Shown one piece after another: positions 1 through 64,000 of a DNA stretch of 64,000 nucleotides. Within the stretch, counting starts at the first letter, position 1, and each line of letters begins with the position of its first letter. Under the pieces are notes generated by a model. It searched no databases and was not told the DNA's origin. It was given only the letters and a program-made list of their open reading frames with translations. Position numbers and translations under genes: made by a program. This DNA is from Oikopleura dioica. Its lineage: Eukaryota > Animalia > Chordata. The stretch covers positions 14,198,001 to 14,262,000 of the forward strand of contig OU015568.1 of the NCBI GenBank assembly GCA_907165135.1. Reading direction: 5' to 3'.

Positions 1-1010
1 ACAGTCAAATCCATCAAATAAGGATTCGTCGAGGATGATACAGCCTGAGCGACTTCATCTGTCGTCAGTTTTTGGAAACATGAAAGCTTGGAGCAGCCAC
101 TGGCGTTGATAATTTTGGAATTGAAAGCGACGATGTCTTCAACCGTTCGCATGTACAAATTCATTGGCGGACATTGAATCACTGCTTTTTGGTAGAATGG
201 CCAGCCAGATGCTCTCATATAAACCGGTGCTTCATCAGAAAGAAGTGTAGCAACTGTTAGTCCTCCAGCAGAATTTCCCATTACAGTTATTTGTTCTTTA
301 TCTCCGCCGAAACGGTGAATATTCGCGTAGATTGTCTTCAGTGCCAATCTTACATCTTGCAAGGCGAAATTTCCCTGCTCAAAATGCCCAATGTTTTCAC
401 TTCGATCTCGCCCAAGATACCCAAAGCCGTAGATCCCGAGACGATATTGAATTGAAACGACGATGATGTTTTCTTTTCTCGCGACATCGTCACCAACTGT
501 CTCATACCTCGATGCATTTCCACTAAGGAAGCTTCCGCCGTGAATAAAGACTAGAACTGGCAGTTTCTCAGTTTTTTCTTTTTTATCTGGAGCCCAAATG
601 TTCATGTACAAGCAGTCTTCAGATCGTTTTTCATCGGAAAAATCAACGCCAAAGTTTTCCTGCATTAGCTGCTCAACTCCAGATAGGCAGCCGGGTTTCG
701 ATTCCGTTGCGGAGAAATCATCACTCAGTTTGAGTTTTTATTTGTAATTTTTGAATCCTGAAAAAACTCAAACTGTCCTGTTTGCGTTTTCACTCCACAT
801 AGGATGGGGAACCGGAGGCCGAAGTCTCCTATCGCCAGTTGGCGGCAATGCGTATGGAATTCCCAAATAGGAGGTCAGGCCATCTTCGGTTATGCCATTC
901 ATAGGGATTGTTTCGGAAGCTTGGTTGTTTGAAGTTCTTTTACCAAATTTTCTTGAAAAGGGAAATGCAAGTGCAAGACCAACACATGCTAATGCAAGAA
1001 CTTTGAAGGT
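1..1010 (-). CDS. Type-B carboxylesterase/cholinesterase family, N-terminal half (continues beyond window start)
   Basis: Minus-strand translation gives a signal-peptide-like KVLALACVGLALA, then YLGIPYALPPTGDRRLRPP, SEDCLYMNIW (type-B signature), PVLVFIHGGSF (oxyanion hole), VVSIQYRLG and FGGDKEQITVMGNSAGG (nucleophile elbow GxSAG). One short intron near 730-775. Start codon not resolved (about 1010-1090). Confidence 0.92.
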
Positions 1011-1836
1011 TTGCTATCTGAACAAATTAAATATATTATTTTAATAATTATTTAAAAACCTTTCCTATAATAAACGCATCTTTCCATTTCGAAGAATTTC
1101 TTTCTGATTTTTCATTATTTTCTTTCACTTGAATATCTCCCGCAATAAATGAACTCTCTTCCGTCATATTTTTTTAATGAATCGTTACCACTCAAAATGC
1201 TGGTTTTATGTCGATTCCAGTGCAGTAATTTTTTATTTGCTACCGATGGACCTTGCACTACAAATATCGTGATTCACGACAGACAAATTGGCTTTTTGCA
1301 AAATCAGCGAATTCCGAATTGATCATGGAGTCTTGATTCACAAAGAGTATGAATAATAAAGTACTCAATTGATCATGAAAAAACATAATTAGGGTTTCAA
1401 TCGGGAAAACGGGAAGGAGGATGGTTTTAATTAATTCACCAGCGCGTTCCTACTAGTCAGCACAATTTGTTCTGATTCCGACGGTCGAAGACCATTTGGC
1501 ACGATATGGCAGTTAATGAACTGTATCGCACGAAGAAAAGTTCGCCCGTAGACGAATACGTACGAGTACGAAGCAAATAGATAATTAACCTTCATTGGTA
1601 GTTTGATCCCTTCCACAAGGCTTCTGTTGCCAAGAAAGGATTACCATACACTCGTTTGCTTACTAATCGATCATATCCGTCTAAACCGCGACTCAGTTTA
1701 GTAAGTTTGCTTACTGTCGGAGTATCAAACATACTTTTCTTATCTTAAATTGTTTCTGAAAAGGTTTTTCTTGAAACAGAGAGAAAATCATCAATGCTGA
1801 GAGAAGCTGCAACACTGCCGGAAAGACTTATACACC

Positions 1837-2108
1837 ATGGAACGGAACTCAGTCCTGCTTGGCTTTGTTTTCTTCCTCTTTTGTTAATTTTCTACAGGTT
1901 AAAATGATCTTATTTCTTTCCTATATTTTTTTAGTTTGTGGGTTTGCTGCAAATCAGCGAGGCTAGACAGAGCAGAAGGTCTGCGCAAACACATGGCAAA
2001 TTTTTCTTCAATCTACCGAAAGACTCCAACAGACTCGGAAAATCCAAACGAGGTTTTTGCTTGATTGCAACTCTCACGATCAAACTGTTTCCAAGCCATT
2101 ATTGTTAA
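1837..2108 (+). CDS. Putative 67-aa secreted prepropeptide with C-terminal Cys-ring peptide
   Basis: Exon1 1837-1866 plus GT-AG intron 1867-1934 plus exon2 1935-2108 gives MERNSVLLGFFVGLLQISEA-RQSRRSAQTHGKFFFNLPKDSNRLGKSKR-GFCLIATLTIKLFPSHYC*. AATAAA overlaps the stop (2107-2112). The splice donor was chosen by frame. Confidence 0.55.
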
Positions 2109-3126
2109 TAAATTCACCGGTTTGTAAACTCATTTCTCGTTTATTTTTCACAAGTACAGTAGCTTCACAAATCGCCGGATTCTTTTACTTTCTGATTCTT
2201 TGGGTAGTAGTTTACCAGTGAGTCTGCAGTCTTGTTCAATTGATTCTCGCGAGACAGGGCTCTTTTTCAAAGGTCCTCATTTTTTGTCGTCGTGTTCATG
2301 AATAGATTATAACGGTAAAAATAGGTATAGAATCTATACTATAGTCTATAGTCTATAGATCATATTTAATGAATTCAAATTTATTTTACATTTTGATGTT
2401 GAAATTCATTATATTGATTAACGAAGTTATTCATAATTTATCATTAAAATGAGACCTTTTCCTAGTAAATGGCGTTTCTCGACTCTTTCTACTAGAATTT
2501 TTCCCTGTCAGTTCCACAGTTTTGAGCTGTTCCTGGATGCCAATCTTCTGAACCAAGTCTTGGTATTTTTTCAGCTCTTCTCTTTCTTTCTCGCTCATGT
2601 TGTCTTTGTTACGTCTCACGGGTTATTTTGAGGAAGCCTGGCCCTCAATCGTCAATAAAAGAGCTCTGACTTTACCCAAAACTTGAGCTGAAGCGCGCAA
2701 GGGTGAGCTGCTGATTGTGCTCGTTACAAGACGCCACGATGACGTCTTCCGATTCACAGAATCAAAATCACTCTTCGATAATTTCAGAGTTTTCTCAGAC
2801 AATTTAATACAATAACACGCTGATTTAGCGTTTTCAGGATAAAGTTAACATTTTAATTTAACGAAAATGGACCTAATAAAGAAGATAAATGATCAAAAAT
2901 TATCATAATTATTACTGTAAAAAGAGCATCTTTAATTTGATTTGAACGGAATGAAGCTCGGATAAATGTCGAAACTATCCTTCCCGTTGGCATCGAAGTG
3001 ACCACAAATAGATAAATGGTTTAGCAGAGGAGCTCATTAGCTCTATTTAACGTTATTATCTCCTCGAAAACATCGGCCATTATACAAAGCTTGCTTCTAT
3101 CAGAATTTTGAGAACAAGAGAGCAAA

Positions 3127-3885
3127 ATGGACGTGACGGAGCAAGCAAGAAAGGGTACTGAAATCAAGGAAGAGAATTTTTGTTAAAGCGAGTTTAGATG
3201 TTGAGGCGCTAAAGGCGATTTTCGACCAATTTGATGTGAATCATGATGGACGACTTTCACTGAAAGAAATAATCACGTGCTACCGACGATTTGGACAAAA
3301 TCCGACGGAGGAGGAAGTGACCAAACGCATGGTTAGGGTTTTCGCTTTTTATTGAAATTTTTACAAAGAGATAGATGTAAGTGAAAACCTTCTCAAGCAA
3401 TTGTGAATCCAAATGCTTCCAAGCTTAGTTTTCCTGAGTTCTGTGAAATGATGGGTGACACGATCAATTACTACGACTTGGAGTTCTCGCTTCAGGAACA
3501 GTTTCAAAATAAAATTATTAATTTCCTGAATCCTAGAAATCCGTAATTGAAATTTCGTCAGAGTGCGTTTCGAGCCTTTGACGTCTACGCAAAAGGATCC
3601 ATCAAAGCGAGCGATTTAGCCAAAGCGCTCGAGTTTACTGAAGTTGATCCTGACGAAGCTGCTAATTTCATCCAAGATTTGGATATTGATGGCGATGGGA
3701 ATATCACTTATGATGAGTTTACAAAGCATGTAAGTTCATATCACCAATATGAAATTGCCGAGTTAATCATTATTTTTTAAATTCTTGAGAAGAAAATTCA
3801 TCTCTTTTTTAAGATTTCTGACTCAATTGTGCGAGAAGCTCTTGGCGTAAAATCTGAACCAAAAGCTCCAGAAGACATGGAATAA
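3127..3885 (+). CDS. Calmodulin-like EF-hand protein (multi-exon)
   Basis: EF loops DVNHDGRLSLKE and DIDGDGNITYDE, calmodulin-like GQNPTEEEV, LSFPEFCEMM and AFRAFD. Ends ...KAPEDME* at 3885. One junction near 3330-3400 is not resolved. Confidence 0.88.
3496..3561 (+). other. Non-canonical GA-AG intron in the EF-hand gene
   Basis: CAG|GAACAG...TCGTCAG|AGT joins DLEFSLQ to SAFRAFD in frame. The nearby GT donor at 3501 gives an out-of-frame stop. Confidence 0.65.
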
Positions 3886-4175
3886 TAACGGAGCGAATCT
3901 CTGTTTTTAGATATGAAAATAAAGCTCGGAAAACAGACGGGGTTTCCTTTTGATAAAAAGCGGCAAGTGGCAAGTTTTGATTTTGCCTCATTAACATAAT
4001 GAAGTTCTTGACCTGTCGCTTTTTGACAGGAGCTACAATATGGCGAAGAAGCGGGCGCGGAACTTAGTTCTCAGGGCTAACACCGTGAAACGCAATTTGC
4101 ACAAATTACTTGGAGAAAGAAAAGACTCATTTTTTGGACTATATTGCTGAATACGGGAGTTTATCTGCATGATTT

Positions 4176-5420
4176 TTAAGCAGGCAGCAACATTTTTGGT
4201 GAACGAACAACTTTTAAAAATCCTTCCACTAGGTCAAATCTAATCACGTGGCATGCAAGAATTCTAGGAATGAAAGTTTGCTTTTGCGCGGAGGTCCCTT
4301 TTGTCCGAGGCTCGGTGGACACAATCGGATGACAGGTCCTCATTACACGGCTCCGCTCAAACGGCGGCTGCATATCTCGGTGACAGCAGGGAAAGTAAAA
4401 AGTGATTGACTTCCATTCTTCGCCTGGATTTCTGAAGTGAAGCAAAAAAGGAGCCGAAATAGCGCGAAAAGCATTGAAAGAAAAATTGAAATCGGGTCCC
4501 TTCCGAAGTGAATTTTCGCCGAGCAAAGTTTCGTCTTAGGTGACGGCCGGCGCATAAGTCCACGCTTCATGCCAAACAACAAATTTCCATCGAGTAAAAT
4601 GAATGCACTGAAAATGGAAAAATATAATTCCCCCCCCCCTGCATGGTCATTTGCGTTTGGAAAATGGTATATTTCCTGGCCTCCTTTATTGACATGAACA
4701 CACGTAAGCATAAGTTATGCTGCATAACCCTTTAATACACTATTGATTGTAATCTACATGTATTCGGCTGGACATAATGGCAAAATACATTAATTCCCCT
4801 CTCAGGGCTGCAAAGGCACTTTCTTAGCGTCAACAGGTGACACTGGCGTGACAGGATCCGAATTTGAAAGAGCATCCACTCATCAAAATGCCCGTCTGGC
4901 CAGCTCAGATCTTCACTAAATATTTCCGTATATTCCGCTGGCTGATCGCCACCTTCAAAGCTGTCCTCGTCAGCACCGAATGTGAGTGCTCTTTCCAACT
5001 CTTTGTCAAGAAAATCAACATCTCAAGCAGAATCGACGGACAGCTGCTCTTTCTAACAAATGCCAACATAACGTTCGTGCTCCTCTTCGAACAGCATTTT
5101 CGACTCGATGCTGAAATTTTATGATCATAATGAAATGCCAACCCTTCAGTGAGGTTCCGACATGGGCGACATCGTGGAGGCGAGAGGAAGCCTTGGGAAC
5201 TTTCGGAAATGGTAAAAGGGATTAGTTACCATTTGCGACAGAATACTTCCTAAGCTGTGACTATTACAAAAGTCTCCTTGTAAACTTGACTATTTGGACA
5301 ATTTCAAGTGCTCACCGCAATCTGTCTTGTTTCAAAATTTACATTCTTTGGCCCAACTACTGAAGTTTTACCGTCAATCTTTGCCGCAAATCCGAGAAAT
5401 AAAATTCGACTGATTCATTA
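4176..5420 (-). CDS. Uncharacterised multi-exon gene, Cys-rich N-terminus then acidic region
   Basis: GT-AG splicing of short introns links SVVGPKECNFETRQIA / EVFCRKC / SQGFLSPPRCRPCRNLTEG / IESKMLFEEEHERYVGI / YVDFLDKELERALTFGADEDSFEGG... Start and end not resolved and no family recognised. Confidence 0.3.
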
Positions 5421-6511
5421 AAATAACTCTTGGGAATATCTTAAAGGCCGTCTATTTTATGCCAGTCTCTTTTCCCTAGCCAGCTACGACAATAAACACA
5501 CTTTGAAATCTCCCGGTCAAATATAATCGTTATCGCGCCGGGAGAGGAAATTATTTTTCCTAATTTTACTCCTTCTATCTGAGAAATTCTTTGTTATAGC
5601 GGAGCTGGAATGTTTATACGAGCGTTTGAGATGCTGAGCGATAAATTAGGCACGAGGGCTATCTATTTCGGCGTTCTTCAGTTTCGGTTCTTTTTTTTTA
5701 TCTGATACTCGCTTAATTTGCATTATTTCTTTATGATGGATCGAGAAGTTCTAGCGCTGCTGTAGCTTGACAGTTTTGGTATGCTAAGGGAGATCTACTA
5801 CCCGGCTGCGTGAAATTCCGAACAAAGAAAACTAGATGTGATTTTTCATTTTTTGTATTTTTTCTTTTGATATTTTCAAATGACAAAATTTGTTAATTGT
5901 GAAGTGTTTAAACTTGCAAAGTACAGGAAGGAACATTGAATAGAATGAATCACGTGATTTGTTTGTATGTGTGGCATAGTAACTTGTATGTATAAGAATA
6001 TTGAATAAACTAAGGGCTAACACGGGCCAGGTCGGCGGTTTTCAACTTCGGTTAGCGAGGGTGCGCCCGGTTGGCAAGTACCACTGTCAGATCTGTCTAA
6101 CCTACACCGGGATTATCTCTTAAACTGAAGCAATTTTCCCCGCCACCTTAGCAATAAGCGTGTTACGCGAACGTACGTATTCGAATTCTAGGGCGCGCAA
6201 AACACTTATTTTTTAGAAACGGAATCAGCTCTTTTTTGTACTTGATGCCATGGGTTGACGAAAAACCGCGGCAGCGCATATAAATTATGGAAGTTGAATG
6301 TGAGTTTTTAAGAAACAAAATGTACAATAAAATAATTTTGAACCGTGTGCTTCTATCTACAAATCGACCCGAAGGAAGTTAAAATAGTAATATAAGTAAA
6401 GTTATTTTGAACCGTCACTTTGAAGCACCGCGCGATGACTCATCCACGGTGCATCTGAGACCGAGGAAAGGGTCGGACTCAGTGGCCGGGGTCATCGGGC
6501 GGAGTTGGCAG

Positions 6512-9500
6512 TCAACAGCTGTTCGAGAGGGAGGTGAGATCTGGGGGCAGTGTTGGAATCGACGGGTAGCCATGGGGGTTGCCGATGCCGTGCAGGCCGC
6601 CACCGCCGCCAAGCATCGAGTGATGATTCGGGAGCTGGCCGGAGCCGAAGGCCGAGAACATGTTCGTCATGCCACCATCGCGAGAAATTGGAGGCATCGG
6701 CGGTGGAGGCATTGCGGGAAGTGAGTGTGGTGGGAGACCCATGCCTGAGCCCATTCCTCCTCCGAATCCTAAAGTATTGTTTTACCCTTTTGAATCAAAA
6801 ATTAAGAGTCCTACCTTGAAGTCCAGGATGCATCGGATGAGGGAATACTCCCATTCCTGGGCCATAAGGATCTGGAGATGGATAAGAACCAGTGGTGTAA
6901 GGCGCCACTAGAAAAACATGAGTTTTCACATCTTCGAATGTTTTTAGGAATCGAGTGAAATTCCAAGTTTTGACACTTACTTGCTCTATTGGAGGAATCG
7001 ATCATGGGTTGAACAATCCGACGACGTGCGTTGATAAACCTAAAATGATAAATGACATTTGTCCTGTCTTAATATTTTGTGCTTGTTGGACAGCTCCATG
7101 TCTTCTAATGACTATTGTGGCGTAACAAATGTCGCCTTGTGTCAACATGAGGGCTGTCCGTGAAGCAAATGGTCAACTTCAACTTTGGTTTCACTTACCA
7201 ATTGTTAACCTGGAGAATCGTGAGTCCAGTTTGTTGGCTCAGGTTCTTTTTCTGTTCTTCAGATGGGTATGGATGCTGAAATATGAATTAGTCGGTGAAC
7301 AGTGCGCAAATTTGAAAAGACTTTGTATCCATATCCGTAAGTAAGAGAGGTATTAAAAATATATTAATCCAATACAACAAAACGCTTCAGTGCAAAAATC
7401 GATAACCTACTAGCTGTTATTCTTGTGAACACAACCATTGCTGTCTTATTTACTAAGAAATAGCTATTTCAAAACCGATCTTCAGGTCTATTGACTCTTG
7501 GTTAAATCGATCCTAAAAGCCGGATTTTATGGAATCTGTGATCAACGTCGGCTTTTGCGTTACTCGAAAACATTCGACAAATGATAAATTAAAAATAACT
7601 AAAGGCAGAAGTCTTTCCTACTTACAGTCAGGTTCTGGAAAAGCCAGGCTCGAAGTATGTTAGTTGCTTGTTTGGGGAAGATGCCTCGTTTCTTAGGTTG
7701 AGGTTTTTTGTCATCTTTGTCTTCTTTTTTGACGCGTTTTGACGAGCTGGATGGCGTGTCATGTGAATCAGAGGTAGAGTCTCTTTTTCGTGAATTGGAT
7801 GAACTGTGCGTTACTGAGCCGGAGCTCGAGGTTGGTGGTGGTGTTTTTGTGGCCAGGGATGAGGCTGATGGAGAGGGTTCCAATGTTGACAAGGTAGATG
7901 AGGAGATGGGCGGGTGGCCGGACATAGACTGGACCAAAGATGGTGTAGTCAGAAGAGAAGGTGACGTCGCGTGCAGCGTAGAAATTCCATCGATGTCGCC
8001 GACAGTTGAGGGATACTCGCTTGGATCGGAAGTGAAGACGCCAAGTCGGTTGTTCTCCGACACAGGTTCGAGCTTAGTGTGCTCAATGTGCTCCACTGAA
8101 GAAAAATGTTACGGATTAGGATCAAACGACGTTGAAAAAGAGGAAGTAGGGATAAGTCTGTAAGTCCCTGGCGCGCTCTTGGCATATCCATTGAGGAAGT
8201 GCCAATGTGGTAAAATACCAAAAGGGATTCTGTTCAGTGCTGAATTATCCGTTTGACCTTCATGATTTCCCACCCGAATTATCAGCGCTTTGCCAAGTTT
8301 ATAATCACCGTATTTACGTTTTACTGATGGAGACTGCAAAGGAATGTACTTTGAAGAAGAGGAACCGCTTGACTCGAGCTCACTCAACGAAGGAGCTTCT
8401 GAATAGCAAAATTCGTTCGCTGTTTTTGAAAATAAAATAAAAACTTACGGGGAGTAAGACTGTGTAAATTTAAGTCAATTTGGTCATGATGGCTCATGGA
8501 TCCGACCACTCCCTCGATCATAACTGGGTGGTGAGTCCATGGACTAAGTCCAGAGGAAGCACTGAGACCAGAGATCGAGGAACTCACTGATGGAGACGGC
8601 CCCGCTGAGGTGGAGACCGCCTGTGAGACTGAAATTGGAGTGGAAGGGAGCGACGATGGAACCTGGTGGATCGGTTCCATCTTTAAAGTCTGTACTGGGG
8701 ATGCGTGTTCGGAGGGCTGGAGCATCTCTGGGCTGGGTTTGTGGGCCGTACTACCCAGCGGAGCGCGCGGCTGGCACTCCCTGGGTAGCTCTGCTCTCTC
8801 GTAGGAAATGATCTCGGTGTGGACAATGTCGGCGGGAGCACCACCGACTTCTTCAATCTCTAAGCTGATGCCTGACTGTAGCTGTCACTGACTGGGCACA
8901 AGTTGTCAGGCTGCCTGTCACGGGCACGTCAACAGCTAGGCTGAGCTCGCTTTGGCTGCTCGGGCTGCTGGTTTGGGCACGCTACGGGTGTGTGTGCGCG
9001 TTGATAGTTGTGCCGAAGGAAAAGTGTACAAATAATCTGCTCGGGCGCTGCTACCGTCTGTCAAAAACTGGCAGCTCTTCGCATTCGAGCGGCCTCTAGA
9101 AGTCAACCGGCTCATCCTCAACGAGCGCTACGCTGGCCGCTCGACAGCGCCGCCCAGCAGAACGGGCTCCCCACTCCTGCATCTTGCCAGGGACCGAAGT
9201 CAAGCGCTGGGTACAATGTCGAGGAGTGAGTGCACTGGAGCGCCCTCAAAGACCAACCAACGAAGCAAGGGCTTGGTCAAATCAGCTGTCAGCTTGCTTC
9301 AGTTCTTGACAAGCAAGGTATTCTTCTCTAGACATGAACTTTATAAGCGGATAGTCCGAAGACGCGAAGACAGCTCGAACTTGATCATCCTCTATTTCGC
9401 GATTTTCTATGCAGAATTTTCAAAGTGAAAGCGATAGAAGCCAGCGATAGAAGATGAAATAGAAACGAATAAATATTTAAACCGTTTTTATCGAAGGAAC

Positions 9501-12500
9501 AACAGGGAAGGAAACGAAGAAGAAACTCGGAAGCGCAAAATTATTTAAAATTTAAAGATAAGGCAGCCCGTCGCCAAAACATGACAGAATCTAGTGCGCT
9601 TATCAGCGCTAGCGCTGACGGCCTCGCCTTTCCCAGGCGGTCATTTTTTGTGCAAATGACTTTCAATTATTTTTTCTCCTCGAATTTGTGTTCAAAAATC
9701 GGAATCATCAATGCTCGATAAGTATTTTCGTCCGGAAACACAGATCCATTGACAAAAATTCCTGTTGATTCCCGACTTCTAACACGGGTGATAAATTAAC
9801 GGGGATGTTGGCCAGGTAGAAAATTCCAAGCAATTATCGTTTTCGGGGTGTCGTAGGAATTGTAATCAAATTGTCAAAAGTTTACAATCGGGGGACTGAG
9901 CCAAAGGTGTGTTTTCGCGCTTCAGGAGTTCGTTGAACCGGACGAGCGATGATCACGTGATCACAGCCCAGCGGATTTCCGGTTTTTACGATTGCTTGTC
10001 TAACTTGTCAAGGCAAAATCGTCTTTTGGGCTTTTATGTTGCCAGTATTTACACGTTTTGGTTTCATTAATGTTCTCTTTCAACTTTCACGTCGGTCAGG
10101 ATTTCAAACCAGAATCACCGATTTGGAAAAAATAACTTACTTCCTTTATTGACAATAACTTCAATATTCGTAGCATACGAGCATATGCTGTAGTAATAAA
10201 TTAAACTTTTACCTTTCGGAAAACCGTCTTGAGACATCGCGCTGCTGGAGTTGTTCGCCCTCGGACTTCCGGGCTCACCTTCGGACATTTGCTTATCCGA
10301 CGCTGCGGGGCTGAAGCCCAATCCCTATAAAACAAATCGTTAGGATGCAGGATAAGCAGGAAGCGACGAAAACGGTGAAAATCCATACTTTCCGTTTTCG
10401 ACAAATTTTCAGTAGAATCGTTTAACACAGCAGGGCGCATTTTTCTCGATAAACAAAATTTTAATTTTGACGAAAAAAAATTGCTTTAGTATCAATCCGC
10501 ATTTGCTTGGATCAAGTGGTTGAAATTAGCAAAAGAGCCTTTATCGGTAGTTTGAATTTTAGTCAAGCTCATTTGCTCCAGGAATAGATAGTGCCCAAGT
10601 ACACTTCAAGCGCATTAGTGCTATTTATGAAGGACTTGGCGGAGGATTATTTTTGCACCACTCGGCACCCATCGGAAGTAGATTTAAGCGAGATTAGATC
10701 ATTTCTATCTGAACAAAAACAAGACCAGATAAGATTTGAATATTTTAATTCGCTTCTTTCTTGGCGCATATGGCCAGTTCAATATCTTTGTTGTCAGATC
10801 AGGGGTCGACTTTCTGTGGCGAAGAAATATGCACAATATTGCTGAATATTTATTCTGCTAATGGGACACCTGTCGGGGTAGAGAATAATCCAATTATAGG
10901 CAGTGGCGAGTACAGGCCAGCTTCCGAGCATCTCGCTACAGGGGGCCGGCTCATTATACGCTTGTGTCGATTTGGCACCGAAATCATTAAGCACTAATTA
11001 GCCGCCCATCAACAACAGCAGGTACTGAGTCAGTTCTTCAATCAGCTTTCAACAATTTACATTTCAATCTCCTCCTTGAAGAATAATATTCAACGGTGGA
11101 AGCTTTCTGAGTAATATTTGGGCTAATCCGGAATAGCATTTTTGGCGTGAGAAAGAAAGAGCGAGAAACGCGCGTATTTTTAAAATTATTTTTCAAATGC
11201 ATTCGTGACTCGCTTCGCGAAAAAAAGTTGCTCGAATTTATTATCACGTGCTAATTTCCTCCGGGCGCTGCTTCCCGGATCCTGCTTGATCTCCTTGCTC
11301 GTGGTGGGAACTAAACAAATGTGCACCTATCAATACACCAGCAAGTTCCATTCACCTTCTCGATTAGCTACCTAACGAGGAACAACTGCGCCAAGATGAA
11401 TAAACAATTTATACGTCTTTATCAGATCTGAGAAGCTTCTTTTTCTTCTCATTTATGAGCGTGAACTCTTTCAGCAATAATAAAAAGGAGCTCATTAGAA
11501 TGGAAATTAGGGATCAATGGCTTGACAGGCCTGAAATTGCCCAGCTAACGTCAATGATGAAAACGCAGCGTAAATGAGTCTACTTGTGCTTTTAGTAGAT
11601 TGTACTTTCCCGGATTAGCTGCACTGATGATTTCCTACAAATTTCTAGCTCTTGAGATGAACTCATTTTTCAAGCGCCACTAATCCGCAAATATTTACAA
11701 ATCTGATTCCCTCTTTTTTTTCTCGAATGAACGAAGAAAACCGACTGTTAGCTGGCTCATTTGTTTCTGGAAGGAGTAAGGTATCAAAAATGAAAATTTC
11801 ATGGGCGGGATAAGCCGCGCAGCGAAGGTATCCACTTTTGAATATTGCCTGTCAGATCTGCGGCGGAAATTGAGCCCTGAAATCGGCCAATTTCAACGGC
11901 TCATCTTCCAGAGCATAAGTTGCCAATTGGAAAGTTAATCTTTATTGCTAACCCGGTTATGATTCATTATCGAAGAGTATTTCTATCATTCTTGATCCAA
12001 GATTATCAACAAAACCTCGTAGGGATGGCGCAAGATTGTCAATTTTCTCGGACTCAGAGATGCTAAAAAATCGCCAATAAAATTGACGGGAAAAGGCATG
12101 TAATGATCAAAGACTCCATATTCAAGTACTCAAAACTGTAATGAGGTGTGATCATTCCCGCGGCGTTATATTTCCCAAGCTGTTGAAGCGCGTGAAATTG
12201 TATTTTGGATGAGCACTCGATCGAATTGATTATCTGTTTTAATCCTTTTTATTTAGTATTCGGGCATTATTCTTTCAAACTAAGGGAAGCGGGGGCTCTT
12301 CTTAATGAGCCGCTTCAAGTTGACAGTCGCCCATCGACCCGCCGCGGATCACTGGAACTCGTCAAATGCATCTCGAAAGAATCGCAATTAATTATTTACC
12401 CCTGGGAATGAGTTACGTTTCATTGTTCTTATTTGATTTAAGAGACATAAATAATTGAAACCGTTTTTCCAAGAATCCTCGATTTCACAAAATCAACGAT

Positions 12501-15500
12501 TTTCCAATTTAAGGAAAAGGGGATTCTGGGAAATTCTGGCTTCTGGGAAAAATGGATAGGCAAAATAACTGTATCTTCAAAAACACCGTATACCGTATTC
12601 GATTTTCAACATTTGATTCGAAAAATTAATCAGAAAGGTACAGTCGTCTCAGCTCGAAGCAATCGGATAAGAGGAGGAACAAAGGGCCTCACCGCTGGGA
12701 TTATCCGGCAATGGCAACCTGGCGAAGGCAAATTATTTGCGCCTAAAAACGTCAAATCTTCTCCCTTTCCCTTAGCGCGAAAAGTCATCAAGTCCCCTTC
12801 TTTGAAGAAGGAGAATAAGGGCGGAGGTACTTGGCGGATTTAAAATCTTTTGCCCTTCAATCAAGCCAATTCTATTATTAAAAATTGATATGGCTTCCAT
12901 TTCGCCAAAGAAAAAAAACGGGAGTTTACCAGTGCTCTGAATAATAGAAAGCATTAGAAATTTTCAGTGCAGCTGTCACGACGCGGCGCATTTTCTGACA
13001 AGGCTGGCATTGACCGTGAAGAGCTGTCAAACGCCGGCAGCTGATTGGCTCGCCAGTTTGACGGACGGCGCCGCGCCAAAGTTGACCTCGAGCGCCACCG
13101 TAAATTTTGGCGATTTTGCATTTTTACGAAATGCGTCTAATTTGACTTGTTTTCAAAAGCGATTCTACCACTCAGGAATAAGAAATGCCTTGCCTTAGTT
13201 CTAGTTCCGAATCGAGCCATGAATATTACTGATTATTCAGCTCGAAATATGGGTTTATTTGTTCAAATTTTGTACGAAAAAAATCTCATGTGTACGCACA
13301 CATTACCATTTTCCCACCACCCATATGTTTCTCTCTCTCTCTCTCTCGTTTTATTCTTATTATTCTAACTCGTGGATACAGATTCTGTGCTAATTAGTGA
13401 CCCGCGCATTTGCTTTGTTTTTCCACGAGATGGAAATGTTCGCCGATTAACATATCACCCGGATATTCTTTTCCAAACAGAGCTGCAGCTCATCCCGTTT
13501 TACGCTAATTTCCGGTCTCGGCCAGCTCCAAAAATATTCAGGAGATAGGCCAGGCCAAGCGTCTGCTTCCGGCAATCGAGAAAATCAAATTCAATTTTCG
13601 TCTTCTGCCAAAACTACTTACAGAAGCACTTTTGCGCGAATCGATCTTTTTCGACGGCAAATTAAGCATTTCTGATGTCTATATGTAACTAGGATCAATC
13701 AAAATGGAGTTACGTCAGACTTTGTTCCACGGTGACAGAATCTGTCGAGAGATTTATTAGAAATATCCTCTGGAACGTCTTTTCGCCGTCATTCTTGCCA
13801 TGTGTGTGACATGTGACAATGTCTGAGTGCTTTGTGGTGACATGGGCCGTTTCTCGTTGAGTCAATTAGCTGCCAGAAACGTTCAAAAGCGTCGTCGAAC
13901 GTGAGCTAATCTCAGCGCCCCCGTCGGATGCGCAAAATGTCACCTACTGACATTGGATGACATTCTAAGACAACAGCTGACATCAAGTGATGCAGCGTTG
14001 ATGGCAACACGTCACACTTTGAACGTTCTGACCAACCACAGTCATTTTTGATAAGTGATTTAGCTTCTTTCTAAGAAGAACCATTCTTCCCCTGTCTTTC
14101 CAGTTCCAAACATTTTTAAAGAGAAAAAATTGCCCGTAGAAAATTTTTAATTTTAAATTTGTCGAAAGCAAAAAGATGGCGTTTTAATGATGAATCGAAA
14201 TAATCGTTAGCGAAGATTTATTTCTGCAGATCGCTTTCGAGTCGATTTTTGCCAATGACAACGAGAACTCTCTGCGGAAAATAAATCTCATAGCGATGAA
14301 ATGAGCTTACTTACGGCAAAACTTACTGAGAACTCGTCAAAGTTACTCGACAAAGGTGGCGAGTCACGATCGTCGATAACAATTTCCACCGGCATTTTCG
14401 TCTTCAAGCACTGTATGTACCGATCTGTGAAGCTTCTACATAGTTCATGCACCTGAAAAGAGGGTTTCGCTTTTTCAAACTTTTTGAATATGGAAACCTT
14501 TTCGAGCTCGAGCAGGTGGAGGCGGAGGACGCCGATGGCCATCACCATCTAAAAAGAGAAAGGTTACTATTAGGGAAGGCGAATCAAAGCGGAGGGAATT
14601 GCTTGTATCTCGAATTTCTGGCCGACAAGGTACGCTAATCGGCCGAGCTGTTGTAATTCGCTGCAGTGCGACAGGCAAAGTGGACCTTGTCAATTCGGAC
14701 AGGGACTCTAGCGGCTCCCGGGCCCTCGTCCTTGAAAGATATCGGCAGTACAGCTATTCAGCCGGGGCAATTCCTAATCCGTCCTTTTACTTGTCAAAAC
14801 AGTGCGCGCGAAACTGGCCACTGCCACTTACCAGCTGGTCGCTCTCGGAGTTCGGGTCGTAGCACCATTGTCTTGACGGGTCGTTCTTGAACTGAAATAG
14901 ACATGCGTCAGCTACTGTACTTTTTAGGCGTAAAGGAAATGCTTGATCAGCCGCATTATCTCCATTTGCATGTGTCGTTACACACTTGTATACTTGTAAG
15001 CTTCGGCACACAAAAGCGCGCGGACAATAAACAACCTCTCACGGTTATTTAGCGGCTCTTTTCTAGCGCACAGACCTTCGTTACAAAAAATTATAGATAA
15101 GAAAAAAAGCATTTGGTAGTTTTTAAAAGTCGATCAATCAAGGGCCGAAATCGAAGTCGCCCTTATCGCCATTCGCGGTGAGCGCAAGTGATAAGAAACA
15201 CTTCCGGAGTAGAAGATGCTTCACACGAGCGAGAAAAAAGTATGTGAATGCAGCTGTCAATTTTAGGCAATTTTGGAAGTTGGAGGATTCGATTTCGTGA
15301 TGTGAACATCGATGCAATTTTCGGCTTTCTAGTAATAACGGCGCGAGTGTCAAAGCTCATCGCTGCTCAAAGAAGTCTCGTAAAAATGTTGCGCGACAAA
15401 GCGAACGTAAATCATTTTATATTTTAATCCGCTGGCTGACAGCACCCCGGAAGTGGATGTTTTACGGGCACCCAAATCATATGGCAAACTTTTACCGCTA

Positions 15501-16551
15501 CTACTTTTACGCCAAGTGCAATTTAGAGCTGCTTTTTGAGTCTTGTGCTCTTTGATGTTATTTTTAGCCAAAACTACCATTAGGGTAAGTATGTTAAAAT
15601 TGGAAAAAGTTCGTTTCTGACATTTTATTGCATTTTCTCCAAAACTTACTTCAGATGCAAAACGGGAGATGTCCTCAGAAAAGCTCTCAGCAGAACAGAC
15701 ATCAGCTGGTCCTGCAGACGAGTCACGTGGGTTGGCTGTGGCGAGCTCGCATTTTTGGAAGATTAATCGTAGCAAGGGAAATAACGGGTGGCTAGAAATA
15801 GGTTTTAGTGGGAAATAAACAATGAAACTATCCCATTTGGATTATGATAATTTTAACTCCCAAAAAATTCTCATCTGGGCCTTTTTTTCTCGTGTTTGAG
15901 AAAATTCAATTTTTGTAAAAAATGAAGCGCTGGATTCTTTTTCGTTTTACTTTCACAACCGGAGGTGAATGCTGGTGTCGCCAGCTGAATCTGGTGTAAA
16001 CATTTCACCTTTGGCGCCAAATGTTGTTCTTATGCGCATGTAATCCGCTTGTTTGAAAAAAGACGCAGGAAAGGATTCGGCTGCATTTGCATTCGAGGCC
16101 TTCATTAACGGGGATAAACTCGAATTTATAATTCTAAACATAACCAGCAGAATAATCGAATTCAAAAAAGCGTAAACATTTTGTTATGCTTAGGGCTTAT
16201 TTTTATTTTATAAATAAATTCTCATCAAAGTGTGAAAATGAGTGGCAATTTTTAATTCAAAAACTTATTCTATAAAATCGAATCTATTCAAAAAGATTAC
16301 CTTGAAATAACATCTTTGTCTTGCTGCAATTGCGGATCTTCGAAGTGAACTCCTTGTGGACCGAAATCTTGTCCAAAGGCTGGCATCATCGAGCCATCTC
16401 CATACTGAAACAGGATTAGGATTCTCTATGTCATTTCTCGGGTTCATCACGGAACCAGATCAACCACTCCTTCATGTATTTTTCTCTAAACTAAAAAATC
16501 GCCGCTTCTGGATAGTTGCTTCTGCAACTATTTGCAACTGCTATTTACCAT
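6512..16551 (-). CDS. Meis: Meis TALE-class homeobox transcription factor (about 13 exons)
   Basis: MEINOX HM1 [27 protein letters not shown]...[15 protein letters not shown] (exons near 16301-16404 and 15650-15791). Linker exon 14832-14891. HM2 [47 protein letters not shown]. Homeodomain [68 protein letters not shown]. Gly/Pro-rich tail stops at 6512. Probable ATG at 16551-16549. Confidence 0.96.
8880..8922. promoter_or_regulatory. Cluster of TGACA(G) TALE-binding motifs in a Meis intron
   Basis: CTGTCA at 8882 and 8915 and TTGTCA at 8903, just upstream of an exon acceptor. More copies near 9057 and 9285. Confidence 0.4.
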
Positions 16552-19500
16552 GAATCAGTGTCGAGTTCTCTCTCTGTGGAAGAAAAAAAGGAGTTGTCTT
16601 GTGGGTTTCTTGGCGCAATTCAGAGTATCAAAATGCATCCACTGATATGTCACAGAGATCCAAAGAGCTTTCCGGCGTGCAAACACTGGAATCGAAAATT
16701 GCGCCACCCAATATGTGCAAATTAATGCCTCGTTTACAAAAACGTCATCAATCTTTATGAATATAATAGTCGCATGCTCAAATCATGGTATACATCGCCG
16801 ATGTATACCATTACCCTTAAGCTCTACTGAAGGTTGCTACAGATATCGCGAAAAAAACTTGGTCCGATCAAGTTTGAGTTCGTCGAGTTTAGACCGGCGC
16901 TATTTAGTAAAAGACTTGTCAAATCATGTCGATTTGTGGATAACTAGAAATAATTTATGTTGAAGAAAACTGAACAGAACTATAAATTCTTCAATAATAA
17001 CAGATTTATGTTGTTCTCTCCAAATTCGTACGAAAAGTTTTCGGAGCCTTCAACAGTAGATATTTGAGATTTCCGAGTAAGTCAAAAATCGTCTGAAAAA
17101 TTATGATGATGCAGGATCGTAAATCAGCAGCACCGAAAATTGTGCAGAGGTGCCTGGGAACGAAGTGATTTCAGTAATCGATGAATGGCCACACATTTAA
17201 CTACTAGATTGACAAAGTTAACGAGGCCTACGGGTGCGTGAAATTTAGAGAGGCGGAGTCAGTCCCTGGGAACTGATTTTATTACCATTAGTTACAAGCC
17301 AAAGTTTGAGCGAATTATACTGTTAAGACTAATGTTGTACCACCTGCCTTTATATTTTGCAATGCAGAATCTGCTGAATTCAACCTGGAAGAAGCTCAAA
17401 GTCAGAAAGCGCCTTGGCTTCAAATTAGACATTTATTCGTTCAATCGTGATTTACGAGTTTACGATAAATGCAAATAGAGAAACAGGTGTGGAGCATTTC
17501 TCGACGTAAATTGAAATGTATTTACTAAGCGAAATAAATTATCCTGGGAAAAACGGATAGTTTACTTTCTGGTAGTAACAGGGGTATCTTTCTGATAGTT
17601 CCCTGACAGGTGCTTTTTATGTCGCCAGATAACTACCCGCAGCGGGATTTTTGAGAGTACCCTTGTCTTATTCAGAAGTTTCGCATGACAAAGCTTTCAA
17701 TTCCACGCTTGGTGCTTGAAAGCTATATTTACAGTGTCAAGATTTCCAAAATTTAATTGACAAGGTGACAATTTAAAAATTATTTCATCTATTTTTCTGC
17801 TCCGAAAAAAACAAAACGCTAATCATGAATCACAACTAGAATTCTAGTTGACAATCTTGGGGAAGGCATCTGGTGCGAAAACTGAAAATTGAAGGTGGTA
17901 GCAAAAAATATCTTCATGAGAAGGACAGTACTGTCAGATGAAAGCGGCCTCATCTTCCGTGATGTCTGACGATGATTTGGGTAGGGTACTCGAGATTTTA
18001 TGCGCGCACGGCCTTATCGAATAATATGGAGACGTTTGGACTGATCTGTGCGATGCGTGCCCAAACCGCTGTGTTTGGAGGTGGATTTGTCGCTTTGATC
18101 CGACCAAGCGCTCTCAGGCCATCGCGAAACAACAAATCTCGATGTGCATGTTCGTAAATATAGGGCGCAATCTATTTGTAATGCTAAGACTAGTGCGAGT
18201 TCTCATTGTATGAAGATTCTGAGAAGATTTTGAAAAGGATTTCGGGAACATATCATTGCTATGTAAGCGATTACTGTATAAATTTTATGCTCAGCAAAGC
18301 TTTTTCCTAGCTCTAGAATTGCTTTCGACAATGTCAGGCAGACAGTCTTATCAAAAGTCTCTGGTATTAAAAAATCCTATACTAGAACTCAACTGCAATC
18401 AGTAAGCATGTCAATCAAGGAATTCCATTCTCCCTGTCAAGTCATAGCTTCTTGTTCCCCGGTTCGAATGCTCACGTTCTGTGTGCCCAATGCATGTTTG
18501 CATCACGCTATCGGAACGGTGGCTTCAAAGGGCCTCAAACTAAGTTTCTGTTTGTGACCTTGACAGGTCTCTGCATCACAACGATATGCTGAAGCGGGAC
18601 AATTACTTTTAATTATTTATGCTGAGTTGGGTATCTGTTTGCATCGGTACACTATCGTCTGGCGATACGACAGAAGAAAGACCCCTTCCGACTGGTAAAC
18701 ATAAAACGGAATTTTTCACTGCTCAAAGAAGAACTACTGGTAATGCTCGTGAAAGGGCTCAAAGGGACTTACAGTAAGTCTATCCAAATTTACAAAAATG
18801 TAAATCAAAGAGTTAGCCGACGCAAGTCAGCTTAATTTTTAATTCAAAAATTGACTTATTAGTTTTATAATAAAGCCGTCAGTGCACTGCTGTGCCTCCG
18901 ATTGACAGCAAATCCATTCGCGTCAAGCCCTGTCCATACGAGAGCGCAATCCGATTTCGCCTCAACTACTACCATCAGCTCAAACTCGAAATATATCAAG
19001 GTCAGCGAATCTGCCTAAGTGAGGCTGACACATTACTGCATCAATCGACAGAAACAGTGATTATTAGGGTTCAGCCAGTCAGTATAAGACAGTGTCGTAA
19101 TATATCGAGTCAATGATTGTTGATATTGGTTCTGTTATTATAAAATTTACCTGTTCTGACATCGTGATGGCTTTTCTGTTGAAAGAATCTTCAGTGAAGT
19201 CGGTTAAGTAGTTGACAGGAATCTTCTTTGATCATGGATATCTTCTATGCTCGTCCTAAACAGATGAATAAACCTTTTAAAAACACCCGCCTTGAGGGGA
19301 TAAAAGCGAGCCAGGAAGACCGCGCGAGTAAAGTTACACCTTGTGCGAAAGAAGCACAGAAGTGGCCCGAGGAGAGTGACAAACGCGAAGGCTGACAGCA
19401 TCTGACAGCGTGAAACCACCACCGCTGATTGATGTCGTCTCAATTAACTCTTCAACTCTTATTAAAGACAAAGCTTGCGACTTTCGGGCTGATCAAAAGA

Positions 19501-21046
19501 CGACGCGCATCATGTTCGACGCGACGGGATGATCTTTTCTGACTTTCACTCAAAGTAGCCAAGCTTACTTTACCAATCAAAGCTTTCATGACCAGAGTTC
19601 TAACTTAGATCATCTTGGAAGGCCATTGTCAATGTACTGGTTGAAAATCTTTGATGGAGGAGGTACTACGATGGGAAGAGGAAAAAATGAGAGCATTCTA
19701 ATTTGAAGAAGCCCTTTCTTCGTTGTTTACGCCCGACGGAAGCGTAGCCATCTCCGGGATCCCTTCCGTCGATCATCGAATAAATTTGCGCTTCCAGGGA
19801 TATTTCGGAAAACACTCATAAATCGTTACAAAATTGTTTACCTTCTGTCACTCTCTCCCCTCCGCACCATATTTTCGCGGAGCGGCTCTTGCCAACAACC
19901 GTTTAGGGTCAAGAATACCGAAACGGGATGAGTTTATTAAGCAATTTCCTGAAAGAAAGAATCGCCCCTCGCACTCGCTGAAATTACTCAATTTCGCCAT
20001 TTCCGAGTTCGATTCTTATTATTTAATTCCAAAATTTAGCCGTAATTGTGCGCTTCCGCGAAATTTGAAAATGAGTCTAGGCGCCAAGTTGAGTATAAAT
20101 ACAGAGCAATAAAAAAAGGGAAACGATCTTTCTGAATTCGTAAAAAATAGGGGCGACACTTGAGGAAGGAGATTTATTCTGGATCAGGACTGATGGAACT
20201 CGCCCACTGACGTGAAGCTTGTCGCCGATGGCACCTCGACGTCATTGAGAGACAACCCATCAAACTTGCGCTGATAGAATGCAACATCCTTATCGAATCA
20301 ACTTCTGTGATCGTTATTGACCGTTTGACACGAATATTTTTTGAAATTGAAATTCATCAAAGGAAACCGCGATTCAATTTCAATGATTTTGGCATGCAAA
20401 TGAATGAATGCATGAGAAAACAACTGCTCGTCGAAAACAGCTGATCTTTTCGAATTCGCGCATTTAATGTGACGCGGATCCGGCTTTGGGCACAGAGATA
20501 TGTTCGATTCGATTTCGTCCCGCGGCAGGGATGAAACGAAATCGTCCTAGCTCGACGCTGATCCCCTTAATTTTTCGAAGAGATATTCTTTTGGGAAAAT
20601 AAGATAATTTCGATCATAGATATTTGCGTAAAATGCCGCGTATTCTTACAGAATCGGAAGTAAAAATTATTAGGGACTATTGAAGTTGGCGAGCTCCTGC
20701 TGGGCTAATCTTGTCGCCTGTCGAGAAAATTTCGCGCTCATCATTTTTTACAAAGAACCAGGAAAGGATCATTGTACTGGTAGAGGTTCTAATTATTGGA
20801 TAAATAAACTTTAATCAGTGTCTTCTTAATTGGCCCAGACAGGGACAGATTAATCTTCTTTCTACCTTCGTCTTTTCTTGTTTTATCTATAAAAACTTGC
20901 TAACAAGGGCTTCTCAACTATCGAACATAAAATAAAGGGCTTTCGATAGTGACAACGGTATTGAGTAGAAGGCGGGGTAGCTCTAGAATCTCGAAGCAAG
21001 ACTTTTTTTCAAATTCAGCGGGGCTAAATTTCGTTATTACATGAAG

Positions 21047-21110
21047 CTGTCAACTTCTGACAGCTGCGTTGACAGCTCGGCGGGAGAGCCCCAAACCTTA
21101 TCAGTGACAG
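21047..21110. promoter_or_regulatory. Four TGACAG motifs in 64 bp
   Basis: CTGTCA at 21047 and TGACAG at 21058, 21070 and 21105. TGACAG is the established Meis/TGIF consensus. Confidence 0.45.
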
Positions 21111-21123
21111 GAAGGTCGCTTAC

Positions 21124-21455
21124 CTTGAGGCAGTGTCTCGGACTTCTAGCGCTGCGCCGTTTCTCTTGGTCGGACTTTCTCGCTTTCTCTCTTGAAATCG
21201 CTCCTGGCTTGTAGACTTGCCAGCTGGTTCGGAAGAGAACGTCGGTCTTGATCTCTGAGCAGAGAACGCAATTGGTTCTTTGACAGCGCTTGACAGAAGG
21301 AGAAAATCGTCCAGGCGGCGCTGTCGAGCATCGCTACTCGTACGCGCTACTTTTCGACGATCATCAACAATTTCTGCCCCTAAATCATCATCAGCCGTGA
21401 TTTCTTCGAGGAGTGAGGAACACTTCACCACAGACAGCTTGAGAGGCGAAATCAT
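21124..21455 (-). CDS. Orphan coding exon, candidate alternative first exon of Meis
   Basis: Open frame MISPLKL...NGAALEVRDTAS ends in a strong donor AG|GTAAGC at 21124 in phase 2, compatible with the phase-2 acceptor of the HPLFPLL exon at 15791. Confidence 0.35.
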
Positions 21456-24400
21456 TTTACAGCCTTTATCAGCTTCTTCCTCAAATGCGGCCCTAAATGT
21501 CCACTCGAGGGAGGAAATTTTTGTCACTTATCAATCAAAATTTCGAAAAAATTCCAATTTTTTCTCGACCTCAAGTTCTAAAACCGATGAAATACTGTAT
21601 AAATAAAGCAATGACCGAAGGAGATTTCGATGATGGCTGTATGTATCAATCTGTACAAATCCCTGACAATTGAAGACATAAATGACAGCACGCGAAAACC
21701 CAAATTATATTCAAAAGAATTGGCAAGACCAAGACACACCGACAGAATGACAATAATGACTCCTTTATTCTTGAGAATGAATTAATCGATGCAACAAATT
21801 ATGTTGAAAATCCAGCTCTCCAGAATACGCGAGATAAAGTGGAAACAGTGAGTTGCTTCGGAAATGTCATTTGGCTTACGGTAATGACACATTTTCAAAG
21901 CTGGCGTATATTGATTTTCCAGACATTTTGAGACGACATTGGCGGAAATATCACACCGGGATACATCGCGCTAGATTTATGGCTCGTGAAACACGGAAGT
22001 GGATGGTCGGTTTACGACCACTAATTTTCATACTTTCCAGTTTTCCGAAGTTCAAGACTCTTCAATATTTCGAACTCAACTTGCGACATTCTCTTTTGCC
22101 AGATGCAGAAACTCGCAAGAATTAAATAGATCAGAATCGCTTTATTTTGAACGAGAAAACTGAGCCGGTTTTCTTCGAAACCATCAATTAGTCGAAATTC
22201 GCCTCATTACAATTCTGATCAAATTCATAAAGTTGTAATTGAAGGGAATCTGCCGGATGCGGCACTCGATCCATCAACTTTTACAAGGGAAGTCGCGCGC
22301 ATCAGGAAAAATAATATGAGATGGAGGAAAGCTGAAACCGCCAATTGCACTGAAGTCTTTTTGAAGAGTCACCTTCAAGGTCGAATATTGAAGCTTCAAA
22401 GCTGTACGAAATGATTTTGAATTTTTGGACCGATTCCCGAGGGAGCAGCAGTAGTTGTGCTCCGTCGGAGATTTCGATTTGAAGTGACAGCCCTGTCGAA
22501 GCCGCTCAATTCGCCCAGACAAGCACAACTTATTTCGACAAGTCAAAGTCACAAATCAATATTAACCTGGGAATTCAGAGATTTGCAAAAAAAAATATTG
22601 AACTCAATTGAGCAATGAGCGATCTTGCCCTGAGAATTTATATCTGTTGGTCAATTAATGAAGTGACCCGCTAAAATTGGCGTAAAATGACAGCGTAAAT
22701 CAAAAAAGCATCATCAAAACATAACCCGGAAATCCTCGTTGACTTCTATATAGCTTCAACTTATTGTCATATCTTATCGTTCTCTCGTAAAACTCAAGTC
22801 GTTATTTATCGGCTGATCTCGGCCCCGATGAGTAAATCAACGGAGACTTGTTAGAGAGTGCCGGAAGTGCTCGTACGTCAAGGCTTGTTTCAGCCGCTCT
22901 CATCTAACCTCACTGAATGACTAAACAAAAATCACATTTGTTAATAAAATTATACTTTTCAATGAATACTTTCCAAGCTAAATCACTTCAGAGTTTTCTT
23001 ACCATCTTTTTTGAGGTAAAATTTACTAAATTATTTGTTTTTAACAAAACTTACAGCAGTCGAAAATCCCATTCAGTGACCTTGCCAAACATGCATCTAA
23101 AAGTTAATTGACTCAATTGACAGGTTTGATAGGAATAGAAGTTGGCCGCGCAATGAAACATGACTTGAATTTGGCCACAGAAATTGAAAGAATAAAATAA
23201 GAAAGTAAAAAAGCGCTGCAAATATTTGAATCTGTCAAAATATGGGCGCCGATGCACTCGAGATATTCGCACGCTAAGGGCGGCTACCCAACATTTGATA
23301 ATGACGCAAATATTTGGCCCATTTGCTACCGTAGGTTTTTTCCATATGGCCTGGGAAAATACATCATTGGTATCTGTACCGAGAAGATAGAAGCAAAGGC
23401 ATTAACTGTTGACTAATTCACTGTTGTCTTTAATGCTTCATAATCGACAGCTGAGGCATCAATTGCTGTCTCTGCAATACATACGATCCCATATTGACAC
23501 CACAAATTGATCATACCCTCGAATCGTGATTTATGTCGACATTCGAAGTTTCATTTTTTCCCGAAGGGTCACGTGCCCTTCGGAGGCTATAAAATTGGAG
23601 TTTGACAGAATGACAGCCGGAAAGGGACCCCTAAAGTGTCGTTTATGGGAGCAGTACTAATCGTGTGGAATTTCCGAGGATTCGGGAAGGCGCACGCGAC
23701 GGATATTTTTATGATCAGTTAATTAGACAGTTGATTAGCCGTTCTTGCGGTTACTCAAGAATGGTCTCTTCTTTGAGAAGTTCGAGCGTATTCAGTAGCC
23801 CGAATCTTCGAATGATGGACAGCTCGATTCTGACTTGACATAGTAATGCAAAGATAGAGTCGATCGAGTAGCAACTGTATTAAACAGAGAAGAACTCATG
23901 TTTGTCGACTGTCGGGCCATTCGGTTACAGTTCTTGCTTCACGAGCGCTAGTATTGCTGTTTGCGCCGCGTCAAGTTGAGTCCATTGAAGTCGATGTTGC
24001 CTGTTTGCGATGGTTGACAGGCCTCTTCGGGCAACCTCTTGAGCCTGACAAAATTGTATTTGCGGACCTGCTTAAACTTTGATCCAGATCACCCGCAAGC
24101 TTATCCTTCTCATCAGCTTTTTCGACGCTAGAAAGTGCATACCGTAACTGATTTACCGCCATTTGAATGCCGTGTTACAGTATTTTCCTTTTTTCTATGC
24201 TGACATTCTGGACAGTCAACTTCAGTCTCTTTGATGAGTTAGCATCAACGCTCCAGAAGACACTGGCTATGTAGATAACAGATGGAGCTAACTTCGCTGA
24301 TCCAAGGAGAGATCATTAATCGAGTTGTCTTCGTTGATTGCCCCCTGCCGACATCAAGTCTAACCTCTGAGAAAAAAACTCTGAATATTGACTCAATGCG

Positions 24401-24912
24401 TTAAAATGATAAATTTCTTTTTATCAGCTGGTTATTTTTTTCCTAAAACATACAAATTTATCCTTTTGTCTCAAACTTTATTCTTATAAATTTCTAGACG
24501 GGGTTACGTAAATCATCTGATACCCAAAATCAATTGTTTCAAAAAATTAAAATAAAGTAAACATTAAAAACATGATGCTTACGCCACCACCAGTTAACTT
24601 TCGTCTTCCCACCAGAACTGGGTCATTACATAACACCTTTTCCATGCAATTGAGTGCTGATTCGGTTACGTAACGTGCCCTCCGGTTCCTCATCGACAAC
24701 AGAATTGCCTATTTTTTCAGGATCTGGCTCGAAAATCGTTACTCTTTTTATTGCCACTTCGAAAAATAAATCAGATTTTGAACTTTTTCCGTTTATTCCC
24801 TCTTCTTCCGTTCAAAGTTCAGAGATTGAAAAAAAAGACGAAAATTTCCTCAGAGACTCCCTTTCTTTATATTTATTTATTCTACTGATTGCTTTATTTT
24901 CAAGAAGGTGCG

Positions 24913-26980
24913 ATGACAATCGGCGAGCGCATCGGATTCGTCACCTTGGCCACGACTGACAGCTACGCTGCTGGAGCTCTCGTCCTAGCGCGATCACTTA
25001 GACAAGTCAATACTGTTGCCGAACTCGTCTGCTTGGTAAAACCTCTCTATTATTTTAATTTTTTTATAAATCTCCCTCCTAGGTCAGCAATTCTATCAGT
25101 GAAGGAACTCGAACCCGACTCGCGTCCGAATTCGATGATGTTATCGTTGTTGACGTTCTCAACTCCAACGACGATGCTATGCTCACGCTTTTGAAGCGAC
25201 CAGAGCTTGGTGTCACACTGACAAAGGTACGAAAACCCTCCTCTCTCCCTGTTGAATTTATCTTTTTAAGCTTCATTGCTGGAAACTGACCCAGTATAAT
25301 AAAATGGTATTCCTCGACGCTGACGCCCTGGTCGTCAAGAACATTGACGATCTCTTCCAACGGGAGGAAATCTCCGCTGTTGCCGATTGTGGCTGGCCAA
25401 GTTGCTTCAACTCCGGCGTTTTTGTCTTCAAGCCATCCGTGGACACATTCAACGAGCTGATCGAATTCGCAAAGAACGAGGGAAGCTTTGACGGTGGCGA
25501 TCAAGGCCTCTTGAACGACTTCTTTTCCGATTGGTCCACAAAATCCATCGATAGAATTCTCCCCTTCGGATACAACGTCCACGCCGCCGCTACCTACGCT
25601 TATGTCCCTGCTTTCCGTCGATTCAAAGATCAGGTCAAGGTCGTCCACTTTCTCGGTAGCACCAAGCCCTGGACATCCAAGAATCCACCACAGGGCGAAT
25701 TCTCCCAATTCTGGCAGCTCTGGTGGTCTCTCTACGAGTCCAATAACCAGGCAAAAAGCTCCGAAAACGTCTCCCAGAACACTTCAAACAATAACTCCGT
25801 CGAAACGCCTGTCATGACGCCTTCAGGCTTCGCTGCTGTCGGCCAGAGTCAACCAGGATTCACACCAACTAGCCCTGCCAAAGCTGGATTCGACATTATC
25901 CAGGTACCTTTATTATTTATTTTTGCCGCTAACTGTCGATTTCTAGGACCATTTGAACGCTCAGCTCTCCTCCGAAGCTTCAGAACCCGCTCCAAAGTTC
26001 GACATCAAGCCATCAAAAGTAATGTTCTAAGAAGCGAAACATGTGCAATTTTAACTTGTCTTAACTTTAATAATATGCGGCATATTATATGCCCAATTGT
26101 ATGATCAAATCCGAATATAAAATAATGTGAAAAGACGATTCATTTGATTTTGTCGCAAAAGCATTTTCCACTTGAATTGAGCGATTGAAAAGAGCATGCT
26201 TTGAATCTCCCTTTTGTGGTGTTGTAAAAGTTAACGAATGTTTTCAGCTTGCACGGCCGGTTTTATTCCGAGAGCAGAGTCGCAAATCATCAGAGCCAGA
26301 TTCGGGACACGGATCAGAAGCAGAAGAGAGCAACAAAACTACTCCAAAGTTGAAAGCAAAGCCGAAGTTGATTCTCAAACAAGCAAGCCCTAAACTGCAG
26401 CTGAAATCGAGTCCTCCGATGTTCAAATCAGAGCCAAAACAGACAGCATTTCAGCCACAAGTTCCCCTCAAAACTTCTCAAATCTTGAAGAACGAGAACA
26501 AAATTCAAGAGGAAGAAATCACGGAAACCGTCGTTTTGACCCAACAAAAGTTGGTTCCAGAGCAACCGGAGCTCGTAGAAAGCAGCTTCTCGACTGATGA
26601 ATCTTCTTCTACCCACCCAAACACGTCGGATTATATCGAAGAAGCAAAACGAATCTGCGCCGGAGTTTTCAACAATATCTCGGAGCGGTTTTCCGGCGAA
26701 AAGGGCGAGGTCGAAAGCGAAGATTTCGAAAACGAAGAAAGTCGGGAAAGAGCCAGATCCTACGCGATTGTCGACGATAGAAGTAAGGATCTTTCAAAAG
26801 TCGTTCCAAACTAAGGCATTATTTTTAGGCATCTTGGCTACTGAGCGAGAAGAAGCTCCCATCAGAAAATCACCATCGATGACGGAATTGCTTTTATCGC
26901 AAAACGGCGTCCTCATTTTTGGAATCCTCGGTGCCATCGTCTCCGCTGGATACATGTACTTCCGATACCAATACTCCTAG
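24913..26980 (+). CDS. GYG1: Glycogenin (GT8) with long C-terminal extension and transmembrane tail
   Basis: [77 protein letters not shown] (autoglucosylation Tyr region) and [11 protein letters not shown]. Further GT-AG exons at 26248-26782 and 26829-26980 end [24 protein letters not shown]. Confidence 0.95.
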
Positions 26981-27535
26981 AAACATTGACACTGTCATTC
27001 TTCAACAGACCACCTTTCCCACCGATAGAAAAATGAAACAAGCACGAAACTGAAACAGTTCACAAAGACACAAACCGTTACTTATTCAATAAATAATGTT
27101 AAAAATACCCATCAATCGAAAACTTTCTTCGAGAAAAACCTTTGAAAGGGATTTTGTGTGAAAAACTGGTTTCCGGCTAATCCCCGCCGGAAGAATTTCA
27201 TCAAATAACGGCCTGACAGCTGAAGAATTTAACTATTCGTAGCGCATCGATCCATTCTTTGCCATTCTCATATTCTTAATCCTTCAAAAGGTCATTTTCT
27301 CGTACTTTTTCCTTGTAAAAATAAGATCATCTCCAAGATAATTGATCCTTTTGCGTCGTTTCATTGGCTCAAACAGAGAAATCGCGCTGGTGGATTGGCG
27401 CGGTGGTAGTTCAATAAAGCAGGAAAATGTGCGAAAATAGAGCAATAAAATATAAAAACTCTCTGCATGAGATTTCCGAAACTCCCGCGAAGCGTAAATC
27501 AGGTGCGTAATCAGCATAAAATCTAATCGATTGAT

Positions 27536-27607
27536 CCCGCGCGCCAAACGCAGCGTTTGAATAGCGCGCGCCGCTCCCATTGGCGGATTTGAACGAAATC
27601 AGCCAAT
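27536..27607 (+). promoter_or_regulatory. Cell-cycle-type promoter motifs upstream of Citron (E2F-like, CHR TTTGAA x2, CCAAT x2)
   Basis: CCCGCGCGCCAAA at 27536, TTTGAA at 27556 and 27588 (the second follows TGGCGG), ATTGG near 27579 and CCAAT near 27603. Confidence 0.4.
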
Positions 27608-27703
27608 ACAACCGTGACGAGGCTGCAGGCGCTGTATTTGGCCGACAATTATTACTCGCAATTTTCGTCTAATTTTTGAATCACCGGAATTCTGAAATTC
27701 AGA

Positions 27704-30700
27704 ATGTCGGACTCAGAGAGGGATAAACTTATTGAATCAATCTGCAGATTAAAAGCGGAAAGAGATCAACTCAGAAAGAAAGAAGAAAAATGGACTCAAG
27801 AACGAGACAGAGTAAAAAAGGTAAGAATGATAGAAAATTCCTCAAATAACAGTAAACTAGGGAATGAGAGAGATGGTCGACAAAGAAATGGCGAAAAGAG
27901 CAGAGACAAAACGAAAGTATGAGGCGAGAATCAGTCAACTGCTAGAAACCATTGAAGCTGAGAAAGAAAATTTCTCGGGAAAGCAAGCTGAATTCTCAAA
28001 CTATCAAAGAAAATTGAGAGAGCAAAGTCTTGAACTGGAGAAAACAAAGTAAATGCAACTCATTTTTAAGTCCCTTGACCATTTTTAGCAACGACAAGAA
28101 TCAGCTCAACAGGCAGATTTCCCAGCTTCAAGATGAAATCGATCAGCACGAGCAAGACTTGCGCGATTTCCAAACGCTTCAGAAAGACTACAAATCGCTA
28201 GAAAATAGAAACATCCGTCTGCAGTCAAAGCTCGACGAGATCAACGCCATAAAACGCGAAAGAGATGAACTCTCCCAAAATCTGCTCGTCTCCGAAGCCG
28301 AAGCCCGTTCAAAACGCGAACAACTCGAAAAGTTGCGCAACGAACTTGACGTAGCCAAAGCAAAGTGTGTGAAAATCAAGTCAGAATACGATTCCGTCAT
28401 CAAAAAAGAACGCGCCAACGTCGAGAACAGAAATGAAGCGATCATCCGAGAATTCGAGCAGCAAATCAACGAGTTGGAAAATACAATCGACGAGCAAAAT
28501 CGCGATCTGAAGCAGCTCCAAGCTCAAGTGCGGCAAATATCGCAAGAGTCCGACGAATATCAATCTCAACTGGCGATGGCGAACGAGAAGATTCAATCGC
28601 TCGAGTGGGATTATAAACAATCAAAAAAGGAGCTAGAATCGATGAAGCGCAAGGAGTCGAGCCAGGCGCAGAATTTGGAGCACAAAATCAGCGAAATTGA
28701 AGACGAGCGAGATGTTCTCATGGCGAATCTGAACGCGAAAAACAGCGAAATGGCGCAACTCAAGACCATCTTGACGAACACCGAGGATGACCGAAACGAT
28801 CTGGTTCGCCAGTTGAGCGCGGCGAGGGAAGAACACGCGCAGCTGAGAAGAGAGCACGACTCAAGACAAAAGAAAGATGTCGAATCTGAAGCTAGCCAGA
28901 AACTACGCTTGGACGAGCTTAAAATTGAGAATCAGAGACTGAACAGGGATATCGAGTCCTTGTCCCAGCAACTTGACGACAAAGAACACGATGTCGCGGA
29001 CTTGAGAATCAGCTGCGAGGAAAAACAATCCCAAGTTGAAGACCTTCAAGATCGCCTGCGAAACGCAGAAGATAACCAGCGTCAACGAGCTCTAGAAGTG
29101 TCAAGAATCGAACAAAACCGAGAAGCAGATCGGCTCCAGAGCCAGCTTGATCTAAAAAACGCCGATTTACGCCGGGCAATCGAGCAAGAGTCTCGTCTGC
29201 AAACTAAATTAGACACTCTTCAATCTGATTACGAGTTGCTTCTCAGCCAAGTCGAAGACAGGGACACAGAACTGGAAAATATAAGATCACAGATGGTCTC
29301 GTTAGAAGCTGAGCGAGACGATCTTCTTCTAACCGTCTCCCAGCAAGATGCGTCGAAAAAGAGTGACGATGCAGAAACTAAGAAAGAGGCTAGAAGAGAG
29401 CTAGAAAGCGCCAGACGAGAATTCAAAAATGAAAAGGACTTGCTGCGAAGAGAAATCGTCCAGCTAGATCGACAAGTTGTTACGCTCAAAGAAAACTACA
29501 GAAAACTAGAGACAGAGCATGCGGAAGAAAGAGATGAGTCCCAACGACTTCGACAAGAACTACTTCGCGCAAATGACAACTCAGGCGATGTGCAAGCCAA
29601 AGCCGATCAGATCAGCGCGTTGAAGATAAAAATGCGCGTTCTTGAGCAAGAAAAGGCGACTCTGATGGAAGCTGTAGATGGAATGGAAGATGAGGTTAAT
29701 GGAAAAGAGTCTGAGATTCAAAAACTTCAGCACGAGATTCGTCTTGGCGAGAAAGAACGAAAGAACTTCGAAAAAATCGTGATTGAAGAAAGGGCAAGAG
29801 CAGAGGCGGTCGAAGCTGAATTCAATGTGCGAAATCGTCGAACAAACGATGATGACCTAAAGATAGAAACGCTTGAGGAAGAAATCGAACAGCTAGAAAG
29901 ACGATTCGGCCGTGAACGCGAAAAACTCACTCAAGAAAACGAACTCCTTTCAGCGCAGAACAGGGATTTGCAGAAAAAACTTCAGCGAAAAGACCGCGAA
30001 ATAATTGAAGCAGAGGATGAGAGACTCGGTCAGATTGAGGAGTCAGATCAACAAGTGGTTGAACTCATGAAAAAGTTAAAAAGCGAGCGTGCAAAGCGAG
30101 ATCTGATGGAGCAGGAGTTTCAAAAGTACGAGCGTGATCATCTTGAATCCGTGCGAGCTATGAAACTTGATCAAGCAACTGCGATGGAGCATTTTAAAGA
30201 AACCAAAAAGCTTCAGAAAGAGATCGATCAGCTAACCGGACAAGTTCTCGCTGAGCGCGAGAAAAACAACCAATTCAAGCACGAGAACAGCGACTTGAAG
30301 ATAGACCAAGAGCGCAACCGACAGATCAATCATCAGCAAGCGAAGCTTATTGAAATGCTCCAAAGGCAGAATGAAGAACTCACCCCGAAGAAGCTAAAAA
30401 AGAAGAATAAAGGAATGACTCCTAATTATGCCCCGCCTCCACTCTACAAAGACCTCGAGAAGCAAATTGATCAATTGCGAGTTGAGAATTCCAAGCTCAA
30501 ATCTAAGCTCTATGGTTCCAATACAGATCTTGACAAGATTCCTACAAAAGCGAAGCTTTCAAGTAAATCACGAGAAGCATCTCCAAGTAAACCTCCTCGA
30601 TCATTTGCAGAAAAACTCAACATTCGCAAATCTATCTCACCAATGGATCCTTTCCCAGCTTCATATGTCGGCTTATGTGCTGTGTCCAGCCTGCCTGTTT

Positions 30701-32472
30701 ACATCGGAGACATGATTGTCAAAAAAAAGCTGGTCTAATCGCGCACGAGCGCTTTTCAAATGAGTTCACGTTCCTACTAAGCAATTCCAAAAAAGGAAAG
30801 AAGGACCGGAACTTCAATGGAAACCTCCTTTACCTGTACAGGGGCGAATGGGCTAGAGTCACTGGTCGAGTAGAAGGCACCTCGCTTGTTCTCGCAGGTG
30901 ACTCGTTTGAAGAAGCAATTGATCTAAAATCCAACATTGCTCTTCACGGCGCAGTCTGCTTCGATCACGTGAAATTCATGGCAGAAGTTGATCACGAATT
31001 CTGCTTCGGAATCGAGCACATTCCAGCTTCGTTCGGTTCCAAGTACCGCCCTGAAATGGAGTACTTCTGCGCTCTGAACCTTTCCGATAAACAGAACTGG
31101 TTCGAGACATTGAAAGATATCGTCAATTCTCCGCCGAGTTTACCTGCAAACGATCATAACAAGTTCGACGTTCAAAAAGTTCATTCGTTCCAAGATAAAA
31201 TTCCTGATATTTGTTGCAGTACTCAGGTAACCCTTATTTATTCGATAAAAACTAACTTTGCATAAGATCGATGGATATACCCTCATTGGCTCAACAGACA
31301 ACCTTCTGGCGACAGACGGCAAAACCATTGTCGTCGCATCCAAAGCGCCGATAGTTGAGTTGGAGTCCTTCGAAGATCTCGTATTTGGAATAGGTTACAG
31401 AGAGCGATATCCAGTCTTTTTCTACGCCGACGGAGTCCGAAGTCTTATTCGAAGCAAAGTTCAAATCACATTCAACAGAATAACAAAAGAAAGAGTTCAC
31501 GTTATCAAGGCAGGACGATATCAAGGAAAATATGCTCTTGCTGCCGCATTCAACACGTAAATAATCTGGAAAAACTCATCAAGCTCAATTTGTTTTTAGG
31601 ACAATCAAGCTCTTCCAGTTCTCTAAACAGCACGCGCTTGATAAAGAGTACGAAGTCCTCGAAGTTCTCCGCGTCAAACTTGACAGTGCTCCATCATCAC
31701 TTGCCTTTTCCTCAAGCTCATTGATCTGCGGAACCGACAGAATCATCGAAGTCGACTTCCATAAACAAACAGCTGAACCGTATCTTGCCGAGTCCGAGCT
31801 TCGCAAAACCCACCAAGAGAAGCCTATTGATATGTTTGCGCTTTATGATGGAGGAAAGGTAGAAAATAACGATTTTAATAGAAAACTTATCGTATTCAAG
31901 GAGCGGCATCTAATCTGTGGGCAACATGGAGGATACTTAGTAGACAACTGCGGCCGAATCGTCCAGCGAATCAACTGGTCATCCCTTCCACTCGACTTCA
32001 AGTACTCCGAACCCTACCTCTTCGTATCCCACATGTTCGGCATCGAACTCGTGAAGATCGGCATTGCACAAGTTTCCCAGCCGATCATTCTATCTTCCTT
32101 CCGGCCGAGACTTTTGGGCGTGGCAGGCGAAGGACAGGTAACATGATGATTCCTCGGCAACTAATAATCATTATTTATTCAGCTCATATTGCTCTCGCGT
32201 CCGTATGGAGAGAAGCGGTCCGCCTCGGCGACGGTGAAAATTTTATCCGGCACTGAAGAGATCGAATATGACGAAGCCATCAGTGGCCCAAGTTCGCTAA
32301 ACTCCCACATCGGCCTAGCTTACAGACCATCTAGGTATTGTCAAAAATAAGCATCAGCCATTCAAATATATTCAGAGCATACCGACAAACCGCTCCAAGG
32401 ATCGAGCCTCGGTTCGAGCTCCAAAATGAAACCACTTCCTCGGGCATGATGGAATACTCTGTCTACCGATAA
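27704..32472 (+). CDS. CIT: Citron (CIT)-like protein without kinase domain: coiled coil, degenerate C1, PH, CNH
   Basis: About 900 aa of coiled coil. HQQAKLIEMLQ...KKK...PPLYKDLEKQI resembles the Citron QQTKLIDFLQ...KKKK...PLQYNELK segment. PH domain ends ...KQNWFETLKDIV and a CNH domain follows over several exons. Reading-frame break at the A8 run 30721-30728. Confidence 0.85.
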
Positions 32473-32691
32473 AAGGGAACATACCTACTTTACTCAATTT
32501 ATTTTCCTTATTTTTATTGACCTCACTTCACCTTCCCTTTCCTGCTTCTAGGAACTGCCTTACACCCTTCACATTCCACAGCAAACTTATTTTTTTCCCA
32601 GAAATTGTTCTATCCAACTTTAATTGCGAATATCCTATGCAGAGCACTCTTCATTTCAGCAGCCTCATAAAATTATTGAATTTAGAATGCA

Positions 32692-34260
32692 ATGAATAGA
32701 CAAGGACCCGAATGGGAACGAAAACAGACAGCAAAAACTTATAAAAAGTATGAGACTGGAATTCCCGGTTCGGATGACGAAGATGAATGTAAGTAAAAAC
32801 ATCCCGCTATTGGTAAGAATTTTTTTTTTCAGTGATATCCACTGAGGGTAAAGTTCCAGATCAATTCGGATTCTTTCAATCTCAACGATACAAACAAAAT
32901 GAGGCCAAGATACTTAACTCGAACAAGCGGACTACGAGCAGAAGAGAGAAGAAATGGCAAAAGATGCTCAGAAAATACGATCGGAGTTTGACCAAGAAAC
33001 TTCCCGATAGAGTGTTCAAAGGTGTTCCCAACAGTGTTCGGCGTGAGTATTGGATGGCAGCTCTTGATCCAATTTCGTTGAAGCAAGATTACAACCAAAA
33101 GGGAGCTCAATTCAAGCACCTGTATAAAAGTAAAAAGGACGATGTCGAAGTCGTCCGCCAAATCGACCTGGACATCAAGCGTACTTGGCGTCTTCACCAG
33201 AAATTCTTCAAACCATATAGCCAGGATCAACGCTCCTGCTTTAGGATACTGCTTGCTTATGCTGCGCTAGACCAACAAGTCGCTTATTGCCAGGGAATGA
33301 GTCAAATTGCAGCTTTATTTATGATCGTCCTCCAGGACGAAGAATATGCATTCTGGTCGCTTGTAGCGATTATGAACCAAGACCCATGGAGTCAAAGGGG
33401 CATGTTCAAACCTGGATTTCCCAAGCTCAACCTTTTCTGCGCCTACTGGGATAACACCCTTCAAAAGCACCTTTCAAAGGTCTACAATCATCTCGAAGCT
33501 GAAACGCTGATATCCCAAATTTACCTGACAAAGTGGCTCCTACAAAACTTTCTTGATCGGCTTCCCTTTCGTCTTGCAATCCGATTGTGGGATTGCTTTA
33601 TGCTCAAAGGAGACGTCGTCGTTTTAGCAGCGACTTTTGTTCTCTTCAAACTCAACCAGAAGAAAATCTTGCGAATGAGCTTTGAAGATCTGACGCCCTT
33701 CCTGCAAAATGATATCTGCAATTTGACCATTCCTGATGACACGTTTTTTCAACAAATTAAAAAAGGTACGTTTTCCAAAATCTTTCGAGCTAATCAAGTA
33801 AATAAGCCATTCCCTAATTCGCGCAATGATGACCAACCAGCAACGGTCAGAACTTCCTCCTTTCGATCGAACAAAATCACTCCCCACTCGGTCGAGGCCT
33901 GAACCGCAGCCGAGCAATCGAAGTAAAATAAAAACCCGTAAGTTTTTCAACTAAATTTCTGTCTTCAAAGTATTCCTAGTGGACATAAAAGTCTCTCCCA
34001 CTATTACCTCCATGCCAAAGCAACCGATAGATCCCATCGAAACTCCTGTGCCAAAAGTCCGCCAAAAGAGACCTAAAAACGATTCTAAAACGACCATTCA
34101 AAGTCCCAAATCACCGTCAAAGACATCTACGACCACTGTATCTTCATCGAACGGCTACCACTTTGATTCATCGAAGGTAAAATGGGAAATACATCTTTGA
34201 AAAACAGACAAGAGAGCCAAAAATGTGTAGAAGTCAATTTGTTTCAAGTTGATTGGATGA
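32692..34260 (+). CDS. USP6NL: TBC-domain Rab GAP, USP6NL/RN-tre family
   Basis: DQFGFF, KWQKML, RVFKGVPNSVRREYW, IDLDIKRT (catalytic Arg), YCQGMSQIAALF (catalytic Gln), EEYAFWSL, GFPKL, LAIRLWDCFMLKG. The 3' end is approximate. Confidence 0.88.
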
Positions 34261-34769
34261 AATCTTAAAAGTAAGGTATTTTGATAGAGGTTAGAAAGAA
34301 AGTCTGCTTGTAGCTTGATGTAGCTGTGTTTGTGAAGTAGAAGAGCTTAATAATAGTGTAGTGTTCTGTGAATTTTTAACAGATGAATTAGCATAGACTT
34401 ATTCATTGAAAGCTTTTCTTAATGTTTTATGAATTTAACGATTTTCTAGCCCGTAAAACGAGTGGAAGTGATGCCGACAAAGATTCAAGCGAACTCGTTT
34501 CTAAAACATTCGCACCACTACGAAGAACTAATTCAGAACAAGATTCTCGATGAAACACACAGTCCGAGTGGAAGTCGCGAGTCTCGACGATCAACTCATC
34601 TGTGAAACCTCCACAAATTAACATTATCAAAGTAAACCTATTTTTCGCTCCATTTGTCCCAGTCTGTCAAACATTCGTCTCCGCGCAACTTGTATCATTT
34701 CTGTAAACTTTCATTTATTAATTATTTATCTAACGAAGAACTTTTATTTACTTGTTATAGACAGGAAGA

Positions 34770-36209
34770 ATGGCGAATAGAACGGTAAAAGGGGCGAATA
34801 CGATTAAGGGAACGAACCCTCAGTTCCTGATCGAAAAGATCATCAGATCCAGAATTTATGAATCTCGATACTGGAAAGAGGAATGCTTCGCTCTTACTGC
34901 AGAGCTTCTTGTTGACAAAGCGCTTGAATTAAAGGTAGTTGCCCCTCTTTTATTTTATTGACCAAGGTGTTTAGTATGTTGGTGGAACAACAGCTGCGCA
35001 TGTGAAGCCTACTCCGTTCCTGTGCCTCCTTTGTAAAATGCTCCAGATTCAGCCAGAAAAAGACATCGTCATTGAGTTCATAAAACAAGATGAGTTCAAA
35101 TATGTGCGTTGCTTGGGCGCTATGTATCTCCGACCAGGGCTCGAATAAATAAGACTCAGCGCTGACACTTTTCGCGGTGATTCATCCTCGCGGTGTCGGC
35201 TGAGGCGACACCGCTCTTCGACCGAGTCGGGCCCCTGACACCATTTTTCTGATTCACAAGCTTTCTTAGTTTGATTTTGATCCTCGCCGACCCAGCCCGG
35301 CTCGCGTCGCTCTCCCTTGTTCATTATCACTTTTATGATCGAAAAATTTTCAGTGTCACACTGTGTCAGGGGCTGACACCGAGCTGGTGTCGCCTCGGAT
35401 GACACCGTCGCGATGAGTTGGCAAGGCGCGCGACTCAAAAAGAATGAATCAGCGTAAAAGTGTCAACTCCGAGTCTTATTTTTTCGAGCCCTGTCTCCGA
35501 CTTACCGGCAACTCGGTTGAATGTGAGCCAAATAAATATTTTCTCCCAATAATTATGTTCTCAGGCTATAAATACTTGGAAGAGCTTCTCGCGGATTTTA
35601 GAAGAATTAAAACGATGAATAAAATGGGCGCATTCCAAGTCAGTCATATTGACGAATTCATTGACTCTCTTTTAATCGAGGTGAGTTATTTGGCATTTAC
35701 TGATGATAGCTTGAGAGTTTAGGATCGAGTTTGCGAAGTAATCCTCCCGCGTTTGCAAAAACGAGCTGTTTTAGAAGAACAAGGACTTTTGAAGCCCCGG
35801 TGGAGCGCGTTAGAACAAGATCTTGAAGAAATGGATAAAGAAGAAGAGGCTCAACGAATGGTTAACTTTGACCGTGAATAATTGAAGGAATGCTTTTTTA
35901 GGCTGCAGAACTCGCAAAGGAAGAGGAAGGCTATGAATCACCAGTTCCATCCCCACCGAGAAAAGAAAAGAAAGAGAAGAAAGAGAAAAAGTCTAAAAAG
36001 GAAAAGAAACACAAGAAATATAAAGATCTCGATGCTCCTGAGGAGTCTTCAAGACGCCGGTATGGCCGAATATCCCAATAGTCTTAATAAAAATCTCTTT
36101 TTCCAGCTCTCGTTCTCGAGATAGATCCCGAGATCGCGATCGAGACCGACGTCGAAAGCGATCTAAGACACCCGAAAGCCGTCGTCGAAAATACTCTGAC
36201 TCTAACTAA
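34770..36209 (+). CDS. PRPF38A: Pre-mRNA splicing factor PRP38A, interrupted by a MITE in exon 2
   Basis: MANRTVKGANTIKGTNPQFLIEKIIRSRIYESRYWKEECF, KPTPFLCLLCKMLQIQPEKDIV, LGAMYLR//LTGNSVECYKYLE, SHIDEFIDSLL, DRVCEVILPRLQKR and a K/RS-rich tail. Confidence 0.96.
35135..35493. mobile_element. 359-bp MITE (hAT-like) with about 53-bp TIRs and 8-bp TSD TCTCCGAC
   Basis: Left end CAGGGCTCGAATAAATAAGACTC and right end GAGTCTTATTTTTTCGAGCCCTG. TCTCCGAC occurs at 35127-35134 and 35494-35501. Additional internal inverted repeats. Confidence 0.93.
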
Positions 36210-36290
36210 ATATTTCTTGCAATATCGTACTGCCACATGTCATCGAAATATCTCCATTCATCCCTCTATTTTCAGAGAAAAATCTTAAAA

Positions 36291-38386
36291 ATGGAGAAAG
36301 CGCTTGACGCTCGAGCGCGATTACGTCAGAAAAGGGCGATGACAGCGGAAGAAATGGATTCATTTTGCGCGATGTACGACGATATCATCAAAGCATTCGA
36401 ACTTCAACGAAAAGAAAAGTACGAGGCTGAGGACTCGCTTCTGAGCCTCGCGATGGTAATGGAAAAGACGAGACAAAAGTACATCGACCTGAACTCCGAA
36501 GTCATCGATTTGCGCCATAATAACAACGTTCTCCAAAACGAACTTAAAACTATCTCCACCAAATACAGGCTCGCTCGGGACTCCTTGTATGAAGAGACAA
36601 AGGCAAAGGAAATGTTGCAGAAGGAAATCAAAGATATGGAGGGCACTGTGGCCCTCGTAAAAGATATCATCTTCGAAAACAACCAGAACATCAAGCTCGA
36701 TGAAAGTCAACGGAACCGGCTGGTCCGGGCGTGCTCCGTCAAGAGAACAGATTCGATTCGAGCGACTCCAATGAAAAAGCTCATCCCAAGAAGACCGGTT
36801 GCAGAAGAAACATTTTTTGATGAGACTTGCATGAGCCAGGATGATGTTTCTTTCGACGAAACACTTGATGAAGAAGAAATTCAGCCGATGACTCCTGTTT
36901 TCAAAACTCCAAGGTACCCCTTTTCATCAACTGTGATTTCATAAACAATTTTAAGACGTGGAAAACGGTCTGTTGATACGCTGAAAATGGACGAAACAAA
37001 CTTACCAGAAGCATCCAGCACGATTTGCTCCAGTGAAAACGACTCCATGGCCAAAAAGTCAAAGGTAAATTAATCTAGAATATTAATTACTCAATGAATA
37101 TTAAAGGTGATGGAAGAGTCTGAACCCGCCTTCAAGGGTACAGTTTCTGCGGTGAAACGCCGCAGTCAAGGTTTCACAAAACCAACAGGCGCTACCGCAC
37201 GACGGCGGCAAAGTCGTCACTTCAGGCAATCTGCAATCATGGAGGACTCATTTGAAGTGATTCAAGAAGAAAAGACACCTGATACGACTCCTGATACAAT
37301 TTCGAACGCAGACTCTTTCTTCCAGACGCCTCAAATCGTCGCCAACACTGCAAAGCCGAGAAAATTGAAGCTTGATAGAACTAGCAGCGTTTGCTCTGAC
37401 AAATCGAACAGATCAGACCTTGTTGAGCACAAATTCACCACAAGCCGAGTCTTGACTTTTGAAACCTGCCGAGTTTGCTTCAAAGGCATCAAGTTTTATT
37501 CGAAAGCGAGCAAGTGCGATGAGTGTAAGGTCATCTGCCACCCTGATTGCGTCTCCAAGCTTGACATCACCTGCAAAGATACGAGCGTTCCGATCGAGAA
37601 AGTTACCGTCGGTCCAAAGCCACTTGAAGCCTTTGTCGACAAATCCCAAAAGCCGCGTATTCCTGGGGCGATTTATTACGCTATTCACGGCGTCGATCAG
37701 CAATTGACTGAAGAGGGTATTTATCGAATTCCCGGGTCAACTAAAACTCTCCAGGAAATTAAACGCAAGGTTATATTTGGTGACGTTAACTCTGTCGTCT
37801 GGGCGGATATCGACGTGCACACACTTGCATCGTTTGTCAAGGTAAATTAAAATCATCCAACCGGCTCGCAAAAAGAATTATTTAGGACTTCCTTAGATGT
37901 CAAATCTCCGAACCAATTCTCACATTCAAGCTCCTTCCACAAATTATCGAAGCCGCAAAGCATGGCTACTCTGAAGTGCTGAAGAAGCTCATCAAAAAGC
38001 TTCCTGATGCTAATCGAGACACCATCGCATTCATCATCGTCCACTTGCAAAATGTCATCACGAATTCGAAGAAAAACCAAATGTCCGAAAACGCTCTCGG
38101 TAAGAAATGCATTTTTTATTTTGAAACTAATAAAATCCCGTCTAGCAATCGCAATCGGACCCTCCTTGGTCGGCTTCACGAAAGATAAACCTTCGGCTCA
38201 AGAAATAAAAGATGCCGCTGAATATCAGGTGCGTTTTCTTTTGATTAAGTATTCTCATCGATTAATAAATCATTTCAGGAGATCGTTGCTGAAAATCTGC
38301 TTCGCATTCCAAGGGACTTCTATTGGAGCTTGATGGACGTACCTGAAAACAATATTGTCGCTAACGAAGGTGCCGACCCGCTTTGA
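36291..38386 (+). CDS. RACGAP1: Rac GTPase-activating protein 1 (MgcRacGAP/CYK-4)
   Basis: N-terminal coiled coil. C1 domain HKFTTSRVLTFETCRVCFKGIKFYSKASKCDECKVICHPDC. RhoGAP domain EEGIYRIPGS (Arg finger), LPDANRDTIAFIIVHL, NQMSENAL and IGPSLVG. Confidence 0.9.
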
Positions 38387-39107
38387 TTGTCGAAGATATA
38401 GATCCCCACTTCTACTTTAACTTCTTTACGTTCCAACTTTTGTACCATATCACTGATCTTAAGACATTCCTACTCTTTCTCTCTACCTTTCCGCTTATAA
38501 TACATTCCAAAAACATCAACATCTCATGATGTATCCGTCTGCATAGCGCCGGATTCATTTTTTTCTTATTTTCATGGCAGGCAATTGAATTTATATTTAT
38601 AAGCAGTAAGGGCTAATGGGCCATTAGTAATGACATTAGTGAGTGTCTGAAAGTTAAGTTAGGTTAAGGTTTTATTATTGCGGAGGTATTTGAGGCTACG
38701 AAGGGTATTAAAAATTGAGAAGCGCTCATTTATATTTGAGCAGGCGTCAGTGCTGAGAGTCACAAGTCCTACGCACTCTTCAAGGCATTTTTCATTGAAT
38801 TTCAAGCATAGAATTAAGAGGATCAATTTTACGAAGATTATTGAATAGTAACGAAAAGAGGTAAGTCAGATAATTCTTCGATGAATGATAAAACAACACC
38901 AGAACCTTTTTGGGCAGTTTAAATCTCATAAGTTGAACTCTCTTAAATTAGCCGTTAGCGGAGTTTAATCAAATCTCCAGATCGAAATATAAAGACCAAA
39001 TTAAAATCCAATTAGGAATCCTCGCTTGGCTGAAATCACTTGGTTTATTGGAGCATCCAGTCTTAAGAGTTTGAAGATTATTCGAGAGACCCCAAAGAAA
39101 ATATCAG

Positions 39108-39882
39108 ATGAATGAAATTTTCCGAATTGCAGCAATCCTTCCGTTCATATCTGCAGGTAGGTACCTTTACAGCGGATAGCTAAGATGAATAGTTTTTTCA
39201 TGTTTCGTAGAAATTTCAAACAATAGAATCATTAAATAATTTTTTTCTTGCTTTAGGTTCAAAGAGCGTAGAATTTCGTGGCAAGCATCTATAGAATTCG
39301 ACTTATTAAAACCACATTTGTGGGCTCAGTAACTCAATTTCTGCTTTCGCCAAGCTCTGATTGTCGACTTTTGATTAGATTGATTTTGGTCTTGAATAAT
39401 TCAGTTTTGTCTTTGAGAAAGGGTAACCCTCCTTTAGAGTGGGCTGAATGGTCTCGTTGCAACAGTTGGTGCAGCAAGGGGATGAGAAACCGATTATGGT
39501 TCAATAACGAAACACAGGAGTTGACAGACAAAGTGCCGGATCTACAAGAGTCCCGGGAGGAATGTGATGGAGAAGATCTTTTTTGTGCGTTGTCATTAGG
39601 CCTGCCAGGCGTCTTTGCGCTTTTGGCAACTCTTGCTATTTACACGCTTTGCAGGTATTTTTTAGGAAATTGATCAGGGTCATTTTATTTTAAGAAAAAC
39701 ATCCTCTGGGGACTTATCTCGAGGTCACAAAGCTCTACTCAGCTATCGAACTGTATTCGGTGCTAGAAAGAGTAAGGCGAAAGCTGAAGCGGCTAAAAAG
39801 GTAAATTCGTTTTAGCAACAAGATTAGACTTTACACTTAGGAACCTGTAGCGGAAGAAGCCGCGGAAATCCAAGACACCTGA
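39108..39882 (+). CDS. Small single-pass membrane protein with a TSP1-like motif
   Basis: WAEWSRCNSWCSKGMRNR...ECDG is followed by TM LSLGLPGVFALLATLAIYTLC and two spliced cytoplasmic exons ending ...EIQDT*. The 5' exon structure is unresolved. Confidence 0.5.
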
Positions 39883-40418
39883 TTCTTCAAGTGAGAGTTC
39901 AAGACTTTTTGCATGATCTTGCATTATTATCTTTCTTGCAAAGGAACGAGCCTTCAGATTTATTTTATTTTTATTGCAAATAAATGGATAAGCACAACCC
40001 AATTTTTGAAAACACAACAATGAGAATTGGATTATCTCCTGCAAGTCAAGATGGATTTCGATCAAGTTATTCGCGCACGAGCAATCTAAATGGATGAATA
40101 TAATTCTGGAAGATATAATACGTCGTGACGTTGAATATAAAAGTCAAGAAGATCAGGATTATCAAGCACTTCGATGGCTCGCTCTTCAAATCGTCGGCAG
40201 AGAACAGATATTTTATAGACTTCAGCGTTTGACAGCATTGCGGGTCTTTAAAAGGGTTCAGCAATCAAGAATTGGCAATTGCTGTATTTATTATTAAAAA
40301 TTGTTGTATTATTTGAACCCGCTCGCGAAGACCGCGTTGTATGTGGTTATTGTATTCCAGAATGAGCTGTTTGATGGAAAATCTATACCGCCGTCGTTTC
40401 TGAAGCAAATGCATTAAA

Positions 40419-41059
40419 TTATTTACATTTATCACATGCCGTCCAAACCTTTATCCGCACCAGCAAAATCACAAGTTGCTCGTCAAATGGTTGCTCGGGA
40501 GTTATTTCGTACGGTTCGAGGCGCACTTCTTCTGCGGCGTCTCTTTTGTTTGAAATAAATTTTCAAAGTCCTTGAAAAGAAAAACTTACCTAAAGTACTG
40601 GTAGAGTTTGAAGACGCAGAATGTACCAATTAAAGGAGCAAAGACCCAGTACGTAGCTTCTGGAGGTCGACGATATTCCATTTGAGGCCCGGCTGCATCT
40701 TTACGATCCCGTTGATACCTCCGTTCATATTTCGAATTCGGATTTGGCTGCCTTGCGTTTCTTATGTCCCAGCTCGACTCTGTCCTTTCAATTTCTGCCT
40801 TCGCCGGGTTTTCTAAGATCTCAGCAGCTTCTTTCAAGTCTCTGAACTTCTTCGCGTCGCCCGAATCTTGATTATCTGGATGATACTTCTTCGCTTTTTC
40901 GAGGTAAGCCTTCTTGATCTCTTTCGGAGAGCTGCTTTTGCTCACGCCTAGAAGATTTTCTGCCTAAAATTTTTGACAAAAGAATTTTATTCGTGAGATG
41001 ATAACCTCTTTCAGGGTGAGCTTGCGATAGAGAATTCTTCGTATGGAGAAGAATTTCAT
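40419..41059 (-). CDS. J-domain (DnaJ/Hsp40 type C) protein with C-terminal TM segment, likely mitochondrial
   Basis: [13 protein letters not shown] presequence-like N-terminus, [27 protein letters not shown] (HPD motif) and hydrophobic [20 protein letters not shown]. Confidence 0.85.
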
Positions 41060-41387
41060 TAAATAAAGCCCTACGAGCTCATCCTGATAACTATCATTTA
41101 TTAATTGCTTGTCGCATAAATAGATTTTCCTTCTAGAGATTATATAAGATTTTAAATTTAAAATAAAAAATCAAAAAGTACCTTTCGTTGTTGATTTCCG
41201 AAGCACGGAATCAGCAACGATGAGCATTAAATTCGACTTTCCGCGAATATGCAGTCGTAAATATGATAGATTTGCAGAAATATTGCAATGCAAATAGAAT
41301 CTGCTGAATCATTGGTTGATTATTAATACGTCGACGTGAAGAATACTCTTATTTCCGAGTCTTATTAAATACGACTAAGAGAAGAAA

Positions 41388-42527
41388 ATGGGTAACATCT
41401 GTGGATTTGAGATTCGAGGAACCGTTGTTGACTTTGAGGACTTCGACTGCGACGCTGATTGCGAAGTACTTCACGAAGCGTTCCATAGTAAACTTGACTC
41501 GAAAGATAGCGGTTTAAATTATTTAAGAGCGGATTGGAGTCCACGAAGATGATATCATCGAGATCCTCTGCAATAGATCGAACGCTCAGCGACTCGAGAT
41601 CGCTGAAAACTACAAGGGACTCTATGGCGAGGACATGTATGATCGACTCGACAAGATCCGCCGAAAGGACCTTCGACGACTTCTCAAAGGTCTCGCAAGA
41701 AGCCCCTCTGAATATGCTGCTCGTCAGTTGAGAAAGGCTATGAAAGGACCCGGCACTGACGAGAGCACTCTTATCGAAATCATCTGCACAAAGACAAACG
41801 GACAACTTGAAGAAATCAAAGAAACGTACGCTGAAGTCTTTGATCGAGACCTCGAAGATGATGTATGCAGAGAGACTCGCGGTGACTTCAAGGTAAATGT
41901 CATCTCCCGGCAAGTTTAATTTATGGTTTCCTTTCAGCATCTCTTGGTCGCTGTTCTGCAGTGCTCTCGAGAAGAAGGCGTCGATGAAATTGACGAGGAC
42001 GAAGCTGAGGCTGATGCCCAGGCTCTCTATGATGCTGGAGAGGATAGATGGGGAACAGACGAGAGTGTTTTCACACAGATTCTCTCGCACAAGAGCTGGC
42101 TCCAGCTACGCGTCATCATGAACAAGTATGAAGACATTGCTGGAAACACCCTCGAAGAAGCAATCGAATCAGAGTGCAGAGGAGACTTGCGAAAGGGATA
42201 CAAGGCAATCGTACGACTCGCAAAGAACCCCGCCTATTTCTACGCTCGACAGCTGTACAAGGCTATGAAAGGTCTTGGAACAGAAGAAGAAGATATTTTC
42301 AGGTTGAAGTTTGTTTGTGTTCTGTGTTTCAATGTGTTTTAGATACATCATTTCCACTTCTGAGACTATTCTTGGAAACATCAAGGAAGAATACGAAGCC
42401 GATCAGGTAAATTCGAATAATGCTTTATCAATTTAACATATCCCAGGGTAAATCTCTTGAAGATGCTCTTGACGGAGATTTCCGAGGCGACTGCTGCGAT
42501 GCCCTTCTCAAAATTGTTTCTGAGTAA
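41388..42527 (+). CDS. Annexin (four repeats), MGN N-terminus
   Basis: IIEILCNRSNAQR, LRKAMKGPGTDESTLIEII, DAGEDRWGTDESVFTQIL and LYKAMKGLGTEEE, ending ...DALLKIVSE*. Confidence 0.96.
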
Positions 42528-42599
42528 CTTGTGCTAACCTGATTACTATTTCTCAAATTTTCTAAATAAAGATTTCTTAAAAAACATTTATTGGAAATT

Positions 42600-45500
42600 T
42601 TATTGTGACAGTAGTCGAGGGCGTCGTCGAGTTCCAGAAGAAACGCGATCATCAAGATTGAGATCGGTATTTCCTAAAATGATCATTCACACTAGAATAA
42701 TGTTTTAAAGCGGTACTTAGACGCAGATTCGTTGAGCTTTCTGATTGCATGTTAGACAATTCCTTCTTCAAAATCCGCCCATCGTAAAAGTTCTCATTGA
42801 TAGACACAAATCTAGGAGTGAGGGGTTCAAGCGTATCATCTTCTTCTGAAGCCTGTCTCATGATTCTGTCAGATGACAAGGATCTTCTTGCGTCTCGAAC
42901 GAGCTTTGTGTTCCTATAAAATTTATCAGAAAAGCAGCTTTAGTTTTCCCGCTTTACCGATAGATGACCGTCTGACGGGATTTGGGTCGGAGTCTTCCCT
43001 GGGTGATGTAGTTTGGACTCTTGAATTCTGTCAAAATCTTTATTATGGCTTCATTACATCAAAAATATTGATAAAAAGTCTGATGTTGAAGCCATGAGTA
43101 AAAGGCAGGGCCAGAAACAGAGCTTGATTCTTCAAATTGAAATAGATCAGTCTGGTCGAGTGCACTGTGGGTAGCATCATCACAATGAATTCGGTTAATT
43201 TGGCATTCGGATTCTAGTGTTAGCGCTCGTTGTACTGCTTCGCCGATGACAGTAAATTTAGGCATATTGAGATTCGGAATGCATGAAGTTACCCCGCCAG
43301 TAGCAATACCTATTCGCATCCGAAGCCGTTCCATATTCAAGTGTTGGATCCGAAAGTTCAAGTGTATTTTGCACCGTATCTATGTTCTTGACTCAAGACT
43401 TTTACACCTTCCCATGATACCTGAAGAGCGAAACGAGCAAGATCGACCTCATGATTTTCATATTTGACGGGGCATCCTGCAGAAATCATATACGAGTCTC
43501 CGAGAGTTTCAACTTTGAAAAGATTCGGAAAGTTGTGAAGTGTATCATCAAACAGGGTAAATAATGTCTCCAGCATCAGGAAAATCTCTTTTGGTGTAGA
43601 TCGCTTTGATATTTTTGTATAACCAACAATGTCGAAGTTGAGAATTGATGCCTTTGGAAAATACTCTGGCTCCGGTATCGTACCATTTCTGATTTGAGCA
43701 ACTTCTTTTCGTGGAAGAAACATTGAAGATATCGCATCGACCCGGTCTCTTTCGTCAAGCTGCTATTGGTTTTCAGATTATTAAGAGAATAAATTAAATG
43801 AAAATTATTCAAACCATTCCAAAATTTTTGTCTTTTCTTTCACAAGACGCTCTGTATTTTCCGCGTAAGTTTCAAGAAGACCAACGAAGGAATCAATGAT
43901 TGACTTGCTCTTTTCTCCAAATCTTGAAGAGTGTGAATACTGAAAGTGTGGCAAAATATCTCTGAACCACGCGGGTCTTTTATAAGCGTCTTCACTCCAG
44001 CAAGCTTCTAACAAAGCAACTTCTTCAGGTGTCAGCCAATGCTCATTTGAAGAAGTCGGTTTTTCAAGAGTTGGTCTGAATATCTCCGACTGAACAGCGC
44101 GAACTTGTTCAATTTTCTGTTCCTCAGTGAAAGTCTCGTCGCCGATGTAAAATGGCCCTCTTCGGTAAAGAATTTCTTGGAAGACGATTGCAAAGGAGTA
44201 GACATCGCATCGTCTGAGAATATTGGGCGGATCTTTTTGAGAAACGTAAAATCGAAGAGTTTCTGGAGCTTTGTAAATATCAGGTTGAGATTTAGCTGGC
44301 CGACAAGGGTCGAAATTTGATATCTTTACTCTGAAACAGGCGTCAAGTAAACAACTCTTGGATGAGAAGGCTCCATGAAAGCCAAGTTCATTTTCCAAAT
44401 AAACGAGTCCGCACAGAATATCGATTGCGAGAACAAGCTTGACTTCAAGAGTCAGTTCAAGATTTGCATAATAATTTGAGGACAGAAAGTGGTGCAAGCT
44501 ACCGCGGTTGCAATAGTGAATCACCCTGTAGCTTTTTGTCCGAGAGTTGAAAATGCCTTCAAATTTTGCGATGTTGGGCCCTTCAATTCTGATCACTCTT
44601 CTGATCGATTGGAGGCTATCTCGATTTGGCTGCAGTTTAGTTTCCAGTGGAAGTAAACCAACTAGAATTCGTTTCCGCTGCCCTGATTTCTCAATCTTCA
44701 AATTGTAAACTCCAAGTTCACAGAAGCGCCTCGACGGAATCTTCACGCCTTCTATCAAATTAAATCTGCTCCCTCTTCGCGTTGTTGATCTCGATGTTGA
44801 TCGTCTGAAAGAGTTACCAGATGCCATTTCGTTTGCATCTCGGATCATAAAAATCCTTGACGCGGGGATTTCCCATTCGAGCTTGATAAGCTGACGCTCG
44901 TACAAAAAGTCCATGAACAAGCCGGATCCCTTTAGTAGTACGAAAATGACGCCGACCAGACCAACAGTGCCACCAAGAACGAAGAGAATGATTTGCTCAG
45001 TTGTGAAGAACTCTTCTTCATACTCTTCATCTTCTGTCGGTTCTAGATGATGCGTTGATCAAACAAAACAGAATAAAAAAGGTCACCTGTATGGTTGAGA
45101 CGCTGAAGAACAATGTAGCAAACATCAGTATTGCAGACGCGATAGATTTCCTCTCCATGGTCAACTCGGATGAGCTGTTTCCAGTTTTTCAGGTTTCGAT
45201 CAAAGTAACTTTCCTTTGAGTGAAATATAGCTCTCTTGTTATTTCCAACTAATTTCAAGCAAGTCCTGAGAGAAAAATGACCGATTTGAAAGTTGTCCTC
45301 GTCGAGCTCAATCTGTTCGGCGTATCTTGTAACGAATGTTGGTCTTCCAGTGCGTGGATCTTCGATGTATTCAGTTACTTCCTGAACGACTTGAGATCCG
45401 TTTGGGGGGATTTGCATGTCGTAGAAATCGAGGCAGATACGATAGAAGTCAATAGCTGCTGTGTAGCCACGAAGAATCGGACTTGTTGGCATTTGAATTC

Positions 45501-46625
45501 TGAGATGATTATCAATTGTTGGTCGAAAATTGATTTGTTCTTGTATCTTTTCTTTGGATACAACTTGCACTATTACAAAGCGAAAAAGACAAGTTAAGCC
45601 TTTCCTGATAAACATCCAAATACGACAAAAAGCCGCTTGGTGCCAGATCGCCTTCCAGATTGTATTCATTGAGTAGAACCCAGGTTTTTTTCAAGAGCTC
45701 CTTGATGAACCAGTTGATTGTCGAGTCGTCGCGCTGCTGATGTTTTTTATTAAGAATATCCTTGAAAACATTTGGCGGAGCAAAAATGACGTCGAAAGAG
45801 TCAATAATGTCTTCCAAGCTCTGAGGAACGCTCCAGTCTTCGTTTGAGGAATATGAGCCCGGGAGAAATTTACGCTGTCCTTTTATTAGAGCAGAAACGA
45901 TATGTTTTGCTGTTCCTTCTGATTGTTCATTGAAGTATTTTTCTATGTATAACATTCTTCTTCCAGTGTCATAAGAATCTGTCGATGAATATGGAGGGCT
46001 ATTATCAGCTAAAATCATAGCAATCGAACTGAATTAAAAAGAGGTTTTTTACGTTTGAGCGGTAGAATGATCATAATTATCCGCTTCCAGTTGAAATAGG
46101 TCTTCATGCTCCACATCGACTTGGCGATATATTTATAACTTGGACCAAGCGATATAACATTTCGATAATTATTATCCAATCTGTGCCCAACCGTGACCAC
46201 TGGTAGTCCGGTTCTATCATCAGGAACAGTGATCGGCCTATTTCGATGATCAAAGCTCCAGTGAGCGCTTTGGCTGAGAAGTGTGTCGTATCCTTTGGGA
46301 CAAGAAAAGCCAATAGCAAAGTTCATGTCTTCATTGTATGGATAAGTTGTATCGATAACAGTACGAGGTGGGAGAATTTTATTGAATCTTCGTATTCCTG
46401 TTGATAAGATTTCAACATTGTCGCAGTGTTTTCGTTCTTTATGAATGTTTTTTGTTGGTTGTTAGTTTACGATTTTGTGTGGTTACCTTGAATTAGCTCG
46501 TATTTAGGAAATCCTCGTAATATTGTTTCTATGTTTTCACAACTCCAATCACTGTAGTTTGAGCAGAAGACGGTTAAAATTCTTGCATTGCACGAAAATA
46601 GTAAAAAGGGAAGTAAAACTATCAT
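42600..46625 (-). CDS. Receptor guanylyl cyclase, natriuretic-peptide-receptor type, with degenerate catalytic site
   Basis: Signal peptide MIVLLPFLLFSCNA. ANF-receptor-like ectodomain (GFSCP...HW...LPVVTVG...SLGPSY...FNWKR). TM IILFVLGGTVGLVGVIFVLL. Kinase-homology domain. Cyclase domain NFDIVGY, FKVETLGDSYM and RMRIGIATG. Confidence 0.9.
43763..43819 (-). other. Non-canonical GA-AG intron in the guanylyl cyclase gene
   Basis: TTG|GAATGG...CCAATAG|CAG joins KTKIL to QLDERDRVDAISSMFLP in frame. The GT donor alternative is out of frame. Confidence 0.6.
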
Positions 46626-46773
46626 AGTAGCTCATCACTGACTACACAGAAAAATTCGAATTCATTACAAAAAACTGTCATTTGCATAATATGCTGCGCG
46701 CGGTGTATATTGGTAAAAGCTGCTCTAAGTAGAAACTTGTTACTGTAAAAAGATATTTATTCAAAGCAAAATT

Positions 46774-48658
46774 TTAGACAATTGGTTGAACAGGAATAAC
46801 ATCGCAATCAAAGTTGAACTCCCATTCGATCCACCGGTTGTTGACCATAAATACTGCTGGGTACATATAGCGATCGAGAGTAAACTCAGATTCTTGCTCA
46901 TCAGTCCAGATAGGCTCTTTGAAAACACCGTTTTCATCAAGAAGGGGTGCTGGCCGTTCGTTTGTCCATTTTTCAACGCTCATTCTAAAAGAACAGTCAA
47001 AGAGATTAAAAAAAAATTGACTTACGGGCTTGAGTCGATAGGTAAATCTTCGGGAAAACCTTCAACATCTGCGAGTTTATCGTGTCCACCGACAAGCAGA
47101 ATTTGTCGAGGAGTGGCAACAACTGCAGAGAAGCCAAATCGAGGCTTAGCCATATCTCGATGTCGATGCCAGCCATCATTTTCGTCGTTACCATCAACTT
47201 CGAATGAGTAAACATGATCGGAAGCAATATGCTCAGTATTGTCATGAATCACACCACCTTAACAGAAGATTATTGATGCGAATAAAAACTTACTGTACCA
47301 AATACATAAATCCATCGATCGTAAGCCAAGGCTGCATGATCTTTGATTGCTCGGGGAAAATCTGCGATTTCAGCCCATCCCTCGCCGTTTCCGATTCTTG
47401 GGAGATAAAACTCAACTTTATGAGTGCCAGATTCTTCGCCATAATCTGGGTTTTGGGTGTCCGGATTTACGTCAACACCACCAATCATATAAGCTCGGTT
47501 TCGAACGTAAACCATGGCACCATTTCCGTGACCATAATCTAGGATGTCTTCAGGAGGAAGCTCTTCCCAGTTTTCTTTGACATCCTTGATGCTGATATGA
47601 TTTTATTATTTTTCGAAGATGGCTTTAAAATTGCTTAGAGCGTCTACTTACTACCAACAGCGATCACGTGAGTTGGCGGGCCAGTGAGGAGAACAAACCA
47701 TCACTCGGTCGTCTCCTTGGTCATAATTGACAGTTGCGCAACTATGCCCAGACCAGCCGTATTCAGTGACGCCATCCGTGAGGGTTGGGAGGGATGCTTG
47801 TTGGATGTATTCTAGTCCGCATGGGCCGACTCGAGACACTCTATCGTCACTGTAATCGTTGTTGGCGTATTTACCGCCGCTACCTCCGAGGATGTAGAAT
47901 TCACCCTTTGAATAAGTTAAGCATTTTTAGTTTTGGCTTACCCGAAATTGGACATGACAGCTTCCATGGCCAACATGATGTTCAAAGGTAGAGTAATTCG
48001 GTAGCGGAAGATGGTATTCATCAACGACCCACTTGAAAACATATGGCACTTGCCTCTTCTCACCGCTGTCTCTGCCTCCCCACTCAGAGATGATGAGAGC
48101 TGTGTGGTTAGCTTGTTCATCACAGAAACCATCGCATGGGCAACCATCAGGGCAGTAAGGGCCGCAAGGACACCGCTGGAGACATTGCTTATGTTTATCA
48201 ATGCAGTCTTGGACACATTCATTGTCGTAAGTATCGCATTGTTTGACACAGCTGCACACTTGAGTATCGCAGATTTGTTTGCACTAATAAAATTGTAAAA
48301 AGAAAAGCGATAATTGAAAATTACCCGGCCAGCTTCTTCCTCGTAGATATCTTCACAGTTTTGAGGACACTTCCATTTGTCCCCGCAAGGGCAACCCCAC
48401 ATGCAGTTCAAATGGCATGGGCAGTTTTCGAAGCAAGTCTCGTGGTCTCTCAGGCATTTGTGGATCTTGTCGTAGTCACCATTTGACAGTGAGATGCAAA
48501 TGTTCATCTCTATTATAGATTGGCATAGAATAAGTCCTTATAAAACTTGGTGTACCTGTATTGCACTCATCCTCGCAAACTTTTGACAAATCAAGGGCAT
48601 TGCAGGACTCATTGTAGAAGGCCCACGACGTCCCGAAAAGGAGCAAAAACTTGATCAT
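46774..48658 (-). CDS. Secreted Cys-rich-repeat plus Kelch-repeat protein (paralog A)
   Basis: MIKFLLLFGTSWA signal, FYNESCNALDLSKVCED, two CPC..C..GCPC modules, then Kelch blades (RNRAYMIGG, WAEIADFP..IKDHAALAYDRWIYVFG, MAKPRFGFSAV..ILLVGG). Confidence 0.82.
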
Positions 48659-49260
48659 TTTCACGAAATCCAACGCACGCAATTTTTGTGATTGGAAGCA
48701 AAAAGTGCCAGCTGGTATTTTCCCAGTGCATATCTTCTAGGCAAGAGAAAACAATTCTCTTCGTCAACAGCGTCAAATGGTCTTTCGGTGATCATCTGCT
48801 GGAGTCTCATGGAAATTTAGACAATTTTATATGCCAATTTTTTTCAATAAGAATAATTTTAATTACCTTAAAATTATTATTTGAAAATAAGGATGCTAAA
48901 TCGACAATCTTGACATGGATAATATCCAATAATTGGATTCCAATTATTAATATGGAATATAAATAACTGGGATTCGCGATAATATATTATGATATATCGG
49001 AAACCGCTTATCAAAATAGGCGCAAATGTCAACGCTTATTTATTTTCCTCCTTTATCGTAACCCAACGCTGCCGCGAGTCTCAAACCGCTCCAATGACTT
49101 TACGCTATTGTTGGATCGCAACAAAAGAAATTTTTATTATCGGCCAGTTTTTCAAAATAGCCAAGAGTAGACCTACCGTAAAAGGATTTACTTTTAAGAC
49201 TTTCAGCTCGAAAGTTTCAAGTTAAAAAGAAAAAAGAGCGTCAGAAACAGAGAGCGTTCA

Positions 49261-52133
49261 ATGAGCTTGACACCGCCATGGCGATTGAAAATGATAAAAG
49301 ATGTTATTTTTGTACTTTTTCTTTTCGGAGTTTTCTTAATTTTACGCTCGGCGATGGTGAACAAAATAGAATCAAAGCCAGTGTCGACCTTTAGAGAAGA
49401 TGTCATCAAGAATTTTGAGTCTTACTACGACTCAGAGATTGAAATTGAAGATGAATATGAAGAAGAAAATTTGTCGAACATTTATGAAAACGGCGAAAGT
49501 AGGGAATCCGGAAACGAAGAAAGTGCAAAGAAACCTACAGGTAATCATTGAATATATTTTTTTATAAATTATCTTCCATTAATAGACGAGGAGCTCAAAG
49601 CAACCTTCGAGCACCGGAAGCAAGTGATGCGTAGAGGATGTTCGGTCATCAAAAAGATTCAGCAGCTTATGATGACTGGCACATTTGAAAATCTCTTAGA
49701 GCTTCATAAAATCATTTATGATGTTTCCAAACCCATACCGCCCGCGTGGAAGTCGCCAGGAAAATGCAGACCTGATAATGTACCGCAATCTGCTGTCAGC
49801 AGGGGTCTAAATATCAGCCGAAATCCTAGTGCGAAAGCGAAGCGAAAGCGAACCATTTTTTCAAACTTTTTGCGAAGCGAAAGCGAAGCGAATTTTTCGC
49901 CCATGTGCGAAGCGAAAGCGAAGCGAAATATCATTGAAAATTGCGAAAAAAAGCGAAAATTTTTTCGCTTGAATTGAAACGCATTTTCTGGCAAGAATCT
50001 TTAGCAATCAGACACTCAAAAGCGAAGATGATTTCAAAAACCTATTTTTGGGGCAGAAAATTACAAAAAAATCTGTTACTGTACCTTTTTCCAGCTCGTC
50101 AATATAAGCCGAATGGTGGGTCTAACTGTTGATTATTCAAAATTAGTAATAAACTCGATATCAGGGGTGACTATTCGGGTATCGCCGATGCCGCATCGGG
50201 AAGTCGGGGAAAACGGACAATTTTCGGACAAAATTTGTTCGGCCGGGCATTCGGACGGCTTAGCTACTTAAATTTGGCCGGGCAAAAGCGGGCATTTCGT
50301 GCATTTGGGCAAGCTCGGCACTTTCGGGGAATTCAGCGCTTTTGGGCAGTTGGTCAAGCCCGCGCCGAGGAAAATTCTTAAATTTCGCATTCTTTACAAC
50401 TATTTATGCTCTCATGCTCAAATCTCTAACTGAATCAAAAGCCTCTCGATTCGAGAGTCTCGAAACATATTTTTCTAGCCCTTATATATTGAATATCCCA
50501 TCACCAGCTCGACCGGGCATTCGGACGGCGCGACTCTTGGCCCTTGATTTCGGCCGGGCATTCGGATGGCCAATCGACGATTTCTTGCCATGATGGCCAG
50601 GACCAGCTCTATAACCAGTCAACCGTTGGATTTATTGAGAGTTAGACCCACCATTAGACTCGTCTTGACAAGACTGAGAAAACTTGAATTTATAACGGCA
50701 TCAATAATGCCCCTCTCCAACTCTTTGATTAAGACTCTTCCGAATAGAAAAGTCGCTTGCAGTGCGAAAATTTTTGCGAAAATTTGGGAATTTTTGCGAA
50801 GCGAAAGCGAAGCGAATTCTGCTCTCAAGTGCGAAGCGAAGCGAAAGCGAATTCGCTTCGCTTCGCATCGCTTCGCAATAAAGCGAATTCGCACTGCGAA
50901 TTTAGACCCCTGCTGTCAGGTAACTATAAAATGCAAGGAGAAATTTTGAGTACGGGTATTTTCAGATTGGTAGAAGATCCATTCAATATCTTGATCTGTT
51001 TACCACCAAAATGCGGTACAACTAATTGGCAGCGAGGAATGAATACCCTGAACTCCATTATTGACGGGAAAAAACGAGAGCCCGAGACGTTCTACCCGCC
51101 AAAATTATACAGTCTTCTTCCAGTTCTAACCACCAAGCAAATCGATAGCAATAAGACCAAGCCGTTGAGATGGGAAAGAAAAGTTGCGAACACCAGAAAT
51201 CCCTTTGCTAGATTATTTTCCGCGTGGAATGACAAAAGCAGAAATCATCTTGATGAGCACGGAGAAATAAGTTTTGATGAGTACGATCTACAAATATTCC
51301 GACATTTTAAACCTCCTCTCTTTAGCTTTTCGGGATCAAGAATTCTTCAACTTGTAGAAGAAGGAAACATATCAGAAGCAAAGAAGCGCATGCGAGGAAT
51401 TATTGCTGACAAGACGAACCACTTCCATGCGCCATATTGGGCCGGAATCAAGCCTTTTCAAACTTCGCGGCCTCCAGCTGGTAGAAATTCTTCATTCGAA
51501 GGAACGGTTTTTTAAGAAATCAAGTATCAATAAAAGAGGCAAAAGATTTAACAGCCTCAGAATATCGAAATAAACCAAACTCAAGCATTCGCCGAATACA
51601 TCGTCGCTAACCCTGGTAATTCAAAAATGAACCACCACTGGAGAACTCTTTACGGCCAATGTGCTCCTTGTGCCGTTGAATACGAGTATATCATCCATCT
51701 AGGTAACCTTTTGACCCAAGTTTTTGCACTATAATTTTATAGAGGAAAGTCTTTACGAAACTCCATACTTACTAAAACGACTTGGCGTTAACGAGCAAAC
51801 GCATGTCCCTGGAAAATATTCATGGTCTCCGGCTGGTCGAGAGGAGATGAAATGGAGTTCTGTGCCTCGGCTTACTGCTGAGAAGATTTATCAGCATTAC
51901 TATGCGGATTTTGTGCTCTTTGGATACTCTCCTGACGAAGTTCTTGGGTAAATAAGCGTTGTGAACAACAGATTTAAATTTTTTTAGTTTCATCGATGCG
52001 ACAAGATCGGATCTAAAAGCAGCTTCTGTAGCACAAAGAGATCAGTCACGTGCAAATCTTTTTCCAATGCGAAAAAGTTATTTATCGAAATACTACGAAG
52101 GCTGCCAAAACTAGCTTATTGAAATCTTATTGA
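49261..52133 (+). CDS. Carbohydrate sulfotransferase (Sulfotransfer_2, CHST8-14/HNK-1ST-like), interrupted by a transposon
   Basis: Type II TM, 5'-PSB ICLPPKCGTTNW, 3'-PB TRNPFARLFSAW, SFEAFAEYI, NHHWRTLYGQCAPC and YQHYYADFVLFGY. Confidence 0.88.
49800..50912. mobile_element. 1.1-kb non-autonomous DNA transposon (hAT/P-like termini) with subterminal GCGAA arrays
   Basis: Ends CAGGGGTCTAAAT and ATTTAGACCCCTG. CTGTCAG is duplicated at 49793-49799 and 50913-50919 (7 bp, or 8 bp GCTGTCAG if the terminal G is shared). Dense GCGAA(A)GCGAA repeats at about 49830-49960 and 50760-50900. Confidence 0.9.
51502..51585 (+). other. Non-canonical GA-AG intron in the sulfotransferase gene
   Basis: GAA G|GAACGG...CTCAAG|CA TTC restores SFEAFAEYI. 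The GT alternative at ACG|GTTTTT is out of frame. Confidence 0.65.
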
Positions 52134-52346
52134 AAAATAATCTGCAATGCTTCTTCAATTTCTGTGCAATAAATTTATGAGAAAAAAAATTTCCGTCGAG
52201 TGATTAAAGACACCTGCTATCAGTTGGCCGGTAAACTTCAATTTCTATTCAAGAAGAAGAATCCAAAAATCTTGAGAACTTAACACATGTTCAAAACTGG
52301 ACATCAGTTTCGTTTTTCGATTAGCTAAGGCTAATTTCGAGAGAAA

Positions 52347-54184
52347 ATGTGGCATCTTTTGCTGCTCGTTGCCGGAGCACAGGCCTATTTTAATGAAAGT
52401 TGCAACGCTCTTCACTTGGCGGAAGTGTGTGAAGATGGGTGTAACACCGATCTAAACATTTGTATTGCCGGAGCGGGCGGTAATTACGACAAAATTCATG
52501 AATGCCTGCGTATACACGAAAATTGCTTTCAAAGCTGCCCTTGTCACGCCGTTTGTCCTTGGGGTTGTCCCTGCTATGCGAATGGTGGAAATTGGGAGTG
52601 TGAAAATACATGCACTGATCTATACCACGATGAAGCAGTTTTGGTAATGAAATTTTTAATCGACCAAAAAAAAAACTTATTTCAGTGTACAAAATTGTGC
52701 AATGAAAAAGCTTGCGAATGTTTTAACGACTGCCCAATCTTCGACTATCCTTGCTCCGAAAAATGTGGATTAGGATCGGGTTAATTTGTTATTTTTTTAC
52801 TTCATTATTCGTTTGACAAAATAATAACCCAAAAACAGCGCTTGTAAGATGTCATCAAAGCTGTCCCTGTGGCGCTCTCTGTCCATGGGGATGTCCCTGT
52901 CCGAACTTTTGCAATGAAGCTACCAACCAGACTGCATTGATCTTCACACACAAAAGTTACAACGGGGAGCTTGAGTCAGATCCTTTCTTGCTCAAATGGA
53001 TCGGCGTCGAGCAAATCGATGATGATAATTGGCTTCATACTGAACCAATTGTCTCAGAATTTTCTGATTTCGCCACTTATCCTACCGAGGAGTTCCACTC
53101 GGAGTGCTTTGCTGTCTACAAAGGCCAGCAATTCGTTTTTGGGGGCGAAAATGTAAGAGCATGAAAGTACCTTAAAAAAATATTTCCCTTTAGAACGAAG
53201 TTTACACTATTGGAGACTGTGGTCTTCGCGTAAGAACTGGACAAGAACTTCCTCGTATCAAAGGAGAAGATGGAGTCGATAAACCCGAAAATAAGCAAAT
53301 CTGGCGAGGACATAGCTGTACTGGAGTCAACTTCGACATTGGAACTGATGTTCTCGTTTTATGCTCGCCAAGAGAACAAGGAAATATGTGCTATATGTAG
53401 GTATCAAGTAACTCAAACTCAAAATCATGTTAAAATTAAGTGGAAACTGGGACCCCGCCACAGAGGCTTTCATCAGATGGGAACGTCTTGACGAATATTC
53501 AACTGAAGGACACGCAGATGGTGCTATCGTTACGTGGAGAAACAGGGCGGTTCTTATTGGTGGTCAGCAGATGAAGAACCAAGATACATCCCCGAATGCC
53601 GAATCTGAATTCTTTGTTCCAGATCTCAGTCAGGAGGATAGATGGGAGCATCTTCCCGATCTTCCCTTCCGAGTTATACACCACTCAGCAGTCGCTTACG
53701 ATAGATGGATCTGGGTCTTTGGAGGATTACGGGAAATTATTGGCGGTGAAACTATCAGCGATCGAGCTGTTATGAGATTCGAGGTAAGGAATCAGGAAAA
53801 ATTGATTTTTACCTAGATTATTCTAGGAAGGCCTCGAGGGACAAAACTACGCCTGGGAGGTTGAAGGTCTTTTGAGAACACCAAGAGTGTATCATACAAC
53901 TATCTGGCAGGACGAACGCCATCTCTTGATCGTTGGAGGTCGAGAATATCACAATGAACCAAATTCTAAGTATGTCTGCAGACTACTAACCTTTGCTTAT
54001 ATATTTAAGTCTTCCCTTTGAACAATGGATAAACGTTGGAGAAAAATTGGGAGCCAATGGCCAGTATCTCAGACCAAACTTCATCGAAGAAGAATCAAAA
54101 CAAACAAGACGTGGTCTCGATAACCCAGTTGTTTTCATGATGAGAAATAATTACGGCGAGCAATGTCCTGAATTCCTTGTCTAA
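52347..54184 (+). CDS. Secreted Cys-rich-repeat plus Kelch-repeat protein (paralog B)
   Basis: MWHLLLLVAGAQA signal, YFNESCNALHLAEVCED, CPCHAVCPWGCPC and CPCGALCPWGCPC, and Kelch blades (RNRAVLIGG, WEHLPDLPFRVIHHSAVAYDRWIWVFGG). Clear homology with paralog A and a shared intron position. Confidence 0.82.
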
Positions 54185-54547
54185 TTCTGTCCAAATAAAT
54201 ACATTTTTACATTAATCTTCTCCCCTGCGTATGCTTATGAGCTGCAAAATTAACGAAACGTGATTCGAATAAAGTCACACTCTATTCGCATCCCGCACTA
54301 TGAACGCTCTCTCAACAATAATTTATTCCTAGAAATGCAACTCTCAAATTTAGAGACTGTAGTAAAGTCAGACTATATGAAGAATGAGCTATATTTGGTG
54401 TCTTTGCATTCCTTTTCCGAATGCCATAAATAAGGGTTTGTTGAACTTAGGAGAGGGGCTAGTACATGAGTAGCTGCTCCTTGAAACAGCTTATAAATAA
54501 GGAATTATCACAGAAACGGAAAGTAGATGGTTCGGGACTTTTGATTT

Positions 54548-57098
54548 TTACATCTTGCTCTTCATGTAGTTAAGGGCGGAACCGTTCTTGAACCAGTTGA
54601 TCTGGAGGTCGTTGAAAGTGTGGTTCAATGGGAAAGAGTCAGAGCTGCCGTCGGCGTGGGTGGCGGTGCAAGTGACCTATGATGATGTTTAGTTTGAGCA
54701 TAAAGATGCAAGATGAACCTGGCTAAAAGGAGCGAGCTCGGTGATGCCGGTGAGGGTGATCTTGTCATCGGGTCGGATCTTGTCGTAATCAGCGGGATCA
54801 GCGAAGGTAAGTGGGAGCATACCCTGCTTCTTGAGGTTAGTCTCGTGGATTCGAGCGAAGGATTTGACGATGATAGCTCGGCCACCAAGATGTCTATAAA
54901 ATTCATAATTTCAAATCAAATAAAATGCAATTTTTATTACCGGGGCTCAAGAGCGGCGTGTTCTCGGGAAGAGCCTTCACCATAGTTATCGTCACCGACG
55001 ACAACCCATGGGACGCCAGCGGCTTTGTACTGTCGGGCAATGTCTGGGACACCACCTCGTTCGCCAGTAGTCCAGTTGCAGACGTTGTTCATCTCTTCGT
55101 TCTCAGAGTTGAGACCAGTGATGAGGAAGTTGTTGGAGATGTTGTCGAGGTGACCTCGGAACTTGAGCCATGGACCGGCAGCGGAGATGTGGTCAGTGGT
55201 GCACTTGCCCTTGACCTTGATGAGGACCTGAGCGTTCTCGAGGTTCTTTCCGTCCCAAGCGTTGAAGGGGGCGAGGAGCTGGAGTCGCTGGGAATTCTCA
55301 TCGACGATGACTTCACCGGCACCTTCTGCTGGTGGATGAGTGTAGTAGTTCTTGCCAGCTTCCCATCCTTTGCCGGGGAGTTCGTCACCGTATGGGGTCT
55401 CAAGCTAGACAAAAAGTAAGAATAATCGAAGTAATATGATTGCAAACCTTGAACTTGGATCCATCGGGAGCAGTGAGCTCATCGACTTCGGGGTCGAAGT
55501 CGAGGGTTCCGGTGATAGCGTAAACAGTAGCGAGTTCAGGAGAGGCAACGAAACCGTGGGTCATTGGGTTGGAGTCGTTTCGTCCAGTGAAGTTTCGGTT
55601 GAAGGAGGTGACGATGGAGTTCTTCTCGCCCTTCTCAGTGTCCTTTCGGTTCCACTGACCAATGCATGGACCGCAAGAGTTGGACATAACGACACCACCG
55701 ACCTTCTCGAAGATTTCAGTGTAGCCATCCCGTTCAATGGTAGCTCGGACCTAAAATTGAGGCTTGAGGCGTGCTTAGAATTCGATATTCACCTGTTCGG
55801 AACCGGGAGAGATGGAGAAGCCAGCCTTGCAAGTCATGCCTCGGTCAGCAATCTGCTTAGCGAGGGAAGCGGCTCGGCCCATATCTTCGTAGGAGGAGTT
55901 GGTGCAAGAACCAATCAAACCGTACTTGACCTCAACGGGCCAGTCGTTCTTTCGGGCGGTATTACCGACCTCGGAAGCGAGATGGTAAAGATCAGGGGTG
56001 AATGGACCGTTGATACCGGGTCGGAGCTCATCGAGGTTGATGTGGATGTGCTGGTCGTATTCAGCGCCGGCATCAGCAGAGAGGAGACCCTGGTTGGCAT
56101 CAGCGAGGTCACCAATGGCGGATCGGCCGGTGGAGTCGAGGTACTTTCGCATTCGGTGGTTGTATGGGAACATGGAAGTAGTGGCACCGATTTCAGCACC
56201 CATGTTGCAGATAGTAGCCATACCAGTGCTAGAAACAGTGATAATAATGTGGTTTAGATTTTCAGAGGTTACCAAGACATAGACTCGACACCGGGGCCGA
56301 AGTATTCGACGATGGCACCAGTACCACCCTTGACGGTGAGGATGTCAGCGACCTTGAGGATGACGTCCTTGGGAGAGGTCCAGCCGGAAAGCTTGCCAGT
56401 CAATTCAACACCGATGACCTTGGGGCACTTGAGTTCCCATGGGATACCAGCCATGACATCGACGGCATCAGCGCCACCAACGCCGACACAGCAGCCACCG
56501 AGACCACCACCGTTGGGAGTGTGAGAGTCAGTACCGATAAGCATGACACCGGGGAAGGCGTAGTTTTCGAGGACGATCTGGTGAATGATACCAGAGCCAG
56601 CTTCCCAGAAGCCGACACCGTACTTTTTACCAGCAGAGCCGAGGAAATCGTAGACTTCTCGGTTAAGGGTGTTGGCAACCTTAAGATCGGCAACGGAACC
56701 GTTCTCGGCGGCGATCAAGTGATCGGCATGGATGGTAGAGGGAACGGCGACTCGGGGCATGCCGGAGGAGATGAACTGGAGCATGGCCATCTGGGCGGTG
56801 GCGTCCTGCATGGCAACTCGGTCGGGTCGGAGGTTCAGGTAAGATTCACCTCGTCGGATGTCGGCCTCGGCGGCGTTGTCCAAGTGACCGTAGACGACCT
56901 GAAATAAATTAGGGCAACGCTCATGATTGAATAGCTTACCTTCTCGGAAAGAGTAAGAGGTCGGTTAAGTCGGCCCTTGACAATATCGATATTCTTGGCG
57001 AGACCCTCGTAGTTGACTGGGGCATCGTCGAATCGTGACATTGGCACGCTCGAAGCAGCCTTGCTGCATTTCTTTGCAGCCAAGCGGGCCCTCAACAT
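54548..57098 (-). CDS. ACO2: Mitochondrial aconitate hydratase
   Basis: [83 protein letters not shown] and [15 protein letters not shown], ending [11 protein letters not shown]. Confidence 0.99.
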
Positions 57099-57833
57099 TC
57101 CGTTTCTAAACCCTTTTATTGTCATATTGTGCCGTTGTCAATAAATAACAGTCAGACTCTGACTGTCAGAGCTACTTATAATTGATGTTTAATTATCAAT
57201 TCTTCTGCAACATGCTTTTCTCTGATTCTCGTTGAAATGAGAAACGAGGGAAAAAACGATGAAATGATAACTAGCACTGCGATTACGGGGGTTCGCAACG
57301 GATTTTTTAGCAACTCGAAAATAAATGCTTCCGGCTAAACAGTCTGGGAAATAAGGGAGCTACGAAGATAACATCAGATAAAAGCAAGATTCAGCGATGA
57401 GGAGTTGTTATAAATAGAAGTAAGTCTTAACTGAAGAAATTTGATTTCTGATCTAATAGAAAGCATTATGGTTTGAAAAGGTCAATGGGATCTAGAAAAA
57501 TAAAGGGGATGATGGAACTAGGTCAATGGAGGGATGAAATAATTTCGTAAATGATTTTAAGTGATTCTTCTTGGATGCTAGTTGTCCCAGATTCCGCGGA
57601 TCTTGGTAGAGTAGCGTTCGCCCTGAATTTCGTTGAATTAGAATCTCTCTTGTTGATTTGCCCAGAGAAAAGAGGGCAAGCTTTACGCCGCAGAGGCAAA
57701 GTGACTCATTCAGAAAACTAAGATAATGAGTTACATAACGCAGTTCTCAATTAAAGTCGTAGTCTAATTAATTCCTTCTTATAAGAAAGCGCCAATTTCA
57801 AGATTAGTAATGCGTCTCGACATGAACGGCTAC

Positions 57834-60800
57834 TTATCCGATAATCGAATTACTTACGGCTTCTCGGATGCGTTCGTCCTGCTTCTTTCGTTCCTCAGAA
57901 GTCATTTCTCCTGTAAAAAGAGACGACTGCTCGTTTCCAAAAACAGATCGGATGTCGGCAGGACTAGAAGTTGTTTTGCTGCCGAATCCAGGAGGCGGAA
58001 GCGTAGAAGATCGGTTCGTTAGACTTTCAAAAGCAGAAACGGGTGGACTGTTTGACTGAAGGAAGCCAGTATTTTGAGCTGGTTGAGATTCTCTGAAGCT
58101 CTGGCTCTGTCCAAAGATGTCTGTTCGGAACGGAGCTCTGTTTTCCGTTGGCCATGGTCGTTCATGGTAATCGTCTGGTCGGTAGTTTTCCGGGCGATAT
58201 CGAAGTTCTCCATATCTCGGTTGATAAGGATCGTAGGAATTGAAGGGCTGCTGGTAAAATGATGTACCAGGTCGTGGATTTCGTCCGGGCGCTGGATCGA
58301 AGACTCTTGGACGAGTTGCGCTGATGTTTTCTTGACGTTGAATTTCCCGCTCAACATTTTGTCCAATCGTATTCAAACCAAAGGGATCAAATGATTCTTT
58401 TTCATCATCGCTAAAAACATGTTTATATTCTAGAAACGTGTTTGCAAAACAATACCTGTCAGGTTTTGGTGGTGTTTCACTGCGCTTGAGCTGCGGTAAG
58501 GATACTGTACTCTCGAGTTTGACGCTGCGGATGTGATCTCGAGTGAGAAAAGCTTTCGTCGGTGGAAGAAGCGCTCCTTCGTGGCCAGAAGAAGAATCAG
58601 TCGAATCAGATATGGGGATGTCCTCAACAGGCGCAGCTTTTGTTGGTTTGGCCTTTGCCCTTGGGGTCGGCTGGACACTCGATGCAGACGAAGACAGGGA
58701 GCTGGATCGGCTCGTCTTTTTACGCTTGTCCCGCGGGGTCTTAACACGTTTGCGCACTTGAGTCTTTTTCGGCGTTTTCGGCGCCATTTCCTTCTCCAAC
58801 TGTTGGGCTCTCTTCGACAGGTCTTTGAAGTCGGACTCGTATTTGGATTGATCTGAAATTGTCGTGCTCTCGTCGGCCCACTCCGGAAGGCTTTCTTCTG
58901 GCTCCTCTTCTTCATGAGTTTCGGCGGGGATTTCTTCGACGCTGGAATAACGAGCAGGCCTTGATGATGGCGGATCATTTTCCTTTTTCGGTTTTTTCTT
59001 CTCGAGTAGTTCTTCCTCCCTCTTTGCTTCTTTCGCAGCAAGCGCTTCACCTTCTTTTAACATCCTCTGGATTTCATCGTTCGATACAGGTTTGAATTGG
59101 CTTGTATCGAGCAATTTATTGATAGAGGGATAGTTGTGATTTTGGATAGGTGCCACCTTTGCCTCAGGTCGCTTGCGTTTGAGGTGACTATACATTTTGC
59201 GCATAAGGGGGTCAATCACACTTGCTGGAATAGTGGCCACTTTTCCGAACTTTTCGAAGTAGTCGTGTGTCACACAGTTAGCTTCGATGTATCCCATGAT
59301 AATGATTCCAAACAAGAGAAGCCACATCATAGCGACGATGATTTTTCGACAACTAGCTTCCCAAGGTGGGCGGGGAATGCTGGCACGACAGGCTTGAATG
59401 TGATCTTTTGGCACTCTGGACTGAAGCATAAACACAAACTTGCCGCCAAACTCCGTCGTTATGTCCATTATCGCTTGCGTTTCTAGCATCGAGAAATCAG
59501 GTCGGTATTTTAGCTTTATTTCCTTATACGCAGGCTCTTTATCTCCGACGGGCATGTGTCCATCAGAAAGTTTTCCCGTCACTTTCGAGCAATCCTGAAC
59601 TTCCCAACCATCTGACGCGCAGTATTCACCATTAATGCGAACTTGAACGATATTCGAAGGGATAACGGAAAAATTTTCCAAGATCAATGTCGTCTTTGAG
59701 CCCTTTTTAAACGGTAACTCGCCCGGCTTTGTAAAGTAGCAGTCCTTTAGATCATCGTCTCTGAAGAGCATCGTGAAGTAGCTATTTCCATCTTTTAGCT
59801 TTATCTCCTCTTTGACTCCCTTTCCCATCAGTCGAATAGGTTCGAGTACAGTCAGATTATTACGCAGCAGTAAGACTGCTTCGTGCATTCCAACTCTATT
59901 GGGAATAAAAGTCAGCACAATCGTCTCTTCCGACTGCGGAGGAATGACTGGACGAGGGAGCTGATACTCGCCATTTTTGGTCGAAACATTCTTCCTAACT
60001 ATTGCAAAATCAGGTGAATAGTTGAAATCATTCTTTGGATGGAGGTAAGGATAATCATCTTTGAGAGCTTTCTCAATACGGTAATTTTGCTGAATGTCAC
60101 CGAGGAGCACTGGTTGGAACATTATGTAATCATCGGATGGATTTTTTATTTTGATGACGCGTTGAGCTTGTAATCTGTGTGGAATCGTTACTGCAGTTTG
60201 AGCAAAAACTATCGGATGCTGTAGGAATGTCTCCTTCGTTACTACTTGCGCTAATCGAGGCCAGGTGAAATCTGGTTTGAAGTCAAAGTCGTAAAGCACA
60301 TTTTCTTGAGTCATTATAGTCAGAGATGTTCTCGTTTCTGATTCTTGTTTTTTGAAGTGGGCTCTGAAGCGATCATAGAGCTCTGCATCGTTCTTTGCCG
60401 ATTGATGGGGTCTATCCAAAGAAGAAAGCCACGCTTTGCCGCATTTATTATCTGGCCGCAGACTACCCATACACTCGCACTTTGCGAAGTATTCTCCTTT
60501 GCAGTACTGTCGGCCGTCGAACTCTAATTTGCCGACGGTGGTCTTTGTCATTGCATGGACAACTTTGTTATTTGGAATAAAACGAACGATGCCGATTTCA
60601 TTGGGAATCACGCTACTGGGATGAAGATCTCGCTGGAAAGTAGAAAACATGGAAATTTCTGCCGAAACTTTCTTCCCGGGAAAACTCTGTGGAAGTTTGA
60701 CTGGACTGTCCATGATTTTCATGCTTCCATCGTACCACTTTCCCTCAAAAGGTATTCTGATCACTTGGAAATGCGACACAATTGCCAGCGTTCCTTCTAT

Positions 60801-62980
60801 ACGCCGCTGCTCAGCAACTCCTAAACAGAACTCGAAAATAGAAGTCGACTTCTTTTTCAAAGTGAGGGGAAACTCGGACGGCATTTTCCGATGAGAGACA
60901 TCGCGTCTGCCGAATTCGAGACTCGTCATCGGCCACATGTTATGCGTGATGCCGTAGTTTGGCAAGTTTTCAATTTGATAGCGTTCGAGTGCGATATCAA
61001 TCGGATTCTTGTTTGAAAGCATTATGACCTGGCACTTTTGGTCTCCAGTTGCGGTCAAGCCAAACTCGATCTTTGAAGAGTTGCTGTTGATGGAAGGATC
61101 GGGAATCGAGACTTGATAGTTCACCAGACCGTAGTAAAATAATAGATCGTAATTAAATACACTAAAGCAATACTTTTAAATCGAAGATCAAGTTCAAACG
61201 AACCTGGCATTGGTGTGAATATTTATTTGGGTCTCGATCGTTCTATCCTCTGGACAATCAATTTGTTTGATCGTTTCATTCCATTTACAGTGAGCGAGCT
61301 CAATCTCAAAGAACTCACTTTCTTCACCAGACTTGAGAATCCGCGAGTCCTGTAAATACCGGATCTTGAAGGCATTCTCGCGATCGGGATCGTCCCTGTC
61401 GTAGTCGACATCGATTTTGCTGATGAAGATGGGCTCATCCATTGTGTTTTTGATGGTAATCTTGCGAACTTTTTCTTGCGTCTCGCGAATTTCAGAAAGC
61501 AGGAATTTCAACTGACTTTGCTCAAGTTCCAGCTCGCCTCGTAAGATCCGAGCTTGCCAAGGACTAAAAAGTGTCATCAACAGATAATTATTGCTTGTCT
61601 TACATTTCTAAGTCCCTATAAATCATATTCGGGCGCCAGTGAAGCCTGAGAAGGCCACTGAAAAACGATTTTCCTGTAGCAAAGGCCTCGTCGTACAAAA
61701 ACGTAGCGTTGCCCAAGAGAGCTTCTTGGCCAGCGTCGGGGATTTTCATCGAGTTTTTCATATTGAGCTTTATAGATTTTTCTGAAAAAAAAATCAGGCA
61801 GATCATCAAAGAATTGATGACTTACGAACTACAGGAAGTTGTCGAATCCAGTCAAAAGTAACGGAATCGTTGATGCCTACGTTCCGAATAATAATCGGTT
61901 TCTTAACGGATTTCATCGATTCATGAACAATCCCAAAGTCCAGCATCCATTCTTTCGGATAAACCGCTGGAACATTTGAAACTTCTACATCGAACGGAAA
62001 AATCAGTTTTAACGGCGGCTTCTTTTCACAAGGCATCGTCCGATTTACCTGAATCATTTATAAAGACCCCGGCTGAGAGTCCTATTTCTTACTGTAAAAC
62101 GGACGAAAGCTGACTGTAGCCCGGTATAATTTTTTTCAATAAATACTGCCGTCGCAATGTGCTTTTCTTCATTGGGGAAGACCGTCAGTTCTTTTTTCTT
62201 GACCCTAGCACCGGACTTGTTGAGAAGAATTTGTACTCGTGGTGAGCTCGAATAAAGCTCCGTGACTTGAAGGGGACATTCTTCTGGGTTGTAGAGCGAG
62301 AGTTTATAGCTTTGTCGCTCTCCAAGGGGAATTTTCGTGTTCAAAAAAGTTGGCAAACGGTACGGATTTGAAGTTGCTACGCCAAAAAGCTAAAAAAATA
62401 GGTAAGATATGAGAGAAGCGAGATAGACTTACAGGGTAGGGTAGGGTTAATTTTGAAGTTCCAGTGTTGATAAAAAGTGTTTGCTCGACGTTTCCGATCT
62501 TTCTCGGGAGGAAAATGACCTCAAAAGTCACTGCTTCATGGGGTTGAAGTTTTCGCTGCTTAGGGGGAACTATTGAAAAGTATTTGTTGGGTGAGTCTAT
62601 CGAGCTGATGTCCACAACTTCGTCGTCGTGCATGTTGATGATGCGGACTTCTTTTTTGACTTCCAAGCCCAAGTGAGTGTTTCCAAAGTCCAGGAAGGGT
62701 GGATCAAAGCGAACCCACATCCCTATTATCCCAATATTTTCTGGTCGCAAAATCTACCTACCTTTGTAAGGAACTTTCTCGCTTTGTTTGATGTAGGGCA
62801 TATTTTTAGGAATAGGAATGGCTCCTTGCTCCATAAACTGATTATTCGACACATAATGGCCAATGTTGGGGGAGATGATTCGTTGTTCGTGTGGGGGGTT
62901 GTCAAAAGCAACGTAACGCTGCTCTGGAGGGGGAGTGTTGGGGGTGAGGGGAAACTTGGAGTAGTGAACTTGTACTTCAT
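57834..62980 (-). CDS. TMEM131: Transmembrane protein 131 (RW1) homolog
   Basis: VRFDPPFLDFG...VIFLPRKIGNVEQTLFINT, FGVATSNPYRLPTFL, LYNPEECPLQVTELYSS, LLLRNNLTVLEPIRLMG, TM IIVAMMWLLLFGIIIMGY and a low-complexity cytosolic tail. A short extra terminal exon to about 57779 is possible. Confidence 0.92.
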
Positions 62981-63672
62981 CGTAGTTTTGTCCTAAAGAA
63001 TCTGTTTGAATGTTTCTTTTCTGATTATTATATAAATTGTATTTATATATTTACATATAGCCTATTTGCCTATATTGTGGCCGTTTGCTAACGACAAAAG
63101 AAGTAATATCGATATCATTGCTGTATTTGCCATTTCTCATTGTTTTTCTAAACAAAATCGTTAAAAAATATTCAATTTCTTTAAATTTTAAATATAATTA
63201 TTATCAAAGGTATTTTGGTTTAAACAGAATGAGATTTGTTTGTTTCGCACTTATTTAAAAAAGCTATATATTGAGGGATTGTTATCGATAAAGAATCAAA
63301 AAGCGGAATAATATCAGTCATTTCGGGAGCTGGGGAAGCGAGCTCGAGGGATTTTATTTGTCATTGAAACTTAAAAGAACGATATCATCAGTTTTATAAA
63401 CAAAATTAGTTTTGGGAAGAAGCTTGGCATTGTTAATATAAATAAATAAAAACAGCATGAGCTACATCAACAGTGGTGTAACAGTAGTAAACAAAAATGA
63501 AAGAAACATAAGCGCAAGAAATAGATATAACAGACTCGGCAAATTTTACAGGCGCTATTGCTAGACCTTAAACTTTGAACAGAAGTGAGTCAGTAATTAC
63601 ATTTGAAATCAAGAAACATAAGCATAAACATAGTCTAAAATCGAGGTACATAGATATTGGATAGTAGTGGAA

Positions 63673-64000
63673 CTAGTTGTTGATAAAAAGTAAGGGGAAC
63701 ATGCCAATTAGACAGCCGATGATGATCCCCATTGCTTGACCGGTCGCTTTTGAAAGGCGCGCCTAAAATTATTCATTCGACTCCAGTTTGATTGCTTTCT
63801 CTGTTACGTACTCTAGTGTGGTTCAGTTGAGCTTGGGAAAGGTCCGGAACAGGAAGGCCCATTCGCAACGCTAGAACTTCCACATAGCCGGCGAGACCGA
63901 TTCCGCAGACGTCGGAAATTGTGTTTCCAAGGGCGGCGCAGGCCATCACTGACAGATGCATCGTAGCTCCAATTTGCGTTTCAATCAAGTCACCAGCCAG
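63673..64000 (-). CDS. TMEM65: Transmembrane protein 65, C-terminal part (5' end outside window)
   Basis: IETQIG...MACAALGNTISDVCGIGLAGYVEVLALRMGLPVPDL / ARLSKATGQAMGIIIGCLIGMFPLLF*. Confidence 0.9.

What the first reader, a model, noticed from the sequence alone, without database searches (positions are those of the whole stretch)
25860..26980. Glycogenin with a spliced-on tail anchor: membrane-tethered glycogen priming
After the GT8 domain and a helix resembling the glycogen-synthase-binding motif (GFDIIQDHLNAQL versus vertebrate SFDNIKRKLDTYL), the donor at 26019 splices in phase to a 178-aa acidic/Pro-rich exon. A last exon then ends in a 19-aa hydrophobic helix plus RYQYS-stop, a classic tail anchor. 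Read-through of the 26019 donor gives a soluble isoform ending KPSKVMF* (26030). Characterised glycogenins are soluble, so alternative splicing could switch glycogen nucleation between cytosol and an organelle membrane.
Basis: partly seen in the sequence, partly recalled or inferred. Interest (0 to 1): 0.8.

Follow-up and report, generated by a model that had tools for sequence, protein, structure and literature searches.

The report
Tail-anchored splice isoform of glycogenin
The glycogenin gene of the planktonic tunicate Oikopleura dioica makes the usual soluble glycogen primer and also a conserved spliced form ending in a single membrane-spanning helix, which would tie the seed of a glycogen granule to an organelle membrane; both forms are already in sequence databases, but I found no study of this feature.

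Summary
The six-exon model (24913-26980, +) is in frame and 552 aa long. It is identical to GenBank CAG5090158.1 (O. dioica OKI2018_I69 PAR g12481.t2). The read-through form (327 aa, ending KPSKVMF) is identical to isoform t1.

RNA reads show both the 26018>26248 junction and read-through of that donor. Divergent O. dioica lineages yield full-length cDNA contigs joining the GT8 domain to the tail. One of them carries the spliced leader at its 5' end and an AATAAA near its 3' end.

The tail exons are under purifying selection (omega 0.1-0.24 at dS above 1.3). They hold no conserved start codon, so they are not a separate gene. The last 24 residues are a 19-aa hydrophobic helix (GRAVY 1.9-2.1) followed by a +1 five-residue tail. 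This is a textbook tail anchor and favours the ER.

The tail has no relatives outside O. dioica among 1.84 billion representative proteins. However, predicted glycogenin isoforms of Aedini mosquitoes and a springtail also end in hydrophobic helices.

Membrane insertion is inferred, not shown. The resemblance to the glycogen-synthase-binding motif is positional only and is not statistically supported. The closest functional analogues are PPP1R3F, PPP1R3A and STBD1. I rate this a new variant of a known kind, of moderate interest.

The parts
24905..24912 (+). 5' UTR after the spliced-leader trans-splice acceptor (AG at 24903-24904)
   Evidence: Contigs L006 and L007 carry the spliced-leader 3' end (...GATTGTCTAACAG) joined directly to AAGGCGCC-ATG. 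The window reads ttttcaag|AAGGTGCG-ATG.
24913..25903 (+). Exons 1-3: GT8 catalytic domain and Ser/Asn-rich linker. DAD is at 25316-25324 and the acceptor-Tyr region TYAYVPAF at 25592-25615.
   Evidence: Pfam PF01501 E 8.5e-15 on exon 3 alone. E 1.2e-87 to human glycogenin-1 3t7m over residues 8-230. Introns 1 and 3 are spliced in X1 contigs.
25886..26018 (+). End of exon 3 plus exon 4: helix GFDIIQDHLNAQL and the conserved [13 protein letters not shown] end shared by both isoforms
   Evidence: Conserved in both O. dioica paralogs and all lineages. It sits where the glycogen-synthase-binding helix sits in 94 of 122 relatives. The GN34 profile score is -1.6 bits, no better than shuffles.
26019..26247 (+). 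Alternative intron 4 (229 nt, against 43-47 nt for the other introns). When retained, VMF plus TAA (26019-26030) ends the soluble 327-aa isoform.
   Evidence: Junction 26017/18>26248 seen in 2+5 reads. Read-through seen in 4 reads and in X1 contig 3, which has intron 3 removed. GTAATGTTCTAA is conserved in genomic contigs L002 and L003. Short-form contigs are P0006, P0139, P0138, P0131 and P0135.
26248..26782 (+). Exon 5: 178-aa disordered E/S/K/P-rich spacer with three conserved blocks. These are [24 protein letters not shown] at 26248-26319, an amphipathic helix [30 protein letters not shown] at 26614-26703, and [13 protein letters not shown] at 26743-26781.
   Evidence: Alignment A1. Omega 0.19-0.24 at dS 1.3-2.0. 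AF2 predicts disorder except for a helix at tail residues 141-164, pLDDT about 85. No Pfam hit. No relatives outside O. dioica.
26783..26828 (+). Intron 5 (46 nt)
   Evidence: Absent at exactly this position from cDNA contig L001. No reads of this window's own lineage cover it.
26829..26980 (+). Exon 6: juxtamembrane [21 protein letters not shown], the 19-aa transmembrane helix at 26906-26962, the tail RYQYS at 26963-26977, and TAG
   Evidence: Kyte-Doolittle GRAVY is 1.87 (2.11-2.14 in other lineages) and tail charge is +1. It is the only segment of the protein above 1.6; the next best is 1.36, within the GT8 domain (residues 7-25). AF2 helix pLDDT is about 89. Omega is 0.10-0.11.
26981..27093 (+). 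3' UTR of the long isoform, with AATAAA at 27088-27093
   Evidence: The orthologous AATAAA lies close to the 3' end of full-length cDNA contig L007.

Best explanation
This is one glycogenin gene of Oikopleura dioica (PAR g12481) with two protein products, chosen at the exon 4 donor. If the 229-nt intron 4 is kept, translation stops after three more codons. The result is a 327-aa soluble glycogenin of ordinary design. If the intron is removed, the same catalytic domain and the same C-terminal helix are followed by about 200 disordered residues and one C-terminal transmembrane helix, giving 552 aa. With no signal peptide and only five residues after the helix, this form should be inserted post-translationally as a tail-anchored protein with the enzyme facing the cytosol. 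The moderately high helix hydrophobicity and the +1 tail charge favour the ER. Glycogenin stays covalently attached to the glucan it primes, so the long form would seed granules that are physically tied to the membrane. The disordered spacer has a contour length of about 70 nm, long enough to span the radius of a beta-particle. Shown here: both mRNAs exist, the tail is conserved as coding sequence, the tail-anchor sequence features are present, and the catalytic motifs are intact. Inferred: membrane insertion, the target organelle, catalytic activity of the anchored form, and the effect on where glycogen forms.
For: The gene model is in frame and identical to GenBank isoforms t2 and t1. The 26018>26248 junction is read in 7 reads of 2 oligo-dT RNA runs, and read-through in 4 reads and one metatranscriptome contig. 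cDNA contigs L001, L005 and L007 from divergent lineages lack exactly the three predicted introns and carry one ORF from GT8 to the tail. L007 starts with the template-switch end ACATGGGG, then the 40-nt spliced leader, and ends close after AATAAA. It is therefore essentially a complete mature mRNA. The long form was assembled independently many times (P0003, P0005, P0124, P0129, P0132, P0134, P0137), and so was the short form. Purifying selection acts on exon 5 (omega 0.19-0.24) and exon 6 (0.10-0.11) at dS of 1.3 or more. Exon 5 is conserved from its first codon and has no conserved Met. There is a single 19-aa hydrophobic segment five residues from the end, with GRAVY 1.87-2.14 and tail charge +1, and nothing comparable elsewhere in the protein. 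AF2 predicts a confident helix there. Costello et al. 2017 (PMC5450235) report that a hydrophobic TMD with low tail charge supports ER targeting, and that yeast ER tail-anchored proteins have GRAVY above 1.75. GT8 is intact: E 1.2e-87 to human GYG1, with DAD and the acceptor-Tyr region present. Predicted hydrophobic C-terminal ends also occur on glycogenin isoforms in Aedini mosquitoes and Orchesella.
Against: No localisation or insertion data exist. Read support on this window is thin: 26 reads, all 90-99% alike, so from other lineages. The junction was not read in the window's own Okinawa-type lineage. The helix is rich in Gly, Ala and Ser, and GRAVY 1.87 is borderline between ER and mitochondria. 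The short form could partly be unspliced precursor, because no poly(A) site inside intron 4 was found. The tail is confined to the O. dioica species complex, so it is evolutionarily young. A canonical GN34 glycogen-synthase-binding motif is not detectable, so the coupling to glycogen synthase is uncertain.
Confidence: 0.7

Rival explanations
1. The isoforms and the tail-anchor mechanism are as in the best explanation, but the target is the mitochondrial outer membrane or peroxisomes rather than the ER. Glycogen seeding would then sit next to mitochondria.
For: The helix is only moderately hydrophobic in this lineage (GRAVY 1.87) and rich in Gly, Ser and Ala. A basic residue follows it directly. 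Costello et al. show that small shifts in hydrophobicity or tail charge move tail-anchored proteins between the ER and mitochondria.
Against: Tail charge is only +1. In that paper, constructs cut to +0.9 went mainly to the ER, while +2.9 gave mitochondria and +4.9 peroxisomes. Other lineages have GRAVY 2.11-2.14. Those rules come from mammals and yeast, not from tunicates.
Confidence: 0.17
2. The long mRNA is real and conserved, but the hydrophobic end is not a stable membrane anchor. It could act as a quality-control or degradation signal, or as a protein-protein or self-association helix (it has small-xxx-small spacing), that regulates glycogenin amount or clustering.
For: An invariant DSGHGS sequence (a beta-TrCP-degron-like DSGxxS) opens the tail. 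The helix contains G-x-x-G and G-x-x-x-S spacings. No localisation data exist.
Against: A 19-aa uncharged helix five residues from the C-terminus, preceded by basic residues and kept at omega about 0.1, fits the tail-anchor definition fully. Degrons do not need such a helix.
Confidence: 0.09
3. Exons 5-6 (26248-26980) are, or also are, a separate downstream operon gene trans-spliced at the 26247 acceptor, encoding a small tail-anchored protein unrelated to glycogenin.
For: O. dioica uses operons and spliced-leader trans-splicing. Intron 4 is unusually long (229 nt) and resembles an intercistronic spacer. In metagenome scaffold L003 the GT8 part has an in-frame stop and relaxed constraint while the tail stays open.
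Against: The junction reads and three cDNA contigs join the parts in one ORF. No loose spliced-leader ends were reported at 26248, although depth was low. The first 24 codons of exon 5 are among the best conserved, and there is no conserved ATG: the first Met is at tail residue 58 here and at 97-106 elsewhere, and these positions do not align. Searches found no annotated protein consisting of the tail alone.
Confidence: 0.04

Closest known systems
Glycogenin-1 and -2 (GYG1/GYG2; GT8 self-glucosylating primer of glycogen)
   Same: The catalytic domain is a clear orthologue: E 1.2e-87 to human GYG1 structures, with the DxD motif and acceptor-Tyr region conserved. The domain order of GT8, variable linker and short C-terminal helix is the same (PMC9188544).
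   Different: Characterised glycogenins end at or shortly after the glycogen-synthase-binding GN34 region and are soluble. Here an alternative 228-aa extension ends in a transmembrane helix. The GN34 first half (W-E-x-G-x-x-D-Y-x-G) is missing and the second helix is not significantly similar.
PPP1R3F and PPP1R3A (GM): membrane-bound glycogen-targeting subunits of protein phosphatase 1
   Same: These are glycogen-metabolism proteins fixed to ER or SR membrane through the C-terminal end. PPP1R3F is listed as a tail-anchored protein and was confirmed at the ER (PMC5450235). GM has an SR-binding domain and is found with glycogen synthase on SR membranes (PMC3240831).
   Different: They bind finished glycogen non-covalently through a carbohydrate-binding domain and recruit PP1. 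The Oikopleura protein is the primer itself and would be covalently joined to the granule. There is no sequence similarity.
STBD1 (starch-binding domain protein 1)
   Same: It tethers glycogen to ER membranes and organises glycogen-containing ER structures (PMC7648618).
   Different: From my own knowledge, STBD1 is anchored at its N-terminus, binds glycogen by a CBM20 domain and has no catalytic activity. There is no sequence similarity.
Predicted alternative C-termini of arthropod glycogenins (Aedes aegypti and Ae. albopictus RefSeq isoforms, Ochlerotatus, Orchesella cincta)
   Same: These are long glycogenin isoforms whose last 25-30 residues hold a hydrophobic helix 6-9 residues from the end, with 19-aa Kyte-Doolittle means of 2.0-2.45. 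Other mosquito isoforms end in a CaaX-like CTIL or in a Cys-rich polybasic motif.
   Different: They are unrelated in sequence to the Oikopleura tail, so they are independent inventions. They are computational gene models that I did not check against RNA.
Plant glycogenin-like GT8 proteins (PGSIP/GUX)
   Same: They are GT8 relatives of glycogenin that are membrane proteins (my own knowledge).
   Different: They are type II Golgi proteins with an N-terminal anchor and a lumenal catalytic domain that acts on xylan. The topology and the substrate differ.

Membership tests
Glycogenin (GT8, EC 2.4.1.186) | GT8 glycosyltransferase fold with close similarity to animal glycogenin | tested here: met
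   PF01501 E 8.5e-15 on exon 3 alone. phmmer E 1.2e-87 to human GYG1 3t7m over residues 8-230. UniRef names the protein glycogenin glucosyltransferase.
Glycogenin (GT8, EC 2.4.1.186) | DxD metal/UDP-glucose motif and the self-glucosylated tyrosine (human Tyr195) | tested here: met
   DAD is at residues 105-107, aligned to human [11 protein letters not shown] aligns to I-Y-S-Y-LPAF.
Glycogenin (GT8, EC 2.4.1.186) | C-terminal GN34 region that binds glycogen synthase (helix-turn-helix; PMC9188544) | tested here: inconclusive
   A helix with the F-D-x-I-x-x-x-L-x-x-x-L pattern sits at the expected place. A profile built from 133 metazoan GN34 regions scores it -1.6 bits, against a maximum of 4.1 for shuffles. 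The first half of the motif is absent. There was no PDB hit.
Glycogenin (GT8, EC 2.4.1.186) | Self-glucosylation activity | not testable with these tools
   This needs an enzyme assay.
Tail-anchored (type IV) membrane proteins | A single transmembrane helix at the extreme C-terminus, too close to the end to emerge from the ribosome before termination | tested here: met
   A 19-aa segment with GRAVY 1.87-2.14 ends 5 residues from the C-terminus. AF2 predicts a helix with pLDDT about 89.
Tail-anchored (type IV) membrane proteins | No N-terminal signal peptide and no other transmembrane segment | tested here: met
   The best 19-aa window elsewhere scores 1.36 and lies at residues 7-25, inside the GT8 domain that aligns to human GYG1 from residue 8.
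Tail-anchored (type IV) membrane proteins | Post-translational insertion (GET/TRC40, EMC or spontaneous) with the N-terminal part in the cytosol | not testable with these tools
   This is inferred from the sequence features only.

The most novel reading that the evidence does not exclude
Alternative splicing decides whether the covalent primer of a glycogen granule is free or fixed to the ER (or another organelle) membrane. Oikopleura would then grow granules that are covalently leashed to a membrane by a spacer of about 200 residues. The same solution has arisen independently in mosquitoes and springtails, which would make membrane-anchored glycogenin a recurrent and so far undescribed layer of spatial control of glycogen.
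Probability: 0.4. Interest if true: 0.7.

Novelty: new variant of a known kind. Interest (0 to 1): 0.5.

Why it matters
How glycogen granules are placed inside cells (next to SR, ER, mitochondria or lysosomes) is known only through non-covalent adaptors such as PPP1R3A, PPP1R3F and STBD1. A primer carrying its own membrane anchor would fix the granule core itself to a membrane. A splice choice would then set the ratio of free to tethered granules. O. dioica is a laboratory chordate with a compact genome, so the two isoforms could be tagged or removed separately. The predicted parallels in mosquitoes suggest the principle may extend beyond one odd lineage. In the other direction, both isoforms are already in GenBank and UniProt, the tail is lineage-restricted, and nothing about localisation has been shown.

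Tried and rejected
- **Separate operon gene for exons 5-6:** rejected on the junction reads, the continuous cDNA ORFs and the lack of a conserved start codon.
- **Relatives of the tail:** none found. Pfam gave nothing. The word-index search found only Oikopleura-type contigs. A profile search of 1.84 billion representatives gave 3 hits, all Oikopleura-type. The ESM Atlas gave no usable hit.
- **Structure of the tail:** mean pLDDT 52.5, with only two helices, so no fold search was worthwhile.
- **Significance of the glycogen-synthase-binding motif:** not significant.
- **Literature:** the terms glycogenin with tail-anchored, with transmembrane/membrane-bound, with Oikopleura, and with CAAX/prenylation/palmitoylation returned nothing relevant.
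- **Poly(A) site for the short isoform inside intron 4:** no AATAAA is present, and contigs L006 and X1-3 simply end, so this stays undecided.
- **Earlier notes of this scan:** nothing on this gene.

Full report
**What is in the sequence.** The window carries a six-exon gene on the + strand with very short introns (43-47 nt) and one long intron (229 nt). The exons are 24913-25035, 25083-25226, 25271-25903, 25947-26018, 26248-26782 and 26829-26980. Every intron is GT..AG. The joined CDS is 1659 nt and encodes 552 aa. Reading through the donor at 26019 adds Val-Met-Phe and stops at TAA 26028-26030, giving 327 aa. Exon 5 is rich in E, S, K and P, with net charge -6.

**Organism and public annotation.** The 327-aa form is identical to GenBank CAG5090160.1 (Oidioi.mRNA.OKI2018_I69.PAR.g12481.t1). 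The 552-aa model is identical to CAG5090158.1 (isoform t2) of Oikopleura dioica. The 2010 reference proteome holds a 561-aa long form, CBY08907.1 / UniProt E4XAZ8. Both isoforms are therefore already annotated. What I did not find described is the meaning of the C-terminal helix: four literature searches found nothing on a membrane-anchored glycogenin.

**Transcript evidence on the window.**
- I laid three oligo-dT RNA runs of the species and one marine metatranscriptome on 24200-28200. Only 26 reads and 5 contigs fitted, at 90-99% identity, because the runs come from other lineages of this very divergent species complex.
- Seven reads from 6 start positions in two runs join 26017/18 to 26248.
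- Four reads of one run continue past 26030 into diverged intron sequence.
- Metatranscriptome contig 3 has intron 3 removed but runs through the 26019 donor to 26112.
- No spliced-leader-like loose end was reported at 26248, but depth was low.
- No read covered the last intron.

**Transcript evidence from relatives.**
- Searching with exon 5 found four contig-encoded proteins. Contig L001 is a JGI metatranscriptome contig of 1808 nt. It carries one ORF from the GT8 domain through exons 4, 5 and 6 to the hydrophobic end.
- In a DNA alignment, L001 lacks exactly the window's introns 25904-25946, 26019-26247 and 26783-26828.
- L005 (Logan) encodes a complete 567-aa long form.
- L007 (JGI, 1871 nt) begins with ACATGGGG, which I read as a template-switch oligo end. 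It continues with the 40-nt spliced leader joined to AAGGCGCC-ATG, runs through the whole long ORF, and ends about 10 nt after an AATAAA. It is essentially a full-length mature mRNA of the long isoform.
- Short-form contigs are equally recurrent: P0006/L006 (which also carries the 3' end of the spliced leader at the same acceptor), P0139, P0138, P0131 and P0135. All end ...KPTNVMF.
- Genomic contigs L002 and L003 keep GTAATGTTCTAA at the donor while the rest of the intron diverges.
- The second O. dioica glycogenin (chr2 g4500, 448 aa) and its orthologue end at the equivalent place (...KFDIRI...KFDIKF) and have no hydrophobic end. A protein ending there is evidently functional, so the extension is specific to the PAR gene.

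**Is the tail a real coding region of this gene?**
- Against lineages with synonymous divergence of 1.3-2.0, exon 5 has omega 0.19-0.24 and exon 6 has 0.10-0.11. A 99-codon part of the GT8 domain has 0.008.
- The alignment shows four conserved blocks in an otherwise fluid sequence. These are the first 24 residues of exon 5, a 30-residue block around an amphipathic helix, [10 protein letters not shown](D/E)DR, and the juxtamembrane region plus helix.
- The first codons of exon 5 are among the best conserved. The first Met in the tail differs in position between lineages: residue 58 here and 97-106 elsewhere.
- A separate cistron starting inside exon 5 is therefore not supported.

**Tail-anchor features.**
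- The only strongly hydrophobic 19-aa window in the protein is residues 529-547, five residues from the end. The next best scores 1.36 and lies within the GT8 domain (residues 7-25).
- GRAVY is 1.87 in this lineage and 2.11-2.14 in others. The tail after the helix has charge +1.
- AlphaFold2 on the tail alignment predicts disorder, except for the conserved helix (pLDDT about 85) and the C-terminal helix (about 89).
- Costello et al. 2017 report that a hydrophobic TMD with a low tail charge supports ER targeting. They also report that yeast ER tail-anchored proteins have GRAVY above 1.75, and that constructs with tail charge near +0.9 go mainly to the ER (PMC5450235).
- I therefore favour the ER, with mitochondria as the main alternative.

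**The catalytic part.** It is intact: E 1.2e-87 to human glycogenin-1 structures, with DAD at 105-107 and the acceptor-tyrosine region conserved.

**The glycogen-synthase-binding motif.** GN34 is defined as the roughly 34 C-terminal residues forming a helix-turn-helix (PMC9188544). A pattern for its second helix is found near the C-terminus in 94 of 122 relatives, and at residues 296-307 here. However, a profile built from 133 distinct metazoan GN34 regions scores the Oikopleura segment at -1.6 bits, which is no better than shuffled sequence. The W-E-x-G-x-x-D-Y-x-G half is missing. A PDB sequence search with the region finds nothing. The resemblance is positional only.

**Relatives of the tail and parallels elsewhere.**
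- A profile of the tail searched against 1.84 billion representative proteins found three proteins, all Oikopleura-type. The ESM Atlas gave no usable hit.
- Among the 120 best relatives of the Oikopleura protein, only the Oikopleura PAR-type forms have a hydrophobic end.
- A second sample of 118 long glycogenins (396-1260 aa, almost all from arthropods) gave an unexpected result. Orchesella cincta glycogenin-1 and isoforms from Aedes aegypti, Ae. albopictus and Ochlerotatus end in hydrophobic helices 6-9 residues from the C-terminus, with 19-aa Kyte-Doolittle means of 2.0-2.45.
- Other mosquito isoforms end in CTIL (CaaX-like) or in a Cys-rich polybasic motif.
- These are unverified gene models and are unrelated in sequence to the Oikopleura tail. 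They do suggest that membrane-directing alternative ends on glycogenin have arisen more than once.

**Mechanism proposed.** One gene and one splice choice give a soluble primer or a tail-anchored primer with the enzyme in the cytosol. Glycogenin remains covalently bound to its glucan (established knowledge). The anchored form would therefore leash the granule to the membrane. The disordered spacer has a contour length of about 70 nm, which is enough for a beta-particle radius. Linker length in glycogenin is already known to affect particle size in vitro (cited in PMC9188544). The closest functional analogues are PPP1R3F (ER tail-anchored), PPP1R3A/GM (SR-binding) and STBD1. All three are non-covalent adaptors rather than the primer.

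**Verdict.** Membrane insertion and its consequences are untested. The gene models are already public. The feature is a new variant of a known kind, of moderate interest.

Noticed in passing
L003:1-1591 (ENA metagenome scaffold; aligns to about window 25430-27045, of which 25700-27045 was aligned directly): In a close relative of this gene the GT8 part looks decayed. There is an in-frame TAA in the linker, the acceptor-site tyrosines read F and H (ATFVHVPAF), and omega is 0.29 against 0.008 normally. Exons 4-6, including the transmembrane helix, stay open. This could be a pseudogene copy, an assembly error, or a lineage in which only the tail is kept.
   Followed up: partly
window 26299-26316: An invariant DSGHGS (DSGxxS, the pattern of beta-TrCP phosphodegrons), preceded by RKSS, lies in the conserved first block of the tail in all lineages. 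It may make the long isoform's stability regulatable. Short motifs like this can arise by chance.
   Followed up: no
window 26743-26781: An invariant R-x-R-A-R-S-Y-A-I-V-(D/E)-D-R contains a basophilic-kinase-type site (RxRxxS) directly before a Y-x-x-V core flanked by acidic residues. This looks like an LC3-interacting region and would echo the glycophagy adaptor STBD1. This is speculative.
   Followed up: no
window 26614-26703: The conserved amphipathic helix of the tail contains [10 protein letters not shown]. This weakly resembles the F-D-N-I-x-x-K-L core of the glycogen-synthase-binding helix (profile score -4.5 bits, not significant). It might be a second copy of that motif.
   Followed up: partly
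Proteins P0207, P0244 (ending FCTIL); P0183, P0199, P0214, P0217, P0240 (ending ...SC(I/L)(T/P)C(T/A)KR...); P0234, P0236, P0238, P0239, P0250, P0228 (hydrophobic helix): Mosquito glycogenin genes appear to offer three alternative C-terminal ends, each with a different membrane-affinity device: a tail-anchor-like helix, a CaaX-like box, and a Cys-rich polybasic end. A springtail glycogenin also ends in a transmembrane-like helix. I found no paper on this.
   Followed up: partly
window 27169-27208: Reads of run X8 match only this 40-nt stretch and run on into unrelated sequence on both sides (3 and 4 reads). This is probably a short conserved or repeated element between this gene and the next one.
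   Followed up: no
window 27704-30738: The next gene downstream on the + strand encodes a long coiled-coil protein, with a 902-aa ORF from 28030. An X1 contig shows a 43-nt skip at 28045>28089 with three other letters between the two sides.
   Followed up: no

Follow-up and report, generated by a model that had tools for sequence, protein, structure and literature searches.

A hAT-type MITE in a conserved exon of Oikopleura dioica PRPF38A: probably a young truncating allele, not a nascent intron

Introduction

The only annotated copy of PRPF38A in the OKI2018_I69 reference assembly of the larvacean Oikopleura dioica is interrupted by a short transposable element, which lies within a conserved coding exon. 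Is this element an intron at its birth, removed by splicing between its own ends, or does the reference contain a disrupted allele of the gene? A preliminary description of the locus, made from the DNA letters, had proposed two explanations, namely a heterozygous null allele and an introner-like MITE family that exploits relaxed recognition of G-N donors. To weigh them, we analyzed the surrounding stretch of 64,000 nucleotides (GenBank assembly GCA_907165135.1; contig OU015568.1, positions 14,198,001 to 14,262,000, forward strand), hereafter called the window, whose first letter is position 1 in all coordinates given below.

Results

Structure of PRPF38A and the interrupted exon

PRPF38A consists here of six exons, with a predicted product of ~286 aa ending in a lysine- and RS-rich tail. 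The features of the gene and of the insertion are as follows.

34770–34934, + strand: exon 1, 55 codons from the ATG; Pfam PRP38, E 1.6e-14; identical or nearly identical to Oikopleura PRPF38A N-termini.
34975–35134, + strand: exon 2, part 5' of the insertion (exon 2a), ending in ...AMYLR plus C; Pfam PRP38, E 2.2e-19, profile 48–101.
35127–35134, no strand: left copy of the TSD, TCTCCGAC, 8 bp, seen in the window sequence and at the empty-site joint.
35135–35493, no strand: non-autonomous hAT-type MITE, 359 bp, delimited by its TIR ends and the 8-bp TSD.
35135–35172, + strand: left TIR, containing an in-frame TAA (35146–35148) and candidate G-N donors at 35137 (GG), 35138, 35139, and 35143 (GA).
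35456–35493, + strand: right TIR, containing a pyrimidine tract and AG at 35487–35488, a candidate acceptor with G at −3.
35494–35501, no strand: right copy of the TSD, TCTCCGAC, 8 bp, seen in the window sequence and at the empty-site joint.
35502–35522, + strand: exon 2, part 3' of the insertion (..TT ACC GGC..., LTGNSVE), matched by sister-lineage mRNA that is then joined to 35565.
35565–35680, + strand: exon 3; Pfam PRP38, E 6e-7, profile 110–151; an RNA joint lands at 35565.
35723–35860, + strand: exon 4, orthologue match DRVCEVILPRLQ...EEAQRM; a cross-lineage RNA joint 35861 to 35907 backs the GT-AG intron 35861–35901.
35902–36059, + strand: exon 5, lysine-rich tail; the translation AAELAKEEEGYESPVPSPPRKEKK... 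agrees with orthologue tails.
36107–36208, + strand: exon 6, RS-like tail and stop codon; the translation SRSRDRSRDRDRDRRRKRSKTPESRRRKYSDSN* agrees with orthologue C-termini; the preceding intron 36060–36106 is GT-AG.

The five ordinary introns are 40–47 nt long and of the GT-AG type with YAG acceptors, and the gene is intact apart from the insertion, as judged by direct translation and comparison with orthologues. The orthologue assignment is based on the presence of PF03371 on exons 1–3, collinearity with animal PRPF38A, and the basic/RS tail. Full-length orthologues were found by a profile having the separate exons as rows and by the cluster listing, the exons being searched singly; in the orthologue alignment (MAFFT), exon 3 was left out as a row of its own. 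The members of the O. dioica PRPF38A cluster share 96–99% identity (19-member cluster, 4 left out), and a search of representative sequences with exon 2a returned relatives at ≤88% identity only.

The insertion point is located between R108 and L109 of the YLRLTG motif in exon 2. Hence the element splits YLR-LTG, as noticed in the preliminary description, with the exon pieces on either side matching PF03371 and the break falling between R and L. Across 20 animal sequences, Y106, R108, and G111 are invariant and the motif Y-x-R-x-x-G contains no indel; an indel was likewise found in none of at least 25 PRPF38A proteins of the Oikopleura lineage.

The Bergen O. dioica orthologue, of which the window exons encode the Okinawa version, aligns ungapped to human PRPF38A (PDB entry 4RZA; also 4RZ9 and 5F5S, and 5O9Z and 6AHD for the spliceosomal B complex) over residues 1–189 (E 9e-86). 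It differs from the human protein in having a shorter tail (~286–290 aa in total vs 312 aa), and the reference allele differs further in being interrupted. In the AlphaFold model of the Bergen orthologue, which has a mean pLDDT of 50.6 and values of only ~70–77 in the region 80–150, the insertion site, at a local pLDDT of ~70–75, would lie two residues short of the end of a helix (97–110); tentatively, the tolerance of an insert at this position is not obvious either way.

The same exon also varies elsewhere. In two larvacean-like ENA contigs of ~0.5 kb (P0029 and P0039), the open reading frames leave the exon at the equivalent of ~35086, after ...DIVIEFIK, and enter non-coding-looking sequence (VSSLL.. 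and VNIFS..). The reading frames suggest that these lineages have an intron after EFIK that is absent from the Okinawa gene, which would be presence/absence variation within this exon.

The inserted element

The element begins with CAGGGCTCGAA... at the left and ends with ...TTCGAGCCCTG at the right; its TIRs start with CAGGGCTCG, of which CAGGG is the first five letters. The two arms are 38 nt each and 89% complementary, and the two 8-bp copies of TCTCCGAC are identical. Exact TIR ends together with a perfect 8-bp TSD show that the insertion arose by true transposition. The 23-nt terminus occurs twice in the window (chance expectation, 0), both times as an end of the element at 35135–35493, and a looser pattern matched the same two ends only, with no second copy in the window. 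hAT-like elements have ends of the form YARNG, for example CAGGG, with which the TIRs of maize Ac begin. We place the element in the hAT superfamily on account of its CAGGG termini and 8-bp TSD, a combination characteristic of that group; the terminal motif is like those of Ac, hobo, and Tam3.

No transposase open reading frame was found in the element, which is crossed by short reading frames only, the longest (129 aa, minus strand) extending into the exon. With 359 bp, the element is far below the size needed to encode a transposase and is therefore a MITE. For its RNA, a single long hairpin is predicted (−174.7 kcal/mol; z = −10.2 relative to shuffled sequences), in which the left TIR pairs with the right TIR in a 38-bp stem and the donor region pairs with the pyrimidine tract. 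The element thus resembles hAT MITEs with Ac/Ds-like termini in its 8-bp TSD, CAGGG-starting TIRs, palindromic body, and lack of coding capacity, and also in belonging to a family of several copies that are present in some individuals and absent from others. It differs from them in that the family apparently comprises only a handful of copies at ≥90% identity, the read depth behind this figure being a poor measure of copy number.

The insertion is most likely young, judging from the perfect TSD and from the integrity of the other exons and of all five GT-AG introns.

Empty sites and other copies in DNA samples

For comparison over 33900–36400, we used the Logan contigs of two DNA runs, X1 and X6, the latter from a different study; such contigs can show presence, not absence. 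In X6, one contig of 538 nt joins 34767–35126 straight to 35494–35658 at a depth of 132/132, and this is the sole form seen at the locus. X1 also has an empty-site contig, with a depth of 12.1 and the joint 35126 to 35494. Both joints skip exactly 367 nt, with eight ambiguous letters corresponding to the TSD, that is, the pre-insertion sequence. The insertion is therefore not fixed. As to its occurrence across individuals, a point raised in the preliminary description, the empty site is present in X1 and X6, and the filled junction was not found in the contigs of either. Two further look-ups gave weak negatives that depend on gene calls: no open-reading-frame product crossing either filled junction is on record by exact match, and no match was returned when exon 2a, extended by the four element-encoded residues, was used in a homology search.

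Other copies of the element exist in both samples. Their contigs pass from the element into unrelated flanks at exactly 35135/35136 and 35493, and one of the copies in X6 has ATTGGAAT on either side, a second 8-bp TSD. In X6, which is without this insertion, the element nonetheless has 3–4 times the unique depth. The element is a mobile hAT-type MITE and this insertion is unfixed, because the site is empty in other samples and other copies have identical ends and different flanks. Two or three other copies, few as they are, can be seen by their flanks in X1 and X6, and these flanks are AT-rich, contain stop codons, and are not exon-like.

Two minor variants were seen in these samples. Another family copy in X6 carries 33 different letters in place of 88 nt (35299 to 35388), a derivative by internal deletion and replacement. 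One contig end in X1 implies that the AAAA run at 35082–35085, in coding exon 2, is one A shorter; either an error in sequencing or another variant that shifts the frame may account for this.

Could the insertion be an artefact, in which mis-assembly or mis-polishing of long reads placed the element in the exon, so that it is absent from this locus in all animals? Consistent with such an error are the failure to find the filled junction in X1, X6, the RNA runs, or public gene calls, and the different letters of X1 at 35281 and 35293 within the element (its flanks differ by ~1%). A perfect 8-bp duplication at the exact TIR ends is, however, the signature of transposition and not of a chimeric join, and copies at other places have the same terminal bases, one of them being flanked by a different 8-bp TSD. 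We consider an artefact extremely unlikely. The OKI2018_I69 reference was derived from one male with ~3.6% heterozygosity; HaploMerger2 was used to merge its 99-Mb diploid draft, giving a reference set and an allelic set (PMC8008620). With a single animal, this level of heterozygosity, and merged haplotypes, an insertion private to one haplotype can easily end up in the reference. A heterozygous null allele, the first of the two explanations in the preliminary description, fits the empty site in two DNA samples, the ~3.6% heterozygous merged reference, and the broken gene models described below, the assembled animal itself being presumably heterozygous at this site.

RNA from a sister lineage

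Two RNA runs labeled as the same species, X24 (bulk oligo-dT) and X21 (single-cell), were compared with the window. They match it at only 90–95% identity and therefore represent another cryptic lineage. Eighteen sister-lineage reads extend from 35129 over 26 letters that include five synonymous differences, and then enter exon 3 at 35565. The mRNA of this lineage accordingly reads YLRLTGNSVEC uninterrupted and confirms introns 2 and 4. These reads document that the exon was ancestrally uninterrupted and that the motif is under purifying selection; their bearing is on this lineage and not on carriers of the insertion.

A separate observation concerns 34153–34185, where sister-lineage RNA reads match, at ≥90%, only this 33-nt island and have long loose ends on either side; this island is probably a short conserved exon piece of the upstream RabGAP-TBC gene.

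Retention of the element and the public gene models

If retained, the element plus one TSD adds 367 nt and shifts the frame, in agreement with the preliminary description. The read-through is CGA CCA GGG CTC GAA TAA, so that translation would meet the stop at 35146–35148, four codons into the element. Two public gene models, together spanning window 32692–36081 (OU015568.1:14230692–14234081), are affected. The first (window 32692–35148; 524 aa; Pfam RabGAP-TBC and PRP38) extends from the upstream RabGAP-TBC gene across PRP38 exons 1–2a and ends at the TAA of the left TIR. The second, CAG5090166.1 (Oidioi.mRNA.OKI2018_I69.PAR.g12484.t1; 170 aa; window 35444–36081), begins with MNQRKSVNSESYFFEPCLR at an ATG (35444) inside the element and also runs through the intron 36060–36106, ending in ...RRRYGRISQ. 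Its locus on the PAR chromosome, OU015568.1:14229444–14238081, corresponds to window 31444–40081, with every letter identical. Both models are wrong owing to the insertion, one being a RabGAP-TBC/PRP38 chimera and the other a 5'-truncated protein that starts in a transposon.

The annotation of OKI2018_I69 used RNA-seq hints from the same culture (PMC8008620). That this RNA-guided annotation adopted no intron across the element counts against splicing, in a suggestive manner only, though the models may be purely ab initio here. As things stand, the practical value of the finding lies in annotation: PRPF38A in this widely used reference is the insertion allele, and the empty-site allele should be taken as the gene.

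Candidate splice exits

The main alternative to a disrupted allele is a nascent intron, in which a permissive spliceosome would splice out most of the element, from a left-TIR donor of the G-N type (GG at 35137 or GA at 35143) to the AG of the right TIR, so that PRPF38A would stay functional with a few residues added. The arithmetic of the GG exit put forward in the preliminary description holds: removal of 35137–35488 (GG..AG) takes away 352 nt and is predicted to leave PPCLR, in frame and free of stops, as YLR-PPCLR-LTG. A second exit, which that description had missed, would use the GA donor at 35143 with the same AG, to remove 346 nt and leave seven residues (PGLPCLR), again in frame and stop-free. 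Perfect excision within the TSD is not available, as had been stated there: no GT..AG or G-N..AG pair removes exactly 367 nt in the TSD register, and even the most favorable in-frame choices would leave 15 or 21 nt behind.

The GG-AG exit is unremarkable, arithmetically right and not distinctive. When any G donor and any AG acceptor are allowed, there are 57 in-frame, stop-free G-N..AG pairs around the site. For elements with these ends and an 8-bp TSD, the residue is 2 + 5 + 8 = 15 nt; since it is always 15 nt, the in-frame state is a one-in-three property of the geometry. Compared with the U1 consensus CAG/GUAAGU, the donor CCA/GGGCTC shares nothing but the invariant +1 G; at +3 it has a purine, G, where the local donors have A, and the register that would retain an exon-side AG (CAG/GG) is out of frame. 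The likely real donors in the window are mostly GTAA by a noisy heuristic: de novo intron calling found 47 GT candidates in the two strands, compared with 7 in the single reversed-sequence control strand, a comparison suited to qualitative use only. The right-TIR acceptor, described at first as strong, does have its AG at 35487–35488 and a good pyrimidine tract; the attribute "strong" does not hold, as it has G at −3 (CGAG/) vs YAG in all five introns of the gene.

Some general features of larvacean splicing speak for a nascent intron. In O. dioica, about 11–12% of introns are non-GT or otherwise non-canonical (PMC8008620), GA being the commonest class of non-canonical donor, reportedly with AG upstream and A downstream (PMC7072748). 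In the larvacean Fritillaria borealis, MITE-derived non-canonical introns are established and spliced, with the ends AG-AC or AG-AT (PMC11282704). In addition, the structural model, whose local confidence is moderate, would put the insert where a helix reaches its C-terminus, next to a turn. Against this stand the candidate sites themselves, as both donors are without an exon-side AG, the GG donor is also without A at +3/+4, position −3 of the acceptor is G, and donor and acceptor alike would be held in the 38-bp stem of the predicted hairpin of ~−175 kcal/mol. Furthermore, the insertion is absent from the empty-site contigs of X1 and X6, the RNA-guided annotation used no such intron, and no indel occurs at the motif in at least 45 sequences. 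Because larvaceans are known to be permissive, in-frame G-N..AG splicing keeps a place among the possible outcomes, as an unlikely one on these sequence features.

A cryptic canonical rescue could also be envisaged, in which a GT in exon 2 (TAT/GTGCGT, 35104) is joined to the TIR acceptor ending at 35488, or exon 1 is joined to 35489, to yield an in-frame altered and probably hypomorphic protein. The route from 35104 would remove 385 nt and replace VRCLGAMYLR by PCLR, with a net loss of six residues. Both predicted products are in frame and stop-free, and GTGCGT resembles a normal donor more closely than do the G-N sites. Nevertheless, the invariant residues V99, R100, L102, G103, A104, and Y106 would be deleted, and the acceptor has the same weaknesses (G at −3 and the hairpin). 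Such a rescue appears very unlikely from these sites.

Comparison with introners and proposed origin of the allele

The situation is similar to that of introners and MITE-derived introns of Micromonas, Aureococcus, dinoflagellates, and F. borealis, in that a short element with TIRs and a TSD lies in a coding exon of a marine eukaryote, here of a larvacean lineage with relaxed splice rules, and one end of the element provides a pyrimidine tract and AG. Introners are, however, excised precisely, by means of one splice site in the element and one co-opted from the TSD, whereas exit from the O. dioica element would leave 15 or 21 nt. Introners are also found in hundreds of genes as real introns in transcripts, whereas the present family appears small and the insertion is unfixed. 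As for Fritillaria, its intron ends are AG-AC or AG-AT, unlike the candidate G-N..AG exit considered here. By analogy, O. dioica might neutralize exon-borne hAT MITEs by TIR-to-TIR G-N..AG splicing that leaves 15 nt, in which case such exon insertions would be segregating proto-introns and not null alleles; we regard this idea as improbable. The introner-like family with relaxed G-N donors, the second explanation in the preliminary description, found no support, given the 57 such pairs, the poor sites within the hairpin stem, and the flanks of the few visible copies, which are not exon-like.

Altogether, the insertion is probably a young, unfixed hAT-MITE allele of PRPF38A, most likely truncating and carried opposite an intact allele, and not a nascent intron. 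In the history that we propose, one haplotype of the Okinawa laboratory population of O. dioica recently received a hAT-type MITE by transposition into exon 2 of its single PRPF38A gene, and this was the haplotype that the merged reference assembly retained. The insertion allele would give a truncated or decayed message and behave as a recessive loss of function, persisting by virtue of the intact other haplotype, with little or no in-frame splicing of the element. If carriers did splice it in frame, the locus would show an animal gaining an intron at the polymorphic stage, which is rarely seen.

A second element in the window

A second, unrelated element of ~1.1 kb is located at 49793–50921, with the termini CAGGGGTCTAAAT... 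and an 8-bp duplication, GCTGTCAG; it carries repeats of the GCGAAAGCGAAGCGAA type. It lies directly upstream of a canonical donor (CTGTCAG/GTAACT), so that the exon end is duplicated and parted from its GT.
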